Shown here piece after piece: positions 1-64,000 of a stretch of 64,000 nt of DNA. The stretch is taken from assembly GCA_030649735.1 (NCBI GenBank), contig JAUSFL010000023.1, positions 44,617-108,616 of the forward strand, in the 5' to 3' direction. Position 1 is the stretch's first letter, and every line of letters starts with the position of its first letter. This DNA comes from Candidatus Iainarchaeum sp. Its GTDB lineage: Archaea; Iainarchaeota; Iainarchaeia; Iainarchaeales; UBA10191. The position numbers and the translations under genes are program-made. Below the pieces are notes generated by a model. The model made no database searches. It had not been told where the DNA came from and saw only the letters and a program-made list of their open reading frames with translations.

Positions 1-608
1 AATTGCAGGCTGACGCGTTGTTCATTCATTTGAACGCTGCCCAAGAGGCATTGCAAAAGGATGGAACTCCAAACTTCAAGAACTGCATCAAGCAATTATA
101 TGATTTTTGCGAGGCTTTTGAAAAGCCGGTTATTTTGAAGGAAGTGGGTAATGGAATTTCCGGAACCACTGCCGAAATGCTAAAGGACGTTGAGTTTGAG
201 GCTTTGGATGTTGCGGGCGCTGGCGGGACTTCCTGGACTGCAATTGATTCTTTAAGGGGCAATAAGGAAATTGCGGAAACTTTTTGGGATTTTGGAACCC
301 CGACTGCAGTGAGCTTGATTCAGGCAAGAATGGTTTTTGATTCCACTCCAATAATCGCTTCTGGAGGAATCCGCTCCGGGCTTGACGTTGCAAAAGCAAT
401 CACTTTAGGCGCTGACTTGGCTGGAACTGCAATGCCTGTACTGCATGCGCAGCACAAGGGTGGAGTGAAGGGAATTGAAGAATTGTTCTCAAAAATGCAG
501 AAAGAATTCAGGATTGGAATGTTTTTGACTGGCGCAAAAAAGCCCGAGGAATTAAAGGGCAGAAAGTATTACTTGTTTGGAAAAACCGCGGAATGGGTCG
601 AGCAATAA
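1..608 (+). CDS. fni: Type 2 (FMN-dependent) isopentenyl-diphosphate delta-isomerase, 5'-truncated by window edge
   Basis: Motifs HLNAAQE, PVILKEVGNG, DVAGAGGTSW, IASGGIRSGLDVAKAITLGA. Confidence 0.93.
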   Translation, partial: LQADALFIHLNAAQEALQKDGTPNFKNCIKQLYDFCEAFEKPVILKEVGNGISGTTAEMLKDVEFEALDVAGAGGTSWTAIDSLRGNKEIAETFWDFGTPTAVSLIQARMVFDSTPIIASGGIRSGLDVAKAITLGADLAGTAMPVLHAQHKGGVKGIEELFSKMQKEFRIGMFLTGAKKPEELKGRKYYLFGKTAEWVEQ

Positions 609-1073
609 ATGCCTGCCAGAAAGCCGGCAAAGCCTGGAAGAAAAGAATTGATAAAGCAGATTAGAATGTTTGGCAGCGACGGCTACACTCCTGCTGGTTT
701 AAGGGCTGAAAGCGCAAGTTTTAGGCAATCTGAGAGTCTTTTCAAGAGAACAGATTATCGCCCAGAGTATGCGGAGAATTCCAGAAGAGCTGCGATTGCC
801 TCAAGGTTTGCTGCAATGCAAAAGTCAGGGGCTTTGGAACGAATTAAATTAAGGGCTGCTGCCGGAAGAAAAAGCAAGGCTTCAAGAAAAATGGTAGTTG
901 CAAATATTAAAAGTTTGAGGAAGAAAAGTTATTCTCCGGAAGAATTAAGGGCTGCAAGCAGGCAGCTTAGCGCAAGAGGCCATAAGGAACTGGCTTTGGC
1001 CACTCGTTTTTCAGCAATGGAAAAGTCCGGCTCTTTGAAGAGATTGAAAAAAAACTCTAAAGCAAGGCGCTAA
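609..1073 (+). CDS. Orphan basic protein with two internal repeats
   Basis: 154-aa ORF whose ATG directly follows the fni TAA; repeat units Y(T/S)PxxLRAxS...A(I/L)A(S/T)RF(A/S)AM(Q/E)KSG(A/S)LxR. Confidence 0.7.
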   Translation: MPARKPAKPGRKELIKQIRMFGSDGYTPAGLRAESASFRQSESLFKRTDYRPEYAENSRRAAIASRFAAMQKSGALERIKLRAAAGRKSKASRKMVVANIKSLRKKSYSPEELRAASRQLSARGHKELALATRFSAMEKSGSLKRLKKNSKARR

Positions 1074-1126
1074 TTTCTTCATTTTTCGCTTTTTTCCAAG
1101 GGCTTAAATACCAAAAGGCTTTTATT

Positions 1127-1152
1127 AACTGTAATCAGTAAATAATACAGTT
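1127..1152. promoter_or_regulatory. Inverted repeat AACTGTA-N12-TACAGTT in the TrmB-gene promoter (candidate operator)
   Basis: Perfect 7-bp arms at 1127-1133 and 1146-1152, next to TATA-like TTTATTAA (1121-1128). Confidence 0.35.
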
Positions 1153-1179
1153 TTGCGTGTTTTTCTAGAGTGATTTTTA

Positions 1180-1941
1180 ATGGCTGCTGAATCGATTGAA
1201 TTGCTGGAGCAATTAGGGCTTACAGAATACGAGGCCAAGACTCTTTCCACATTGTTCAGGCTTAAGGAAACAGAGGCTCCGGAAATCAGCCGCTTGGCCC
1301 AGGTTCCAAAAACAAGGGTTTATGATGTATTGGAGCGCTTGACAAAGCGCGGCCTGGTGATTGAAATTTACGGCAGGCCGAAAAAATACCGCGTTATGGA
1401 GCCGGAAACTGTCTTTGAAGAATTGATTAATGGAAAAAAGGCGGAGATTAAAGGCCTTGAGGAAAAGGCAAGGATTGTCAAAAACTTGTTTGGCAATGTG
1501 AAGCTTTCTGAAGAAGAGTCCGGGGAAAAAGTCATGAAAGTCAAGGACAAGAATGACTTTTTGCGGATTCTCGCGCAAGAAATTGATTCCGCAAAAAGCG
1601 AGGTTGTGGCTTTCTCAAAGCTTGACGAAAACCAGGCAATCTTGAAGGAAGCATTGCATAATGCCTTGGAAAGGAATGTTAACGTGAAAATGCTTTCAAA
1701 AGTCCCAAAGTCTTTAAGCGCTGAGGCAAAGCTTTTTTCAAAGAATGGAATGTCCTTGAGAGACCATGATCATGGAATGAACGCTTACATCATTGATGGA
1801 AAAAAAGTCATTTTGGCATTGAGCGATTTTTCAAAGGAAAAGCCAGAATACCATTTTACTATCTGGAACAACCACAAGCCAATGGTCAACACAATCCAGA
1901 AATACTTTGACCACTGCTGGGCCCAAGGCAAAGATGTTTGA
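1180..1941 (+). CDS. TrmB-family transcriptional regulator (wHTH plus PLD-like C-terminal domain)
   Basis: LGLTEYEAK...EISRLAQVPKTRVYDVLERL...GRPKKY; C-terminal AKSEV...YIIDGKKVI. Confidence 0.9.
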   Translation: MAAESIELLEQLGLTEYEAKTLSTLFRLKETEAPEISRLAQVPKTRVYDVLERLTKRGLVIEIYGRPKKYRVMEPETVFEELINGKKAEIKGLEEKARIVKNLFGNVKLSEEESGEKVMKVKDKNDFLRILAQEIDSAKSEVVAFSKLDENQAILKEALHNALERNVNVKMLSKVPKSLSAEAKLFSKNGMSLRDHDHGMNAYIIDGKKVILALSDFSKEKPEYHFTIWNNHKPMVNTIQKYFDHCWAQGKDV

Positions 1942-1943
1942 AA

Positions 1944-2165
1944 ATGCCCGCCAGAAAAACTCCTTTTTTGAAAAGAAAGAACAACAAGCGCGTTGTTCTA
2001 AGGCATGCTGAATTCTTCCAAACAAGGCTGCGCGAGGACAACTTGTTTTTTGGAAAAATGGTTCTGGACGCGTCAAAGGCTGCAACGGGTAAAAAAAAGT
2101 CTTCTTTGCGCAGGATTGCGATTGCAAGGCGTTATGCCTCAATGCTGCAAGGGAAAAAGCAGTGA
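1944..2165 (+). CDS. Small orphan basic protein
   Basis: ATG at 1944 (MPARKTPFLKRK); K/R-rich; fills the gap after TrmB. Confidence 0.5.
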   Translation: MPARKTPFLKRKNNKRVVLRHAEFFQTRLREDNLFFGKMVLDASKAATGKKKSSLRRIAIARRYASMLQGKKQ

Positions 2166-2221
2166 TTAAGTCCGGCAAAGCCGCAATCTAATTTATTAAT
2201 TCTCAAGCGCTATTTTTTTGC

Positions 2222-2923
2222 ATGCCTGCAAAAAAGCCAAGGCTTTCCAATACTAGGAATTTTTTGAAGAAAATGCCGCAGCTTGCATTTCGCGGAACAA
2301 CGCTAGACCATATTCCTCAAGAAATACATTATGGAAAAAAGCGCGTTGAGGGAATTCCTCACTTTTTCATTACTACTGAAGACTTGTTTCATGGAAAGAC
2401 AAGAAACATTGTGCACAGGCTTTACTCCACTGTTGCAGAGTCAATGAACAGCGCGTTCCATTATTCTGGAGCGAAAATTGGGTTTGAAAACCATTCTTTG
2501 ACTGTTTCAAAGCCGTCAAAAACTCCAGTCGTTCTTTTGGTAGTCAATCCAAGGAAAGGCAAGGGAGCTCATGTTGAAAGCTGGAATTTTCCTGAAGAAA
2601 GAAGGGCTTTTTCCACAACTAATATTGCCACTGTGAAAAAAGCTAAAGACAACAGAATCCTTAATGTTACTGAAATTCCGCAGTTTGGAAAGAACGCGAA
2701 AGTCTTGCCCATTGAAATTTCAGAAAAAGACTTTGCCGACGCGAATAAAGCTTGGGAAGCTTACAGGCAGAAAAACATTGAATTGTTCAGCAAAGGCTAT
2801 GCTGAAGGCCACAGTGCCATCAATTTTGCCTACAATTTTTTGATAAGGCGTGTGACGCAAAAGGCATTGCCTTTAATCAGGCAGAATGCAATGTTTGGGC
2901 GGGCAGTTAGGAAAAAGCCTTAA
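2222..2923 (+). CDS. Orphan basic protein
   Basis: 233-aa ORF, MPAKKPR...RAVRKKP; TATA-like TTTATTAA about 25-30 nt upstream. Confidence 0.7.
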   Translation: MPAKKPRLSNTRNFLKKMPQLAFRGTTLDHIPQEIHYGKKRVEGIPHFFITTEDLFHGKTRNIVHRLYSTVAESMNSAFHYSGAKIGFENHSLTVSKPSKTPVVLLVVNPRKGKGAHVESWNFPEERRAFSTTNIATVKKAKDNRILNVTEIPQFGKNAKVLPIEISEKDFADANKAWEAYRQKNIELFSKGYAEGHSAINFAYNFLIRRVTQKALPLIRQNAMFGRAVRKKP

Positions 2924-2968
2924 ATGCCTTTCACCTTTAATTTAATTGATTGAGTTTTAGTGGTAATT

Positions 2969-4678
2969 ATGGGATTTGAGGATGTTGCTTACAGGTATGC
3001 CATAAAGAATGCCTTTTTGCATGCTGGAAAGGCAGACCTTGCGGCAGTTGTTGGAAAAGTCATTGCGTTAAAAAAAGACCTGGATTTTGTCTCTGCAATG
3101 CCGCGAATTAAGGAAATTGTCGCGCAAGTGAATGCAATGTCTTTTGAGCAAATCAAGGAAGAGTATGAAAAGTTTTCTGAAACAGGCTACGAGCTAAAGC
3201 CAAAAGACAAGGAAGAAGGCCTTCCACCTTTAGACTGGGCAGAGAAAGGCGAGGAATTGGTTGCAAGAATTGCGCCAAACCCTTCAAGTGTAATGCACTT
3301 GGGGCATGCGAGGCAAGTTATTCCAAACTATTACTATGTTGAAAAATATGGCGGAAAATTCATTTTGCGTTTTGACGACACTGACCCTAAAGTGAAAAGG
3401 CCAATGCCAATGCAAGAGGCAAAAAAATGCTATCTTGAAGATTTGGAATGGCTTGGAGTGAAGAAAATTTCAACAATATTCTTTGCATCAGATAGGATTG
3501 AAAGATATCACGAGATTATTGGAAAGCTTTTTGAAATGGGAAAAGCATATGTTTGTGACTGCGAGCCTGAAAAATGGCGTGAACTAACTAAAAACTCCAA
3601 GGCTTGTCCTTGCCGCGAGCTTTCAGTGGAAGACCAGATTGCAAAATGGAAGAAAATGCTTTCCCACGAGTTTAAGGAAGGCCAAGTTGTTGCAAGAGTT
3701 AAGACTGACTTGAATGACAAGGACCCGAGCATTAGGGACTGGTGGCTTGCAAAAATTGTTGACAATCCAGACCACCCAAATCCCGTAACCAAGGGAGTTC
3801 ATGTTTGGCCGTCTTATAATTTAGCTTCAGTGGTTGATGACCATGATTTTGGAGTCACTTTAATCATTCGCGGACAAGAGCACGCGCAAAACGCAACAAA
3901 GCAAAAATGGGTTGCTGATTATTTTGGCTGGGTTTACCCGCACACTATCACGACTGGTAGAATAAGGCTTGAAGGCTCTTTAATGAGCAAGAGCAAAATC
4001 AAGGCGGCAATTGAAGCCGGAGAGCTTTCCGGAGTTGATGATCCAAGGGTTGGAACAATCCAGACTTTGCGCAGGCGTGGGATTACTCCAGAGTCTTTGC
4101 AGAAAGTAATTTTGAATTTGGGAATTAATCCTAATGATTCAGTAATTAGTGTTGACGCTTTGTATGACGCGAATCGCAAAATCATTGATCCAATTTCTGA
4201 CAGAGTAAGCTTTGTTGAAGATCCAATTCAATTGGACGTGCAGTTTTCTCCAAGGTTTGAGGTTAAAGTTCCAATCCATCCTGACTTTCCAGAACGCGGG
4301 GAAAAAGTTTTTGCGCTTTCTGAAGGCAGCCAAATTTTCACTGTCTCTAAAAAAGAGCTTGAAAAGCTCAAGGTTGGAGAGACTTTCCGCTTGAGGAATG
4401 CGTACAATGCAAAGCTTGTTGACTTGAAAGACAAGGTGGCTTTTGCGCATTTCACTGGCTTTGAAAAGATCAACAAGATAGTTCTTGTCTGGCTTTTGCC
4501 TGAAGAATTGGTTGATGCTGAAGTGACAATGGATGATGCTGAAAAAGTTGAAGGCGTTGCTGAATCTTTCATTCTGGAAAAGAAAGCCGGCGACCGCGTG
4601 CTTTTGGAAAAGTTTGGCTATTGCATTGTTGACGAATGCTCGAAAAAGCTTGTGAAGCTTTGGTATTCGCACAAATAG
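2969..4678 (+). CDS. gltX: Glutamate--tRNA ligase (archaeal type)
   Basis: RIAPNPS, HLGH (HIGH), LRFDDTDP, CxC..CPCR zinc motif, IIRGQEH, MSKS, DDPRVGT. Confidence 0.96.
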   Translation: MGFEDVAYRYAIKNAFLHAGKADLAAVVGKVIALKKDLDFVSAMPRIKEIVAQVNAMSFEQIKEEYEKFSETGYELKPKDKEEGLPPLDWAEKGEELVARIAPNPSSVMHLGHARQVIPNYYYVEKYGGKFILRFDDTDPKVKRPMPMQEAKKCYLEDLEWLGVKKISTIFFASDRIERYHEIIGKLFEMGKAYVCDCEPEKWRELTKNSKACPCRELSVEDQIAKWKKMLSHEFKEGQVVARVKTDLNDKDPSIRDWWLAKIVDNPDHPNPVTKGVHVWPSYNLASVVDDHDFGVTLIIRGQEHAQNATKQKWVADYFGWVYPHTITTGRIRLEGSLMSKSKIKAAIEAGELSGVDDPRVGTIQTLRRRGITPESLQKVILNLGINPNDSVISVDALYDANRKIIDPISDRVSFVEDPIQLDVQFSPRFEVKVPIHPDFPERGEKVFALSEGSQIFTVSKKELEKLKVGETFRLRNAYNAKLVDLKDKVAFAHFTGFEKINKIVLVWLLPEELVDAEVTMDDAEKVEGVAESFILEKKAGDRVLLEKFGYCIVDECSKKLVKLWYSHK

Positions 4679-4770
4679 AGTTAGGCACTACATGTTTTGA
4701 ACTCTTGAAAGGAAAACGCTTTCTTTTTTAAAGATTCCCTCGCAAGAGTATTGTATTAATTTAGTTTTAA

Positions 4771-4809
4771 GCCAATGAAAAAAGCCCTATTTGCGGCTTT
4801 AAGAGGTGA
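4771..4809 (+). promoter_or_regulatory. Kink-turn in the rpl7ae 5' UTR overlapping the Shine-Dalgarno (candidate L7Ae autoregulatory element)
   Basis: GCC-AAU-GA-AA-AAAGCC[loop]GGCUUU-AA-GA-GGU: C-stem GCC/GGU, 3-nt bulge ending in U, tandem G-A/A-G, NC stem; SD GAGGTGA at 4803-4809. Confidence 0.7.
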
Positions 4810-4815
4810 TTTAAA

Positions 4816-5178
4816 ATGGCTAATTTTGGTTTTGAAGTCCCGAAAGAATTGCAGGAAAAGCAACTGCAGTTTTTGGAAAAAATCCACAAGGGCGGGAAAA
4901 TAAAAGTCGGAGTCAATGAAACAACCAAAATGGTTGAGCGCGGAACAGCAAAATTAGTCATTGTCGCAAAAGACGTTTCGCCTGCAGAATTGGTAATGCA
5001 CTTGCCTTTAATCTGCAAGGAAAAGAACATTCCGTGCACTTTTGTCGACACTAAGAAAGAGCTTGGCGAAAGAGCAGGCATTGGAGTGGGCACTTCAGCA
5101 ATTGCTGTTGTTGACGAAGGCGAAGCAAAAAAAGACCTTGAAGACATTGTCAAGAAAGTCAAGGAATTGGCAAAGTAG
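4816..5178 (+). CDS. rpl7ae: 50S ribosomal protein L7Ae
   Basis: GKIKVGVNETTKMVERG..KLVIVAKDVSP..HLPLIC.EKNIP..ELGERAGIGVG. Confidence 0.97.
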   Translation: MANFGFEVPKELQEKQLQFLEKIHKGGKIKVGVNETTKMVERGTAKLVIVAKDVSPAELVMHLPLICKEKNIPCTFVDTKKELGERAGIGVGTSAIAVVDEGEAKKDLEDIVKKVKELAK

Positions 5179-5188
5179 GTGAATGTTT

Positions 5189-5398
5189 ATGGCAGAGCAG
5201 GGAACTCCGGCAGAAATTGTTGAAATTGTAAAAAGAACTGGCGCTAATGGAGAAATCATCCAAGTCCTTTGCAGGATTCTTGAAGGCGAGGAAAAAGGCC
5301 GAATCAAAAGGCGAAACGTTAAGGGAAACTGCAAGGTCGGCGACGTTCTTATTTTGCTAAGCGCTGAAAGAGAAGCCAAGGAAATCAGGGCAAGGTAA
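5189..5398 (+). CDS. rps28e: 30S ribosomal protein S28e
   Basis: PAEIVEIVKRTG..GEIIQV.CRILEG..KGR.KRRNVKG...GDVLILL..EREA; conserved L7Ae-S28e-L24e-ndk order. Confidence 0.95.
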   Translation: MAEQGTPAEIVEIVKRTGANGEIIQVLCRILEGEEKGRIKRRNVKGNCKVGDVLILLSAEREAKEIRAR

Positions 5399-5412
5399 AA
5401 GGGTGTGCTTTA

Positions 5413-5622
5413 ATGAACTGTACTTTTTGCGGTAAAGAAATCCTTAAAGGGACTGGAAAAATTTTCGTGACCAAAGAAGGCAATGTCAGCTATTTTTGCG
5501 CCCAAAAGTGCGAAAAGAATTCCTTAAAGCTGGGAAGGAAAAAGGAAAAAGTCAAGTGGACTGCGGCCTACCAGAAGGAAAAGAAAGTAAGGCTTATTGC
5601 ACTGCACAAGAAAGAAAAGTGA
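5413..5622 (+). CDS. rpl24e: 50S ribosomal protein L24e
   Basis: CTFCG..I.KGTGKIFV..EG...YFC..KC...LGRK...VKWT. Confidence 0.95.
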   Translation: MNCTFCGKEILKGTGKIFVTKEGNVSYFCAQKCEKNSLKLGRKKEKVKWTAAYQKEKKVRLIALHKKEK

Positions 5623-5630
5623 AATTCTGA

Positions 5631-6122
5631 ATGATTGAAAAAACTCTCGTGCTTTTGAAGCCTGATGCTGTCCAAAGAAGCCTTGCTGGGGAAATCATTT
5701 CACGGTTTGAGAGAGCCGGCTTGAAAATCATTGGAATGAAGCTGGTTCACATTGACAAGGAATTTGCAAGAAAGCATTACACTGAAGATGTTGCGAAAAG
5801 GCGCGGCGAGCAAGTGAGGAACTGGCTTATAGAATATATTACTGAAGGCCCTGTTGTTGCATTGGTTTTGGAAGGCGTTGACGCAATAGACCATGTGAGG
5901 AAATTGACTGGGGTTACAGAGCCTAAAAGCGCTGCTCCTGGAACAATCCGCGGAGATTACGCGCACATGAGCTATGGGCATGCTGACGAAAAGAAAATTC
6001 CCATAAAAAATCTCGTTCATGCCTCGGGAAACAAGGAAGACGCTGAATTTGAAGTTCCATTATGGTTTTCTGAAAGCGAATTGTTTGATTACAAGACAGT
6101 GCATCAGCACTTGACGCAATAA
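5631..6122 (+). CDS. ndk: Nucleoside diphosphate kinase
   Basis: EKTLVLLKPDAVQR, APGTIRGDY, NLVHAS catalytic His. Confidence 0.96.
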   Translation: MIEKTLVLLKPDAVQRSLAGEIISRFERAGLKIIGMKLVHIDKEFARKHYTEDVAKRRGEQVRNWLIEYITEGPVVALVLEGVDAIDHVRKLTGVTEPKSAAPGTIRGDYAHMSYGHADEKKIPIKNLVHASGNKEDAEFEVPLWFSESELFDYKTVHQHLTQ

Positions 6123-6143
6123 TTTTTCCCGCGTTTTCTAATT

Positions 6144-6596
6144 TTACTGTTTTTCCCAAGGGTAAACTATCCAAGCGCTGGTTTCTTCCATGAAGTAGTC
6201 TGGCTTGTGCATTGAGCCTGGCTTTTTGTGCAGTACTGCGGTCTTGATTGATTTTGGCTTTTGCCTTTTGAGGATTTTTTTTATCAATTCCAGGCTTTCT
6301 CCGGAGTCTGCGACTTCATCAATGACTAAAACCCTTTTTCCCGTGCAGAGTTTTTTTGGAATGTCCTGCTGGAAAACAAGTTCTGCCTTTTGGTGCTTTA
6401 AGTCCTTGTAGTGGATGCATTTTACAGCGTACAATTCCTTGTTGTCGAGCTCGTGGGAAATTATCAATGCGGGAAAAAGCCCTCCGCGAATCACTGCAAC
6501 CAAAATTTGAGGCCTGAATTTTGAATTAATCACTTTCCAGGCCAATTGCCTTGAGAGCGAGTCAGTCGCTTTCCAGTTGTAAAATTGCTTTTCCAT
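6144..6596 (-). CDS. Purine phosphoribosyltransferase (hypoxanthine/guanine/xanthine PRT-like)
   Basis: VAVIRGG, PRPP loop VLVIDEVADSGES, PDYF...WIVYPWE. Confidence 0.88.
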   Translation of the reverse strand: MEKQFYNWKATDSLSRQLAWKVINSKFRPQILVAVIRGGLFPALIISHELDNKELYAVKCIHYKDLKHQKAELVFQQDIPKKLCTGKRVLVIDEVADSGESLELIKKILKRQKPKSIKTAVLHKKPGSMHKPDYFMEETSAWIVYPWEKQ

Positions 6597-6693
6597 AATT
6601 ACTTAACTTTTCAGGCTTTTTAAATGATTTCCTTTAAGGCGCCTGGAAAAGGCATTGTTTTATTATGGGTTTTTCCCAAATTCAATTTAACTT

Positions 6694-7215
6694 ATGACTA
6701 TTGAAGAAAAACCAAGGCCCGCGGTTCCTGACTGCAAGAGAATTTCCTGGGATGAATACTTTATGGAAATTGCCCGTGCTTCTGCAAAGCGCGCTTCCTG
6801 CTTCAAAAAGCAGGCCGGCGCAGTGATTGTGAAAAACAAGCAGATTCTTTCAACTGGATTTAATGGCGCTCCGCGCGGAGTCAAGGACTGCTTTGAAAAA
6901 GGCGAGTGCATGCGCCAGAAGGACAATGTTCCTTCAGGAACCCGCTTGGAGTATTGCATGGCAACCCATGCAGAGCAGAATGCAATTGTTCAGGCAGCGC
7001 GTTCTGGAGTTTCAATAGATAATTCAGCGCTTTACACTACTGTCCAGCCTTGCGTTTTGTGCGCAAAGGTAATCATTAATGCTGGAATTAAGGAAGTTGT
7101 TTTTGAAATTCCCCAAAAAGACTTCAACAAAAAGCAGCCATTGCCTGAGTCAGACTTGCTTGCCGCTTCTCTTTTGGAAGAGGCCGGCGTCAAGGTAAGG
7201 CAGTGGAAAAAGTAA
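6694..7215 (+). CDS. dCMP deaminase family protein
   Basis: RISWDEYFM..A...A.R.SC, STGFNGAPRG, HAEQNA, PCVLC. Confidence 0.92.
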   Translation: MTIEEKPRPAVPDCKRISWDEYFMEIARASAKRASCFKKQAGAVIVKNKQILSTGFNGAPRGVKDCFEKGECMRQKDNVPSGTRLEYCMATHAEQNAIVQAARSGVSIDNSALYTTVQPCVLCAKVIINAGIKEVVFEIPQKDFNKKQPLPESDLLAASLLEEAGVKVRQWKK

Positions 7216-7229
7216 TCCTGGTTTTTTTT

Positions 7230-7754
7230 ATGCGTGAGCTAGAGCTTGAACGGACTTTTCTCGCAAAATTCCTGCCTGAAGGCCTTAAGGAATGCAAGCG
7301 CAAGGAAATAATTGACGTTTACATTCCAAGATCAAGGGAGCATCCTACTTTGAGGATTCGCAAGAATGGCGAAAGCTTTGAAATCACAAAGAAAGAGCCA
7401 GTGCAAGGCGATGATGCTTCAAAGCAATTGGAGCAGACAATTCATCTTTCCAAGGAAGAATTCGAGTCTCTTGCAAGGCTTGATGGAAAAAAAGTCGCAA
7501 AACTCAGGCATTATTACAAGTTTGGCGGAAAAACTTTTGAAATTGACGTTTTTTGCGGCGCGCTTGAAGGACTGGTTTTGGTTGACATTGAATTTGATGA
7601 CGAGAATGAAAAAGACTCTTTTGAAATGCCTGAATTCTGCCTTGCTGACGTGACTTTGGAAAAGTTTGCCGCGGGCGGAATGCTTTGCGGAAAATCATAC
7701 AAGGACATAGAGCCAGCATTGAAAAAATACGATTATAAAAAATTGTTTTTGTGA
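7230..7754 (+). CDS. CYTH-domain (triphosphate tunnel metalloenzyme) protein
   Basis: N-terminal ELERTF, LRIRK, K.R..Y, EIDVF.G.LEGLVLVDIEF. Confidence 0.8.
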   Translation: MRELELERTFLAKFLPEGLKECKRKEIIDVYIPRSREHPTLRIRKNGESFEITKKEPVQGDDASKQLEQTIHLSKEEFESLARLDGKKVAKLRHYYKFGGKTFEIDVFCGALEGLVLVDIEFDDENEKDSFEMPEFCLADVTLEKFAAGGMLCGKSYKDIEPALKKYDYKKLFL

Positions 7755-7759
7755 TTTCG

Positions 7760-8233
7760 ATGTATGAGCCGAAAAAAGAATTCATGCTTGCTGCAATCGA
7801 GGCTGCTTTGGGGGCAAAAAATATTGGCGATTATGCGATTGGCGCAGCGGTTGTGAAAGATGGAACGATTATTGCAAAGGCGGGCACAAGCGTCAAGACT
7901 GACCAAAACCCTGTAAACCATGGAGAAATGGTCGCCATTCAAAAGGCGGCGAAATTTTTGGGAAACAGGGTTTTGGAAGGTTGCGTTCTGTACACTACTC
8001 ACGAGCCTTGCCCAATGTGTGCTTCAGCCGCTGTTTGGGCCAGAATGGATGGGATTGTTTTTGGGGCAACAATGCAGGACATGTTTGAGTTTGCTTCAAA
8101 AAACAGGGGCAAGGAATTCTCTTGGAGGACTATTTCAATTTCTGCAGGAAAAGTTTTGGAAAAAGGAAACCCAAAGCTTTTTTTAGTCAAGGAATTCATG
8201 CGCAAGGAATGTGTTGAATTGTTCCATTGCTAG
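7760..8233 (+). CDS. Zinc-dependent nucleoside/nucleobase deaminase (guanine deaminase/TadA-like)
   Basis: IGAAVVKDG, HGEMVAI, LYTTHEPCPMCASA. Confidence 0.88.
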   Translation: MYEPKKEFMLAAIEAALGAKNIGDYAIGAAVVKDGTIIAKAGTSVKTDQNPVNHGEMVAIQKAAKFLGNRVLEGCVLYTTHEPCPMCASAAVWARMDGIVFGATMQDMFEFASKNRGKEFSWRTISISAGKVLEKGNPKLFLVKEFMRKECVELFHC

Positions 8234-8277
8234 ATTTTCCCGAGGTTTTATTAACAAAAAAAGCATGATTGTTCCTT

Positions 8278-9093
8278 ATGGGCCAGAAAGTTGTTGCAGT
8301 TATTGCAGCGCATAATGAGGAAGTTTCAATTCAGGACACTTTGGAAATCCTTAATTCTTTCAGGCAAAAAAGGCTGCTTGATGAAATTGTGGTTGTGAAT
8401 GACGGCAGCACTGATAGGACTGCTGAGATTGCAAGGCGTTTTGGCGCTGTTGTTGCAAGCCATTCAAGAAACCAGGGAAAGCGGGCTTGCTTTATTACTG
8501 GCGCTTTCAAAGCAAGGGAGCTTGGCGCTTCCACAATGTTTATGCTTGATGCGGACATCATGGAATTCCCGGAACAAACTTTCAGGAAAATGGTTTCTTC
8601 AGTGACTAGTGAGGGAAAGCTGATGGCAATTGCGCAGCAGTTTGAGGAATCGCCCAGCCCTAAGGAAGTCCTTGACGGCGTTTCGCATTACAAAGTCAAT
8701 AACTATCATTCTAATGCCCAAAGGGCTTTTAGCATTAGTGCATTGGAGCCATTGTTTAGGAACAACAAGAAGTGGGTTTCTTTGCTCACTTCAAAGGCTC
8801 ATAAGTTCTTGACTCGTACTGAAAAGGCTGCTGGCAGCAAGTGGGGCCTTGAGTTTGCGTTGGACTATTTGATTCCCGCAGGAAAAGCTGTCTTTCTTCA
8901 GGAATTTCCTGTTTGCACTAGGCCTGCTTTCAGGAAGAATTCCAACCATGGAATGGTGCAAGAGCAGGGCAGGGGAATTGTGAAAATGAAAATGGCTGAA
9001 AGGAAGAATGCCGCGAAAAAGCTTTGGAGATTAAGGGCGAGAAAAAAATTTGCCAAAAGCCCAAGGCATGTTGTTTTGAAAAGGCCGCTTTAG
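8278..9093 (+). CDS. Glycosyltransferase family 2 protein with long basic C-terminal tail
   Basis: AAHNEE, IVVVNDGSTDRT, NQGK, DAD motif, WGLE. Confidence 0.8.
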   Translation: MGQKVVAVIAAHNEEVSIQDTLEILNSFRQKRLLDEIVVVNDGSTDRTAEIARRFGAVVASHSRNQGKRACFITGAFKARELGASTMFMLDADIMEFPEQTFRKMVSSVTSEGKLMAIAQQFEESPSPKEVLDGVSHYKVNNYHSNAQRAFSISALEPLFRNNKKWVSLLTSKAHKFLTRTEKAAGSKWGLEFALDYLIPAGKAVFLQEFPVCTRPAFRKNSNHGMVQEQGRGIVKMKMAERKNAAKKLWRLRARKKFAKSPRHVVLKRPL

Positions 9094-10757
9094 ATTTTCA
9101 ATTCCTTGTCTTGCTCGAAAGAAATGCCTTTCTTTAACGCGATTTCTGCCTTTTGCAGTTCTGTTCCAAGGTACATTGCGTGGCTTCCTTGCATGCTGAT
9201 GTCGTTTGAGATTCTGGAGTACAGTTCTTTTGCAGTCTTTCCGCCCCACATTCTTAATGCCTGCGAGCTTTCAGGATGCATTAAAGTGCATGAAATTTCT
9301 TCGCCTTTTAATTCCACGAGAAAGTTTCCTTTCGCATCTCTAAAGTCCTTGCGTGGTTTTCTGTAAAGCTTTAGGGCTGTTTCAACCTGCTGGTAGTAGT
9401 TGTTGTAGATTTGCGCGCTGCTTGAAATTATTATCAATAATCCGCAAGGCACTTTGATTGCTTCCGCAATTTCTTTCTGGATTGCGGCCATTCCGTAGGC
9501 GTTTTCAGGCCAGCCTTGAACCATGTCATGGCTTCTGAAATAAACTGTTAAATTCAATTTTTCGTCCTGGACCATTGCCTGAATCATCACTAAGCAAGGA
9601 GAGCTCTTGTGCTTTCTTAAAAGCTCGTCTGCGGGATGCCATGTCACTGCAACAATCGCTTTTGAGTAAGGGTCGCGCTTTAAGGTTTCAATCATGTCTT
9701 TCACTTGATTTATTTCCGCTTTTTCCCCGTTGAATTTCACGTTTTCGAGAATGAATTCTCCCTTTCCGAACTCGAAGTTTTGGATTGCGTCATTTTCCAA
9801 AAGTTCTTTCAGTTCCTTGCTTGAAGGGCTGTAGTAAGCGCGGAGCTTGTTTCCGTAAGTGTATGCCTTTCCTGCTGGCAGTTCTGGCGAAAGAATTTCT
9901 GACTGGTATGCGCGGATTTTTTCAACAGTCAATGGAATCAGGAATGGATTCAATGACAAGTCCATGTTTTGCGCGTCTTCAATAACGCACGCCATGTTGT
10001 TTATTTCCTTCACCCAGCGGTCAGTATTCGCGTTCATCAGGTTTTTTCTTCCGTAAGTGTAAATTGCGTGAATCATTTCCAGCCAGGTTTCAGGAATTGT
10101 TTTCCCCTGAACCAGTAAAGGCCCGCCTTCGAAAGGCAGGCTTTCACCCATTTCTTCAAACGCAAAAACCACTGGATTTTCCAAGAATACCTTTTTCTTT
10201 TCCAATGTTTTCAAAAGCTCATTTGCTCTTTCAATTTTTTCATCCAATGATGCATTGGGCATTTCAGAGTTCAAATCTATCAATTGCACGTTTTCCGAGA
10301 CTTTTTGAATCATTCCTGTGGGGATGTTCTTGTCAAAGTAAACCGCGCTTTCAAATCCTGGAATTTTTCTTTCGCCAGTAATTCCTTGCTTGAAAAACGC
10401 GCGGATTGCGTTAGCGCTTGTCACTTGCTGCAGGCCTTGGTTGTTTGGGGAAGCGCAGGCATACTCGTTGCCGAGCATTATCATATAGCGTATTTGCGGG
10501 TTTGCAAGTAAATTCCTGACCATTCCCGCAAGCCCTGCTGGAGTGTAAAAGTTTGTCGCGATTGCAAGGTTTTCTTTGGAAAGCTTTGGCATTATTACAT
10601 CACGCATTGTCCAGAGGAAAGTGACTGAGACTTGCGCGTCATTAAGTTCTGCGTCTTTTCCGACAGCGAACGAGACCCTGTCTTTCACAACCACTGGCCA
10701 GCCTTTGCCTCCAGTGCTGTCTTTCTGGTTTTTTATTTCATCAATCAATCCAGCCAT
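9090..10757 (-). CDS. thyA: Thymidylate synthase fusion: MtrA-like N-domain + ThyA + DUF4346-like C-domain
   Basis: ThyA motifs YTYGNKL, SPCL, FRSHD...GWPEN, SAQIY; N-terminal VRNLLANPQIRY..LGNE; C-terminal DAKGNF...SHAMYLGTELQKAEIAL..G..FEQD. Confidence 0.8.
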   Translation of the reverse strand: MAGLIDEIKNQKDSTGGKGWPVVVKDRVSFAVGKDAELNDAQVSVTFLWTMRDVIMPKLSKENLAIATNFYTPAGLAGMVRNLLANPQIRYMIMLGNEYACASPNNQGLQQVTSANAIRAFFKQGITGERKIPGFESAVYFDKNIPTGMIQKVSENVQLIDLNSEMPNASLDEKIERANELLKTLEKKKVFLENPVVFAFEEMGESLPFEGGPLLVQGKTIPETWLEMIHAIYTYGRKNLMNANTDRWVKEINNMACVIEDAQNMDLSLNPFLIPLTVEKIRAYQSEILSPELPAGKAYTYGNKLRAYYSPSSKELKELLENDAIQNFEFGKGEFILENVKFNGEKAEINQVKDMIETLKRDPYSKAIVAVTWHPADELLRKHKSSPCLVMIQAMVQDEKLNLTVYFRSHDMVQGWPENAYGMAAIQKEIAEAIKVPCGLLIIISSSAQIYNNYYQQVETALKLYRKPRKDFRDAKGNFLVELKGEEISCTLMHPESSQALRMWGGKTAKELYSRISNDISMQGSHAMYLGTELQKAEIALKKGISFEQDKELKI

Positions 10758-10817
10758 TGCTATTCCCTTTTTTTTAAATAGTCTGCAAAATGATTAAAAC
10801 CAGAACGTTGGTTTTGT

Positions 10818-11459
10818 TCAGTTTTTAAAAAGCAAGTCCAGCTCTTTTTGCACTTGAATCCAGACTTCTTCAATGCTTTTGCTTCCGTCAATGACTTTGA
10901 TATTGTGGTCTGGAAGCAGTTTTGGAAGTTCCAAGTAATTCTGCCTTGCCTTTTCCAAAAAGCCTGTTTTTTCAAACTTTTCATTCTTGAAATTTCCCGT
11001 AATTTTTTTCCTTTCATTGTCTATTGCAGAGCGCTGCATTGCAAGTTCTGCAGGGCAGTCAATTAACAGCACTAAATCCGGCTTTTGCACTTTTGCATGA
11101 AGCTTGATGATTTTTTGCAAGTCATTGCCTTGGGCTTTTTGGTAAGCGAAAGTAGAGTACATGAACCTGTCGCAAAGCACTATTGTTCCCTGCTTCAAGT
11201 TTGGCAAAATCAGATTCTGCAAGTGGTCTTGCCTGTCCTTTAAATAAAGCTCGAGGTATTTTTCTGCATTGGCTTCTGGCTCTGTGTCTTTGGATAGCAA
11301 TTCTCTAATCATTGTCCCATATTTCCTGTATGTAGGCTCGCGCGTCAAGAGAATGTAATTCTTTTTTGATTTTTTGAAAATGTAATTTGCTGCCTTCAAG
11401 AACTGCGTGCTTTTTCCGCACCCGTCAATGCCTTCCCAAATTATGAATTTTCCTTGCAT
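10818..11459 (-). CDS. tmk: Thymidylate kinase
   Basis: FIIWEGIDGCGKSTQ, TREP, VLCDRFMYSTFAYQ, KPDLVLLID. Confidence 0.95.
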   Translation of the reverse strand: MQGKFIIWEGIDGCGKSTQFLKAANYIFKKSKKNYILLTREPTYRKYGTMIRELLSKDTEPEANAEKYLELYLKDRQDHLQNLILPNLKQGTIVLCDRFMYSTFAYQKAQGNDLQKIIKLHAKVQKPDLVLLIDCPAELAMQRSAIDNERKKITGNFKNEKFEKTGFLEKARQNYLELPKLLPDHNIKVIDGSKSIEEVWIQVQKELDLLFKN

Positions 11460-11554
11460 TTCAGATTGAATGAATTTACTGTTTTAAAAGCCTTTAGTGA
11501 CATTACTTGTTTTACAAAGATGAATTCAAGCAAAATTTCAGAAAGTGTTTTTTT

Positions 11555-13309
11555 ATGCCTACCATCAGGAAGCCAATCATCACAGTCCTTGGGCATGTTG
11601 ACCATGGAAAGACCTCTTTTTTGGACGCCATTCGCGGAACCACTGTTGTTGAGAAGGAAGCCGGCAGGATTACGCAGCACATTGGCGCTACTGAAGTCCC
11701 AATAGAAGCAGTTACAAAGATTGCCGGCCCGCTTCTTGAAAAATACAAGTTTAATTTGACAATTCCCGGGCTTTTGTTCATTGACACTCCGGGCCATGAG
11801 GCTTTTTCAAACTTGCGCAGGAGAGGCGGAAGCATTGCGGACTTGGCTGTTTTGGTCATTGACATAATGCAGGCCTGCCAGCCCCAGACTTCTGAAAGCA
11901 TTGAAATCTTGAAGGCTTTCAAGGTTCCTTTTGTGATTGTTGCAAACAAGGTTGACTTGATTCAAGGCTGGGAAAAGCATCCTGGAATGAGCTTTACTGA
12001 AAGCATCAAGCTTCAGGAAGACTATGTTCAAACTGATTTGGATGAGAAAATTTACTGTCTGGTTGGGGAAATGTTCCACAAGGGCTTTGTGTGCGAGCGC
12101 TTTGACAGGATTTCTGATTTTACAAAGCAGGTTGCGATAATTCCTTTAAGCGCGAAAGACGCTGAAGGATTGCCTGAAGTTTTGCTTTTTCTTGCTGGCT
12201 TGAGCCAAAAGTTTTTGGAAAGCCAGTTGAGGATTGAAGTTTCAGGCCAGGGAAAGGGAACAGTGCTTGAAGTGAAGGAAGAGAAAGGGTTGGGAAAAAC
12301 AATTGATGTCATTTTGTATGATGGCTCTTTGAAAGTCGGCGATGAGATTATTGTCGGCGCAGTTAATGGGTTTGTGAAAACCAAGATTCGCGCCTTGCTC
12401 CAGCCAAAGCCCTTGGATGAAATTCGCTCTCCAGAGCAAAAGTTTGATTCAGTCAGGGAAGTAAGCGCTGCAGTTGGAATAAAGATTGCAGCCCCGAATT
12501 TGGAAGGCGTTCTTGCAGGCAGTCCTTTGATTGTTTACCAAAAGCCAGAGGATGAAGAGGAAGTGCTCAAGGAAGTTGTTGGATTGAACATTGAGTCAGA
12601 GGCTTTGGGGCCTGTTGTGAGGACTGATGCATTGGGCAGTTTGGAGGCCTTGACAATGCTTTTGGACAAGGCCGGAATCAAGCCGCGCTTTGCGTCAGTT
12701 GGCGAGGTTTCAAGAAGGGACATTATTGAGGCTGTCGGCGTTGCCAAAGAAGACAAGTTCAAGGGAGTTGTTTTTGCATTCAACACAAAATTGAATGACG
12801 GCGCTGTTGAAGAATTGAAAAAAAATCCAGTGAAAGTTTTTTCAGCAAATGTCATTTACAGGCTCATTGAAGATTATGAAAAGTGGGTTAGTGATGAAAA
12901 CGCGGCAGAGAAAAAGTCTGTTTTGGAAAAAATCGTGTTTCCTGCAAGAATCATTGTGGTCCGAAATTGCATTTTTCGCAACGCAAATCCCGCGATTGTT
13001 GGAGTGAAGGTTTTGGGCGGCAAATTAAGGCCTGGCGCCAAATTGTTCAATGGCGAGAAATTGCTTGGCGAAGTCATTGCAATACAGGACAAGGGAAGCA
13101 ATTTGCAGGAATTAAAGCAAGGCCAAGAGGCCGCGATTTCCATAACTGACGCGGTTTGCGGCCGCAATCTTTTCGAAGAGGACGAGCTTTTGACAGTGCT
13201 TTCAGTCAATGATTATGCGGAAATTTTGAAAATAAAGGACGCCTTTACGCAGGCTGAATTGGACTTGGCTGAAGAAATCAGGAACAAGTTAAGGAAGCAA
13301 AGCAAGTAG
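11555..13309 (+). CDS. infB: Translation initiation factor aIF5B (IF2)
   Basis: IRKPIITVLGHVDHGKT, TQHIGA, DTPGHEAFSNLRRRGG, NKVD; no intein. Confidence 0.97.
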   Translation: MPTIRKPIITVLGHVDHGKTSFLDAIRGTTVVEKEAGRITQHIGATEVPIEAVTKIAGPLLEKYKFNLTIPGLLFIDTPGHEAFSNLRRRGGSIADLAVLVIDIMQACQPQTSESIEILKAFKVPFVIVANKVDLIQGWEKHPGMSFTESIKLQEDYVQTDLDEKIYCLVGEMFHKGFVCERFDRISDFTKQVAIIPLSAKDAEGLPEVLLFLAGLSQKFLESQLRIEVSGQGKGTVLEVKEEKGLGKTIDVILYDGSLKVGDEIIVGAVNGFVKTKIRALLQPKPLDEIRSPEQKFDSVREVSAAVGIKIAAPNLEGVLAGSPLIVYQKPEDEEEVLKEVVGLNIESEALGPVVRTDALGSLEALTMLLDKAGIKPRFASVGEVSRRDIIEAVGVAKEDKFKGVVFAFNTKLNDGAVEELKKNPVKVFSANVIYRLIEDYEKWVSDENAAEKKSVLEKIVFPARIIVVRNCIFRNANPAIVGVKVLGGKLRPGAKLFNGEKLLGEVIAIQDKGSNLQELKQGQEAAISITDAVCGRNLFEEDELLTVLSVNDYAEILKIKDAFTQAELDLAEEIRNKLRKQSK

Positions 13310-13321
13310 TTTTTCCGCACA

Positions 13322-13331
13322 TTTTTTAAAT
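13322..13331 (+). promoter_or_regulatory. TATA-like box for the ilv leader/ilvBN transcript
   Basis: TTTTTTAAAT ending about 23 nt before the leader ATG (13354), the spacing expected for a leaderless transcript. Confidence 0.55.
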
Positions 13332-13353
13332 TCCTCGCAAGTTATTTATTGTC

Positions 13354-13431
13354 ATGTTTAGTGCAATGCCATCAAAAGTTCTGCTGCCAGTCGCTGTTTT
13401 GGTAGTCTTGGTTGTTGCACTGGTTGCTTAA
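13354..13431 (+). CDS. Putative ilvBN leader peptide (25 aa, MFSAMPSKVLLPVAVLVVLVVALVA)
   Basis: Translated by hand; 8 Val + 5 Leu codons in the last 17; ends 86 nt before ilvB; hairpin starts right after the stop. Confidence 0.7.
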   Translation: MFSAMPSKVLLPVAVLVVLVVALVA

Positions 13432-13464
13432 GCATTCCTGAAAAAAATCGAATTCTGGGAGTGC
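13432..13464 (+). promoter_or_regulatory. Stem-loop immediately after the ilv leader stop codon
   Basis: GCATTCCTG (13432-13440) pairs with TGGGAGTGC (13456-13464), 3 G-U pairs; no following U-tract. Confidence 0.5.
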
Positions 13465-13517
13465 GGGATTAAAAAGTTCAGAAGTCTTTAGAAAAAAAGG
13501 AAAGAAAGTGGAAAAAA

Positions 13518-15221
13518 ATGAATGGTGCTGAGGCAGTGTTGAAGGCATTGCAGGAAGAGAAAGTCAGGCATTCTTTCGGGGTTACTGGCGGTTCTGTAAT
13601 TCCATTGTTTGACGAGTACTTCAAGGACAATCATGAAATCAGGCACATTCCAGTAAGGCATGAGCAGGGCGCTGCGCACGCGGCTGACGGCTATGCAAGG
13701 GCTTCTGGAAAGCCAGGAGTTTGCATTGCGACTTCAGGCCCTGGAGCAACTAATTTGGTCACTGGAATAATGACTGCTTTCATGGATTCTAGTCCAATGG
13801 TTGCTTTGGGCGGGCAGGTTGCTACTTCGCTGATTGGGAATGACGCCTTTCAAGAGTCTGACATGATGGGAATAACTCTTCCAATAACAAAGCATAATTT
13901 TCAAATCCGCTCTCCGGAAAAAATCAATTCCACAATAAAGAACGCGTTCAAGATTGCGACCACTGGAAGGCCCGGGCCTGTTTACATTGACTTGCCTAAA
14001 GACACTTTAATGAAGGAAGTTTCTGCTGTGGAGAAAGTTCCATTGCATGGCTATAAGCCGAACTTGAAAGGCCATCCATTGCAGGTGAAAAAGGCTGCAG
14101 AGCTTTTGCTGAATGCCGAAAGGCCTGTCTTGCTTTTGGGCGGCGGAGTCATTCTTGCAAACGCCGCAAAGGAAGCTGCAGAATTGGCTTTGGAATTCAA
14201 CATTCCAGTAATAACCACTTTAATGGGAAAGTCGGCATTTCCTGAAACAAATGCTCTCTCGCTTGGAATGCTTGGCATGCATGGGAGAAAATGCGCGAAT
14301 TACGCTATTTCCAATGCTGATGTGGTTTTGGCTGTCGGCTGCAGGTTTAATGACAGGATTACTGGAAAGCTTTCAACATTCTTGAAGGACGCAAAATTAA
14401 TCCACATTGACGTTGATAATTCAGAGATTGGAAAAATCGTTCCTTCAGCAATTCCGATTGTTGGGGACGCAAAGCTTGTTTTGCAAGACTTGCTTTTGGC
14501 CGCAAAAAAGTTTTCTTTAGCGAAGAAAACAACTTGGTCTGAAAAATTAAAGGTTTTGGCGAAAGAATGCGACTGTGACTTGAATATTTCTTCAAATCCG
14601 GCAGACCCTAAAAGAGTGATTTTTGAAATTTCCAAAGTCCTCAAGGAAAATGACATTGTAACCACTGGGGTAGGCCAGCATCAAATGTTTGCAGCGCACT
14701 TCCTAAAGCGCGATAGGCCAAGGACTTTCATTTCCAGCGGCGGCGCCGGAACAATGGGATTTGGATTTCCTGCCGCGATTGGCGCAAGGCTTGCAAGGCC
14801 GGATTCTGAAGTTTTCAACATTGATGGCGATGGAAGCTTTGGAATGAATGTCCAGGAGCTTGCAACCTGCAGGTTTGAAAACATTAAGGTCATTCCGGTA
14901 ATTTTCAATAATTCTTACTTAGGAATGGTCAGGCAGTGGCTTGAACTGTTTTATGAAAAGCGGTATTCCACTGTTGACTTGGGGCAAAGCACTGACTTTT
15001 CTAAAATTTCTGAAGGCTTTGGAGTGAAGGGATTGAGGGTTGAAAGGCCTTCAGAGCTTGCTGAAGCGTTCCAGGCCGCGTTGAAGAATGATGAAACAAC
15101 TGTAATTGATGTTGCAATCGCGCCAGAAGCAAACATCACTCCAATGTTTTCTGCGGGCTCTTCAGTCTTTGAAATGTTCGGACCTTGCATTACTGAAAAT
15201 TATTTTAAGAGGGCATTGTAA
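13518..15221 (+). CDS. ilvB: Acetolactate synthase large subunit (biosynthetic type)
   Basis: RHEQGAAHAADGYAR, TSGPGATN, DAFQE, RPGPVYIDLPKD, GMLGMHG, TPP motif GDGSF...NN, LGMVRQW. Confidence 0.96.
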   Translation: MNGAEAVLKALQEEKVRHSFGVTGGSVIPLFDEYFKDNHEIRHIPVRHEQGAAHAADGYARASGKPGVCIATSGPGATNLVTGIMTAFMDSSPMVALGGQVATSLIGNDAFQESDMMGITLPITKHNFQIRSPEKINSTIKNAFKIATTGRPGPVYIDLPKDTLMKEVSAVEKVPLHGYKPNLKGHPLQVKKAAELLLNAERPVLLLGGGVILANAAKEAAELALEFNIPVITTLMGKSAFPETNALSLGMLGMHGRKCANYAISNADVVLAVGCRFNDRITGKLSTFLKDAKLIHIDVDNSEIGKIVPSAIPIVGDAKLVLQDLLLAAKKFSLAKKTTWSEKLKVLAKECDCDLNISSNPADPKRVIFEISKVLKENDIVTTGVGQHQMFAAHFLKRDRPRTFISSGGAGTMGFGFPAAIGARLARPDSEVFNIDGDGSFGMNVQELATCRFENIKVIPVIFNNSYLGMVRQWLELFYEKRYSTVDLGQSTDFSKISEGFGVKGLRVERPSELAEAFQAALKNDETTVIDVAIAPEANITPMFSAGSSVFEMFGPCITENYFKRAL

Positions 15222-15724
15222 TGAGTTTTGAGAAAAAATCCAATGGGTTGAGAAAGCACATTGTTGGAATGCTTGTGAATGACGAGCCCGGGGTTTTGGC
15301 AAAGATTTCCGGAATGTTCACTCGCCGCGGCTTTAACATTGACACTATCATTGTCGGAAAGACAAACATTCCTGATGTTTCCCACATTGTAATAAGCCTT
15401 TTGGGGAATGACAGGACTATAGAGCAGTTGGACAAGCAATTGTACAAAATGATTGACATTGTAAAGCTTGCTGACTTTAGCGAGTCAAATGCAGTGGTTC
15501 GAGAGCATTGCCTCTTGAAGGTTTCTTCCACTGAAAAAAGCGTTGAGCACTTGAATAATGTATGCAAACTTTTCGAGGCCCGCGTGCTTCACGTGAACAC
15601 TGAAAGCGTCATTGTGGAACTCGCAAGCTCTCCTTCAAAAATTGATTCATTGATTGAAACCCTTGCCCCTTTTGGAATCAAGGAATTAAGCAGGACCGGA
15701 GTCAACGCGCTGCAGAAAGACTGA
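15221..15724 (+). CDS. ilvN: Acetolactate synthase small regulatory subunit (ACT domain)
   Basis: VNDEPGVLAKISGMFTRRGFNIDTI, KQLYKMIDIV, FGIKELSRTG; TAATG overlap with ilvB. Confidence 0.93.
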   Translation: MSFEKKSNGLRKHIVGMLVNDEPGVLAKISGMFTRRGFNIDTIIVGKTNIPDVSHIVISLLGNDRTIEQLDKQLYKMIDIVKLADFSESNAVVREHCLLKVSSTEKSVEHLNNVCKLFEARVLHVNTESVIVELASSPSKIDSLIETLAPFGIKELSRTGVNALQKD

Positions 15725-15725
15725 C

Positions 15726-15746
15726 TTTTTTTTGGTTTTTGGTTTT
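15726..15746 (+). terminator. Oligo-T archaeal-type terminator after ilvN
   Basis: T8-GG-T5-GG-T4 directly after the stop. Confidence 0.5.
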
Positions 15747-15789
15747 AAAAACTGGCATATTTTAAATTCTTGGAATTCTTTATTGTTTA

Positions 15790-16509
15790 ATGCCTCAAAT
15801 CATCCGTCAAGGCGTTGCTGCCAAGTGGCGTTCTGAAAGACTGCAGCAAGCGCGGAAAAGCCTTCATGACAAATTAAGGGTTTTCAAAGGGGCCAGCGCG
15901 CATCAGAGGAGAATGTACGCTGACTTGAGGAAAACAATTGTTTTTGGAAAGAAATTCCTTTCAACTTTTCCTGAAATTGAAGTGCGCGGGAAGAAAAGGA
16001 AAAAATTTGCATTATTTCTTTCTAGGACTGATTGGGAGTCTCCGGTTTCAATTGCATTGAATGTCCAGGACGTGCCAAAGGGAAGCAACTTGCCTGGCGC
16101 TTGGCATCCCAGGCTAATGCAAAGCAAGCTTGCTGAAGCCGGCTTGGAATTTGACAAAAATAGTGTAATAATGACTCTTCAAGGAAGGCAATTAACTGAA
16201 AGAGAGCAGAAAGCCAAGCCATTGCTTGACTTGTTCAAAAACTGTTCTGGAAAATCTTGGGCTGACTTTCTTGTTGAAAGAGTTGAAGAGCACGCAAGGC
16301 AATTGGGCTTTAAGCAATGCAAAATCAGGGAGCCAAGCACGCTCGTATTTTACCAAACTCCAGTGGTTTCAAAGCCTGGCAGTTCCAGAAGGCCTGCAAC
16401 TGATGGGGAAAAATTGAAAATCAGGCAGCAAATGCACAAGCTGTATGACGGCACTGCATTAAGCCACCATTACAGGAAAGAAGGAGAATTTTGGGTCAAG
16501 GATTTGTAA
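15790..16509 (+). CDS. Orphan basic protein, possibly a divergent VirK/YbjX- or GNAT-like fold
   Basis: 239 aa with own TATA; TLQG...FLVERVEEHARQLGF...LYD...FWVKDL pattern. Confidence 0.6.
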   Translation: MPQIIRQGVAAKWRSERLQQARKSLHDKLRVFKGASAHQRRMYADLRKTIVFGKKFLSTFPEIEVRGKKRKKFALFLSRTDWESPVSIALNVQDVPKGSNLPGAWHPRLMQSKLAEAGLEFDKNSVIMTLQGRQLTEREQKAKPLLDLFKNCSGKSWADFLVERVEEHARQLGFKQCKIREPSTLVFYQTPVVSKPGSSRRPATDGEKLKIRQQMHKLYDGTALSHHYRKEGEFWVKDL

Positions 16510-16622
16510 GTTTAAAAAGCAGGGGCTTTTTAAAGATTTTCCACCAATTTTACTGTATTAATTCCTAATTTTTTGGAATTTCTGCATTTTCGTCTGGGAA
16601 ACTGGCGAGGGGGTTGTTTTCA

Positions 16623-17114
16623 ATGCAGTTAATAATCAGCGATCCTAAAAACGCAAAGGCTTTTGCAAAAAAAATCGAGGATTCAAAGCCTTTTATTGGA
16701 AAAAAAGTCGGTGACACTGTCCAGCTTTCAAGCGTTGGCTTGGAAGGCTATGAGGCAAAAATTACTGGCGGCAGTGACAAGACTGGCACTCCAATGCGCT
16801 TTGACATTCCAGGCATTGGCAGAAAGAAAGTTTACATTACAACAGGCCCTGGATTTGTTCCTTTAAGGAAAGGCCAGAGGAGAAGGGTTTTCGTGCGCGG
16901 AAACGCTGTTGCTGAAGACATTCATCAATTGAACCTGAAAGTCACAAAATTCGGCTCAAAATCTTTGGAAGAGTATTTCCCAAAGGCTGAAAAGAAGGAA
17001 GAAGAGCAAAAATTGAGCGTTAAGGAAGAAATGGTAAAGAAGTCCTTGGATTCAGTCGACAAAGTGACTGCTGAAGAAGCGGCTGCAATGGTCAAGGAAA
17101 TCAAAAAGCATTAA
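16623..17114 (+). CDS. rps6e: 30S ribosomal protein S6e (with C-terminal extension)
   Basis: LIISDPK, FIGKKVGD, KITGGSDKTGTPMR.D, GQRRR..VRGN, QLNLKV. Confidence 0.95.
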   Translation: MQLIISDPKNAKAFAKKIEDSKPFIGKKVGDTVQLSSVGLEGYEAKITGGSDKTGTPMRFDIPGIGRKKVYITTGPGFVPLRKGQRRRVFVRGNAVAEDIHQLNLKVTKFGSKSLEEYFPKAEKKEEEQKLSVKEEMVKKSLDSVDKVTAEEAAAMVKEIKKH

Positions 17115-17130
17115 AGAGTGGTTTTGAATA

Positions 17131-18525
17131 GTGGCTGAAAAAAAAACTAAAGTTCCAAAAAAAGCAAAAGTTCCGGAAACTCCAATCGCGGAGATTTCTG
17201 AAGCTTCGGCTTTGGCTGAAAAGCCAGTCAAAACAAAATCTTCTGCAAAAAAAGCGAGGGAAAAAGAAATTCCCGCAATTGCTGAAGCAAAAAAACCTGA
17301 AAAAAAGCAGGAGAAAATTTTTGCAGGCGAGCCAGAGCCTTTGCAGGCGGCCTTGAACATTGGAATGGTAGGCCATGTAGATCATGGAAAAACTTCTTTG
17401 ACAAAAGCGTTGACTGGCCGCTGGACTGACACGCACAGTGAAGAGCTCAAGAGGGGAATTTCAATTCGCCTAGGCTATGCTGACGCGACTTTCAGGAAAT
17501 GCCCGAACTGTAAGGGAAGCGAGGCATTCACTTCGCAAAAAACCTGCCCTTCCTGCGGCACAGCAGCAAAAGTCTTGCGGAAAATCAGCATTGTTGACGC
17601 TCCAGGCCATGAGACTTTAATGGCAACAATGCTTTCAGGCGCGGCTTTAATGCATGGCGCGATTTTGGTCATTGCTGCAAACGAGCCTTGCCCTCAGCCT
17701 CGCACTGCAGAGCATTTGATGGCCTTGATGCTTTCAGGGATCGAGCACATTGTCGTTGCCCAAAACAAGGTTGACCTAGTGCCTAGGGAGCAGGCAATGC
17801 AAAATTATCAGGCAATAAAGAAATTCCTGCAAGAGAACGGATTTGAAAAAGCGCCGATAATCCCGACTGCAGCAAATATTGGGGCAAACATTGACTTGCT
17901 TATTGAGGCAATCCAGGAAGCAATTCCGACTCCAGAGTTTGACACTTCAAAGCCTGCAAAAATGTATGTTGCAAGGAGCTTTGACATCAACAAGCCTGGA
18001 ATTATTCCAGAACAGCTTGTTGGCGGAGTTGTTGGGGGAAGCATTATTGAAGGCAAAATTAAAGTCGGTGATGAAATTGAAATTTCTCCAGGCATTGAGG
18101 GAAAAAAAGTGCTGACCAAGGTTTCAAGCCTTAGCACTTCAAACAACAAGCTTCAAGAGGCAATGCCTGGCGGATTGATTGCAATCGGAACTTTGATTGA
18201 TCCTTCAATTACTCGCAATGACCAATTGCGCGGCCAAGTTGTCGGAATGCCTGGAAAGCTTCCAGAGCCTGTTTCCCGCCTTAAGCTGGAATTGCATTTA
18301 ATCAAAAGGCTGATAACGCAGGAATTGCAGGAAATTAAAATGAACGAGCCTGTTGTCTTGACTGTAGGCACAATGACCACTGTCGGAACAGTTGTTTCAA
18401 GCACTAAAGAGAGAATTGATGTTTTATTGAAAGCGAAAGTGATTGCGGAAAAAGGCCAAAAAATCGCAATCAGCAAGAAAGATGCCGGAAGATGGAGGTT
18501 GGCTGCTTTTGGAATCTGCAATTAA
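17131..18525 (+). CDS. eif2g: Translation initiation factor aIF2 gamma subunit (with ~70-aa K/E/A/P-rich N-terminal extension)
   Basis: NIGMVGHVDHGKT, EELKRGISIRLGY, CxxC..CxxC, DAPGHETLMATML, QNKVD. Confidence 0.96.
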   Translation: MAEKKTKVPKKAKVPETPIAEISEASALAEKPVKTKSSAKKAREKEIPAIAEAKKPEKKQEKIFAGEPEPLQAALNIGMVGHVDHGKTSLTKALTGRWTDTHSEELKRGISIRLGYADATFRKCPNCKGSEAFTSQKTCPSCGTAAKVLRKISIVDAPGHETLMATMLSGAALMHGAILVIAANEPCPQPRTAEHLMALMLSGIEHIVVAQNKVDLVPREQAMQNYQAIKKFLQENGFEKAPIIPTAANIGANIDLLIEAIQEAIPTPEFDTSKPAKMYVARSFDINKPGIIPEQLVGGVVGGSIIEGKIKVGDEIEISPGIEGKKVLTKVSSLSTSNNKLQEAMPGGLIAIGTLIDPSITRNDQLRGQVVGMPGKLPEPVSRLKLELHLIKRLITQELQEIKMNEPVVLTVGTMTTVGTVVSSTKERIDVLLKAKVIAEKGQKIAISKKDAGRWRLAAFGICN

Positions 18526-18892
18526 AATCGCGTTTGACACCAACATGCTTTTGGGCATTGAGCAATTCAAGCTTCACTTGAAGGAAGAAATCGACAGGGT
18601 TTTGCCCAAGGCAGAATTGGCTGTCCCGGACCAGGTTATTGAAGAATTGGGAAAGCTCGCTTTCAAAAGCAAGGCATTGGAAAAGCAGGTTAAAATCGCG
18701 CTTGCGTTTTTGAAGGCTGAGAAAGTCAAAACATTGAAATGGCGTGAAATTAACGCCGACAAAGCCCTTTTAGGGCTTTCGAAGAATGGTTTTATAATAG
18801 CGACTAACGACAAGGAACTGAGGAAAAGCATAAAAAAGAATTCTGGCAAATGCTTAATACTCAGGAAAAAAAAGTACTTAATTTTGGAATAA
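18509..18892 (+). CDS. PIN-domain protein (Fcf1/Utp24-like)
   Basis: FDTNML, VIEEL, ADKALL, IATNDKELRK; conserved position after eif2g; TTG start inferred from SD GGAGGT. Confidence 0.85.
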   Translation: MESAIKIAFDTNMLLGIEQFKLHLKEEIDRVLPKAELAVPDQVIEELGKLAFKSKALEKQVKIALAFLKAEKVKTLKWREINADKALLGLSKNGFIIATNDKELRKSIKKNSGKCLILRKKKYLILE

Positions 18893-18929
18893 TGGTTTTG
18901 AAAAATTTTGAAAAAAAGAGGTTGAAAGA

Positions 18930-19562
18930 ATGTATCAAGTATGCACTGTTCACGACACTGTCAGGGTTCCGCCAAACAAGTTTGCGGGAGAAATCAACAA
19001 GTCAATCTTAAAGATTGTTCAAGAGCAGTATGAAGGGCTCGTGGACGAGGATTTGGGCGTTGTTGTTTCAGTAGTTAGCGCTTCAAAAACCAGCGAGGGA
19101 AAAGTCGTTCCAGGGGACGGCGCGGCATATTATGATGCAGACCTCGAGCTTTTGATGTACAAGCCAATAGTGCAGGAAGTAGTTGAAGGAAGCATTTCTG
19201 AAGTGACTGAATTTGGGGCTTTCATAAAAACAGGGCCTTTGGAAGGCTTGATTCACGTTTCGCAAATAATGGATGATTACATAAATCATGACGCAAAGCT
19301 TCCTGGCTTTGTCGGAAAAGAGTCCGGGAAAAAATTAACAAAGAACGAGAATGTGCTTGCAAGGATTGTGACTGTTTCATTGAGGGGAACTATTCCGGAA
19401 TCAAAAATCGGCCTGACAATGAGGCAATTCGGGCTTGGAAAGGAAGACTGGCTTAAGGTTGACGAGAAAAAGAAGGAAAAGAAAGAGACAGACAAGGTAA
19501 AAAAGGAAGACAAGTTTGCCAAGTCAAAAGGCGGAGACCGCGAGCAAAGGCCCAAAAAATAA
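18930..19562 (+). CDS. rpoE1: DNA-directed RNA polymerase subunit Rpo7 (E')
   Basis: DTVRVPP, PGDGAAY, EFGAFI..GPLEGLIHVSQIMDD, KIGLTMRQ.GLGK. Confidence 0.96.
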   Translation: MYQVCTVHDTVRVPPNKFAGEINKSILKIVQEQYEGLVDEDLGVVVSVVSASKTSEGKVVPGDGAAYYDADLELLMYKPIVQEVVEGSISEVTEFGAFIKTGPLEGLIHVSQIMDDYINHDAKLPGFVGKESGKKLTKNENVLARIVTVSLRGTIPESKIGLTMRQFGLGKEDWLKVDEKKKEKKETDKVKKEDKFAKSKGGDREQRPKK

Positions 19563-19584
19563 TTTTTTAAGGAAGTGAAAGCAG

Positions 19585-19782
19585 ATGGTAATGCAGGGAA
19601 AGGCTTGCAGGAATTGCAGGAAAGTCATTGAGGAAGGCAGCAAGTGCCCCAATTGCAAGGGCGAAAGCTTCACCACTTTCTGGCGCGGCTTTGTCGTATT
19701 GCTAAAGCCAGAGCACAGTGAAATCGCAAAGAAAATGGCAATTGAACTGCCTGGAAAGTACGCTTTAAGGTTAAGCAGGTGA
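19585..19782 (+). CDS. spt4: Transcription elongation factor Spt4 (RpoE'')
   Basis: KACRNC...CPNC...W.G.V....PE.SEIAK.M.I..PGKYAL. Confidence 0.95.
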   Translation: MVMQGKACRNCRKVIEEGSKCPNCKGESFTTFWRGFVVLLKPEHSEIAKKMAIELPGKYALRLSR

Positions 19783-19786
19783 TTTA

Positions 19787-20095
19787 GTGAAGGTAGAAAT
19801 TGAAAAAAAAGTCAAGAATCCATTGTTGCACAGGACTGACATTAGCTTCAAGGTCGAGAATGCGGAAAAAACCCCGAACAGGAAAGACCTGCGTGAAAAG
19901 CTTGCCGCGCTTACGGCAGCAAAGCCAGAGCTTTTGATTCTGGGAAAAATCTCGCAAGATTACGGCTCAATGCAAATTTCAGGAAACGCAATGCTTTACG
20001 ACAATGAGGAAAGCCTTGAAAAGATAGAGCTTTTGAAGTTCAAGAGGAAAAACTTTCCTGAAAAGTACGCTAAAAAAGAAGAGGAAAAAAAGTAA
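19787..20095 (+). CDS. rps24e: 30S ribosomal protein S24e
   Basis: NPLLHR, TPNR..LREKLAA, YG...G.A.LY; operon position. Confidence 0.9.
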   Translation: MKVEIEKKVKNPLLHRTDISFKVENAEKTPNRKDLREKLAALTAAKPELLILGKISQDYGSMQISGNAMLYDNEESLEKIELLKFKRKNFPEKYAKKEEEKK

Positions 20096-20108
20096 TTTGG
20101 TGAATTGA

Positions 20109-20426
20109 ATGATTGAAACCACGACAGATTTTGTTCCAGGAATGAAGATTGCAAGAATTCTTGGAGTAGTCCGCGGGAACACGATAAGGTCAAGGGGTGT
20201 TGGCGGCCACTTTATTGCAGGCCTTCAAGGGGCTTTCGGCGGCGAAATAACGGCTTATGTTGTTGCCTTGAATGAGGCAAGGACTGAAGCATACAATAGA
20301 ATGCTTGAAGATGCAGGCAAGCTTGGCGCCGATGCAGTAATTAACATTCGTTTTGTAACCAGTGAAGTAATGCCCGGGGCAGCGGAGCTTTTGGCTTATG
20401 GAACTGCGGTAAAACTAAGCAAGTAA
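20109..20426 (+). CDS. YbjQ/UPF0145 family protein
   Basis: TTDFVPG, LGVVRG, GGEI..Y, AR..A..RM...A..LGADAVINIRF, ELLAYGTAV. Confidence 0.92.
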   Translation: MIETTTDFVPGMKIARILGVVRGNTIRSRGVGGHFIAGLQGAFGGEITAYVVALNEARTEAYNRMLEDAGKLGADAVINIRFVTSEVMPGAAELLAYGTAVKLSK

Positions 20427-20443
20427 AAAGGTGAAAATGAATT

Positions 20444-20659
20444 ATGGTTGAAAAAAAGACTGACGCAAAGGCCGCGGCCAAAGGCCCTGTGAAAGGCAAG
20501 AAAAAAAAGCTCAAGAATGCATTGTACGAGATTAAGGGCGACAGTGTTTCGCGAAAAAACAAGTTCTGCCCGAAATGCGGCGCCGGAGTTTTCTTGGCAA
20601 ACCACAAGGACAGGGTTTCTTGCGGAAAATGCGGCTATGCTGAATGGAAGCAAAAGTAA
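20444..20659 (+). CDS. rps27ae: 30S ribosomal protein S27ae
   Basis: YEI.G....RKNKFCPKCG.GVFLA.H.DR..CGKCGY. Confidence 0.96.
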   Translation: MVEKKTDAKAAAKGPVKGKKKKLKNALYEIKGDSVSRKNKFCPKCGAGVFLANHKDRVSCGKCGYAEWKQK

Positions 20660-20737
20660 AAAGCCCGCGCTAGCAAAAGCCGTGCTTTCGCTTTTTTGCA
20701 CAATGAGATTTTAAACATTTCAAGACCAAAAATCATT

Positions 20738-21334
20738 ATGATATTCAATTTTTTGCTTGAGGCAGTCCTGCTTTTGGTTCCTTTGGTTTACTTCAAAAGG
20801 AATGGATTGAATGCTGTCAAAGAGCTTGGGTTGGAGGGAAAGAAAGCCTCAAGCGCTTGGAAATACTCTTTGATAATCCTTGGCGCAATGGCTTTGGTTT
20901 CTTTTGCGCTTGCGCTGGTTTTCAATTTTTTTGGCGCGAACGACATTTCCAAAGTCGCTGATGTTTTGCAGGCCGCAAAATCAGCATCGCTGTTTTTCGT
21001 TTTCACAATCACCGTGGGCGTTGTTTTGGAGGAGTTTTTCTTCCGCGGCTTTTTGATAAAATTCATTGACAGGCAATTGTGGGGCGAAAAAAAATCGCAA
21101 AGCAGGCGCGCAAAAGCCAGGGGATTTTTGCAGGAGTATTCTGGAGTGATTCTTTCTTCGCTGTTTTTTGGAGTTTTGCATTTTGGCTATGGGAGCGTTT
21201 CAGAAATAATTGGGGCAGTGAGCTTGGGGCTTGTTTTGGCCTTGTTTTTCAAGAAATACCAGAACCTTTACGCAAACACTTACGCCCACTTGCTGTGGAA
21301 TGCAATAGTCATTTTTGGGGCCGGAATCGCGTGA
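20738..21334 (+). CDS. CPBP (CAAX/Abi) family intramembrane metalloprotease
   Basis: EEFFFRG, FGVLH, AHLLWN motifs; multiple TM segments. Confidence 0.88.
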   Translation: MIFNFLLEAVLLLVPLVYFKRNGLNAVKELGLEGKKASSAWKYSLIILGAMALVSFALALVFNFFGANDISKVADVLQAAKSASLFFVFTITVGVVLEEFFFRGFLIKFIDRQLWGEKKSQSRRAKARGFLQEYSGVILSSLFFGVLHFGYGSVSEIIGAVSLGLVLALFFKKYQNLYANTYAHLLWNAIVIFGAGIA

Positions 21335-21338
21335 TTTT

Positions 21339-22367
21339 ATGATTTGTTTGGCTTTGGAATGCACAGCGCACACTTTAGGGTTTGCAGTTGTTGAAAGAAC
21401 TGCTGCCGGAGAGTGCAAGATTCTTTCCAATGAAAAAGACACTTTCAAGACTGAAAGCGGCGGAATGGTTCCGTTAGAGCTTCGCGCTCATCACGAGCGA
21501 GTTTGGGAAAGCGTTTTACAAAAGGCGCTTGAAAATTCAGGCAAAGCATGGGATGGCATTGACTTGATTGCGTTTTCTTCAGGGCCTGGCATGGCGCCCG
21601 CGTTGATTGCCGGCATGCAGGTTGCAAAAAAGCTTGCGTTGGAAAACAAGAAGCCATTGTTAGGAGTCAATCATTGCGTCGCGCACATTGAGATTGGAAA
21701 GGCATTGGCTGGAAGCAAAGACCCTGTTGTAGTTTACGCTTCCGGGGCCAACACTCAAATCATTGGCTTTGAAACAGGATATTACAGGGTTTTTGGCGAA
21801 ACTTTGGACATTGGAATCGGGAATCTTTTGGACTCTTTCGGGCGCTCTTTAGGATTGGGATTTCCGGCAGGCCCGGCGTTAGACAAGTGGTATTTTGAAG
21901 GCAGGCAATTCATTGAATTGCCTTACACTGTGAAGGGAATGGACTTGGTTTTTTCCGGCCTTGAAACTTTTGCCGAAAAATACTGGGAAAAGAATTCTTT
22001 CGGGAAGACTTTGGAAGAGCAAGGGCAGTTGAAAAAAGACCTTGCTTTTTCCTTGCTGCATAACGCGTTTGCTGAATTGACTGAGGTTACAGAACGAGCT
22101 TTGGCGCATACTGAAAAAAGCGAGGTTTTGGTTGTTGGGGGAGTTGGGGCTTCGCGCGCTTTAAAGGAAATGCTTGAGAAAATGTGCAAGGCGCGCGGCG
22201 CGCAATTGTTCATCACTCCGCTTTCAGTTGTCGTGGACAATGCCGCAATGATTGCGTGGCTTGCTCTTTTGGAGCAGAATGCCGGAAGAGCGCAAAAGCT
22301 TTCAGAAATTGACATTAACCCAAAATGGCGGACAGACCAGGCAGAGGCAATCTGGATTAAAAACTAA
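21339..22367 (+). CDS. kae1: KEOPS t6A threonylcarbamoyltransferase Kae1
   Basis: ECTAHT, GVNHCVAHIE, SGANTQ, FGETLDIGIGN, LPYTVKGMD, DNAAMIA, WRTD. Confidence 0.96.
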   Translation: MICLALECTAHTLGFAVVERTAAGECKILSNEKDTFKTESGGMVPLELRAHHERVWESVLQKALENSGKAWDGIDLIAFSSGPGMAPALIAGMQVAKKLALENKKPLLGVNHCVAHIEIGKALAGSKDPVVVYASGANTQIIGFETGYYRVFGETLDIGIGNLLDSFGRSLGLGFPAGPALDKWYFEGRQFIELPYTVKGMDLVFSGLETFAEKYWEKNSFGKTLEEQGQLKKDLAFSLLHNAFAELTEVTERALAHTEKSEVLVVGGVGASRALKEMLEKMCKARGAQLFITPLSVVVDNAAMIAWLALLEQNAGRAQKLSEIDINPKWRTDQAEAIWIKN

Positions 22368-22384
22368 AAGCCCATTAATAAAAT

Positions 22385-23032
22385 ATGCAAGAACGCTTTT
22401 TTGATTTTTTGTTCTATTCAACAACGGTAATTTTTCTTGTAATCGCTTATCTTACGGGAAATTTTGCAATAATGCGGGGAATTATTGCTTTTGAATCCCT
22501 TGCCCTTCTAATAAATATAGTGCTTTTCTATGCCGCTTCCCAACTCATTGTTTCAAAAAAGCATTCTGCAAAGCTAATACTTGCATTGTATGTTGCTTTC
22601 GTGGCTTTTTTTCCATTCGCTATTGGAAAATTAAATTCAGGCATTCTGACAATTTACTCTCTTTCATATTTTTATATTTCAATATTTTCGCGCTTTTTTC
22701 TATTCTTTCACTTTGCAAAAGAAAAAGCAAAAATGGATGGGATTTTAGAGAATGACCAAAAGCAAATTTCAGCGGAGTTTTCAGAAAATGTGGGACATAC
22801 AATTCAAAAGTTCTGTCTTTTTTTTGCATCTGGAATGATTTCCGGGCTCGTCATACTACCATTAGGCTTTGGATTAACTGCTGGCGGTTTATACACCCAG
22901 CTGACTATTGCTTTTACTGCCTTGATTTATTTTATAATAATTGCATTATTTTCGCTTTATTCATCCCTAAACTTGAAAATGCATCGAAATCTTTTAAGGC
23001 TTTTAACAAAACGCCACACAAAAAGAAAGTAA
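22385..23032 (+). CDS. Hypothetical integral membrane protein (AT-rich)
   Basis: 215-aa ORF with about 6 hydrophobic segments. Confidence 0.6.
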   Translation: MQERFFDFLFYSTTVIFLVIAYLTGNFAIMRGIIAFESLALLINIVLFYAASQLIVSKKHSAKLILALYVAFVAFFPFAIGKLNSGILTIYSLSYFYISIFSRFFLFFHFAKEKAKMDGILENDQKQISAEFSENVGHTIQKFCLFFASGMISGLVILPLGFGLTAGGLYTQLTIAFTALIYFIIIALFSLYSSLNLKMHRNLLRLLTKRHTKRK

Positions 23033-23093
23033 ATAGATAAATGTCGCATGGTACTAATTCCAGAAAGGAAAAGAGACGGAGTTGGCCTAAAGT

Positions 23094-23813
23094 TTAGAAT
23101 TTCAAAAGCATTGTTGCAATTGCAATTGCCACAAATCCCGCAAGGGTTGCCAAGAGTGCCGGAAAGTCCTTTTGCTGCTTGTGCGCTTCAGGCAATAGGT
23201 CGCTTGCGCCCAAGTAAAGGAACCATCCTGCAACGAATGCTATCAGGAAACCAAGCTGGCTTTCGTCAATTGGAAGCGCCAATGCGGTTCCAGCGCCTGC
23301 AAACACTGCAATCGCCAATGCAATGAACCATTTCCAAAACTGGTTTTTCTTTCTCAAAAGCATTACTGTAACTGAATTGACCCCGTCTGGAATGCTGTGC
23401 ACTACGATTGCCAATGCAACGATTATTCCGACCTGGGGGCTTGTCTTGAATGAAAGAATTATGACTGCGCCATCCAAGAACCTGTGCAATACAAGCCCAA
23501 GAATTGCCGAAGCGCTTGAAGGCTTTGCGTGCCTTTCAGAATCGCAGTGCTTTTCAGTGCACGGGTGGACCAGAATGAATCGTTCAAGCAAAAAATAGAG
23601 CAAGAATCCGAACGCGAGAAAAAAGCTTGTCAGGCGCGCTTCTGAAAGGCCGAATGCTTCAGGCAGCAAGTCAAAGAATGCAATTCCAATCAGCAGTCCA
23701 GAGCTTAATGCAACAAGCAATTTAAGGTTTTTCTCGAATTTTGTTGCAAGAAAGCCCCCGAAAAATGTTGCCGCGATTGCGGCAATCAAGAATGCAATTG
23801 CCTGAATGTCCAA
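23094..23813 (-). CDS. ZIP-family metal transporter
   Basis: FFDLLPEA, His-rich loop, LHRFLDG, HSIPDG, LYLGASDLLPEAH. Confidence 0.9.
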   Translation of the reverse strand: MDIQAIAFLIAAIAATFFGGFLATKFEKNLKLLVALSSGLLIGIAFFDLLPEAFGLSEARLTSFFLAFGFLLYFLLERFILVHPCTEKHCDSERHAKPSSASAILGLVLHRFLDGAVIILSFKTSPQVGIIVALAIVVHSIPDGVNSVTVMLLRKKNQFWKWFIALAIAVFAGAGTALALPIDESQLGFLIAFVAGWFLYLGASDLLPEAHKQQKDFPALLATLAGFVAIAIATMLLKF

Positions 23814-23822
23814 AATACCACT

Positions 23823-24158
23823 TTATTTTTTTGCGACTGCTTTCAATACTTCTTGCTTCAGGCTTTTGCAGCTTTCCTGCAGTGCTGAAATGAAATTCCA
23901 TTCAGTTGCTGTTGAGACAATTTTTTTCTTTGGCGCGATTATCCTGCAGTGGACTTCGTACTGCTTGCGCGCGCCTTTCTTGTTTTTTTGCCCGAATTCC
24001 TTGGCTTGAATTGTCATTTCGAATTCTGGAAGCACGTTGGAGATTTTTTCAAAATTTTCCTTTACCGTGCTTAATGCAGTCAGTTCGTCAATTTCATCCA
24101 ATTCCGGAAAACCCAGCAGTTTTATGCCGTTTTCTTGAGAGAATTTTTTCAAAGCCAT
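23823..24158 (-). CDS. Putative HPF/RaiA-like ribosome hibernation factor (archaeal type)
   Basis: Helix then beta-strands, KQYEVHCRI...STATEWNFISALQE...LKQEV pattern. Confidence 0.5.
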   Translation of the reverse strand: MALKKFSQENGIKLLGFPELDEIDELTALSTVKENFEKISNVLPEFEMTIQAKEFGQKNKKGARKQYEVHCRIIAPKKKIVSTATEWNFISALQESCKSLKQEVLKAVAKK

Positions 24159-24224
24159 CCTAAACCTACCTCTTGTTTCATTTTCATTATAGAGTCTTAA
24201 CGCAGAGAATTATTATAAATTGTG

Positions 24225-24494
24225 TTATTTTGCCTTGAACGCAAAATGAATGTATGCAAAGAGCACAATCAGCACTGCCAGGAAGAAATAGCTTAATGGC
24301 GCCGGAATGAAGTTTATTGCAGGGTCCACCCAAACGTAAATTCCTGCTGCTATCAGGAACACTATCAATATTTGGCTAAAGTACTTGAAGACCGCGCGCG
24401 GGTTTTTTATTTTCAGCGCTTTTTCAATTGCCTTGTTTCTTATGCGAAGGCCTATTTCCAGATTTTTTGCCCTGATTTTTTTCATGGCGCCCAT
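24225..24494 (-). CDS. Small membrane protein (2 TM)
   Basis: Basic N-terminus followed by two hydrophobic helices; directly downstream of the Cys-rich gene. Confidence 0.6.
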   Translation of the reverse strand: MGAMKKIRAKNLEIGLRIRNKAIEKALKIKNPRAVFKYFSQILIVFLIAAGIYVWVDPAINFIPAPLSYFFLAVLIVLFAYIHFAFKAK

Positions 24495-24498
24495 TAAT

Positions 24499-26664
24499 TC
24501 ACCCGTTTAGCGTCCAGCCAGTGGCTGAATTGCAAGTGTAGCTTTCGACAATTTGCGCGTTTGCAGCAAGCACGCACGTTGGGGCAGTGCATGCGGTGCT
24601 TCCGCAGGAATAAATGCTTTTTGCAGAGCACAGTATTTTTGCCTTGTCCGGGCTGTTGTCTGCTGAAAGCGGATAATTGTTTGTGACCATGTTTCCCAAG
24701 TAGCAGCAGTCAGTGCCTTGGTAATTGTTTTTTATCTGGCTTGGATTGCATGCCTCGTTTAAAGTTATTTCCTGGCTGATTGGGATGCCAAGCATTAGTT
24801 TTAGCTGCATTTCTTGAGGGGCAAATTGTCCTGAATTGTCTGAGATAAGCAAAGTGTAGTTTCCTTCAATTACTGGGTCAAATACCGCGATTCCTGTTTC
24901 GCTAGTAAAGAATGAACTGTAATAATCCGCGGGGTTTTTGAAAAGCACTGCGCTGATGTTTGGCAGCAGGTTTCCGTCAAATGATTTTATGGTGATTGTT
25001 ACTGTCGAGTTTCCAGTGGCCGAGCAGCTTGCGCTGTTGAAAAGGCAGTCGCATTTGTTTTTGAAGCTGCTGCCGTTGATTTTGGAGCAGGCCTCTTGCT
25101 TGCTTGTTTTTTTTGCGAAAGTGTAATAGCAGTCGTCAGGCTTGTCGAATGCACCAAGCTGGTAGACTGCGCCCACTGGAAGAGTTGCGCAGAGTGAATC
25201 GTTTGACCTTGCAGCCGCGACATTTCCAAAGCATTTTGGCTTGTTTGACGCAAAATAAAGGATGTCGCAGATTTTTTCGTCAGTTTTCAGGCCCGCAATT
25301 TCTGAAACGCAGCTGTCGTTTCCCGGACCGTATGTTTCAAGCTTTTCAGTGCTGTTTTTTGCCTCGAGCAGGATTTCACTGCAGTATTTTTCGTCAATTT
25401 GGGCTATTGCTGTTTGCGAATGGCAGTTTATTTTCTTTATCTTGTCATTAATGAACTTGCAGTAATCCGTGGTTTTTGTGTTTTTTGAAGCGTTCAGGAT
25501 GCAGTCGTCCTTCAATTCTTGCGTGATTATTTTCGTGCACGTGTTTGCGTCATTGATGGCAGTGTCATTGTAGCACTTGTCTGAAAGGTTTTGGTCGCTT
25601 GAAATGCTGTCGCAGATTGAAGCCGTGGTTTTTATCACTGCAAGGTTGTAATAGCAGTTGTTTTTTTCAGCGGGCTGGCTTATTTTTGGGCATTCGCTTT
25701 CATTTTCAAGCAAGTTTGCAATTTGGTTGATGCATGCGTCCCTTGGCTGCTGGCTTGAGATTGAATAGCAAAGGTCGGTGTTTTTTTCTTTCACCGCGAA
25801 AGAATTGAAGCATTCGTCTCTTTTCACGCTGCTGGCTATTTTGCCGCAGTTTTCGGAAGTTTCCTGCGCTAATGCGATTTCATTGATGCAGTCGTTCTTT
25901 GACTGCGCGTTTTCTATCTGCTGGCAGCTGTCAATTTTTTTCAATGCCCTTGCGATTTGGTAGTGGCAGGAGTCTTTTTTTTCGCTGTTTGTTATTGAAC
26001 GGCAGTATTCTTCGTTTTGGCTGCTTGATGCCGCGTTCAATATGCAGTCGTCTTTTTCTGCAGTGCCTTTCAGCACATTGCAGGTTTCGGGGCTTTTTGC
26101 CTGCTTGGTTGTTTCTGCAATGCAGCTTTGCCTTGCTGTTTCATTGGTTATTTCTTCGCAGGCCTGCAAATTTCCTGTCTGTTGCGCTACTATTGAAATG
26201 CAGTTTTCTTTAATGTCAATGCTTGAAACAAGCTTGCATGTTTCAATGTCTTTTGCCGCTGTTGCCGCCTGGTTTAGGCAATTGTCCCTGTTTTCGGCAT
26301 TTTCCATTTTCAGGCAGGCTTCCTTGCTTTGCGGGTTTGCAGTGAAAATGATGTTGCAGCTGTCTTTCACTGTTTGGGAGCTTATTTTGCCGCAATAGTT
26401 TTGGTCATTTTTTGCAGTTGCCAGTGCTTGAAAGCATGAGTCTTTTTTGCCTGCTGTTGCTATTTCACTGCAGCTTTCAATTCCAGTGCTTGCAAGGCTT
26501 AAAAGGCAATTTTCCTTGGTTAGCTGTGCTGGGAGGGATTTGCATTCTAAAATCAGTTCTGCAGGCGTTTTTACGGGCGGTTTTTTCTTGGTGCATCCTG
26601 AAATCGCTATTCCGACAATTAGCAAGGCAAAAATTGCCAGCGTCAGCTTTTTGTTCAACTGCAT
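24499..26664 (-). CDS. Cys-rich repeat surface lipoprotein with C-terminal beta-sandwich (Cna-B/carboxypeptidase-regulatory-like) domain
   Basis: Signal peptide with ISGC lipobox; about 20 repeats of C..I.....(K/R)D.C...(I/L)A; then VTITIK..DGN.LPN...T.ETG.A.F....GNYTL. Confidence 0.8.
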   Translation of the reverse strand: MQLNKKLTLAIFALLIVGIAISGCTKKKPPVKTPAELILECKSLPAQLTKENCLLSLASTGIESCSEIATAGKKDSCFQALATAKNDQNYCGKISSQTVKDSCNIIFTANPQSKEACLKMENAENRDNCLNQAATAAKDIETCKLVSSIDIKENCISIVAQQTGNLQACEEITNETARQSCIAETTKQAKSPETCNVLKGTAEKDDCILNAASSSQNEEYCRSITNSEKKDSCHYQIARALKKIDSCQQIENAQSKNDCINEIALAQETSENCGKIASSVKRDECFNSFAVKEKNTDLCYSISSQQPRDACINQIANLLENESECPKISQPAEKNNCYYNLAVIKTTASICDSISSDQNLSDKCYNDTAINDANTCTKIITQELKDDCILNASKNTKTTDYCKFINDKIKKINCHSQTAIAQIDEKYCSEILLEAKNSTEKLETYGPGNDSCVSEIAGLKTDEKICDILYFASNKPKCFGNVAAARSNDSLCATLPVGAVYQLGAFDKPDDCYYTFAKKTSKQEACSKINGSSFKNKCDCLFNSASCSATGNSTVTITIKSFDGNLLPNISAVLFKNPADYYSSFFTSETGIAVFDPVIEGNYTLLISDNSGQFAPQEMQLKLMLGIPISQEITLNEACNPSQIKNNYQGTDCCYLGNMVTNNYPLSADNSPDKAKILCSAKSIYSCGSTACTAPTCVLAANAQIVESYTCNSATGWTLNG

Positions 26665-26798
26665 TAGTTTATTACATTCCATGCCTTTAAAAAATTTGCC
26701 TCAAAAAGCCGGCTTTGGTTAGGTTTTTACCTTACCAAAAAGAAAACAATATTTAAATAGCAAGAGAATATTGTTAGTTGTGTGGGGGTTTTTCTAAA

Positions 26799-29660
26799 AT
26801 GGACAGTAAAAAATTTATCATATTATTCGCTGCCTTGATTTTTTCAGCGGGCTTTGCCTTGGCTGTTGATTCAAACGGTTCCGATTCAAACTCAGACAAG
26901 CCTGTTGCTTGCATTTGCACAATGGAGTACGCGCCAGTGTGCGGTTCTGATGGGAAAACCTATTCTAACGGTTGTGTTGCAAAATGCGCCGGAATAATTG
27001 ATTTTAAGCCAGGCGCCTGCAATGACTCAATTCCTGAAGTGATTTATCCTTCATTTGGGGTTGACTTCAAGCTTTTCCAAACCCAAACTGCTGTTTTGGA
27101 GAATTATAAGATTGCCCTCGCAAAAATTCTTGTTCCTATAGAAGTGCAATGCGTTGATGGCGTTTGCCCAGAAATAGCTTCACAAGTCCAAATTATTTTG
27201 GAAGTCAGCAAAAAGTCTGACAATGGCTATGTTTCTGAAAAGGCTTACTTGGGAGAATATTCAGAGGCCGGCCTTTTAGGAATCAAAATCCAGTCACGCG
27301 GTATAAATTCAGTTTCGGGATATGCTGTCTTGACTGTTTTCAAGGAAAACATCATGCCAGAGCCAATCAAAGCAGCTCTTGGCGAAGAATTCAAGCTTTT
27401 GCAATTGCAGCAAGCCAACATCCAGGATAACGGAAGCACTGCGATGAAGCTTGTTCTGGAAAGAATTGACAACTTGCACATTGTGTGCATTAAGGCGCCT
27501 TGCCCGAATTATTCTGCAGTAATGACTGCAAGCATTGCAAATGACGGAATGTATTCTTTCAAAGTCCTTAATGGCTCCAGCTATTTCCTTGGAAATTACG
27601 TTGTTAACTTTACTTCCACTGACGGGACTTCAGGAAAGTTTGTTGTAAAGAAAATTTCAGACACTAACACAACTCCAGCAGACATTTATGTCAATGTTGA
27701 TGAATACTTCAAGCTTGTCGAAAGCCAGACAGCAATCTTTAAGACTGGGGAATTTTCAGTGACTCTTGCAGGCGTTGAAAATACTGCAACATGCAGTGCA
27801 ATAGGCTGTCCGCCTTCACAGTCAGTAGTAAAGATAGGCATAAATTCACTTAATGGGCTGCTTGGAAGCTCTTTAGTTACTTTAAAACAAGGCGAGAGCG
27901 CTGAAAGAAATGGCTTTTCAATAACTGTCGTGGGAATTGATTTTTCGGGAAAGACCGCAAAGTTTGTGATTTCAAAAATCCAGGAAAACCCTGTAGAAAA
28001 GACAGTTTATTTGAATGAAAAATTCAAGCTTGCTGAGAAGGAAAGCGCCCGCGTGTTAAGCGGTAATCAAAGATGCCCTCAAGGCGCAACCTGCATTGCG
28101 AGCGCAATGCCGGCGCGCGAAATAATGAAAATTAAGCTCTTGTCAATTAGCCAGTACAAATGCGCTGAAACCAGCACTAGCGGAGTTTCAGTGAAATGCA
28201 TTGGAAGCAAGCCTTTTGCAAGAGTTGTGCTAGGCTATGAAGATGGCAATATTGGAACGGCAACTGAAACAACAATTAGTGAAGGCGGAAGCATCTGGTT
28301 CAATGGATTTGAAGTGAACTTGCTTGATGTTTCATTGCAAGCCCCAAATTCTGGAGTTTTCATTGTAAGGCAGCCGAGCATTCCTGAATACATTAAAGCA
28401 AGCTTGGATGAAAAGTTTGAATTGAATCTATTAAGTTCTGGAGCAAATACTGCATTGATTGCTGGAGAGGGAATTTTTGTAAAGCTTGAAGGCCTTTCAA
28501 ACGAATGCGTTCAGGCGCGTGCTGATGCCGGCAACCCACGTTATGCAAAAGTTTCAGTGTGGAAAGAATCTGACAATGCATCGCAAGGATTTGGAATCAA
28601 TGTTGGCGAGTCATTGAGCATTTACGGCCTGAAATTAAGCCTTTTGGGGACTACTTGCGGAAGCGCAATTTTCATTGCGGCCAAGGATTCAAACCCTGAA
28701 GTCATTAACGTGCATGTCGGAGAGCCTTTCAAATTGCAGAAAGACAAGGCTGCAAGGGTTTTAGAGGCAAACTTGAGGATTGATGTATTGAATTTGATTA
28801 ATGTCTGCGCAAGCTGCGCTTCAACTTCTGACTCAAATGCGGTTGCATCTTGCGTTGGCGGGCTTTGCTATTCAAGCGTGCAATTCAGCGTGAGCAATTA
28901 TGCATTCGAGCAGTCAAAGATTGGAACTACAGTCAGCACTACAGTAATAAACAGCACTACGGTTTCAACAACCGAGTCAAACAGCACTTCAAGTGCTAGT
29001 AGTAGTGGCGGCGGTTCAGGAAGCGCTTTTATTGAAATTCCTCCAATGCCTTGGAAGACTTTCACTCTTTCAGCCGGAGAAAGCACTGAAGTTGGAGACT
29101 TTGAAATCAGGGTTTTGAATGTTAGTTCTGAAAGCGCTGAGTTTGAAGTCTTGAAAAAATCCACCGGGCAGTCCTTCAATTATGTAATTAAGGCTGGCTG
29201 GAACTTGTTTTCAGTCCCTGGGAAGATTGATTCCGGAAGCAATAATTGCGAGAGCGGCAATTTCAAGCTTTTCGAGTATGATTCAGCAGCAAAGAAATTC
29301 AATAGTGTTTCAGAGCCTTCTCCAGGAAAGGCATACTGGCTTTTTAATTCTGGAAAGTCTTGCGAAGCAAAGGCGACAATCAGGGATGCCGTTGCATTAA
29401 GCGGCCTGCCTTCCTTGAATGCCGGCTGGAATTTTGTCGCAATAGTTCCTGAAATGCTCGGAAGCAAAATCAGCGGGCTTGGGAACTGCAAGTTCAAGAG
29501 TGCTTTCTCTTGGAATGCTTCTTCAAAAATCTGGCAGAATGCATTGAACAAGAAGTTGGCAAGTGAAGACTTAGGGAGCGCAATTGTTGTATTCTCTGAA
29601 GGCGCTTGCTCTTTGGCGGGCGCTGTGGAGACTCAGCCCCCAATGCCTCCGAGCCCTTGA
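26799..29660 (+). CDS. Large secreted/surface protein with N-terminal Kazal-type domain and six ~100-aa repeats
   Basis: Signal peptide; CICTMEYAPVCGSDGKTYSNGC...C...GAC; repeats beginning (L/V/F)xxxFKL; GWNL/GWNF C-domain; ends QPPMPPSP. Confidence 0.8.
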   Translation: MDSKKFIILFAALIFSAGFALAVDSNGSDSNSDKPVACICTMEYAPVCGSDGKTYSNGCVAKCAGIIDFKPGACNDSIPEVIYPSFGVDFKLFQTQTAVLENYKIALAKILVPIEVQCVDGVCPEIASQVQIILEVSKKSDNGYVSEKAYLGEYSEAGLLGIKIQSRGINSVSGYAVLTVFKENIMPEPIKAALGEEFKLLQLQQANIQDNGSTAMKLVLERIDNLHIVCIKAPCPNYSAVMTASIANDGMYSFKVLNGSSYFLGNYVVNFTSTDGTSGKFVVKKISDTNTTPADIYVNVDEYFKLVESQTAIFKTGEFSVTLAGVENTATCSAIGCPPSQSVVKIGINSLNGLLGSSLVTLKQGESAERNGFSITVVGIDFSGKTAKFVISKIQENPVEKTVYLNEKFKLAEKESARVLSGNQRCPQGATCIASAMPAREIMKIKLLSISQYKCAETSTSGVSVKCIGSKPFARVVLGYEDGNIGTATETTISEGGSIWFNGFEVNLLDVSLQAPNSGVFIVRQPSIPEYIKASLDEKFELNLLSSGANTALIAGEGIFVKLEGLSNECVQARADAGNPRYAKVSVWKESDNASQGFGINVGESLSIYGLKLSLLGTTCGSAIFIAAKDSNPEVINVHVGEPFKLQKDKAARVLEANLRIDVLNLINVCASCASTSDSNAVASCVGGLCYSSVQFSVSNYAFEQSKIGTTVSTTVINSTTVSTTESNSTSSASSSGGGSGSAFIEIPPMPWKTFTLSAGESTEVGDFEIRVLNVSSESAEFEVLKKSTGQSFNYVIKAGWNLFSVPGKIDSGSNNCESGNFKLFEYDSAAKKFNSVSEPSPGKAYWLFNSGKSCEAKATIRDAVALSGLPSLNAGWNFVAIVPEMLGSKISGLGNCKFKSAFSWNASSKIWQNALNKKLASEDLGSAIVVFSEGACSLAGAVETQPPMPPSP

Positions 29661-29734
29661 GTTTTGGGAAAAAAACCAGTAAAACAGCAACTATTAAAAA
29701 TTTGGAGACTGTAATTATGCAAGGAAGTCGTGAA

Positions 29735-29941
29735 ATGAGAAAGTTTTTTGTTTTAGGAATTGTTTTGCTAGTGTTTTCTTTGCTGTTTTTGAGCGGCTGC
29801 GCTGAGCAAAAAATAGGGCCTGGCGTTGACAATAATTCAGCGAGCAATCCAGGCAATGCGACCGGCGCTGCTTCAAGCATTCCAATGCCTCCGGCAAACC
29901 CTGAAGAAGGCAATGCTGAAGTTCCAATACTGCCGATTTGA
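29735..29941 (+). CDS. Small lipoprotein with Pro-rich tail
   Basis: MRKFF...LFLSGC lipobox; IPMPPANP. Confidence 0.6.
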   Translation: MRKFFVLGIVLLVFSLLFLSGCAEQKIGPGVDNNSASNPGNATGAASSIPMPPANPEEGNAEVPILPI

Positions 29942-29955
29942 AAGCTGATTGAAAA

Positions 29956-30261
29956 ATGGGAATTGATTTTTTAAAGCCAAATTTTGGGAAAAAAATTCTT
30001 TTTGTAATTTTTGCAGTTATTTCTTTTTTTATTTTAAGTGCGGCTAATCCAATAATTTTTCCTTGCCTTGCACGGCCGGTCATTCCCAATCCACCGGCAT
30101 TTTCTGAAAGCATTTGCGGGTTTCCTTTTAACATTGTTTTTGGAGCAAGCATTCAGTACACTCCAGTTTCAATGCTTTTGCTTGCAGTCTTTCTTTTGGT
30201 GATTCCTTACTTGCTTTCTTGCGGAGTTGTGGAGTTTTTTAGAAAAAGTTCAAAGAATTAG
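29956..30261 (+). CDS. Small membrane protein
   Basis: DFLKPNFGKK, two TM segments flanking a Cys-containing loop, PYLLSC. Confidence 0.6.
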   Translation: MGIDFLKPNFGKKILFVIFAVISFFILSAANPIIFPCLARPVIPNPPAFSESICGFPFNIVFGASIQYTPVSMLLLAVFLLVIPYLLSCGVVEFFRKSSKN

Positions 30262-30285
30262 TTTTTTTTTTGAAGCTGTGAAGTT

Positions 30286-30801
30286 TTATTGCATTATTCC
30301 GCTTTCGTCGTCTATTTGCTTTGCGATTTTTTTCGTTTTTTCGAAGACTTTGTTCACATCGGCTTCTAGCTCTTCGATTGTTCGGAGTATTGAGTTGCTT
30401 CTTACTCCGTAAAGCCTTCCGCGCTTTACTACAAGGCCGCTTCTTTGGAGGTTGTTCAATTGGTTTATTACTGCTCCGCGGGAAATCCCCATTTTTTTGG
30501 CCAGTTCAGAGCTTGAGAGCATTCCATGCTGTCCTGGCTCTTTGATTGAATTGTGGGAAGTGTTGAATAATTCCTTGAACACTTGGCTTGTTGTTTTTTC
30601 CTTTCCTAAAGGCTCTAAAAGCCCAAAGCTTTTGCACAAGTAGTCTAATTCTTCCTCTACTTTGTTTGAGAATGGCGGTTCAATGCTTTTCACTGACAGT
30701 TCGAAAGAATGGACCCTTCTTGTTGGCTTTGGGAATGGCTTTGTTGTTATAAGGAAAGAGTTTTCAGGGGCATTCAATAGCCGTCTGTTTGTCGGATGCA
30801 T
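30286..30801 (-). CDS. Winged-helix DNA-binding protein divergent from grpE-dnaK
   Basis: LSSSELAKKMGISRGAVINQLNNLQRSGLVVKRG. Confidence 0.8.
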   Translation of the reverse strand: MHPTNRRLLNAPENSFLITTKPFPKPTRRVHSFELSVKSIEPPFSNKVEEELDYLCKSFGLLEPLGKEKTTSQVFKELFNTSHNSIKEPGQHGMLSSSELAKKMGISRGAVINQLNNLQRSGLVVKRGRLYGVRSNSILRTIEELEADVNKVFEKTKKIAKQIDDESGIMQ

Positions 30802-30892
30802 GCAAATTAGGGGTTCAGAAAGCCTTAAAAAGTTAATTGTTTAAATTAAAGTAGTATAGTCTGTAAAATCTAGACACTTTGGAGTTTTTTTT

Positions 30893-31666
30893 GTGTTTGA
30901 GAAAAAAAAAGAGCAAGCAAAGAAAGAAGATCCTAAAGAAAGCCCAGAGCCTAAAAGAATAACAATTGAAGAAGCTGTTGAAGACAACAAGGCCTTAATT
31001 GAGACTTTGCAAAGGCTTCAGGCAGACTTTGAAAACTTCAAGAAACGCGAGGAAAAAAACCGCGAAGAGTTCTCAAAATTCTGCACTGCAAGCATTTTCT
31101 TTGACCTGCTGGAAATAATGGATTCTTTTGAAAGCGCAATGCAAAAATGCACTCCAGACCAAAACGAGGCGTTAGAGCCGTTGTATTACCACTTGAAAAA
31201 ATTCCTTGAAAAAAACAACGTAACCCAGTTTTCGGCATTGAATGAAATGTTCAATCCAGAACTGCATGAAGTGCTGCTTACAGGATACAATTCCTACAAG
31301 GACGAAAACATTGTCCTGGAGGAAATAAAGAAAGGGTATTTTGTTTTTGACAAGGTCTTAAGGCACGCGCAAGTGAAAATAAACCAAAGGCCAGTGAAAA
31401 AAATCGAGGAAATAAAAAAAGAGCTAAAGGACCAATTGAACAAGCTTTCAGGGACTGAAGCAAGCGCGAAAAAAGAAAGGGAAGAGCAAAAAGGCAAGGA
31501 CGCTGTTGCAGACAAGCTGTTCTCCAAAGAAAGCGCTTCTCCGCAAAATGAAGCAAAAGAAAACCAGCAAGCCAAAGAAAGCAATTCTCAAAATTCAGGC
31601 AATAATACTTCTCAAAAGGAAAGCAATTTGAATCCAGAAAACGGGGGTTCTCAAAATGCAAAATAA
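30893..31666 (+). CDS. grpE: Nucleotide exchange factor GrpE with long low-complexity C-tail
   Basis: LQRLQADFENFKKR, FNPELHEV, KKGY...DKVLRHAQVK. Confidence 0.93.
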   Translation: MFEKKKEQAKKEDPKESPEPKRITIEEAVEDNKALIETLQRLQADFENFKKREEKNREEFSKFCTASIFFDLLEIMDSFESAMQKCTPDQNEALEPLYYHLKKFLEKNNVTQFSALNEMFNPELHEVLLTGYNSYKDENIVLEEIKKGYFVFDKVLRHAQVKINQRPVKKIEEIKKELKDQLNKLSGTEASAKKEREEQKGKDAVADKLFSKESASPQNEAKENQQAKESNSQNSGNNTSQKESNLNPENGGSQNAK

Positions 31667-32591
31667 TTTTAATACTCTGCACGATGCTAATTTTGATTTA
31701 ATCAATCAAATACAAAAAATCAGGGTGAATGGGAATTTGCAGACAATGCGAAAGCAAATAGGCTCTGAAAACTTAAAATCTCTATTAATTGCTTTCTACC
31801 CCAAATATAATATTACTGAGATTCAGGAAATTATTGGAGTTCCTGACTCTACTGTTGAAAGATGGCTCAAACAATTAGGGGTTGAATTAACGCGAAATCA
31901 TATAACTAACTTAGTAGTTCCAGCAAATTTTGAAAGTTCTGTAGTTTTAACTGAAAGAAGCAAATCAACAAAAATTTCTGCAATAACTATTGATGAAGGT
32001 TTGTCTTATTTAGTTGGATTCTGCATTGGGGATGGTTCTGTGCAAAAATTCTGTATCGAAGTGTTCAATAAGGACTCTGGGATGAAAGAGCATCTGGCTC
32101 AAGTAATGAAAAGGTACGGAAAAGTAGGCGAAAGCATAAGGCAAAATGGTTTGTGGAAGTTGAGATTATCAAGTGTGAAAATAGCTGATTTGATAAAAAG
32201 AAATAAATCTATCAGACAAGATACTATTGATTATATTCTAACAAATGACAAATTAGCACGCCAGTTCTTGGCTGGGCTTTGGGATGCTGAAGGGAGTGTT
32301 CTCAAGCAGGGAAAATATTTCCACATTTACTTATATAATTCGGATAAAAACCTAATAGACAATATTTCAGAGTTTTTGAATTCGGTCGGAATTGAAAATT
32401 CAATTATTCCCATGAAAAAAAGAAATAAAGAATATAATCTAAACGGAAGAATAATTGTGCCAAGAAAAACAGTTTATCGTCTTGGAATCCCTAAAAAGCA
32501 TTTTAAACAATGGGGTGAACTGATTGGCTTGCACTTAAAACACAGTAAAAAAGCAATTATGGTTAAAGAAATTTTGAAGGGGGATTGTTAA
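31656..32591 (+). mobile_element. Free-standing LAGLIDADG homing endonuclease with N-terminal HTH
   Basis: Two motifs, YLVGFCIGDGS and FLAGLWDAEGS; HTH ITEIQEIIGVPDSTVERWL; more AT-rich than its flanks; interrupts grpE-dnaK. Confidence 0.85.
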
Positions 32592-34484
32592 ATGAGTAAG
32601 ATCATCGGCATCGACCTCGGGACTTCCAATTCTGCTGCTTCAGTTCTTGAAGCCGGAAAGCCGCGAATCATTCCCTCAGCCGAAGGAATGAGCCTTTATG
32701 GCAAGGCATTTCCAAGCGTTGTCGCTTTCACTAAAGACGGGCAAATGCTTGTCGGAGAGCCTGCAAAAAGGCAGGCAGTGTCAAACCCTTCAGGAACCTT
32801 CACTGCTTTCAAGAGAAAAATGGGAACTGACTTCAAATATTCCGTGAATGGAAAAGAATACAATCCCCAGCAATTAAGCGCTTTCCTTCTGCAAAAAATC
32901 AAGAAAGACGCCGAGGCTTTTTTTGGGGAAAAAGTGGAAAAGGCAGTAATCACTGTTCCCGCATACTTTGACGACAACCAACGGCAGGCCACTAAAGACG
33001 CCGGCTTGATTGCCGGGCTTGAAGTCATTAGGATAATCAACGAGCCAACGGCAGCGGCCTTGGCTTATGGCCTTGACAAGCAGTCCAAAGAGCAAAAAAT
33101 CATAGTGTTTGACCTTGGCGGTGGAACTTTAGACGTTACTGTAATGGAATTTGGCGGCGGAGTCTTTGAAGTGAAATCGACTTCTGGAGACACTCAGTTG
33201 GGCGGAACAGACATGGATGCTTCGCTGACTGACTTTTTGGTTGCAGAATTCAAGAAAATCGAAGGCATTGACTTGAAGAATGACAATGTTGCAATGCAGC
33301 GATTGAAGGAAGCCGCAGAGCGGGCAAAAATTGAATTGTCAACAACAGTCACCACAGAAATCAACTTGCCTTACTTGACTGCGAACGCTAGTGGCCCAAA
33401 GCATTTCACCCTATCATTGAACCGCGCAAAACTGGAAGAGATTGTAATGCCGTTGATCAAGCGCTGTGAAAAGCCTTTAAGGCAGGCATTGGCTGACGCA
33501 AAGCTTGAAGCCTCTGAAGTGGACCGCATTGTGCTTGTAGGAGGCCCTACAAGAATGCCTTCAGTGCAAAAATTCATTGAAACCCAATTGGGAAAAATTC
33601 CTGAGCGCGGCGTAGATCCAATGGAAGCAGTCGCAATTGGAGCTGCAATTCAGGCTGGAGTTTTGGCCGGGGAAGTAAAGGACATTTTGCTTTTGGACGT
33701 GACTCCATTAAGCCTTGGAGTTGAAACAATGGGCAGTGTTTTGACAAAGCTCATTGAAAGAAACACGACAATTCCAACGCGCAAGAGCCAGATTTTTTCA
33801 ACTGCAGCCGATAACCAAACCGCGGTTGACATTCACGTTCTGCAGGGAGAAAGGCCAATGGCGCAGGACAATAAAACTCTCGGGCGGTTCCAGCTTGTCG
33901 GGCTGCCGCCAGCGCCAAGGGGCATTCCGCAAATTGAAGTCTCTTTCGACATTGACGCCAATGGAATAGTGCATGTTGCAGCAAAAGACCTTGGCACTGG
34001 AAAGACCCAAAGCATTAAAATCGTGGCTTCGCAAAAGCTTTCTGAAGATGAAATAAAAAGAATGCAAAAAGAGGCCGAAGAGCACGCCTCAGAAGACGAG
34101 AAAAGAAAGCAGGGCGCTGAAATAATAAATTCTGCAGACTCAATGGTTTACAGCACTGAAAGATTATTGAAAGACTTTGAGGGAAAAGTCTCGGCAGAAG
34201 AAATTGACGCCATTAAAAAGAAAATCGAGGAATTGAAGTTTTTGCTAAAGCCTGAAAAGAAAGATTCTGCAATAATCAAGTCAAAGTTTGAAGAGCTTCA
34301 GTCCTTGGTCCAGCAGGCCTCGACAGAGCTTTACCAAAAGGCCTCGCAAAATTCGCAGGATGCCGAGCAGCCCCAAGATTCTCAAGGCCAAGGCCAAGCG
34401 CAAGATTCTGGAAAAGGCTCAAGCTCCAGCCACGACAATGCAGTTGACGCAGACTTCAAGGTAGAAGACGACAAGAAAAAGTGA
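32592..34484 (+). CDS. dnaK: Molecular chaperone DnaK
   Basis: [53 protein letters not shown] tail. Confidence 0.98.
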
Positions 34485-34534
34485 TTAGCTAGAATATAAT
34501 TGAGAGTTCAATCAAAATGGAGGGGTGATTTTGA

Positions 34535-34963
34535 ATGGCTAAAGATTTTTATGAATTGCTTGGAGTTCCAAAAAATGCAACAATAGGGCAAATTAAGCAA
34601 GTATACAGAAGGCTTGCGAAAAGATATCACCCCGACACTAGTAGAACCAGTGAAACTGCAGCAATTTTTAGAGAAATAAACACAGCGTATTCGGTACTTT
34701 TAGATCCTCAAAAACGTGCTGTCTACGACCGAAATTTGAATTTTTCGCAGGAACCGCCTCATAGGGCTAAAGAAAAGCCGAGAGATGTGGACGCAGTTGT
34801 TAGAGAAGGACTTAAAGTTGCTAGAGAAGTTTTGGAAAGAAAGAGGAGAGAGAAAGAAGCTACTAGCGCGCGCGATGAAGCACTTATTAAAGAAGCGCTT
34901 AGGCTCGCGAAGGAACATTCAAGAAAAAAAAATTTAGGTGCTTATAAATTTAGGCCCAAATGA
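34535..34963 (+). CDS. Short J-domain protein
   Basis: KDFYELLGV...YRRLAKRYHPD...INTAYSVLLDP.KRAVYD; lacks G/F and Zn-finger regions. Confidence 0.85.
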   Translation: MAKDFYELLGVPKNATIGQIKQVYRRLAKRYHPDTSRTSETAAIFREINTAYSVLLDPQKRAVYDRNLNFSQEPPHRAKEKPRDVDAVVREGLKVAREVLERKRREKEATSARDEALIKEALRLAKEHSRKKNLGAYKFRPK

Positions 34964-35004
34964 AATATTGCAGATTAAAATAGGCAAAACTTGGAGATTG
35001 AAAA

Positions 35005-36135
35005 ATGCCAGCGCAAAAGAGAGACTATTATGAAATATTGGGGCTTCCAAAAAACTCTACTCCAGAGCAGATAAAGCAGGCATACAAGGAATTGGCGAAA
35101 AAATTCCATCCTGACATCAATAAGGAAGCCGGTGCAGAGGAAAAATTCAAGGAAGTTTTGGAAGCATACTCTGTGCTTTCAGACCCTAAAAAGCGCGCGG
35201 ACTTTGACAATCACGGATTCAATTCTCCAGAATTCTCAAACTTTGATGTCGAAGAGTTCATGAAGCGCGGGGGAATGCACTTTGACTTTTCAGACTTGTT
35301 CGGAGACGCCGGATTTGACCCTTTCGAGCAATTCTTCCGCGTTGAAAAAAAGCAGTCTGCCCAAAGGGGATTTGACTTGCGGTTTGATTTGGAGCTGGAA
35401 TTGGAAGACGCTGTTTTAGGGACTGAAAAAACAATAGAGTTTGTGAAGACTGACACTTGCGACGAATGCAATGGAACAGGCAGCAAGGACAAGGAAGTCC
35501 TGAAATGCCCGCAATGCAATGGGAAAGGGATTGTTGAACGCACTCAAAAAACGCCTTTCGGAGTTTTTGCAACAAGAATGACTTGCAATAAATGCACTGG
35601 GGCCGGAGGCGTTGTGAAAAATCCCTGCAAAAAATGCAATGGGTCTGGGCAAATTCGCGTGAGGAAAAAAATTAGCGTGAAAATCCCGATGGGGATAGAG
35701 AATCAAAGCCATTTGCGTTTAAAGGGAGAGGGAAATGCAGGCAGCCGCGGCGGCCAAAAAGGAGACTTGTATGTGGTGGTTTTGATAAAGCCGCACAAGA
35801 TTTTCAAAAGGGACGGGGCTGACTTGTTTGTTGAAGTGCCAATCAGCTTTGCTGAAGCAGCATTGGGTGGGGAGGTTGAAGTGCCGACAATCAATGCAGG
35901 CACTGCAAAATTGAAAGTTCCTGCAGGCACGCAAAGCGGCACTTTGTTCAAGCTGCGCGGCTTGGGAGTCAAAGAATCAAGCGGAACAGGAGACTTGTTC
36001 GTGAAAGCAATTGTGAAAACTCCATCAATTCTCACTCCAACCCAGCGCGAGGCTTTTGAAAAGCTGAGTTCTCTGGATGGCTTTAAGGAAAGGCAAAGCT
36101 TTTTTGACTCCTTGAAGAAAAAATTCAAGAAATGA
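35005..36135 (+). CDS. dnaJ: Molecular chaperone DnaJ
   Basis: J domain with HPD, G/F region, four CxxCxGxG repeats, C-terminal domain. Confidence 0.97.
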   Translation: MPAQKRDYYEILGLPKNSTPEQIKQAYKELAKKFHPDINKEAGAEEKFKEVLEAYSVLSDPKKRADFDNHGFNSPEFSNFDVEEFMKRGGMHFDFSDLFGDAGFDPFEQFFRVEKKQSAQRGFDLRFDLELELEDAVLGTEKTIEFVKTDTCDECNGTGSKDKEVLKCPQCNGKGIVERTQKTPFGVFATRMTCNKCTGAGGVVKNPCKKCNGSGQIRVRKKISVKIPMGIENQSHLRLKGEGNAGSRGGQKGDLYVVVLIKPHKIFKRDGADLFVEVPISFAEAALGGEVEVPTINAGTAKLKVPAGTQSGTLFKLRGLGVKESSGTGDLFVKAIVKTPSILTPTQREAFEKLSSLDGFKERQSFFDSLKKKFKK

Positions 36136-36195
36136 GTTTTTTCTTTTTAAACCAAAACCAAACAAATAAAAGAACATCTACATAAGAGTTTTTTT

Positions 36196-36474
36196 ATGCG
36201 TTTAATTCCCTTGCTTTTTGCATTAATTGTTCTAATCGGGCTTTCTGGCTTTGCAAGCGCTAGCTGGCTTTCACAATTAGGCCATAACATCAAGGATGAA
36301 GTCAGTTCCAAAAACCTAAAGACAGACTGGCATTTCACCTACAAGCACGTAAGCCAGCCAAAGCATCGGACTTTTGACTCTGCAAGGTGCGGAACCTACT
36401 ACTGGAATGTCCAGGACAGGAAGTACTGCATGGGCGAATGGAAGGAAAAAGGAATAATAATCAAAGGCTGGTAA
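36196..36474 (+). CDS. Small secreted hypothetical protein
   Basis: Signal peptide ending ASA; Trp-rich, one Cys pair. Confidence 0.6.
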   Translation: MRLIPLLFALIVLIGLSGFASASWLSQLGHNIKDEVSSKNLKTDWHFTYKHVSQPKHRTFDSARCGTYYWNVQDRKYCMGEWKEKGIIIKGW

Positions 36475-36519
36475 TCCAACCCTTTTCTATTTTTAACTTT
36501 TCCAAACAATCTTTTCATT

Positions 36520-37137
36520 ATGAATGAGACATTGCTCCGCAAGGGCGCTGAAGCAGAGCTTTACTCTGTTGAATACTTGGGCGAGAAGGCTTTGGTAAAG
36601 CGCAGGATTGCCAAAGATTATCGCATTCAGCAGTTGGATTTGAAAATCCGAAAGGAACGCACAAAGCTTGAGGCTGGCCTATTGAATTTTGCAAAACAGC
36701 AAGGAGTTAGGACTCCATTCATTCACAAGATTGACAGGAAAAATTTTGAAATAATAATGGAGTTTGTGGAAGGCAAGCGCTTGAAGGACGTTCTTTCAGC
36801 GAAAAACGCGCAAAAATACTGCGAAAAGCTCGCAGAGCAAATTGCCTTGTTGCACAATGCGGGAATAATCCACGGCGACTTGACAACAAGCAATGTGATT
36901 GTGAACGAGCGCATTGGCGATTTTTGCCTGATTGATTTTGGATTGGGCTTTTACAGTTCCAAGCTTGAAGACCAGGCAGTCGATCTTTTGAATTTGAAAA
37001 AAACCTTTCAAAGCACTCATTTTGCGCTCTTTAAGCACTGGAAAACGTTTGAAAAAGCCTATTCTGCAAAAGCAGTTTCAGGAAAGCAGGTTTTAAGGCA
37101 GGTTGAGAATGTTGAAAAGCGTGTTAGGTATTCTTGA
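36520..37137 (+). CDS. bud32: KEOPS kinase Bud32
   Basis: KGAEAEL, KRRIAKDYR..LD..IRKERT..EA, HGDLTTSN, IDFGL, EDQAVDL. Confidence 0.95.
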   Translation: MNETLLRKGAEAELYSVEYLGEKALVKRRIAKDYRIQQLDLKIRKERTKLEAGLLNFAKQQGVRTPFIHKIDRKNFEIIMEFVEGKRLKDVLSAKNAQKYCEKLAEQIALLHNAGIIHGDLTTSNVIVNERIGDFCLIDFGLGFYSSKLEDQAVDLLNLKKTFQSTHFALFKHWKTFEKAYSAKAVSGKQVLRQVENVEKRVRYS

Positions 37138-37153
37138 ATTTTAGTGATGAAAA

Positions 37154-37810
37154 ATGCCTTTGAAAAGCTTGAAAAGAATTGGAAAAGGGCCTTTCAAAGG
37201 ACAGACTCCAAAAAAAGTTTTTCAAACCGTTGATTTGGGATCTGGCAGAGAAGCAAGCTATCTTTACGGGCAAGCGAAGAAAAACCCGAAAAGAGAATAC
37301 TTGGCAATTGACACTGAAGGAATTATTCTTGGAGGCAGGCCTGCAGGCCATCCTAGATTCTTAAAGCCTTATCAGAGAATTCCAAAAAACCTCAAAGTTT
37401 CGATGAAGGGTTCTTTGCTCAAGCTTCAAGAACTGCATCGCTTGGGCGTTAGATCAAGGCATGTTCAGATTTCAATGCCGTCTGGAAGAATTTTTAGCAG
37501 AGAATATTTGCAGAATATTGCAAAATCTGCAGCAAAGGTTTTGCTTTCTAATGGAAAAGTGCATTTTTTGAGCCCTTTAGAGCCTGAACGTTTTGAAGGA
37601 ATTGCTGAAGCATTCAAGTTGGAAGGATTCAGTTTTAGGGTAGCAAAAACTCCTGAAAATTCAACACAGCATTCTTTCGCAAAATACAGTCCTAAAGCTG
37701 CGGCATGGTTTGAACAATACGGCTTTGTACCTTGGCAGTATGAATTTACATTGGGATTGAAGAAGGCAATTCCAGACAAGGCAAAAAGAAGGAATTGGCC
37801 GAGAAATTAG
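37154..37810 (+). CDS. Divergent class I SAM-methyltransferase-like protein with basic termini
   Basis: VDLGSG motif I, A..NP.REYLAID, VLLSNGKV; MPLKSLKR N-terminus, KAKRRNWPRN C-terminus. Confidence 0.55.
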   Translation: MPLKSLKRIGKGPFKGQTPKKVFQTVDLGSGREASYLYGQAKKNPKREYLAIDTEGIILGGRPAGHPRFLKPYQRIPKNLKVSMKGSLLKLQELHRLGVRSRHVQISMPSGRIFSREYLQNIAKSAAKVLLSNGKVHFLSPLEPERFEGIAEAFKLEGFSFRVAKTPENSTQHSFAKYSPKAAAWFEQYGFVPWQYEFTLGLKKAIPDKAKRRNWPRN

Positions 37811-37831
37811 AGTTTCGTCAAAGCACGAATC

Positions 37832-37856
37832 AAACAATATGTTTAAATATGTTTAA
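37832..37856. promoter_or_regulatory. Tandem AATATGTTTA repeat plus AAACA-N3-TGTTT inverted repeat over the TATA box of the RHH gene
   Basis: 10-bp unit at 37836-37845 and 37846-37855; TTTAAATA at 37842-37849. Confidence 0.5.
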
Positions 37857-37871
37857 CCTTACTTTTTGTTT

Positions 37872-38228
37872 ATGGCTTCTAAAAGTTCTTCAGTCACTGT
37901 CCAGGCTTCAAATCAAGTTGTCGGAACAAAGCTCACTCCAAAAGAGCTTTTGCAAATTCAAAGGCTTGTTGACTTAGGTGAGTTTTTGGGAGTTTCTGAT
38001 TTTTTGCGAAGCGCTGTCAGGGAAAAGCTTGAAAGCATTGAAATAGTGCAAACAAGAAACATTTCCCTTAAGACTGCAAAGAAGGAAGTTTTGGGCTATT
38101 TTGAGAAATATTCTGAAGCCTTCCCTTCAGATGCCGCGAATGCCTTGAGTTTGGACTTGGAAACCGTGCATAAACTGACAAAAGAATTGATTGCTGAAAA
38201 AAGGCTTGAAGTGATTAATAATGACTGA
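37872..38228 (+). CDS. Ribbon-helix-helix (CopG-like) regulator with C-terminal wHTH-like domain
   Basis: VVGTKL..KEL..IQRLVDLGEF..VSDFLRSAVREKL; then FPSDAANALSLDLETV..L..EL. Confidence 0.8.
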   Translation: MASKSSSVTVQASNQVVGTKLTPKELLQIQRLVDLGEFLGVSDFLRSAVREKLESIEIVQTRNISLKTAKKEVLGYFEKYSEAFPSDAANALSLDLETVHKLTKELIAEKRLEVINND

Positions 38229-38403
38229 TTGCTTTGAGGTTGGAGACTGCCTTAAAGGCGACAGGATTGCAGCAGAGGCAAGAAAGCTAAGCAGGCCAAG
38301 GATTGTTGCAAAGACTGGACGGCATCAGGCACAGCAGATTGTGCTTTGGGAAAACGCATTTTGCGTGATTGAAAAAAAGCTTCGTTTTGTTCCCCAGCGT
38401 TAA
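38221..38403 (+). pseudogene. Short ORF, possibly a truncated remnant of a DNA methyltransferase
   Basis: Overlaps the RHH stop; starts MTDCFEVGDCL, resembling the N-terminal GDCL of beta-class N4/N6 MTases; remainder unrecognisable. Confidence 0.25.
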
Positions 38404-38523
38404 CCAGCCCCTTTTTTAAACCTTTTTTCCCAATTTCTAGTTATACTTTGTTTTTTATATCAGCTGTCTCAAGCCCTCTAAAGGTTGGGAAGGCAAAGTA
38501 ATGTTTTTTACTTGGTGAATTTT

Positions 38524-38967
38524 TTGGCAGAAACCAAACAGCATGAAGCAACAGCCCATTCTGGCAATAAGGCAAAGCAGCAGTCTGCAGACTTGAGCAA
38601 GCAAGAGATTGCAGAATTGATCAGCTCGCTTTCAAACAAAGGCCATAATGCTTCAGAGATTGGGCTTATTTTAAGGGACCAGCATAACATTCATTCAGTA
38701 AAGGCAATCACTGGAAAGAGAATAACGCAATTAATGCATGAGAAAGGCATTGTCCAAGACATTCCTGAAGACATGATGAATTTGATAAAGACTTCAGTGA
38801 GGCTGCAAAAGCACATGGTAGAGCACAGGAAAGACACTTCTGCAAAGCGCGGCTACCAGCTTTCAGTAAGCAAAATCAGGCGCTTGGCAAAATATTACAT
38901 TAAAGAGAGAAAACTCCCTTCAAACTGGAGATACACTGCGGAAACCGCGCAATTGTTGGTTAAGTGA
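38524..38967 (+). CDS. rps15: 30S ribosomal protein S15 (S15P/S13e)
   Basis: SEIGLILRDQH.I.SVK.ITGKRI, IPEDMMNLIK, H.KD..AKRG.QL..SKIRRLAKYY...LP..WRY; TTG start after SD GGTGA. Confidence 0.95.
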   Translation: MAETKQHEATAHSGNKAKQQSADLSKQEIAELISSLSNKGHNASEIGLILRDQHNIHSVKAITGKRITQLMHEKGIVQDIPEDMMNLIKTSVRLQKHMVEHRKDTSAKRGYQLSVSKIRRLAKYYIKERKLPSNWRYTAETAQLLVK

Positions 38968-38972
38968 TTTTT

Positions 38973-39548
38973 ATGGCAACAACAGCAAAGACAGTTGACA
39001 AGTGGAAAAAGAAAAAATGGTTCAAAATTTTCGCTCCGCCTCTATTCGACAAGCGCGAGATTGGCGAGACTCCTGCGGAAAAGCCAGAGAATGTCATGGG
39101 CAGGACTGTAAAGGCGAACGTGCGCGCCTTGACCGGCCAGATAAAAAAGGCCCACGTTGACTTGATTTTCAAGATAATGGATGTTCAAGGCTTGAACGCG
39201 AGCACTGAAATTTCCGGAATGATTGTAAAGCCTGAAACTTTGAGAAGGGTTGTCAGGCGAAGGAATTCAAAAATTGACGTTGTCCTCGATTCAAGGACCA
39301 AAGATAATAAGAAAGCCCGCATTAAGGCGACTGTTGTCTGCCTGAAAAAAATCGAGCGAATCAAGGAAACGGCAATAAGGAAAAAGCTTTTGGAAGAGCT
39401 TTCTAAAATGGCTGTTTCAAAGAATTTTGAAGACTTGATCAGTGACGCGATTTTTGGAAATTCACTCAATTCCTTGTTTGCGTCTGTCAAAACAATTGCA
39501 GGCATTAAGAGAATTGAAATAATGGCAGTCAGGCAATTGAATGATTGA
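38973..39548 (+). CDS. rps3ae: 30S ribosomal protein S3ae (eS1)
   Basis: DKWKKKKWFKIFAPPLF, GETPA..PE..MGRT, RRVVRRRNSKID, IKRIEI. Confidence 0.93.
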   Translation: MATTAKTVDKWKKKKWFKIFAPPLFDKREIGETPAEKPENVMGRTVKANVRALTGQIKKAHVDLIFKIMDVQGLNASTEISGMIVKPETLRRVVRRRNSKIDVVLDSRTKDNKKARIKATVVCLKKIERIKETAIRKKLLEELSKMAVSKNFEDLISDAIFGNSLNSLFASVKTIAGIKRIEIMAVRQLND

Positions 39549-40227
39549 AATTGAAGTTTTTGTCTTATTTCTTTCATTAGTCGTTTTTTCGCTGATTTCC
39601 TACTGGAAAAAGGCTTTGGACAAGCGCGGAATCCTGGCAGCAAACATTGTCGGGCTTTTGATTTTTTGGTTTGGAAAAGACGCTTTTTCCACTGGCCTAG
39701 TTCCTTTCTTCTTGATTGTATTGTTTTTTGCCATTGCAGAATCATGCACTCGCTATGCCAGAATGCTCAAGAAAACCCATCATGAAATCAGGAGCGTTGG
39801 GAACATTTTAGGCAATTCTGGAGCAGCCTTGATTGCATTGGTGTTTGTTTCTCCAATCGGCTTTTTTGCGGCAATCGCGTGCGCTTTGGCTGACACTTTA
39901 AGCTCTGAAGTCGGCTTGCTTTCCAAAGTGAAGCCCCGCTTGATAACTACTTTCAGGCACGTGGCGCCAGGCACTGACGGCGCAATCAGTTCTTTAGGAA
40001 CCACGACTGCAGCTTTTGGAGCATTGCTGATTGGCGCGATTTATTTTTTGCTTTTCAATGACTTGAAGGCTTTTGCAATAATCTCTTTTGCGGGATTTTT
40101 TGGAATGCTTGCTGATTCAGTGTTTGGCGCGACTCTCCAAAAGATTGGAGTATTGAACAACAGCACAGTAAATTTTGTCGCTTGCGGCCTTGCGGCAATC
40201 GCGGCTGTTTTGCTTTTTGGGCTTTAA
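39541..40227 (+). CDS. DUF92 (TMEM19-like) membrane protein
   Basis: R...N.LGN, ALADTLSSEVG, PRLITT...V.PGTDGAIS.LGT, DSVFGATLQ, N..VNF. Confidence 0.9.
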   Translation: MIEIEVFVLFLSLVVFSLISYWKKALDKRGILAANIVGLLIFWFGKDAFSTGLVPFFLIVLFFAIAESCTRYARMLKKTHHEIRSVGNILGNSGAALIALVFVSPIGFFAAIACALADTLSSEVGLLSKVKPRLITTFRHVAPGTDGAISSLGTTTAAFGALLIGAIYFLLFNDLKAFAIISFAGFFGMLADSVFGATLQKIGVLNNSTVNFVACGLAAIAAVLLFGL

Positions 40228-40263
40228 AGTTTTTTTGAACTTTTGTGCAAATAATTGTATTAG

Positions 40264-40935
40264 TTAACGATTGATTTCATTCGTGCACTTGGACTTCAAA
40301 TAAATGTTTTCTTTTGGAGTGGTGGTAGACTCAGTTTCGTGATAGTCGTAATTTTCAATTCTATCACAAATTTTTTTGTCTTGCATCCCTAAAGCCAATA
40401 TATATGTGCACCAATTTCTTGAAGCATTAATGTTGCCGCCAGCACCACAGGCAATCAGTGGATGGCGAGTGTTAGAAAGGCTTTTCTGTAAATCAAAAGT
40501 TTCGCACTCTTGTTTCATAGTCATATTTGTTAAGCCAGTGTTGTATGCTGGATCTATTTTATTGCAGATGTTTTTATCTGATTTTATGACTGAAAAAAGA
40601 AGATAGCAGGTTTGTTCGGTGTATTTATTCACTGAGCCCAATTTTGGACAGTTGTCTGGATCGCCACTAATTATTACTGCCTGTAATTCTTCAAAATCTT
40701 CAATCTCTTCCTTTACTAAAATTACAAGGCCTATATGATCTCCTTTGGTATAATCTAATATAGATTTATCAAAACCAGCTTTTGCCAAGTCAATAATCTG
40801 GCTGTCAGTTAAGGAATTAAAATTGATATTTCGAAATTCTCCATTAACATCGTTGGTTTGATTGTTATTTGTATTTTGAGTGCATCCTGCCAGTACTGCC
40901 AAACTTAAAAATATCAAAATCAGAAGTATTTTCAT
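40264..40935 (-). CDS. Hypothetical lipoprotein with Cys repeats (AT-rich)
   Basis: LAGC lipobox; CY..F....D..IC.KI and C...LA....D..IC.RI units. Confidence 0.7.
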   Translation of the reverse strand: MKILLILIFLSLAVLAGCTQNTNNNQTNDVNGEFRNINFNSLTDSQIIDLAKAGFDKSILDYTKGDHIGLVILVKEEIEDFEELQAVIISGDPDNCPKLGSVNKYTEQTCYLLFSVIKSDKNICNKIDPAYNTGLTNMTMKQECETFDLQKSLSNTRHPLIACGAGGNINASRNWCTYILALGMQDKKICDRIENYDYHETESTTTPKENIYLKSKCTNEINR

Positions 40936-41114
40936 TGTAAAATTAACTATTTTTATTAATAAAAGCTTTTGCTTCGACTTGCCTAAATTATTTTCAACTT
41001 ATTTGTTTGATTGTATTCAAGTTGTGTATTGCCCCTATTTTTTGGCAGTATTAAGCAAAACCTGGTTTTTGAAAACATTTTTATTCCCTGCTTTCTTTAT
41101 TATTTGGATTCTTG

Positions 41115-42608
41115 ATGGTTGAAGTCGCTTTGTTGCCTTTAGAGCTTATTGGAATCGTGATTTTGATCGCGATTTTCTTTTCTATTATTGCAAAAAAGCT
41201 CGGGCAGAATGCCGCAATCGGCTTTATTCTCACTGGCTTTATTTTAGGGCCTTTTGTATTGAAGGTTTTGCATCCTTCAGACCCAGTGGTCATTGCTTTC
41301 AGCGAGCTTGGACTTTTCATTCTCTTGTTTTATTTGGGATTGGAGCTTTCTTGGCGAGAGTTTTTGGAGGCCGGAAGCTCTGGCTTTGGACTGGCAGTAA
41401 TTGACATGCTTGCCTGCACTATTGCCGGTTTTTTGCTTTCATTGCTTTTCGGTTTTTCATTGATTTTTTCAGTCCTTGTTGGCTTCATGCTTTTTTCAAC
41501 AAGCACTGCAATTATTGCAAAGTTTGCGATTGACAGGAAGCTCATGCAGACTCCGTCTGCAAAGTTTGTGCTTTCCATTGCAATACTGCAGGATTTTTTG
41601 GGAATTTTGCTTGTTGTCTTGGTGACTAGCAGCTCTAAAAACGGCTCTGCATTGGATGTCGCATTGACTTCGCTTGTTTTTGCAATTTCTGTATTTGTTG
41701 CAGTGCACCAGCTTTCAAGGTTTGTTGAAGGCTGGATGATTTCAAACAAGCTTGGCCAGACTGAAATCACTCTTTATGCCTTGGGAGTTGGATTGATTGT
41801 TGCGACAATTGCAACCATGCTTGGGCTTTCCGCAGCGCTTGGGGCTTACTTTGCTGGCTTTGCATTGGCTGAAACCCAGGCTGGCAGGCGGATAAAGCAT
41901 GACGTGAATTTCATGCGCGATTTTTTCCTGGTGTTTTTCTTTGTCGGCTTTGGAACAACAATTTTTTACAATTCTGGCGCAATTCTTCAAGCATTTCCTT
42001 CTGTTGAAACCTTGTTGAGCATTGGGTTAATGGCTTTGGTCTTAGCTTTGGTTGCGATTGCAGCTCATTTCATTGTGTTTTTGCTTTTTGGCTCGAGGTT
42101 TGGATTGAACAGGGAAGATTCAGTGAGCGCTTCAGCAATGCTTATTCCATTGGGAGAATTTGTAATAATCATAGCGACTGCGGCATTGCTTGTTGTTCCT
42201 GCCTCTGAAAAGGCAATAGTGCCCGTGCTTGCTTTCATGCTGATTATTTTCACGGTTTTTGTTTTCGAGCCATTGTATAATGCAAGGCGGTTTGTTGAAA
42301 AAGTTCTTTCTTTCATTCCTTCACTTTTCAAGGAAGTTCATCACTCGCAAGTTGCAGGCCACACGTCTTACACTCAAAGGCAATTGCGGTCTTTGATTTG
42401 GAACTTGTTCGTGATTTTGTGCCTTGCCTGGCTTTCAGTGATTTTGTACAGCAAGCTTCCTACTTTTGGAGTTCCAATTCCTTTTGTAAGGCAGGTTAAT
42501 GCTTCATTGATTTTCCTGTTTTTTGCAATAGCGCCTTTCGTGCACGCGTTGATTGCTTTCAAGAATTTGCTTAAGGCAATGCATTCAAGGAATCTTTCAA
42601 CAGTTTAA
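41115..42608 (+). CDS. Cation:proton antiporter (CPA2/Kef-type)
   Basis: GFILGP, SELGL..LLFYLGLE, STSTAII, AILQD, LGAYFAG, RDFF...FFV..G, PLGEF. Confidence 0.9.
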   Translation: MVEVALLPLELIGIVILIAIFFSIIAKKLGQNAAIGFILTGFILGPFVLKVLHPSDPVVIAFSELGLFILLFYLGLELSWREFLEAGSSGFGLAVIDMLACTIAGFLLSLLFGFSLIFSVLVGFMLFSTSTAIIAKFAIDRKLMQTPSAKFVLSIAILQDFLGILLVVLVTSSSKNGSALDVALTSLVFAISVFVAVHQLSRFVEGWMISNKLGQTEITLYALGVGLIVATIATMLGLSAALGAYFAGFALAETQAGRRIKHDVNFMRDFFLVFFFVGFGTTIFYNSGAILQAFPSVETLLSIGLMALVLALVAIAAHFIVFLLFGSRFGLNREDSVSASAMLIPLGEFVIIIATAALLVVPASEKAIVPVLAFMLIIFTVFVFEPLYNARRFVEKVLSFIPSLFKEVHHSQVAGHTSYTQRQLRSLIWNLFVILCLAWLSVILYSKLPTFGVPIPFVRQVNASLIFLFFAIAPFVHALIAFKNLLKAMHSRNLSTV

Positions 42609-42619
42609 AAAAAAAGTTT

Positions 42620-42952
42620 TTAATGCTTTGGCCTTGTTCGAAGTGCTTGCCTGGTCCTTAATTCACCTGTTTTTGGGATTGTTTTAATTGGCCTTCTGGA
42701 ATTATTTGCGGCTTTGGCATTAGGCCTTGCTGCTGTTCTTGCCTGCAATCCTCTCGTTGCTATTGTTGTTGGCCTTGGTCTTCTTAATGCGTTTTTCCAA
42801 GCGCCTGGCTGTATTTGCCTTAAGTGGTGCTTTCCAACGCCTGCTGCCGCAAAAATGCCTTCAAGGATTGTGGTCTGCCCTGGCGCTCTTTGAATTGTTT
42901 TTTTGGCTATTGGCTTTACTGGCCGTTTAACTTCAATTCTTGGCTTTATCAT
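42620..42952 (-). CDS. Orphan highly basic (R/K/P-rich) protein
   Basis: 110 aa, MIKPRIEVKRPVKP...LRTRPKH; fills an intergenic gap. Confidence 0.55.
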   Translation of the reverse strand: MIKPRIEVKRPVKPIAKKTIQRAPGQTTILEGIFAAAGVGKHHLRQIQPGAWKNALRRPRPTTIATRGLQARTAARPNAKAANNSRRPIKTIPKTGELRTRQALRTRPKH

Positions 42953-43023
42953 GACAAAATATACAGTTTAATGTATTTTATTCCTTTTGGTTTCTCAATT
43001 TCTTTTGAAAAGGCCTGTTTTTT

Positions 43024-43548
43024 ATGAATTGGTGGGACATTGCATTGTTTTTGGCTCCAGCTTACGTGGCTAATGCCGGCGCAATGCTTTTTGGAATGGT
43101 TTTGAAAAGCAAGACTCCGCTTGATTTTGGGATTCAATTCATTGATAGGCAGCCATTGCTTGGCAAGGGAAAGACTTGGAAAGGCACTTTTTTTGGAATT
43201 TTTGCGGGAACAATTGTAGCTTTTGCATTGATGGTTTTGTTCCCAAAGCAGGCCTTTGACTTTTACCCTAATTACTTGCTTGCCGGGTTTTTGATTTCCG
43301 CGGGCGCAATTTTTGGAGACCTTGCGGGCAGTTTTGTAAAGAGAAGGCTTTTGATAAAGTCCGGCTCTCCAACTCCAATACTCGATCAGTTGGACTTTAT
43401 TGTCGGGGCTTACGTTCTTTTGGCAATTTTTTACTGGCCTTGGCCTAGCTATGATGATTTCTTTTTTGTCTGCATTTTTACAATAATAACTCACATTTCT
43501 ACAAATTACTTTGCTTTCAAGCTTGGCTTGAAGAAAGTGCCGTGGTGA
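43024..43548 (+). CDS. carS: CDP-archaeol synthase
   Basis: PAYVANA, PLDFG....D...LLGKGKTWKG, GDLAGSFVKRR, PILDQLDF, N..AF.LGLKKVPW. Confidence 0.93.
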   Translation: MNWWDIALFLAPAYVANAGAMLFGMVLKSKTPLDFGIQFIDRQPLLGKGKTWKGTFFGIFAGTIVAFALMVLFPKQAFDFYPNYLLAGFLISAGAIFGDLAGSFVKRRLLIKSGSPTPILDQLDFIVGAYVLLAIFYWPWPSYDDFFFVCIFTIITHISTNYFAFKLGLKKVPW

Positions 43549-43553
43549 ATTGA

Positions 43554-44069
43554 TTGGCGAAAAAACACAATGCACTGAATAAGAAAAGCGAGTTTTTCAG
43601 CAAGTCTTTCTGGTTTGCGTTAAAATTCTTCATTATTTTTTCAGTGCTTTACGCGTTGCTTTTCATATTGGATTTTTCCCCAATTGAAAACTGGCTTGCT
43701 TCTTTGGAAGCCGGATTTTTGGGATTGAATGCTGTTGGGAATTCTGTAAGTATTAATGATTTTACATACGTTATTTCGCAGTCTTGCATTGGCTTGTTTT
43801 CCGGAATAGTGCTTTTTGCAATAATTTTTGCGTGCAAAAAGCCAGGCTTGAAGGCAAAGATTGCAATGGCAATTGCCGGGGCCGCAGCGCTTTTCCTCTT
43901 GAACATTCCCCGCGTGTATTTGGTGCTTTGGGCCGGCCAAAACTTTGGCCCAAGCGCGGCAGACTTGACGCATTTTGCAAGCTGGTTTGCAACAACATTC
44001 TTCATCATTGCAGTCTGGTACTTGCTTGCTGAAAAAATCGTCGGCAAAGAATTCAAGGAATTGATTTAG
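43554..44069 (+). CDS. Archaeosortase/exosortase family protein (short form)
   Basis: Catalytic-triad pattern I.QSCIG, LLNIPRV, distal H within a multi-TM protein. Confidence 0.75.
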   Translation: MAKKHNALNKKSEFFSKSFWFALKFFIIFSVLYALLFILDFSPIENWLASLEAGFLGLNAVGNSVSINDFTYVISQSCIGLFSGIVLFAIIFACKKPGLKAKIAMAIAGAAALFLLNIPRVYLVLWAGQNFGPSAADLTHFASWFATTFFIIAVWYLLAEKIVGKEFKELI

Positions 44070-44105
44070 AAAAAAACCCGAAATTTGGGATTGCGGTAAT
44101 AATTC

Positions 44106-44780
44106 TTCACGAAAATTATTACCATTGGTAATAAAAAAGTTAAAAGTTATATCAACAGAGTAATTCACAATAACTTGAATTTTCTCTTATTTTCCAATCC
44201 GTTTATTTAGCCGATCTAACTCATCAAGGCAAGTTTGCTTTGAATAATCATCCTTTAGTGAATTGCAAACTTCTAGGCTAATATTTTGCAATCTAAGCTG
44301 CGAGTCATAAGTTCCAACACACGGCTGCTCAATCCAAAAGTGATTGTCAGTTCCTTGATTTTTGAGCATTGGTACTTGATAAGATAAATCATAATAGCAT
44401 TTGAAATTGGAAGCGCTTCCAATGCACCCGGTGGTTGGACGAGCACCCATACTTAACAGGCTTGAATTGCTCGTGTCAACAGTTACTCCAGAACAGTCGC
44501 AAGTTTTCTTTGTTGGGGAAGGACCTAAATCAAGAAGCCCATAATTGTAGCCGCATGGAGTTGACGCTAACTTGTTAAGCCAATTTCCTAAAATAAATTG
44601 GCTAAGAAAAATGAGCATGATTATTATGATTCCTGCAATTGCTATTTTAGCCAATTTCATAAGTTTACTATTGCTTTTACCTATTTAATCATTTGCGCAT
44701 CAAGAAAAGGCAAATTACACTGCTAATAAATTTTCTGAAGAAAACATCATCAATGATGCTATTATTTCACGAAAATTATT
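44106..44780. repeat. 15-bp direct repeat TTCACGAAAATTATT flanking an AT-rich gene
   Basis: Identical copies at 44106-44120 and 44766-44780. Confidence 0.75.
44187..44660 (-). CDS. Hypothetical membrane-anchored Cys-rich protein (AT-rich)
   Basis: N-terminal TM segment; 8 Cys including CDCSG. Confidence 0.65.
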   Translation of the reverse strand: MKLAKIAIAGIIIIMLIFLSQFILGNWLNKLASTPCGYNYGLLDLGPSPTKKTCDCSGVTVDTSNSSLLSMGARPTTGCIGSASNFKCYYDLSYQVPMLKNQGTDNHFWIEQPCVGTYDSQLRLQNISLEVCNSLKDDYSKQTCLDELDRLNKRIGK

Positions 44781-44808
44781 CCAACAATTTGTGATTGTGT
44801 GGGGGCTT

Positions 44809-46449
44809 CTATTTTGCCTTGTGAATGACTGCTTTTGCGATTTCCTGGAATGCAGGCCTTGTTATTAGAACGCCCACTAGGACTCCAATGATTGTCGTGA
44901 ATGCAAACCCGACCAGCCTTGCCATTCCAGAGCTTGGCCCTACAACGAGCAGTGGGAGCATTACTGCAATCAATGTTGCTGCAGAAGCGATTACAATGAA
45001 GAATGCCCTTTTTGCCCTGTTGACAAGTGACATTCCAATTACTTCTTCTTCGCCCTTGCTTTTCTTCAGTTCGTCAGTTATTACTATTTGGTCGTCGACT
45101 CCATAACCGATTGCGGCAATTATTCCTGCAATTGCGGCCAAGTCTAAAGGCCAGCTGAAAAGCGCTGAAATTCCCAAAGTTAAGATTGCTTCAGCAAACA
45201 CTGTGAGCATCATTGGAATTACTAATGCAATTACCCTGTACCTGAAGAACAATACGCAGGCAACAGAGATTGCGGCAATGATTCCAATCAGTGCGACAGT
45301 CCAAAGGAAGCTTTTTCCCAATGCGGCAGTGACTGTCACTTTGCTTACATTGTCGACTGCGACTGGCAGGCTTCCAGACTCCAAAAGTATTGAAAGCGAC
45401 TGCAATTCAGCCCTTGCGTCAGCATTTGTTCCAGAAGAGCCCCTGATGAGCAGTGAAGAGTAGACTTTCGCGTTAGGGTCGTTTAATGAACTGACATCCA
45501 TGTTGGTTACGTCTTCAGAAAGCTTGATGACTTCCTTAAGCCCTGTCGCGAACCAAGTGAAAGGCAGGTCTGAAGGAGTGACTACTTCATTGACTGTAAA
45601 CCCAATCTCTTCAAGCTGTTTTTTTAGTGCGGCGTCATTTAATGAAGGAATGATAGCGAATTTTCTTTGCTGCACAAGCGACTGCAATTGCGCAATTTGC
45701 TCTTTGCTAAATCCATTTGAATCCAGTATAAAGTTTGGCATGTTTGCGTTAAGCAGGATTTCCTGGATTTTCAGTCCTGCAGGAATGTTCCTTGACTGAA
45801 TGCCTGCGGCAAGCTTGTCTGAGTCTTTGCTGTAAATGTCTTTTGGGATTATTAGCACTGAATCTGAAGGCCTGTCGAGGAAAAAGAATGTGTTGTCGCA
45901 TTCGTAAGTGACTTTTCCAGTCGCTGAATCAAAGCCTGTCCTGGTGCAGCGGTGGAATGTCATTTGGCTGAATTTTTGCGACGCCTGTTCTGTCAGAGTG
46001 AAAGGCAATGTCCAAGTGGAGAATTTGCCTGAAGGAGTCACTCCATAGCCTTTTGCAGGGTCTTTTGAAATGTCAACAAAGTCGTTTCCGCTGAATATTG
46101 TGTTTCCGTCAAGGACTGCCTCAAACTTTCCCTGCTTTAGCAGCACTGACTCCAGTTTTTCAACCTGCAAGGGGTCTGTTTCTGCCAATTGCGCAAAAAC
46201 GAATTCATTTCCCACAAATTGGACTGTGGAATCTTTTGTTCCTGAAAAATCCAGTCTTTGCTGGATGATGGAGCGGATTTGCTCTTTTTCCGCAGTGTCA
46301 GTGACTTTTTCAGCCAAGTGGATTTGGAAAAGCGTTCCGCCCCCAAAGTCAACTCCAAAAGTCGGGCCTTTTACAACTAAAATTCCAATGCACAATATTA
46401 CTGCAATGATTGCAAACAATACCTTGTTGTTTTTTAATAATTGATTCAT
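44809..46449 (-). CDS. secD: Protein translocase subunit SecD
   Basis: GVDFGGGT, IIQQRL, LESGSLPV, DLAAIAGIIAAIGYGVDDQIVITDE, GFAFTTIIGV..G.LITRP. Confidence 0.92.
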   Translation of the reverse strand: MNQLLKNNKVLFAIIAVILCIGILVVKGPTFGVDFGGGTLFQIHLAEKVTDTAEKEQIRSIIQQRLDFSGTKDSTVQFVGNEFVFAQLAETDPLQVEKLESVLLKQGKFEAVLDGNTIFSGNDFVDISKDPAKGYGVTPSGKFSTWTLPFTLTEQASQKFSQMTFHRCTRTGFDSATGKVTYECDNTFFFLDRPSDSVLIIPKDIYSKDSDKLAAGIQSRNIPAGLKIQEILLNANMPNFILDSNGFSKEQIAQLQSLVQQRKFAIIPSLNDAALKKQLEEIGFTVNEVVTPSDLPFTWFATGLKEVIKLSEDVTNMDVSSLNDPNAKVYSSLLIRGSSGTNADARAELQSLSILLESGSLPVAVDNVSKVTVTAALGKSFLWTVALIGIIAAISVACVLFFRYRVIALVIPMMLTVFAEAILTLGISALFSWPLDLAAIAGIIAAIGYGVDDQIVITDELKKSKGEEEVIGMSLVNRAKRAFFIVIASAATLIAVMLPLLVVGPSSGMARLVGFAFTTIIGVLVGVLITRPAFQEIAKAVIHKAK

Positions 46450-47513
46450 TGCGCCGCACCCTTGTGCTTTTTTTCAACATACCATAACAGCATCGGGGCA
46501 TTCATCAGCCAGGTTCCAATCAAGTCCGCAAGTAGTCCAAACACCAGCAGGAATGCTATTGTAAACATCACTTCAATTTGCGCGAAGTAAGAAAGAACAG
46601 CCATTACAATGACTGAAACCAGCGCTGTTGAAGTCATTGTGACTCCAGTGATTAAGGAATCCCATGCTCTTTCTTGGGCTGTTCCGTCCTTTCTTTTCAA
46701 AACCCTTGTTGTCAATAAAATGTCAGTGTCAATGCTGTATCCAATAACCAGCAGAATTGTCGGGATTGTTGCAAGGCCTAATGGAATGTGGAAGAAGGCC
46801 ATTGCCGCCAATGCGGCCAGCGCGTCAAACAATGCGGAGAAAACAATTGCCAATGTTGGAATGACTTCCCTGAAGAAAATGAAAACAACTATTATAATGA
46901 ATATTATTCCAAGCAATGCAACCCATAAGGCCCCTTGCCAGAACAATTGCCCTAAAATAGGGTTTATGTCTTCAGACTGCATTGCAACATTGCTTCCGAG
47001 ATTGAAGTTTTGGATGATTTTTTGCTTGATTGTTTCATTGAATGACTGGTTTGCCTTCAAGTAAGCGTCAGATGCCATGCTGAATAAAGCGTCTGCCTTG
47101 TCGCTTGGAGAGTAAGTTCCTGAAACAAAGGCCTTTGCGCTTTCCAAAACTTGCAGTGAGTATTGCTTTGACTCTTGCGGATTGTCCTTCAAAAGGCCTG
47201 CAGCCTTGTCCAAATTTGACTTTAATGCCGCAATGCTTTTGCTTTCAACAAACTGGATCCTAATCTTGTTCCCTAAAGGAGAGCTTACAGTGTTAACGCT
47301 CACATCAACCAAGTCGAATTCTTTGCTCAAAAAGTCAGTGACTTGCTCTTGGTCCACTGGCTTTGGCGCGTCAATTATCAAAAGGCTTCCGCCCTTCAAG
47401 TCAACGCCTTGGGTGACTCCAGGCCACACAAGGACAAATCCCAAAAACACAAACAATAGAACAAGAGGCACTGCCAAGTATAGCTTGTAGTTTTTCTCAT
47501 AGAACCCTGTCAA
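46446..47513 (-). CDS. secF: Protein translocase subunit SecF
   Basis: GVDLKGG, IGYSIDTDILLTTRVLK, TG.TMT.T, GLLADL..TWLMNA. Confidence 0.92.
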   Translation of the reverse strand: MTGFYEKNYKLYLAVPLVLLFVFLGFVLVWPGVTQGVDLKGGSLLIIDAPKPVDQEQVTDFLSKEFDLVDVSVNTVSSPLGNKIRIQFVESKSIAALKSNLDKAAGLLKDNPQESKQYSLQVLESAKAFVSGTYSPSDKADALFSMASDAYLKANQSFNETIKQKIIQNFNLGSNVAMQSEDINPILGQLFWQGALWVALLGIIFIIIVVFIFFREVIPTLAIVFSALFDALAALAAMAFFHIPLGLATIPTILLVIGYSIDTDILLTTRVLKRKDGTAQERAWDSLITGVTMTSTALVSVIVMAVLSYFAQIEVMFTIAFLLVFGLLADLIGTWLMNAPMLLWYVEKKHKGAAQ

Positions 47514-47656
47514 GAATAAAGCACCCCAAAGCGAACAATTACATTAATAAGCAAAGAAAAACATTAAAAACATATCAAATTCTGGAGATTTGGCAGAATT
47601 TGATAATTTTCAAAAGCCTGGCTTTTGAAAACATACGGGAAAGCGAAGGCGTTTGG

Positions 47657-48046
47657 ATGAAGGAAGAGATTTTTGCTTTAATTCATGAAGGCTTGGACAG
47701 TAGGGATTTTGAAACAAGGCGCACTGCAAAAACTTTCGCCAATTCTCTTAAGAGAACAACCCGCATAATGCAGTTTGAGAAGCAAAAGCACGTCAGGGAT
47801 GACGGAAAGCTTTACTTGCAGCAGTTGGTTTTCATGACAAAATACCTTTTGCAAAACCCTGGATTGCCAATTGAGGAAAAAATGAGGACAATCCAGCCAA
47901 AACTCAATGAGCTGGAACAGCATCAAATCCACCAGATTTTCCTGCTGCAGCACTTGAAGAAAGCCCGCAAGGCCGAGGCTTCAAGGAAAAGAAAATTAAA
48001 GCATGCGAAAAAGAAAAAAGGCAAAAAGAAAGCCGTAAAGCATTAA
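47657..48046 (+). CDS. Hypothetical protein with very basic C-terminal tail
   Basis: 130 aa; ends KKARKAEASRKRKLKHAKKKKGKKKAVKH. Confidence 0.55.
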   Translation: MKEEIFALIHEGLDSRDFETRRTAKTFANSLKRTTRIMQFEKQKHVRDDGKLYLQQLVFMTKYLLQNPGLPIEEKMRTIQPKLNELEQHQIHQIFLLQHLKKARKAEASRKRKLKHAKKKKGKKKAVKH

Positions 48047-48071
48047 ATCAAGCTCTTTTCACTAATTTCTC

Positions 48072-49097
48072 ATGAAGCTTTATTTCATTGACTCTAAGCA
48101 ATTGCTTGACTCTGCCTTTCGCGATGCAAGAAAAAAAGTCAAGTCAATGAGCACTAAGGGACTGGATGACAAGTTCAGGCAAATCAGGACTGAAGAGTCA
48201 ATGATGTTGACTGCAGTTGCTGATTACATTATTGAAAAGCTTTCAAGCACTGCGCAAAGCTTTCCTGACTTCAGCGAATCCAATCCATTCTATCTGGAGC
48301 TTGTTGAATCAACAATTGACCTTACTGCATTAAAGAAAGCGATTTCTCACTTGACTGAGAGCTCTCGCATTGTGAAAAAGCTAAAGTTTGAGGCATTGAA
48401 AAAGCTTCACGGAGTCAAAAGAATCCAAAAGTGGGATTCAATGAGCCTGGAGCGGAAAAAATTTTACGGCAGGGCTGCTGGAGTTTTGCGCAAGGCAGAC
48501 TCTTCAATCACTGTTTTGAAAAAGTCATTGAGCAAGCTTAGAGAACTGCCGCACATTGACGAGAACTCTTTCAACGTGGTTTTTGCCGGCTTTCCGAATT
48601 CAGGCAAAAGCACAATGCTTGAAAGAATGACTGGCTCAAAGCCTGAAATCGCGCATTATGCTTTCACTACCAAAAGCATTCAGCAAGGCTTTATTGTGGA
48701 AGATTTTGTTAAAGTCCAGGTTTTTGACACTCCGGGCCTTTTGGACAGGATGCCTTCTGAAAGAAACCCGATTGAAAGAAAAGCGGCTTCCGCCTTGAGG
48801 CATTTGGCAGAATTCATTGTTTTCATTGCTGATGTCTCGAAAAACTCCGGCTATTCTGCAAAAGAGCAATTCAGCCTTTTTGAAAAGCTCAAGGCAGAGT
48901 TTCCAAAAAACGAGTTTGTGGCTGTTTTGAACAAGTGCGATATTGCGAATGAAAGCTTAAGGCAGGAAATGCATGCCGGATTTGAAAAATCGGGAATTCC
49001 TGTCTTTGAAGAAGGCGAAGGCCTTGAAATTCTGGAATTAAGGAATGAAATAGTTAAAAAAGCGCGTGTTTTCTTCAAGAAAAAGTTCTCGGAGTGA
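48072..49097 (+). CDS. NOG1-family GTPase
   Basis: NPFY.EL helical N-domain, GFPNSGKST, YAFTTK, DTPGLLDR...RNPIE, NKCD. Confidence 0.9.
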   Translation: MKLYFIDSKQLLDSAFRDARKKVKSMSTKGLDDKFRQIRTEESMMLTAVADYIIEKLSSTAQSFPDFSESNPFYLELVESTIDLTALKKAISHLTESSRIVKKLKFEALKKLHGVKRIQKWDSMSLERKKFYGRAAGVLRKADSSITVLKKSLSKLRELPHIDENSFNVVFAGFPNSGKSTMLERMTGSKPEIAHYAFTTKSIQQGFIVEDFVKVQVFDTPGLLDRMPSERNPIERKAASALRHLAEFIVFIADVSKNSGYSAKEQFSLFEKLKAEFPKNEFVAVLNKCDIANESLRQEMHAGFEKSGIPVFEEGEGLEILELRNEIVKKARVFFKKKFSE

Positions 49098-49182
49098 AAA
49101 AAATCTTTTTTTAAAGATTCCTTCACCAAAGTGCTTCCAGTAGGCAGGGTTTTCTAATTCTGAATGCAGGGGTGTTTGGCAA

Positions 49183-49476
49183 ATGATTGCAGACAGCAAA
49201 ACTAAAGCAAAAGTCGATGTTTCCCAGGAATTGACGGCAGTTTCCGAGCTGATGGAAGCCGTGCTTTCAGACACTTCAGTGCCAAGGAACATTCGCGCAG
49301 TGGTTGACGAGGCCTTGAAGAAAATAAGCTCTTTAGAGGAAAAGGCAGTCGCGGTAAGCACTGCAATCTACCAGTTGGATGACATCAGCAATGACATTAA
49401 CATGCCTTCGCACACTCGCACTGAAATTTGGGGAATTATTTCAGAGCTGGAGTCAATTAAGGAAAAATTGAAGTGA
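49183..49476 (+). CDS. UPF0147 family protein
   Basis: D.SVPRNIR...A.......AI..LDDISND.NMPSHTRT.IW.I.SELES. Confidence 0.92.
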   Translation: MIADSKTKAKVDVSQELTAVSELMEAVLSDTSVPRNIRAVVDEALKKISSLEEKAVAVSTAIYQLDDISNDINMPSHTRTEIWGIISELESIKEKLK

Positions 49477-49485
49477 TTGGTTTTA

Positions 49486-51006
49486 ATGATTGGCGAAAAT
49501 CAAGTAAGCCCAAAGCAGGTTTTGGATTTTGCCACTTTAAAGAACGCGTTCATTGACTTGAAGGCAATAAACCTTCTAATTCAAAGGGACAATTTTGAAG
49601 AATTGATTGAAGAGTCCTTGAAGGAAAACCCTGAAGAATTCATTACTGAAGACCGCATTAAAGACTTGATAATCCGCAAGGAAACAAAGCTTTCCGGAGT
49701 TTCTCAAGAAGTGATTGTTGAAAAGTCGGGCAAGAGGCTTTTTCGCGACGAGTATTCCTCAAAATTCAGGATTTTGGACGAATGCGACGTTACTGGAAAA
49801 AGCTATAGTGAAGGAAAAGTCGGGGACTTTCTTTCCTACTTTAGGGACAAATTCAATTTTTTAGAGCCTTTATTGCACAAGAGGCAGGGCTTTGAGCCAA
49901 AGCCTTTAAGCCGCTTGGACCGCACTGCAAAAAACAAGGAAGTTCACTTCATTGCAATGGTTAGAGAAAAGCAAAAGTCGCGTTCCGGCCATTTGATTTT
50001 CAAGCTGGAAGATTTGGAGGCAGAATGCACTGGCCTGGCATTAAAGGACGACAATAAAATAATGGACATTTGCAGAAACATAATGCCTGACGAGGTTTTG
50101 GGATTTCGGGCAGTGAAAGGCAATGACGATTTGGTAATCATTAAGGATGTTTTATGGCCTGACATGCCTAACAGGAAGTTGAAGACAATCAATGAGCAAT
50201 TGAGCATTGCGTGCATTTCAGACATTCACATTGGCAGCAAAATGTTCTTGGAGAAAGAATTCTCGAAATTCATTTCCTGGATTGACGGAGACTATGGCGA
50301 CGAGAAAGAATTGGAGAAAGTCTCGCGCATTAAGTACTTGCTTATTGCAGGCGACTTATGCGATGGCATTGGAGTTTATCCTGACCAAATCAATGAATTG
50401 AACATCAAGGACATTAATGAACAGTACGAGGTTTTCGCTTCCTTCATGAAGAGAATTCCTGAAAGCATTGAAGTTTTCATAATTCCAGGAAACCACGACT
50501 GCGTTGTTCGAAGGGCAGACCCGCAGCCTGCAATTCCAAAAGAATTCTGCAAGGAACTGCATGCATTGGGAAATTTTCATTTCATGGGCAGCCCAAGCAT
50601 GGCTGAAATTGAAGGCTTCAAAACCTTGCTTTACCATGGAAACTCAATGCATCAAGTCAACGCTAATGTTTCAGGAATGGACTTTAAAAGGCCTGAAAAA
50701 ACAATGGAAGAGCTTTTGAAGCGCAGAACTTTGGTTCCGACTTACGGAATGCGCCACACTCTAGTCCCTGAAAGAAAAGACTACTTGCTGATTCGTGAAG
50801 AGCCGGACATTTTCTTGACTGGAGACATGCACCACAAGGGCTACAGCAATTACAAGGGAGTTCTTTGCTTGAATGCAGGCACTTGGCAGACAGTCACGAA
50901 ATTCCAGCAAGAATTAGGCCATGTTCCGACTCCGGGAATTTGCCCGACAATTGACTTGAGCAATGGCAAAATCACGGAAAACTGCTTTTACCAGCCAACT
51001 TGCTGA
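49486..51006 (+). CDS. polB: DNA polymerase D small subunit DP1
   Basis: OB fold plus phosphoesterase motifs SDIHIGS, AGDLCDGIGVYP.Q, PGNHD, YHG, GDMH. Confidence 0.93.
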   Translation: MIGENQVSPKQVLDFATLKNAFIDLKAINLLIQRDNFEELIEESLKENPEEFITEDRIKDLIIRKETKLSGVSQEVIVEKSGKRLFRDEYSSKFRILDECDVTGKSYSEGKVGDFLSYFRDKFNFLEPLLHKRQGFEPKPLSRLDRTAKNKEVHFIAMVREKQKSRSGHLIFKLEDLEAECTGLALKDDNKIMDICRNIMPDEVLGFRAVKGNDDLVIIKDVLWPDMPNRKLKTINEQLSIACISDIHIGSKMFLEKEFSKFISWIDGDYGDEKELEKVSRIKYLLIAGDLCDGIGVYPDQINELNIKDINEQYEVFASFMKRIPESIEVFIIPGNHDCVVRRADPQPAIPKEFCKELHALGNFHFMGSPSMAEIEGFKTLLYHGNSMHQVNANVSGMDFKRPEKTMEELLKRRTLVPTYGMRHTLVPERKDYLLIREEPDIFLTGDMHHKGYSNYKGVLCLNAGTWQTVTKFQQELGHVPTPGICPTIDLSNGKITENCFYQPTC

Positions 51007-51064
51007 AATTATTTACTTCCAGCAATGATTCTAGCCATTGATTAAAACCATGGCCTAATCTTTT

Positions 51065-51451
51065 TTAATGTTTTTTTCTTCTCGCCATTGCTCTTAGCAT
51101 TTGAATCTCGGCTTTTCTTTCTTCAGAAAGCTGCCTTGAAATTCTCGCAGAATTTTTCAATGTTTTGGCTTGTTCCTTAATTCTTCTTGCCTTTTTTGGA
51201 AAATGCTCTGCAACAAAAGCCTTTCCAAAAGCGCTCAAATAATCGCCCTTTTCAACGAATTGCCCGATTTCTCCCTTGGCTTTTTTGGCTTCTGCCTTCA
51301 AAGCTTTTGCTTTTTCAAAGCCCAATTTTGCGTCTTGCAATTCCCTCTTGGAAGCCTTTGAAAGAAAGTCCTTTCTTTTGCGTGCGCGCCTGATTTGAAA
51401 AGCAAGCAAGTTTCTTCCAATTCTCTCGCGCAAAGGACGTTTTAAAGGCAT
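51065..51451 (-). CDS. Orphan basic protein between DP1 and DP2
   Basis: MPLKRPLRER...AMARRKKH; TTTAAAA about 25 nt upstream on the minus strand. Confidence 0.65.
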   Translation of the reverse strand: MPLKRPLRERIGRNLLAFQIRRARKRKDFLSKASKRELQDAKLGFEKAKALKAEAKKAKGEIGQFVEKGDYLSAFGKAFVAEHFPKKARRIKEQAKTLKNSARISRQLSEERKAEIQMLRAMARRKKH

Positions 51452-51544
51452 GACTTAAAAGAGCGCGATTTTGTTTTAAACACTTTTCTTCCAAAAATTA
51501 TCGTTCAAAAGGCCTTAAAGCCTGTTTTAGCGAGTTGGTTTGTA

Positions 51545-54500
51545 GTGCAGCATCAGCAAGAGTTAAAGATTATTGCAATCCCTGAAGTCAAAAACTATTT
51601 TTCAAAAATAAACTCTGTTGTTTTAGAGCAGTTTGAGCTTGCAAAGCTTGCAAAGGCAAAAGGATTTGATATTTCCGCAATTCCTGAAACAAGGCCTGCA
51701 TTGGACCTTGCAGACCGCACTGAAGCAATCATCGGGCCTAAAGGCGTTGCGCAAAGATACAGGCAGTTGTTTGTCGAGTGCGGGAAAGACAGGACCAAGG
51801 CAATCTTCAAGCTGTTCAAGGAAATCCTCATGCAGGAAGGCGAATGGTATCAAGAGCCAGACAGGGAAAAAAGATTGGAGCAGGCAATGCGGACTGCCCT
51901 AGTAATTGTCACTGAAGGAGTTGTTGTCGCCCCATTGGATGGACTGCCTGCAATAAAAATTTCAAAAAATTCTGACAGCACTGAATTTGTTGACTTGTAT
52001 TATGCAGGCCCGATAAGGGCTGCAGGCGGAACAGCGACTGTGTTTCCATTGATTTTGGGAGACTATGCCCAAAGGCTTTTTGGCCTTGACCGTTACAAGC
52101 CGACTGAAAGCGAGATTGAAAGATATGCCGAAGAGTCCGACATTTACCAGAATGAAATCGTGAGCAGGCAGATTAAAGTAAGCACTGAGCTCACGAAAAA
52201 AATTGTTAAAGGCTGTCCAGTCTGCATTAACGGCGATCCTACTGAAGAGCGGGAAGTTTCAGTGCATCGTGACATTCCCCGCATTCCAACAAACAGGATT
52301 CGCGGCGGGGCAATGCTTGTCATTACTGAAGGAGTCGCGTTAAAGGCAAAAAAAATCCTCACTTACGCAAAAATGCTTGACTTGGACTGGGGATGGCTTA
52401 TGGACTTGCAAAAGTCTGACGTGAAAAAAGCAGACGGAAAAGAAGCTTCATTATCTCCGGACTGGAAGTTTTTGGACAGGATTGCTGCAGGAAGGCCGAT
52501 TTTTTCCTATCCCTTGCGGCCAGGCGGATTTCGGCTGCGTTACGGCAGGGGAAGAAACACTGGAATAATGGCAAAGGCAGTGCATCCTGCCTCAATGCAC
52601 TTGCTGGAAGGCTTTATTGCTGTTGGAACCCAGTTGAAGGTTGAAAGGCCGGGAAAAAGCGCAGGAATGTTTCCCTGCGATTCCATAGAAGGCCCGATTG
52701 TATTGTTGAACAATGACTCAGTGGTCAAGGTAAGCAATTTAGAAGATGCTGAAAGAATAAAGCCAATGGTGAAAGAATTCCTTTTCTTGGGGGACATGCT
52801 TGTAAGCTTTGGGGATTTCAAAAAAACAGCGCATCCTTTAGTGCCTGTCGGCTATTGCGAGGAATGGTGGAAGCTGGAATTGCAAAAGGCGTTGAATGAG
52901 GGAAAAAAACTGGATGGATTGAGTGCTGAAAAGTTTTTGCAAAACCCAAAGGAAATTTCGCCATTTGAGGCTGTTGAAATTTCACTGCAGCTAGGAATTC
53001 CATTGCACCCTGAATTTTCGCATTACTTTGAGCTTTTGAATTTTGAAGAACTGCAAGAGCTGGTGAAAGAGGCCCGTAGTGCCGAAAAAGTCTTTGAAAA
53101 AGACAGCATTGCGCAGGCAAAGTTTTCCTTAAAGCAAGGCGTGAAAAAATCTTTTGAAAAAATCGGCCTGCCGCACAAAGTTTCCGGCGAGGAAATAATT
53201 GTTGAAAAAGAATACGCTTACCCCTTGCTGAAGGTTTTTGGGGCATTGAATGCAAGCGACCAAGGCCTGCTTTTGGATAAGGGCAAAAAAATTCTTGAAA
53301 ACCTTTCAATAATTTCAGGGCTTGCGCTTCGCGAGAAAGGGGGAACTTTCATTGGCTCAAGGATGGGAAGGCCAGAGCAGGCAAAGCCAAGGAAAATGAC
53401 TGGAAACCCGCATTCATTATTCCCGATTGGATTGTTTGGCGGAAGCACTCGTTCGCTCAACAAAGCAATGCAGGCTGGCGACAAAAAGCTTGAGATCGAG
53501 CTTGCGTTATTCAAGTGCCCAAGCTGTGCCAAAACAACAATCCATAATTACTGCCCGGAATGCAATTGCCGGACTGAATTATTAAGGCATTGCAAGCAAT
53601 GCGGCAGGACAATGTTTGACGCAAAATGCCCGCAGTGCCGCCTTCCAACAACTGCCGCAACCAAAACAAGGGTTGACGTGAATGACGAAGTCAGGAAGGC
53701 AATGAAAAGCCTGCAAATCCAACTGCCTGAAACAGTCAAGGGCGTGAAGGGCTTGTTCAGTTCGGACAAAATTGCAGAGCCTTTGGAAAAAGGCCTGCTT
53801 CGCGCAAAGTATGACTTGCACATTTTTCGTGATGGAACAATCCGTTATGAAATGATTAATGCGCCAATCTCCCACTTCACTCCCAAAGAAATTGGCCTTT
53901 CTGTTGAAAAAGCCAGAGAGCTTGGCTATGAAAAGGACTGGAAAGGAAACCCGCTGGTTTCTGAAGGCCAGATTGTGGAGCTTTTCGTGCAGGACGTAAT
54001 AATCAATGAGAACGCCGGGGACTTTTTCATTACAGTCACTAAATTCATTGACGACTTATTGGAAAAATTTTACAAGCTTCCGCGCCATTACAACAAAACC
54101 AGCAGGCAGGAATTGATTGGAGAGCTGGTTCTTGGGCTTGCTCCCCACACTAGCGCGGCAATTGTTGGAAGAGTGCTTGGTTTTACAAAAGCAAGGGTTT
54201 GCTTTGCGCATCCGTTCTTTCACTTGTGCAAGCGCCGCAATGTTGACGGAGACCAGGACTCAGTGCTTTTGCTTATGGATGCGCTGCTTAATTTTTCAGA
54301 ATTGTTTCTTTCAAGCTCTCGAGGAGGTAGGATGGACGCGCCCTTGGTTTTCACGGTTGCATTGGATCCTGGGGAAATTGACGATGAAGCCTATGAAATG
54401 GAAACCTGCACTGAATATCCTTTAGAGCTGTATGAAAAAAGCGCTTCAATGGCTTCTGCAGCAAGCATTCCAATACCCACAGTATTGCAAAAGCTTGGAA

Positions 54501-54988
54501 CTGAAGGACAGTACAATGGGCTGAATTTCACCCATGGAACAATGGCTTTTGACGCCGGCCCAAAAACAACAAAGTACGTTGAATTGCAAAGCATGGAAGA
54601 CAAAATGAAAGTCCAGGCCCGCTTGCAGCAGAAAATCCGCGCAATCGACAAGAAGGATGCTCTTGAAAGAGTCATTGTTTCGCACTTCATTCCGGACATT
54701 ATTGGAAACACGCGCGCTTTTTCACGACAGAATTTTCGCTGCACAAAATGCAACAGCAAGTACCGCCGGATTCCATTGGTTGGAAAATGCACTAAGTGCG
54801 GAGGCCCGCTAATTTTGACAATCGCGCAAGGCAGTGTCAGAAAATACGTCGAAATCGCAAAAAACTTAGTCAGGGATTTCGAGCTTTCAGACTACTTGCG
54901 CCAGCGTTTAGAACTTGCCGAGCAAGAAATCAATTCAGTCTTCCAAAACGACAAGAAAGAGCAAAAGTCATTGTTTGAGTATGTTTGA
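51545..54988 (+). CDS. polC: DNA polymerase D large subunit DP2 (no intein)
   Basis: TEGVVVAP, YAGPIRAAGGT, GGFRLRYGR, GTQLKVERPGK, RMGRPE, RRNVDGDQD, GGRMDAPLV, C-terminal zinc fingers and PIP-like QKSLFEY. Confidence 0.97.
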   Translation: MQHQQELKIIAIPEVKNYFSKINSVVLEQFELAKLAKAKGFDISAIPETRPALDLADRTEAIIGPKGVAQRYRQLFVECGKDRTKAIFKLFKEILMQEGEWYQEPDREKRLEQAMRTALVIVTEGVVVAPLDGLPAIKISKNSDSTEFVDLYYAGPIRAAGGTATVFPLILGDYAQRLFGLDRYKPTESEIERYAEESDIYQNEIVSRQIKVSTELTKKIVKGCPVCINGDPTEEREVSVHRDIPRIPTNRIRGGAMLVITEGVALKAKKILTYAKMLDLDWGWLMDLQKSDVKKADGKEASLSPDWKFLDRIAAGRPIFSYPLRPGGFRLRYGRGRNTGIMAKAVHPASMHLLEGFIAVGTQLKVERPGKSAGMFPCDSIEGPIVLLNNDSVVKVSNLEDAERIKPMVKEFLFLGDMLVSFGDFKKTAHPLVPVGYCEEWWKLELQKALNEGKKLDGLSAEKFLQNPKEISPFEAVEISLQLGIPLHPEFSHYFELLNFEELQELVKEARSAEKVFEKDSIAQAKFSLKQGVKKSFEKIGLPHKVSGEEIIVEKEYAYPLLKVFGALNASDQGLLLDKGKKILENLSIISGLALREKGGTFIGSRMGRPEQAKPRKMTGNPHSLFPIGLFGGSTRSLNKAMQAGDKKLEIELALFKCPSCAKTTIHNYCPECNCRTELLRHCKQCGRTMFDAKCPQCRLPTTAATKTRVDVNDEVRKAMKSLQIQLPETVKGVKGLFSSDKIAEPLEKGLLRAKYDLHIFRDGTIRYEMINAPISHFTPKEIGLSVEKARELGYEKDWKGNPLVSEGQIVELFVQDVIINENAGDFFITVTKFIDDLLEKFYKLPRHYNKTSRQELIGELVLGLAPHTSAAIVGRVLGFTKARVCFAHPFFHLCKRRNVDGDQDSVLLLMDALLNFSELFLSSSRGGRMDAPLVFTVALDPGEIDDEAYEMETCTEYPLELYEKSASMASAASIPIPTVLQKLGTEGQYNGLNFTHGTMAFDAGPKTTKYVELQSMEDKMKVQARLQQKIRAIDKKDALERVIVSHFIPDIIGNTRAFSRQNFRCTKCNSKYRRIPLVGKCTKCGGPLILTIAQGSVRKYVEIAKNLVRDFELSDYLRQRLELAEQEINSVFQNDKKEQKSLFEYV

Positions 54989-55720
54989 TCATTCGTCTTC
55001 ATGTTCGATTGCATGAGATGCAACGTCAACCACAGTTTTCAAGAACATGAAAAAGACAATTACTGGAATTTCCAAAATCATTGACAATGCGTCAATCTGG
55101 TCCGGATTTCCAGTAAAAACAGAGTATATAAACAACGGAATTGTCAGAATGCCGAAAAAGAAGCCCCCCAAAATTATTGTAAAATGCATTGGAATTATTC
55201 TGAGATATGGTTTGAACATGAAATTTCCAAAGTCTTTTGCCTTTTTTGGCTTGGAATTTTTCAGGTAATAAACTAAGGAAGCCGCGTGATTTGCGGCAAA
55301 GGGCAGTGCGCTTATCAAAATTCCCGCCAGCATTTTGCTTTCTGGAATTCCAATGAACATCAAGTACCCAAAATGGAAAAAGCCATAATGCAGCAGAAAG
55401 AAAAGAGCAAACCCGAGTTTTTTCTTATTGTTGATTTTTTTTTCTGTTTTAAAATAAGCCATCCTTAAAAAATGGAAAACTCCTATAAGGGCGCTTTGAA
55501 TCCAATAAGTGAACAGAATGTCATTCAAGCCCCATTGGAGCATGATTGCGAAAATTATTGTTGAAATATTGGAAAGGACCAATAGCCTTACTGTCGGGTC
55601 CTTGTTGAAGGAGTTCTTTATGAACGGGAACAATTTTTCCTTGTTGGTCAGAATGCCAAGGACATTATCAAAATTATTGGCTGAAAATTGTGGGTTTTTA
55701 GTTTCGGGCATTAGTTTCAC
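54989..55720 (-). CDS. Membrane protein (DUF6498-like)
   Basis: N....F...W......YW.QS..IG, FFLLHYGFFH..Y, MFKPY.RIIPMH.TII, LKT.VD...H. Confidence 0.7.
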   Translation of the reverse strand: MKLMPETKNPQFSANNFDNVLGILTNKEKLFPFIKNSFNKDPTVRLLVLSNISTIIFAIMLQWGLNDILFTYWIQSALIGVFHFLRMAYFKTEKKINNKKKLGFALFFLLHYGFFHFGYLMFIGIPESKMLAGILISALPFAANHAASLVYYLKNSKPKKAKDFGNFMFKPYLRIIPMHFTIILGGFFFGILTIPLFIYSVFTGNPDQIDALSMILEIPVIVFFMFLKTVVDVASHAIEHEDE

Positions 55721-55744
55721 TGGCGGTATTTTCTAATTCTTGGA

Positions 55745-56515
55745 TTATTTCAGCGCAGTCCTGGGCCAAAAAAGAATTATTATGAGGATTATGATTATTG
55801 CCGCCTGCAGGTAATGGTTTGTCATGATTGCCTTTCCAATGCTTCGCATTGTTTCAGAATCGACCACTGAATGATAGACTGCCCTGCTGTACTCAAGCCA
55901 GGCGCTAGGCCGCCTTAATTCCATTGCTGTCTCTCCAGTCAATTCCATGATGCTTTTTTCCCTGTAGGGAATTTCATCTTCTGGCGCTATTTCCCCGGTT
56001 GTTGCATTCACTACAAGCTCGAATGTTTCCTCATTGATTATTACTTCAACTCTCCAGAAAGGCACGAAAACTAGTTTAAAATTTGACAATTCGACGTTTT
56101 GCTTTGAAACTCCGAGCTTTGCGGCCAGGCGGATTGGCGCGATTTTTTTCACTTCGCTCTCTGACATGTTTGCTCTTTCAATATCGACTTCAATTCCTTC
56201 AGGCGCCGGGCTTTCCTTAAGCATTATTGGCTCTTCGCTTTCGCCCAGTTCTAAAAGCGATTCATCAAATTCCCCGCTTTGCGCGTTCAAAGCCATGCTT
56301 CCGGCTTGAGTGTCTTTCACAACCAATGCCCCGCTGTCTGCGTTCTTTTCTTCAAAAAAAGCGTCGTAAGCGAAAAAATAGTAAGGCAAGAACTGCAGCA
56401 TTGTAGACTTTGTTTCATAATGGTGCCAGAACTTTCTCCCCAAGGTCTTCTTGACAAGCTCGCCAAGCTGTTCTTTGGTGAAGGAAACCGGAAATGAAGG
56501 CTTTGTCAAAAACAT
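55745..56515 (-). CDS. Hypothetical protein with duplicated domain and C-terminal TM anchor
   Basis: Two units (FLPYYFF...LNAQSGE; FVPFWRV...VNATTGE); ends AAIIIILIIILFWPR. Confidence 0.65.
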   Translation of the reverse strand: MFLTKPSFPVSFTKEQLGELVKKTLGRKFWHHYETKSTMLQFLPYYFFAYDAFFEEKNADSGALVVKDTQAGSMALNAQSGEFDESLLELGESEEPIMLKESPAPEGIEVDIERANMSESEVKKIAPIRLAAKLGVSKQNVELSNFKLVFVPFWRVEVIINEETFELVVNATTGEIAPEDEIPYREKSIMELTGETAMELRRPSAWLEYSRAVYHSVVDSETMRSIGKAIMTNHYLQAAIIIILIIILFWPRTALK

Positions 56516-56623
56516 TAAAACACGAGAAATAAAAGGCCTTTCAGGCTATTAAAATTTTGCCTTTGCGCCATGCTAAAGAACTCTTTTTAAAAATCGTTTG
56601 AAACAGGTTTTCTAGAGTTTTCA

Positions 56624-57160
56624 ATGGGCCAGAAGCTAATTTTCATTCTCTTGCTTTCAGCAGCTTTATTGCTTTCAGGATGCGCAATTACTTTAAACCC
56701 TAAAGACATTGAATTAAGCCAAACGCCAGTGAATTCTGGCAGTGCTGGAAGCATTAATTCAGGCATTTCGCAAGACCAAAATCCCCAAATATTTCAAGTC
56801 ACTTTAACCTTGGCTGAAGTTGCAAAGCACAATAAAGCGGGGGATTGCTGGATGGCAATTAATGGAAAAGTCCTGGACTTATCAGGCTTTACAAACCATC
56901 CAAGCGGCTTGACTTACGCGCCTTACTGCGGCACTGACGCAACCCAAGCATACGGCAATAAAGGCGGTGGAGGTCCTCCGCATTCTTCAACAGCAGATGC
57001 AATGATGCAAAGTTTCTTTATTGGAAACTTGGGCGACAAAATTTCTGTTTCTGTTTTGGGAAATTCAACTGTCTCAAGCGTTTCAAGCAATTCAAGCAAT
57101 AATCAGCCTTCAAGCAGCCAGTCTGGAAGAGAACGCGATTTTGAAAGGGATGATGATTGA
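56624..57160 (+). CDS. Cytochrome b5-like heme-binding lipoprotein
   Basis: LSGC lipobox; TL.EVAKHN...DCW.AINGKV.DL..F..HPSG, CGTDAT..Y, HS..A..M...F.IG.L. Confidence 0.88.
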   Translation: MGQKLIFILLLSAALLLSGCAITLNPKDIELSQTPVNSGSAGSINSGISQDQNPQIFQVTLTLAEVAKHNKAGDCWMAINGKVLDLSGFTNHPSGLTYAPYCGTDATQAYGNKGGGGPPHSSTADAMMQSFFIGNLGDKISVSVLGNSTVSSVSSNSSNNQPSSSQSGRERDFERDDD

Positions 57161-57161
57161 A

Positions 57162-57794
57162 ATGCGAAAAGTCCTTTACATTTTTCTGGCTTTAGCGACT
57201 GTTCTTTTGGCGGCCTATCAGTCATTGTTTCCAATTCCTGCATTGACTTCAACCATACGGTTTTTGGCGCTTGAAGGGTTTTTCCTGCTTTGCGTTTCAT
57301 TAATTGTCGGGCCATTGGCTGTTTTAAATCCTGAAAAATTCTGCGCTTTAATCAAGCCGAGAAAGGCAATCGGCATTGCTTCCTTTGCTGTCGTCTTAGC
57401 GCATTTTTTCCTGGCTTTTGCGAATTTTAAGGCAGACCCTGCAGTGTTTTTTTCAAGCCCTTCATTAAGCATTGCATTTTTTGCTTTCTTGATTTTAGTG
57501 CTGATTGCCTTGACATCAACGCAATGGGCTTTGGAAAAGCTTGGTTTTTTCAAGTGGAAAACAATCCAAAGGCTTGCTTACTTTGTATTTGCGCTTTCTT
57601 TGGCGCATTTTTTGCTGAGCTCTAACGGATTGTTTGTTGTTTTTGGAAGCAAGGTTTTTGTCAATGCCGCGGAAATATCAATGCTTGCGTTGGCTGGAAT
57701 CACAATTGCCCTTCAAGTTTTGGGCTTTTTGAAAACGCGTTCCTTGAAGGCAAAGCGCGCAGAAACTCCTGAAGCAAATTGTAAAACTGATTAA
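57162..57794 (+). CDS. Ferric-reductase-like transmembrane protein (MsrQ/YedZ-like)
   Basis: SL.VGP, RKAIGI..F....AH, LIALTS, WK.IQRLAY.......AH. Confidence 0.8.
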   Translation: MRKVLYIFLALATVLLAAYQSLFPIPALTSTIRFLALEGFFLLCVSLIVGPLAVLNPEKFCALIKPRKAIGIASFAVVLAHFFLAFANFKADPAVFFSSPSLSIAFFAFLILVLIALTSTQWALEKLGFFKWKTIQRLAYFVFALSLAHFLLSSNGLFVVFGSKVFVNAAEISMLALAGITIALQVLGFLKTRSLKAKRAETPEANCKTD

Positions 57795-57840
57795 AAATTA
57801 GTTTTTTTTAGAAAAATAATTTGGAAAGAAAAAGCAGAAA

Positions 57841-58203
57841 TTAATCTGCTCCTCTTTTCTTGATTATTTTGACTTTTGAAGGAGTCACTAGAACTCTGTC
57901 TGCAGAAATTCTTGCAATGTCCCCGTCAATTTGCCCGGCAACTGTCTTCATTGCTGAAATGTATTCCCTCAATTTGAGAGCGTTTCTTTTTTGCATTTCC
58001 CCAATGTTCAACAATAGAATGTTTCCTTTCTTCATTTCCTCGATTGCTTTTGCAACGTCAGCGTCTTCATTCAAGACCATTGGCTTGACTAATGCGTCAG
58101 CATTCTCGTACATGCTTTCTTCGGAAACATCCAAGTTGTTCAGGAAGTCCTCGATTTGTTCATCATCAGCTTTTTTGCTGAATACCTTATCAAAAAAACC
58201 CAT
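57841..58203 (-). CDS. sepF: Cell division protein SepF
   Basis: MGFFDKVF amphipathic N-terminus; GNILLLNI; IDGDIARI....VLVTPSKVKI. Confidence 0.88.
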   Translation of the reverse strand: MGFFDKVFSKKADDEQIEDFLNNLDVSEESMYENADALVKPMVLNEDADVAKAIEEMKKGNILLLNIGEMQKRNALKLREYISAMKTVAGQIDGDIARISADRVLVTPSKVKIIKKRGAD

Positions 58204-58395
58204 TAAACCACCCCAAAAGAGCCTTTTTTGAGAAAAAATTACTAGTCTATTATTTATGCCGAACTTTATTTTAAGGCTATCGTTAAACACAAACTTCTGC
58301 GAACAACGAAAAAGAAAAAAGTTTGGAAAGCGAACTGATTAAAAGTTTAAACTTTCTTTACTAAATAACATATTGCTGTTTTTTTGGGGATTTTT

Positions 58396-59604
58396 TTGGG
58401 AAACTTGTTTGAGCAGGAATTGAATAGGGAAAGCGTTTTTTCAAACCGTGACGCAATAAGCCCGTACTTTATTCCAGACGCGCTTCCATTCCGCGAAAAG
58501 CAGATTAAAGAGATCACTGGCCTTTTGGCTGTTGTTTTGAAAGGTAAAAAGCCGAACAATCTTTTTGTTTATGGAAAAGTTGGTACTGGAAAAACTTGCG
58601 TTGTAAAGCATGTCTTGCAGGAATTGGATGAGTTTAAGCAAAAGCAGAATGCCCAAACACAATCATGCTACATAAACTGCAGGCTTCACAACTCAAAGTA
58701 TAAGGTTTTGCAAAAGCTTTGCAAAACACTTTATCCTAATGAAAACTTCCTTGGCTATTCTGCCTCTTTTGTTTTTGACAAGGTTTTGGATTTTTCCCGC
58801 GCAAAAAAAGCCAACTTGATCATTGCATTGGACGAGATTGACAAAGTGAAAGATTTGGACGAATTGGTTTACGCGCTTTCTCGTGGAAATGATGAGATAG
58901 AGAATGGCTTTGGCGGTGTGTCATTGATTGGAATTTCCAATAATGTGCTCTTCAAGGAAAGATTGGATGCGAGGACCAAAAGCTCGCTTTGCCAGGAAGA
59001 GCTTGTTTTTCCACCGTACAATGCTGAAGAATTGAAGGAAATCCTGAAGCAAAGAATTTCTCTGGCTTTCTTGCCAAACACTGTTCAGGAAAGCGCGTTA
59101 AATTTGGCAGCTGCAATTTCTGCCCAAGAGTCTGGAGATGCCCGCACTGCAGTATTGCTTTTGCTGCGTGCCGGAGAGCTTGCAGACAAGCAAGGGCTTG
59201 TGAAAGTTTCTGACGTTCAAGTGAAAGACGCAAAAAGCAAGGTTGAGGAAGAAATAACTTACAGCATGGTTTCAACTCTTCCAGACCAAGAGCAGTTAGT
59301 GCTTTACACCATTGCCTTGATGGCCTTGAAGGAAAAGCCATTGCCTAAAATCACTGGCCAGCAAGAGCAAGGCGTCTTAATGTCCGGCGAGGTTTTTGAA
59401 GAGTACCAGAAAGTAGCGAAAAGATTTAAGGAATCAAACGTCAGCGCGCGCTGGTTCCGCGCTTACATCAGCGAGCTGGAAACCTACGGCCTAATTTCCA
59501 CAACAAAAAGCGGGCCTGGAATGGTCGGCAACACGCGCTTGATAAAACTGAATGTCGAAGCCCACAAAGTGAAAGAAAGCATTGAGAAGGAAATTGCGGG
59601 CTGA
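58396..59604 (+). CDS. cdc6: Orc1/Cdc6 replication initiator
   Basis: F.NRD....F.PD.LPFRE.QI, YGKVGTGKT, YINC, LDEID, FPPYNAEEL..IL..R, GDAR, C-terminal wHTH; TTG start inferred. Confidence 0.95.
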   Translation: MGNLFEQELNRESVFSNRDAISPYFIPDALPFREKQIKEITGLLAVVLKGKKPNNLFVYGKVGTGKTCVVKHVLQELDEFKQKQNAQTQSCYINCRLHNSKYKVLQKLCKTLYPNENFLGYSASFVFDKVLDFSRAKKANLIIALDEIDKVKDLDELVYALSRGNDEIENGFGGVSLIGISNNVLFKERLDARTKSSLCQEELVFPPYNAEELKEILKQRISLAFLPNTVQESALNLAAAISAQESGDARTAVLLLLRAGELADKQGLVKVSDVQVKDAKSKVEEEITYSMVSTLPDQEQLVLYTIALMALKEKPLPKITGQQEQGVLMSGEVFEEYQKVAKRFKESNVSARWFRAYISELETYGLISTTKSGPGMVGNTRLIKLNVEAHKVKESIEKEIAG

Positions 59605-59662
59605 TTTTTACAAAAGGGAAAGATTAAATTGTTCAACTGCTTTTTTTGATTCTGTGGTTTGA

Positions 59663-60199
59663 ATGAATGATAAGGCTTGCGAAAAATTCGCTAATTTTAA
59701 CATAAACTTCGCTTTGATACTGGCTGGCCCAATGCTTGATTTTGTAATGGATGCTGGCGTGAAAATGAGCGAAGGAATTGGAACTGCTGTTGCTGGAATT
59801 GGGCCTGATTCTGAAAAAAGCAAGGAAAAAGTGAAGCAGACAATCAATGAAATGAAGCAAGAGCTGCCGGATAAGCGGATTCAAATTATTCAAGACATAC
59901 AGGCAGGCCTGTTAGCGCAAATGCCAAAAGCAAAAGAGTTTTTGAAAAAAGCCCCAGAGGACGCAATTTTTGAGGAAGGCTTTCAAATAATTGACAATTA
60001 CAATTTCACGCCGCTTCCAAAACTGTACTCTTCTTTAGACAACAAGCAATTGTTTGCCTACATTGACCTGGCAAAGGCAAATGACGCAAAGCTTGGCGAA
60101 ATGCTTGAAAAGCTGACTGAATGGATTGGGCGAATTTACACTAAATATCCTGGCTTGTTTCCGAAAAAAGGCAAGCCGCAAACAGCGGCAAAAAAGTGA
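59663..60199 (+). CDS. Hypothetical protein
   Basis: 178-aa ORF filling the gap after cdc6; no recognised motif. Confidence 0.6.
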   Translation: MNDKACEKFANFNINFALILAGPMLDFVMDAGVKMSEGIGTAVAGIGPDSEKSKEKVKQTINEMKQELPDKRIQIIQDIQAGLLAQMPKAKEFLKKAPEDAIFEEGFQIIDNYNFTPLPKLYSSLDNKQLFAYIDLAKANDAKLGEMLEKLTEWIGRIYTKYPGLFPKKGKPQTAAKK

Positions 60200-60205
60200 A
60201 AAGCT

Positions 60206-60454
60206 ATGGAAAAGAAAGAACTTTTGGGCTGGATTTTGTTTTTTTTAGGCTGCGTTATTATCTTGTTTCCTAGAATTTTTCCAAATTTAATTTGTGATTC
60301 AAGCAATACTATTTTGTTCTCCTTGTTTTGGGGTTGGTTTGTTTCAATTATTGGCGTTTGGGCTTTGCAGGCAAAATCCAAATTTTTAATTTTAATTCCA
60401 ATAATTCTAACCTTGTCAATCTTCGTCTTTTCGCTTTGTTTTCGCCTGTTATAG
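60206..60454 (+). CDS. Small membrane protein
   Basis: 82 aa, three hydrophobic segments. Confidence 0.5.
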   Translation: MEKKELLGWILFFLGCVIILFPRIFPNLICDSSNTILFSLFWGWFVSIIGVWALQAKSKFLILIPIILTLSIFVFSLCFRLL

Positions 60455-60457
60455 GTT

Positions 60458-62617
60458 TTAAAACTCGTCAATAGTGCTTTGCTCTAGCTCTTCAGCTGAA
60501 GGCTTTTCTTTTCCTATCTTTTCGCCAAAGTGCTCCTTGAGGTTTTTTGCGACTCCTGCGCCAAGCAAGATTTCCAAGTCCCGCAAGTCTGCCTTTTTCA
60601 CTGAAGAAATAGTGGTCAGGCCAGCATTGTACAGTTTGCGAGCCCTGACTCTTCCAATTCCTTTCAATTCAACCAATGCAATCAACTCTTCCTTGATTCC
60701 GTACTTCAATCTTTTGCGCAGCTTGCCTAAAGGCAAAAGATGCCGCTTTAACTCCAGCAATTGCGCAAGCTCGAAAGCGGCATAGGCAAGCCAGTCAAGC
60801 CTTTCAAGCTTTGCGTGCAAAATTCCGGGCTGCACGTTGAATTCTTTCATTAAAAGAATTTCGGGCTTTTCCTGCAGCCAAAGTTCGAGCAGTTTCACTG
60901 CACTGAATTTTTTCAATAAGTCAGAGTCTTCAAACATTGCAATGTCCACATTGACTGGAAATTCTTGTTTTCTTTCGAGCATTTCTTCCCAAAGCAATTC
61001 GTGCATTCCTTTAGGCACTGTTGGATATGGCGCGAACTCGAAATTGTCGCAAAGCAAGAAAAGTAATCCAGGGTTTGAAATTTCTTTTTTTCCCAGGGCA
61101 GTGATTATTTTGAAGGCTGAAAGCGGATCCAAGTAAAGTTCGCTCACGCGTTTTCCAAGCTTTGTTGCCTTGATTTCCTTTTCATTCAATTGCACAAAGC
61201 CCAAATTTTGCAGTTCTTCCAAAATGCCTTGAATTTTCAGGAAAAGCGCTTCCAGGTTTCCGTACTGGAGCGCGTAAAATGTTTTTTTGAAAAAATCCTC
61301 GAGCGATGCTAGGTCAAAGACAAAGCCTGACGCAATCACTGCGAGAGTGTGCGTTCTCAAAATTGGTTCAATTCCTAATTGGGAAGTTATTGCCTCCATT
61401 TGGCCGGTAATGTAATAGTCTTTCAGAAAGTCTGCCTCGCTTTCAGTCCTCGCAATGATTATTGATTCTCCAAACTTATCGTACTTTGGCCTTCCTGCCC
61501 TGCCGGCCATTTGCTTGTATTCGCGCACTGGAATTTTTGCGCTTCCCTCAGCTTCGCTGTATCTGTAAACGCTGGAGATTATAACACGGAATGCCGGCAA
61601 ATTCACGCCTGCAGCAAGTGTTGGAGTTGCTGTCAAAACCTTCAAATGGTTGCTTTTGAACAATTCTTCAATTAGTTCCCTTTGTTTTGCCATTAATCCC
61701 GCGTGATGGAATGCAATGCCTTGCCTTGCCAATTCGCTTAAAGTGCGGCATTGCTCTGTCGGCTGCTCTAATGTGTGCAGCAATTCTTGGGATTTCTTAA
61801 GTAAAGACTCTTTTTCCTTCTCACTTAATCTCTTTTCAACGGTTTTGGCGAGCTTTTTTGCCGTCGCTTCTGCTGACTTGCGCGTTGCGCAAAACACTAG
61901 CGCCTGCTTTTCCTTTTCATGCAAAGTCTGCTCAATGATTGCCTTCACTGAATCGTCTCCTGGAACTTCCTCAATTTCCCTCCCAAAATGCAATTGCTCG
62001 TTAAAATGAACTCCTTCTTTCAAATGCACTGGCCGAAAATCGCTTTCCACTAATTCGGCATTTAGCCATTTTGAAATCTCTTTCGAGTTGGGAATTGTTG
62101 CAGAAAGAGCGAGAATTTGCACTTTTGGATTCAGCTGCATTAATTCTGCGGTTGTCACTTCAATTGTCGGGCCGCGGTTTGAATCAAGTTCGTGAATTTC
62201 ATCAATAATGAGCAGGCCAATGCCTGAAAGCCATTCTGCCTTGTGCCTTACAAGGCTTTGCAGTTTTTCAAAAGTAGTGAAAATCAAGTCATAGTTCTGC
62301 AGATAGTTGGAGCTTGAGTCAAAGTCTCCAGTGCTCAATGCCATGCGGATTTTGCATTTGTCAGAGTATTTTTTCTTCCAGTCCTTGAAATGTTCTGAAG
62401 CCAAAGCGCGTAAAGGGCAAGTATAAACTGCCTTTCGCTTTTTTGCAATAATGCTGTTCAAAGCCAAAAGCTCTGCAGCAATTGTTTTTCCAGAAGCAGT
62501 CGGCGCTGAAACAACAATGTTTTTTGCCTTCCAATCCTTCTTCAAGACCTTCAATTGCATTTCATTGAATTCTTGGAAGCCATTGGCTTCAAGGACAACT
62601 TCCTCAATCTTTTCCAT
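60458..62617 (-). CDS. hel308: ATP-dependent DNA helicase Hel308 (Hjm)
   Basis: APTASGKT, PLRALASE, DEIH, LSAT, FHHAGL, TPTLAAGVNLPA, QMAGRAGRP, C-terminal HhH GIGRVRARKL. Confidence 0.95.
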   Translation of the reverse strand: MEKIEEVVLEANGFQEFNEMQLKVLKKDWKAKNIVVSAPTASGKTIAAELLALNSIIAKKRKAVYTCPLRALASEHFKDWKKKYSDKCKIRMALSTGDFDSSSNYLQNYDLIFTTFEKLQSLVRHKAEWLSGIGLLIIDEIHELDSNRGPTIEVTTAELMQLNPKVQILALSATIPNSKEISKWLNAELVESDFRPVHLKEGVHFNEQLHFGREIEEVPGDDSVKAIIEQTLHEKEKQALVFCATRKSAEATAKKLAKTVEKRLSEKEKESLLKKSQELLHTLEQPTEQCRTLSELARQGIAFHHAGLMAKQRELIEELFKSNHLKVLTATPTLAAGVNLPAFRVIISSVYRYSEAEGSAKIPVREYKQMAGRAGRPKYDKFGESIIIARTESEADFLKDYYITGQMEAITSQLGIEPILRTHTLAVIASGFVFDLASLEDFFKKTFYALQYGNLEALFLKIQGILEELQNLGFVQLNEKEIKATKLGKRVSELYLDPLSAFKIITALGKKEISNPGLLFLLCDNFEFAPYPTVPKGMHELLWEEMLERKQEFPVNVDIAMFEDSDLLKKFSAVKLLELWLQEKPEILLMKEFNVQPGILHAKLERLDWLAYAAFELAQLLELKRHLLPLGKLRKRLKYGIKEELIALVELKGIGRVRARKLYNAGLTTISSVKKADLRDLEILLGAGVAKNLKEHFGEKIGKEKPSAEELEQSTIDEF

Positions 62618-62631
62618 GCTTTTTTCCCGCT

Positions 62632-63444
62632 TTAATGCTTTATTACAGCTTTTACTTTTAGCCCGAACTGCTTTTCTAACCTAGTGGCTTCTTTTTTTAG
62701 GCTTTCATAATATTGCTCTGGATTTCCCATCAATTCATTCCATTGCCTGAATTCTTCAGGAAACTCTTTCTTCATTAAAGGAATCATTCTTGCCAAAACT
62801 GTCGGCTTTGTGTTGAGCATTTCAACAAACACAAAGTCCAAATCTTGCATTTCAGAAAACAATGCTTCCAAGTCAGTAATGCCCGGCAGCACTGGACCAA
62901 AGAAAGCATAAGTTTTCAACCCGCTTTTTTTTGCCTTTTTTAAAACGCGAATTCTTTCAGAAGCCGGGCTTGCAAACGGCTCTATGGCTTTAGAGCACTT
63001 GTCTTGCAAAGTGTTCACTGTCAAGCCAACTTCAGCATTCAATTCCTTCAAAACCCCAAAATCCCTTTCAACAAGCGAGGATTTTGTGAGAATTTGCAGT
63101 TCAAACTTTCTTCCATTTTTTGAGGCTGCAAAAGCTTCAAGAATCCCTTTAGTGAGCTGGAATTTGCGTTCTAAAGGCTGGTAGCAGTCTGTAACGCTTG
63201 AAAGCCAAACGCTTCCCGGCTTTTTCTTTTCCAGCTCTTTTGCAAGCACTTCAGCAATGTTTGTTCTAACATCAACAAATTGCCCCCAGTCTTCCCCAGA
63301 ATGGCCAGTAAAGCGCTTCATGAAGTCCGCATAGCAGTAATTGCAGGAATGCTGGCAGCCAATGTAAGGGTTTATTGCATAATCAATGCCTTCAATCCCG
63401 CAAGGCGTTAGGCAGGACTTGCACTCTATTTCCTTGACTTCCAT
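62632..63444 (-). CDS. Radical SAM protein, spore photoproduct lyase-like family
   Basis: INPYIGCQHSCNYCYA (CX3CX2C), SSVTDCYQP.E, LTKS..V.RD, EP.ASP..ER, GPVLPGITD. Confidence 0.88.
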   Translation of the reverse strand: MEVKEIECKSCLTPCGIEGIDYAINPYIGCQHSCNYCYADFMKRFTGHSGEDWGQFVDVRTNIAEVLAKELEKKKPGSVWLSSVTDCYQPLERKFQLTKGILEAFAASKNGRKFELQILTKSSLVERDFGVLKELNAEVGLTVNTLQDKCSKAIEPFASPASERIRVLKKAKKSGLKTYAFFGPVLPGITDLEALFSEMQDLDFVFVEMLNTKPTVLARMIPLMKKEFPEEFRQWNELMGNPEQYYESLKKEATRLEKQFGLKVKAVIKH

Positions 63445-63462
63445 AATCTTATCTGTTTTGAA

Positions 63463-63690
63463 TTATTCCTTTAAAGCCAAGTACTCGAATGCCTTTTGGC
63501 CTGCAAGCAGCAAATTAGGCAAGTCTGCCTTTCTGAAGCTTTGCGAATGCTGCCATTCCCCGCTTTGGGTCTTGAAAGACTTTTGAAAGCTCACGCTTTC
63601 CACTGTTGTTTCCTTCCCATTGAGCTCTTTCTTGTTTTCCCAAATGCTTGCGCTTACTGCCCCTGCTGAAAACTTTTTTACTGGCTGCAT
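63463..63690 (-). CDS. Small putative ssDNA-binding protein (PC4-like fold)
   Basis: KF.AGAVSASIWEN...SVSFQKSFK...GEW..SQSF...DLP.L...AFEYL. Confidence 0.65.
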   Translation of the reverse strand: MQPVKKFSAGAVSASIWENKKELNGKETTVESVSFQKSFKTQSGEWQHSQSFRKADLPNLLLAGQKAFEYLALKE

Positions 63691-63781
63691 GAATTCCACT
63701 CTCCCAAAAAATACTATATTATGGTTTTTGGAAAATCAGTGTTTTTAAAGTTTGCAAGCGCGAGATTTCCGGTCGAAAGAA

Positions 63782-64000
63782 TCATTTTCTTCCAAGCATT
63801 GCCCAAACTTGCGTAATGCTTAATTTCTTCCAGCCCCTTGCTTCTGCTTTTTTTCCAGCGTTTTCTGAAAGAACTGCAATTCCGCCTTGCGGCGTTTTAT
63901 AGAAAGAGCGGTTTTTTCCAGAATGCGCAAGCCTATTCCTTAAGGCCCAGCCTGGCTTTCCCATTTTTTCAAAAAGTTCAGCAGCCAAATGCGGCTTTGG
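63782..64000 (-). CDS. C-terminal part of a hypothetical basic protein (5' end outside window)
   Basis: Frame remains open to the window edge; ends AMLGRK. Confidence 0.45.
   Translation of the reverse strand, partial: PKPHLAAELFEKMGKPGWALRNRLAHSGKNRSFYKTPQGGIAVLSENAGKKAEARGWKKLSITQVWAMLGRK

Follow-up and report, generated by a model that had tools for sequence, protein, structure and literature searches.

Leader-peptide attenuation, familiar from bacterial textbooks, relies on the coupling of transcription to translation. The locus described here raises the question of whether an archaeon might control branched-chain amino-acid (BCAA) synthesis by such a device. The window, i.e. the whole 64,000-nucleotide stretch of Candidatus Iainarchaeum sp. 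DNA that was analysed, carries a short ORF rich in Val and Leu codons ahead of the acetolactate synthase genes ilvBN, and the original prediction proposed that ribosome stalling within this ORF controls the operon. It also held that amino-acid-sensing leader attenuation is not established in archaea; in keeping with this, our full-text literature searches yielded no archaeal leader-peptide attenuator. From comparative sequence analysis, we estimate a probability of roughly 0.8 that the element is a ribosome-mediated attenuator, by whatever mechanism, controlling ilvBN.

The leader ORF and its genomic setting

All features described here lie on the forward strand. The first gene of the operon, ilvB (13518–15221), encodes the large subunit of a biosynthetic acetolactate synthase with the Pfam TPP_enzyme N, M and C domains, and its product scores 765 bits against the NCBIfam model TIGR00118, for which the cut-off is 538. 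It is followed by ilvN (15221–15724), encoding the small subunit (Pfam ALS_ss_C and ACT_AHAS_ss), and by an oligo-T terminator (T8, T5, T4; 15726–15746) of a kind that looks ordinary in this genome. The archaeal identity of the host, assumed when the element was first described, is borne out by the neighbouring genes, with aIF5B upstream and S6e, aIF2-gamma and Rpb7/RpoE downstream.

The leader ORF (13354–13431) comprises 25 codons and a stop, with the predicted product MFSAMPSKVLLPVAVLVVLVVALVA. On retranslation, the counts agreed with those first given: the last 17 residues include 8 Val and 5 Leu, Ala (3) and Pro (1) make up the rest, and Ile and Phe are absent. The putative regulatory run spans codons 9–24 (13378–13425; 8 Val, 5 Leu, 2 Ala and 1 Pro), and its last Val codon is 6 nt 5′ of a hairpin, H1. 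The distance to ilvB was also as described, with 86 nt between the leader stop, ending at 13431, and the ilvB ATG at 13518. A TATA-like box, TTTAAATT (13325–13332), is the likely promoter of the leader transcript, and is found 21 nt 5′ of the leader ATG, where about 23 nt had been claimed. Because this distance is so short, the leader mRNA is probably leaderless, starting at or next to the ATG. The same geometry recurs among relatives, with the TATA 8-mer 18–26 nt 5′ of an in-frame ATG in 28 of the 39 leaders that have a strong TATA box. Directly before ilvB there is an A-rich spacer (13492–13517) containing an SD-like GUGG (13508–13511).

The aligned leaders conserve T at codon position 2, giving a 3-nt periodicity. 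Given this coding-type conservation and the leaderless geometry, we infer that the leader ORF is translated. Strains were compared using contigs from four DNA runs. Within the ORF, the variants seen were CTG to TTA, which is synonymous for Leu, and GTA to GCA, which exchanges Val for Ala. Neither the arms of H1 nor the conserved motif downstream of it contained any strain variants, while the spacer before ilvB (13497–13518) differed by many substitutions and indels. The N-terminal halves of the leaders are unconserved, and in one strain that part has been replaced outright. ORFs of this composition are rare, as only 3 of the 3399 intergenic short ORFs in the window's genome have at least 10 Leu, Val or Ile per 12-residue stretch. 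The third Leu-rich short ORF (C46:109968) was rejected as a leader, as it is antisense to a ribosomal protein gene.

A covarying hairpin abuts the leader stop

Hairpin H1 (13432–13464) consists of the 5′ arm GCAUUCCUG, an A-rich loop and the 3′ arm CUGGGAGUGC, with a calculated stability of about −10 to −12.5 kcal/mol. Its 5′ arm opens at the first base 3′ of the leader stop, and the stem originally proposed (13432–13440 with 13456–13464) is present in the minimum-energy fold. The region of 191 nt as a whole is unremarkable in stability (z = −0.35). Folds of individual leaders show how regular the placement of the hairpin is: it starts between −3 and +5 nt from the stop in 60 of 62 leaders, and in 59 of 62 the last Leu, Val or Ile codon is no more than 9 nt from the first paired base. 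Hairpins that abut the stop and reach −8 kcal/mol or lower were found at 51 of the 62 leaders, compared to 12% of 397 ordinary gene ends. Folds that let the hairpin begin inside the ORF had unstable boundaries and were dropped.

A covariation analysis had been suggested as a check on the hairpin, and was performed on the alignment of the window's subfamily. Here 85% of cells pair at H1, and 4 of its 7 pairs have changed on both sides; the arm sequences vary among lineages and covary. RNAalifold predicted zero pairs for a MAFFT alignment of 14 leaders, because indels had misaligned the hairpin arms.

The absence of a U-tract after the hairpin had led to the suggestion of a non-canonical output, and we see that the longest run of U after H1 in the window is indeed UU or UUU. 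In many relatives, H1 is followed by U4–U9 and resembles a terminator. Of the 51 leaders outside the window's motif-bearing subfamily, 29 have at least 4 consecutive U after the hairpin and 9 have at least 6. The window has, in place of a U-run, the conserved motif CAGAAGUC, which is complementary to the hairpin loop. The motif region, CAGAAGUCUUUAG (13479–13491), could provide the 3′ strand of a candidate helix, H2, or of stem 2 of a pseudoknot; the corresponding 5′ strand would be GAAUUCUG (13450–13457), in the loop and 3′ arm of H1, which is complementary to 13479–13486 at 7 of 8 positions. In the subfamily (14 leaders) the motif lies 46–50 nt 3′ of the stop, and its UUA is invariant in all 12 aligned sequences. 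Motif and U-run are nearly mutually exclusive, as at least 4 U follow H1 in just 1 of 11 motif leaders, against the 29 of 51 others. H2 pairs in 80% of cells in the subfamily, compared to 31–52% for slid controls, and shows no covariation in that alignment; a G13450T change in one strain would break one of its pairs. Across families, pairing of the H2 type has a mean z of −0.18 over 61 leaders and holds in the window's subfamily only.

We also considered the pairings of a classical antiterminator, between late leader codons and the 5′ arm. For the 62 leaders, equilibrium pair probabilities showed no difference from codon-permuted controls in the probability of the terminator (Wilcoxon p = 0.57, 0.17 and 0.48). 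The segments for which alternative folds had been proposed, GCACT (13417–13421), AGTGC (13460–13464) and GCCAGTCGC (13386–13394), are at the positions given for them, but the pairings are not conserved. Three further candidates were dropped after inspection of the aligned sequences by eye, as none persists across the subfamily: another promoter downstream of H1, a palindromic protein site within the motif, and another mini-ORF that would end at the conserved UAG.

Leader composition follows the downstream pathway

We identified 62 distinct homologous leaders before BCAA operons, in Iainarchaeota and other DPANN-labelled archaea, each preceding the first gene of its operon. Val/Leu-rich upstream ORFs had been predicted for related genomes, and they were found in every one of the 8 genomes with a close ilvB orthologue in a first sample and, within the order, before 29 of 30 synthase loci. 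The leader of a relative in the same genus reads MFEKSTIRFYVALLVAVVAVLAA. Some DPANN-labelled ilvB loci (L045, L071, L086/L087 and L097) lack a leader. A covariance model, R1, gave 15 strong hits in 151 genomes, one per genome and all upstream of cimA or ilvB, so homologues unlinked to ilv genes, which had been named as one refuting case, were not among the strong matches. Three weak R1 matches in genomes without ilvB were dismissed as AT-rich coding or antisense sequence.

The original prediction expected the leaders to be enriched in the cognate amino acid, and we see that composition tracks the pathway downstream. Where an operon combines leu with ilv genes, its leader contains both Leu and Val. 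Leu-only leaders are found before leuA, leuA-leuS or synthase-leuC, and Val-only leaders before ilvBNCD (L067 and L048). Of 51 leaders that precede operons containing ilv genes, 49 have at least 2 Val in their last 12 residues; for operons lacking ilv genes the count is 1 of 11, and this one exception is a truncated locus. For this contrast, Fisher's test gives 6.5e-9, a value that treats relatives as independent, which they are not. Contrasts within single genomes agree in 4 of 4 cases (G000, G093, G021 and G018). Ile codons are rare in the leaders, though several of the operons open with a citramalate/isopropylmalate synthase.

The window's own genome has two more leaders. A Leu-only leader precedes leuA-leuS, where the hairpin is shifted into the ORF but is still beside the last Leu codon. 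The other, an Asn-rich leaderless ORF, precedes the gene for aspartate–tRNA(Asn) ligase (aspS), and the aspS SD lies within the 3′ arm of its stop-abutting hairpin; no Asn-rich leader was found before aspS in the loci of 29 other genomes. The Asn leader is a mechanistic precedent within the same genome.

Proposed mechanism, alternatives and known systems

In the reading that we prefer, the element would be a cis-acting attenuator of ilvBN, responding to charged tRNA-Val and tRNA-Leu. The transcript would begin at or next to the leader ATG, with the ribosome loading on its 5′ end. Under a shortage of Val or Leu, the ribosome would slow through the run and dwell on its last codons, covering the 5′ arm of H1, such that H1 could not form and ilvBN would be expressed. 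When both are plentiful, it would finish and depart, H1 would form, perhaps pseudoknotted with the CAGAAGUC motif, and downstream expression would be turned off. As the conserved motif replaces a U-run in the window, the off-step there would be non-canonical, involving RNA processing or a termination that depends on structure or on a factor. A ribosome waiting at the stop would mask the same 5′ arm, so occlusion would need fast release when the amino acids are plentiful and probably a pause by RNA polymerase. It counts against an attenuator that this genome ends ilvN with T8, yet H1 in the window is not followed by a U-run. The negative equilibrium test, the absence of covariation in H2, the rarity of Ile codons, the ilvB loci with no leader and the confinement of the Asn leader to this genome among those compared weigh on the same side. 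If the element is an attenuator, we give steric occlusion of this kind an even chance, and regard a classical alternative helix and other outputs as rather doubtful, each to the same degree.

The classical wiring would reverse the role of H1. It would be an ON antiterminator, formed if the ribosome is held up early in the run, while a ribosome at the stop would mask its 5′ arm and free GAAUUCUG to pair with CAGAAGUC, so that H2 followed by UUUAG would be the OFF element. The kinetics would be natural, with a starved ribosome lagging and leaving H1 free. In the subfamily, the loop sequence CGRCUUCUGG is the reverse complement of CCAGAAGUCG, and the duplex has z-scores of −4.4 in L126 and −3.4 in L141. 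The pairing excess over slid controls, the regular distance of the motif from the stop and the near-exclusion of motif and U-run also fit this arrangement. However, H2 does not covary, it has one mismatch in the window and pairs still more weakly in the same-genus relative L075, and it overlaps H1 by just 1 to 4 nt, so the two could coexist as a pseudoknot. The regulatory codons also reach the stop, where a stall would mask H1 and turn the operon off. Finally, most other families have H1 followed by a terminator-like U-run, and H1 would then have opposite roles in homologues. Overall, we consider the classical wiring unlikely.

Other explanations were also weighed. If the ORF encoded a functional small hydrophobic membrane peptide beside BCAA genes, the hairpin would be its terminator and ilv would have a separate promoter. 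The polar N-terminus followed by a hydrophobic helix would suit such a peptide, H1 with a U-run in relatives could close a short independent transcript, and an A/T-rich stretch follows H1. However, this stretch is a poor TATA match with a central G in several relatives, the hydrophobic run is only about 9–16 residues long and nearly all Leu, Val and Ala, and membrane function would not predict that the residue type switches with the downstream pathway. The unconserved and, in one strain, replaced N-terminal half argues in the same direction, as does the finding that strong R1 matches were never seen away from BCAA genes in the 151 genomes. This explanation is very improbable, and we judge equally so the idea that RNA structure acts alone, as a protein- or ligand-binding hairpin, a pseudoknot or a processing site, with the ORF as a by-product. 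Covariation of H1 and the sequence conservation of the CAGAAGUCnUUAG motif, which resembles that of many protein- or nuclease-binding sites, would be expected of such an RNA, and there is no matching Rfam family. It does not account for 62 divergent sequences that keep an open frame, a start at promoter distance and a stop at the hairpin, nor for the codon-position pattern of conservation and a composition that follows the cognate amino acid. The ORF might also have arisen by chance between genes, as its shortness and the unexceptional overall stability of the region could suggest. This is contradicted by conservation, the rarity of such ORFs in the genome, covariation, cognate composition, linkage and the contrast with ordinary gene ends, and its probability is negligible.

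Taking the relatives together with the window, we find it reasonably probable that these archaea use ribosome-mediated, amino-acid-specific attenuation with leaderless leaders, stop-touching hairpins, direct occlusion and lineage-specific outputs. The family would control genes for Leu, Val and possibly Asn-tRNA supply in Iainarchaeota and other DPANN-labelled lineages, with oligo-U termination, a pseudoknot-like element or SD sequestration as the output. The BCAA genes and the principle of control may be of bacterial origin, rewired to TATA-box, leaderless archaeal expression. If this is true, a leading ribosome in an archaeon can decide the fate of the transcript being read, and archaeal transcription–translation coupling could be tested on a natural switch. 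Genome-reduced DPANN archaea, which have few regulators, would be able to tune amino-acid synthesis without a protein. The compact design of leaderless ORF, run to the stop and stop-abutting hairpin would be portable as a reporter or tool, and would give a simple recipe for finding similar leaders before other archaeal operons.

In E. coli, the ivbL attenuator works via alternative hairpins, and it likewise involves a short Val/Leu-rich ORF before ilvBN. The logic we propose is the same, with charged tRNA supply gauged by the translating ribosome. The IvbL sequence given in the original prediction, MTTSMLNAKLLPTAPSAAVVVVRVVVVVGNAP, proved to be exact. The M..M...LLP.A layout said to be shared with the window leader did not hold up, as BLASTP gave no alignment of the two peptides and the layout is absent from the same-genus leader. 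The E. coli leader has a G+C-rich terminator with a T-run about 32 nt after the stop, while the window hairpin touches the stop. The window leader further differs in having no U-run, no detected conserved antiterminator, a probably leaderless mRNA, a TATA-box promoter and an archaeal host. In E. coli pyrBI, a ribosome close behind RNA polymerase blocks a terminator hairpin; polymerase pausing that depends on UTP provides the signal there, and the terminator lies within the reach of the leader ORF, which extends through it. For ilvBN, Val/Leu codons would provide the signal instead, and the leader ORF goes no further than the hairpin. Searches with Rfam 15, to the extent that it contains the Leu, Thr, His, Trp and Phe leaders and ilvB-associated motifs, gave no match at gathering thresholds in the whole 64-kb window, and nothing relevant at E up to 10 for positions 13300–13560.

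Leaders of ilvB in actinobacteria have been described with runs of Ile, Val and Leu codons that overlap candidate terminator hairpins and poly-U, and attenuators were reported before leuS too (Seliverstov et al. 2005, PMC1262725). A BCAA-rich upstream ORF is described as regulating ilvB in connection with the ilvB-II motif (Narunsky et al. 2023, PMC10272879), and the element of C. glutamicum has been modelled with terminator, antiterminator and anti-antiterminator hairpins (PMC11857589). As far as these descriptions go, the leaders of Corynebacterium, Mycobacterium and Streptomyces have the same compact layout of run beside hairpin. They differ in being bacterial, with sigma-factor promoters.

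In the translational attenuation of ermC, a stalled ribosome opens an SD-sequestering hairpin in response to an antibiotic. Mycobacterial poly-Cys sORF attenuators are described as leaderless and run-encoding (bioRxiv 10.1101/834739). Both resemble our proposal in that a ribosome at the leader end would melt the adjacent hairpin. The ilvBN leader is unlike ermC in its signal, which would be hungry codons, and in that H1 (13432–13464) excludes the ilvB SD, which is located about 45 nt past it. With its hairpin covering the SD, the Asn leader of aspS fits the ermC type.

A leader ORF ahead of ilvBN and its relatives

The unannotated short ORF claimed to lie ahead of ilvB is present at 13354-13431 (+), and its translation reads MFSAMPSKVLLPVAVLVVLVVALVA. 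The leader is found between aIF5B (11507-13309) and ilvB (13518-15221), which is followed by ilvN (15221-15724) and then, in order, by a 239-aa ORF and the genes for ribosomal protein S6e, aIF2-gamma, a PIN protein and Rpb7/RpoE. The neighbouring genes (aIF5B, S6e, aIF2-gamma, Rpb7/RpoE) indicate that the host is an archaeon. A TATA-like box, TTTAAATT (13325-13332), ends 21 nt before the leader ATG, so the transcript is predicted to start at or beside this codon. Rfam and tRNA scans gave no match. The 239-aa ORF (15790-16509, +) is preceded by a TATA box of its own, some 23 nt ahead of the ATG; no Pfam/NCBIfam family was found for it, nor any homologue in the fetched loci or the rest of the genome. 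Elsewhere in the window, a 555-aa protein (9090-10757, -) with MtrA-like, thymidylate-synthase-like and pterin-binding DUF4346 domains adjoins thymidylate kinase.

A stretch of 12 residues with ten or more Leu, Val or Ile (L/V/I) is encoded by just 3 of the 3399 short intergenic ORFs in the genome of the window, an assembly of 1.28 Mb that is 92.7% complete; of the two besides the leader, one lies antisense to a gene for a ribosomal protein. Both strands of 54 genome loci and 42 metagenome loci were also scanned, without bias, for intergenic ORFs ending in an L/V/I-rich tail, which gave 29 and 24 matches, respectively. The great majority lie on the same strand as a branched-chain amino acid (BCAA) operon, 40-300 nt ahead of its first gene, with a hairpin directly after each. 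Merging all loci and removing duplicates left 62 distinct leaders, typically 21-28 codons long. A strong TATA 8-mer stands 18-26 nt ahead of an in-frame ATG in 28 of the 39 leaders that bear such an 8-mer (mode 20-21 nt).

Inspection of the regions upstream of ilvB in relatives, proposed with the original prediction, bore it out: in a first sample all eight genomes with a close ilvB orthologue carry a leader, ahead of ilvB or of its preceding synthase, as do 29 of 30 isopropylmalate/citramalate synthase loci in the order searched, the exception having ilvE directly upstream. No leader was detectable at L045, L071, L086/L087 and L097 in the scan of fetched loci. A covariance model was built from the window's subfamily (11 leaders sharing a conserved motif after the hairpin) and run against 151 genomes from the order, giving 15 strong matches, one per genome and all ahead of cimA or ilvB; three weak matches were AT-rich coding or antisense sequence. 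At two loci with divergent leaders, L007 and L008, a common TATA box, TTTAAATAGATT, occurs about 230-170 nt ahead of ilvB, with a conserved AGGTGTTTTrYATCGTACAsGG just 3' of it, upstream of the leaders. Five Thermoplasmata-labelled loci (L054, L068, L061, L063, L058) carry a recurrent 24-residue sORF 38-46 nt ahead of ilvB that lacks a clear codon run (for example MKSVSAPVLSDIGHSAIRSFSVLI and MKTACAPVLNGIGQRAVRSICQLT); it could be a leader of a different type, or else an N-terminal extension.

Leader residues match the pathway of the operon

The key result is that the residue type of the leader matches the pathway encoded by its operon. Where leu-type and ilv genes occur together (n=38), the last 12 residues contain on average 6.6 Leu and 2.9 Val, in mixed tails. 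With ilv genes only (n=13) the means are 4.6 Leu and 4.5 Val, and this class includes the Val-only tails MKNTTYNVNSVSVVVVVV and MTRTTYHKTVAVVVVAVV ahead of ilvBNCD. For operons lacking an ilv gene (n=11; leuA alone, leuA-leuS, leuA-ilvE, synthase-leuC) they are 6.9 Leu and 0.36 Val, with tails such as NLLLLLLLLLRL, LSLTLLLLLAL and ALALLLLLA. Two or more Val occur among the final 12 residues in 49 of 51 leaders of operons with ilv genes versus 1 of 11 without, the sole exception being a locus cut by a contig end (Fisher's test, 6.5e-9, relatives not being independent). The contrast recurs in all four genomes that have both leader kinds (G000, the window's own, and G093, G021 and G018). This pattern, with its Leu-only leader before leuA-leuS in the same genome, is not predicted if the ORF simply encodes a membrane peptide. 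A leuS homologue also follows ilvB-ilvN, in the same direction and behind a Leu+Val leader, at L189 (G021) and L192 (G018).

The leader alignment bears further signs of codon reading. T is kept at each third position, the second base of the Leu/Val codons, and neighbouring positions vary. In one related strain CTG is replaced by TTA, so that two bases differ and Leu is retained; two strains have GTA>GCA (Val>Ala). In one strain the promoter and N-terminal part (13316-13407) are swapped, with the last codons and hairpin kept.

The Leu-only leader of the window's genome (contig C46, ~29890-29990; L117, ~1095-1190) has the tail ...SLLNLLHLLLLPLEGSRN; a GTG located 21 nt downstream of a TATA-like box may be its start. 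Behind this leader lie the genes for a short-form 2-isopropylmalate synthase (leuA; L117:1261-2442) and then a leucine--tRNA ligase. The leader's 11-bp hairpin, GGCAGCAGAAA/UUUCUGCUGCC, overlaps its last codons; shifted into the final four, the hairpin keeps a distance of 3 nt to the last Leu codon. A third leader (contig C27:12146-12244; L199:647-745) is the ORF MQGSCSLRDFSVFGFRPCNANNNGNNNNNGNC, whose last 14 residues include 10 Asn; a TATA box lies about 21 nt upstream, and the ORF looks leaderless. The gene behind it (L199:799-2103) encodes aspartate--tRNA(Asn) ligase (NF003483; 488 bits, cut-off 353). Because the product of this enzyme is the precursor of Asn-tRNA(Asn), codons and gene are once more cognate. 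From the stop onward lies a hairpin whose 3' arm is formed by the GGAGGG Shine-Dalgarno sequence, 4 nt ahead of the ligase start. The arrangement makes this leader a candidate for an Asn-sensing translational attenuator, in which a ribosome positioned at the leader end would relieve sequestration of that sequence. As no such leader was found ahead of aspS in 29 other genomes, the case rests on one sequence. The genome also has ilvBN, ilvE, leuA, a cimA-like gene and leuBCD; tblastn with IlvC/IlvD of a relative gave no match across it, so that either the Val/Ile pathway is incomplete or ilvC/ilvD fall in the missing ~7% of the assembly.

Hairpin geometry and possible wiring

In the window, hairpin H1 (13432-13440 pairing with 13456-13464) starts at the first base after the leader stop and has a predicted energy of about -10 to -12.5 kcal/mol. 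Across the 62 leaders, the hairpin starts at a median of 0 nt from the stop (-3 to +5 nt in 60), and the last L/V/I codon lies a median of 6 nt from the first paired base (at most 9 nt in 59). The median energy is -11.4 kcal/mol, and 51 leaders reach -8 kcal/mol or better, compared to 12% of 397 ordinary gene ends of the window's genome (Mann-Whitney, 3e-27). Arm sequences differ completely between lineages. Covariation, suggested as a check of the hairpin, is seen in the subfamily to which the window belongs, where pairing holds in 85% of cells and both sides have changed in 4 of 7 pairs, values reached by just 2-3 of 500 shuffles. Among the strains compared, the H1 arms and the motif are unchanged; the spacer 13497-13518 is full of changes.

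There is no U-run after H1 in the window, as claimed, in contrast to the ilvN end with its T8, T5 and T4, and U4 follows H1 in just 1 of the 11 subfamily leaders. Of the 51 non-motif leaders, 29 have a U-run of 4 or more within 20 nt after the hairpin, 18 one of 5 or more and 9 one of 6 or more, with U7-U9 in several; here the hairpin looks like a terminator. In place of a U-run, the window's subfamily has the motif CAGAAGUCnUUAG 46-50 nt after the stop, complementary to CGRCUUCUGG, the 3' loop part of H1 and first 3'-arm bases. In this candidate helix (H2), 80% of cells pair, against 31-52% with slid partners, and 7 of 8 positions pair in the window; covariation was not seen in the subfamily. 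With an overlap of just 1-4 nt, H1 and H2 could form either as alternatives or together, as an H-type pseudoknot whose loops are A-rich. A classical antiterminator formed by late codons and the H1 5' arm was considered and is unsupported.

Leader anatomy, conservation and the residue-operon match are direct observations; we infer that the state of the hairpin is set by stalling at hungry Val/Leu codons. If the element is an attenuator, we assign a probability of roughly 50% to an occlusion wiring, wherein H1 would be the OFF element (by itself, joined by a U-run or as part of a pseudoknot) and a ribosome held on the run's last codons would mask its 5' arm. In its favour we count the close spacing of run, stop and hairpin, which is universal, the terminator-like appearance of H1 in most families, and the Asn leader. 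A weak point is that a ribosome waiting at the stop masks the same arm, so occlusion needs quick release in plenty, probably with a polymerase pause; a possible pause signal, a U-run of at least 4 within the hairpin, is found in 35 of 51 non-motif leaders. A classical wiring with H1 as the ON and H2 as the OFF element suits simple kinetics and the motif in the window, but is unlikely, as it gives H1 opposite roles in homologous elements and conflicts with regulatory codons that extend to the stop. Other outputs are likewise doubtful.

Known systems and origin

Ribosome-mediated Val/Leu control of ilvBN, as originally predicted, is thus supported by comparative evidence from conservation, residue-operon match and hairpin geometry. 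The E. coli IvbL sequence given with that prediction is exact, but the layout it was said to share is not conserved, the two peptides having no sequence similarity; moreover, the ivbL terminator lies ~32 nt after the leader stop, whereas H1 begins at the first base after it. The closest layout is that of actinobacterial ilvB leaders, where codon runs are reported to overlap a terminator hairpin (PMC1262725, PMC10272879, PMC11857589). Full-text searches of the main text of openly accessible papers turned up no report of an archaeal leader-peptide attenuator. Extracts from two archaeal Ribo-seq studies mention uORFs just in general terms (PMC11456600, PMC10117724), and in an extract from Blombach et al. 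2021 attenuation/antitermination is described as not known in archaea (PMC8448881). Leader-peptide attenuation itself is known; the comparisons support its occurrence in a new domain, with a new compact architecture.

Outside DPANN, a word-limited search gave Myxococcota/Polyangia loci as the nearest for IlvB (48-49% identity, versus 42-45% for Thermoplasmata). These bacterial loci have leaders of their own, and the LeuRS behind the Leu-only leader is of bacterial type; these features are compatible with import of BCAA genes from bacteria. At a same-genus locus (L075:3800-5701, compared with window 13322-15750), the leader-ilvB-ilvN unit comes after 2-oxoacid:ferredoxin oxidoreductase-like genes (an assignment read from N-termini); in the window it sits between aIF5B and the S6e/aIF2-gamma cluster. 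Because its neighbours differ, the unit appears to behave as a movable cassette.
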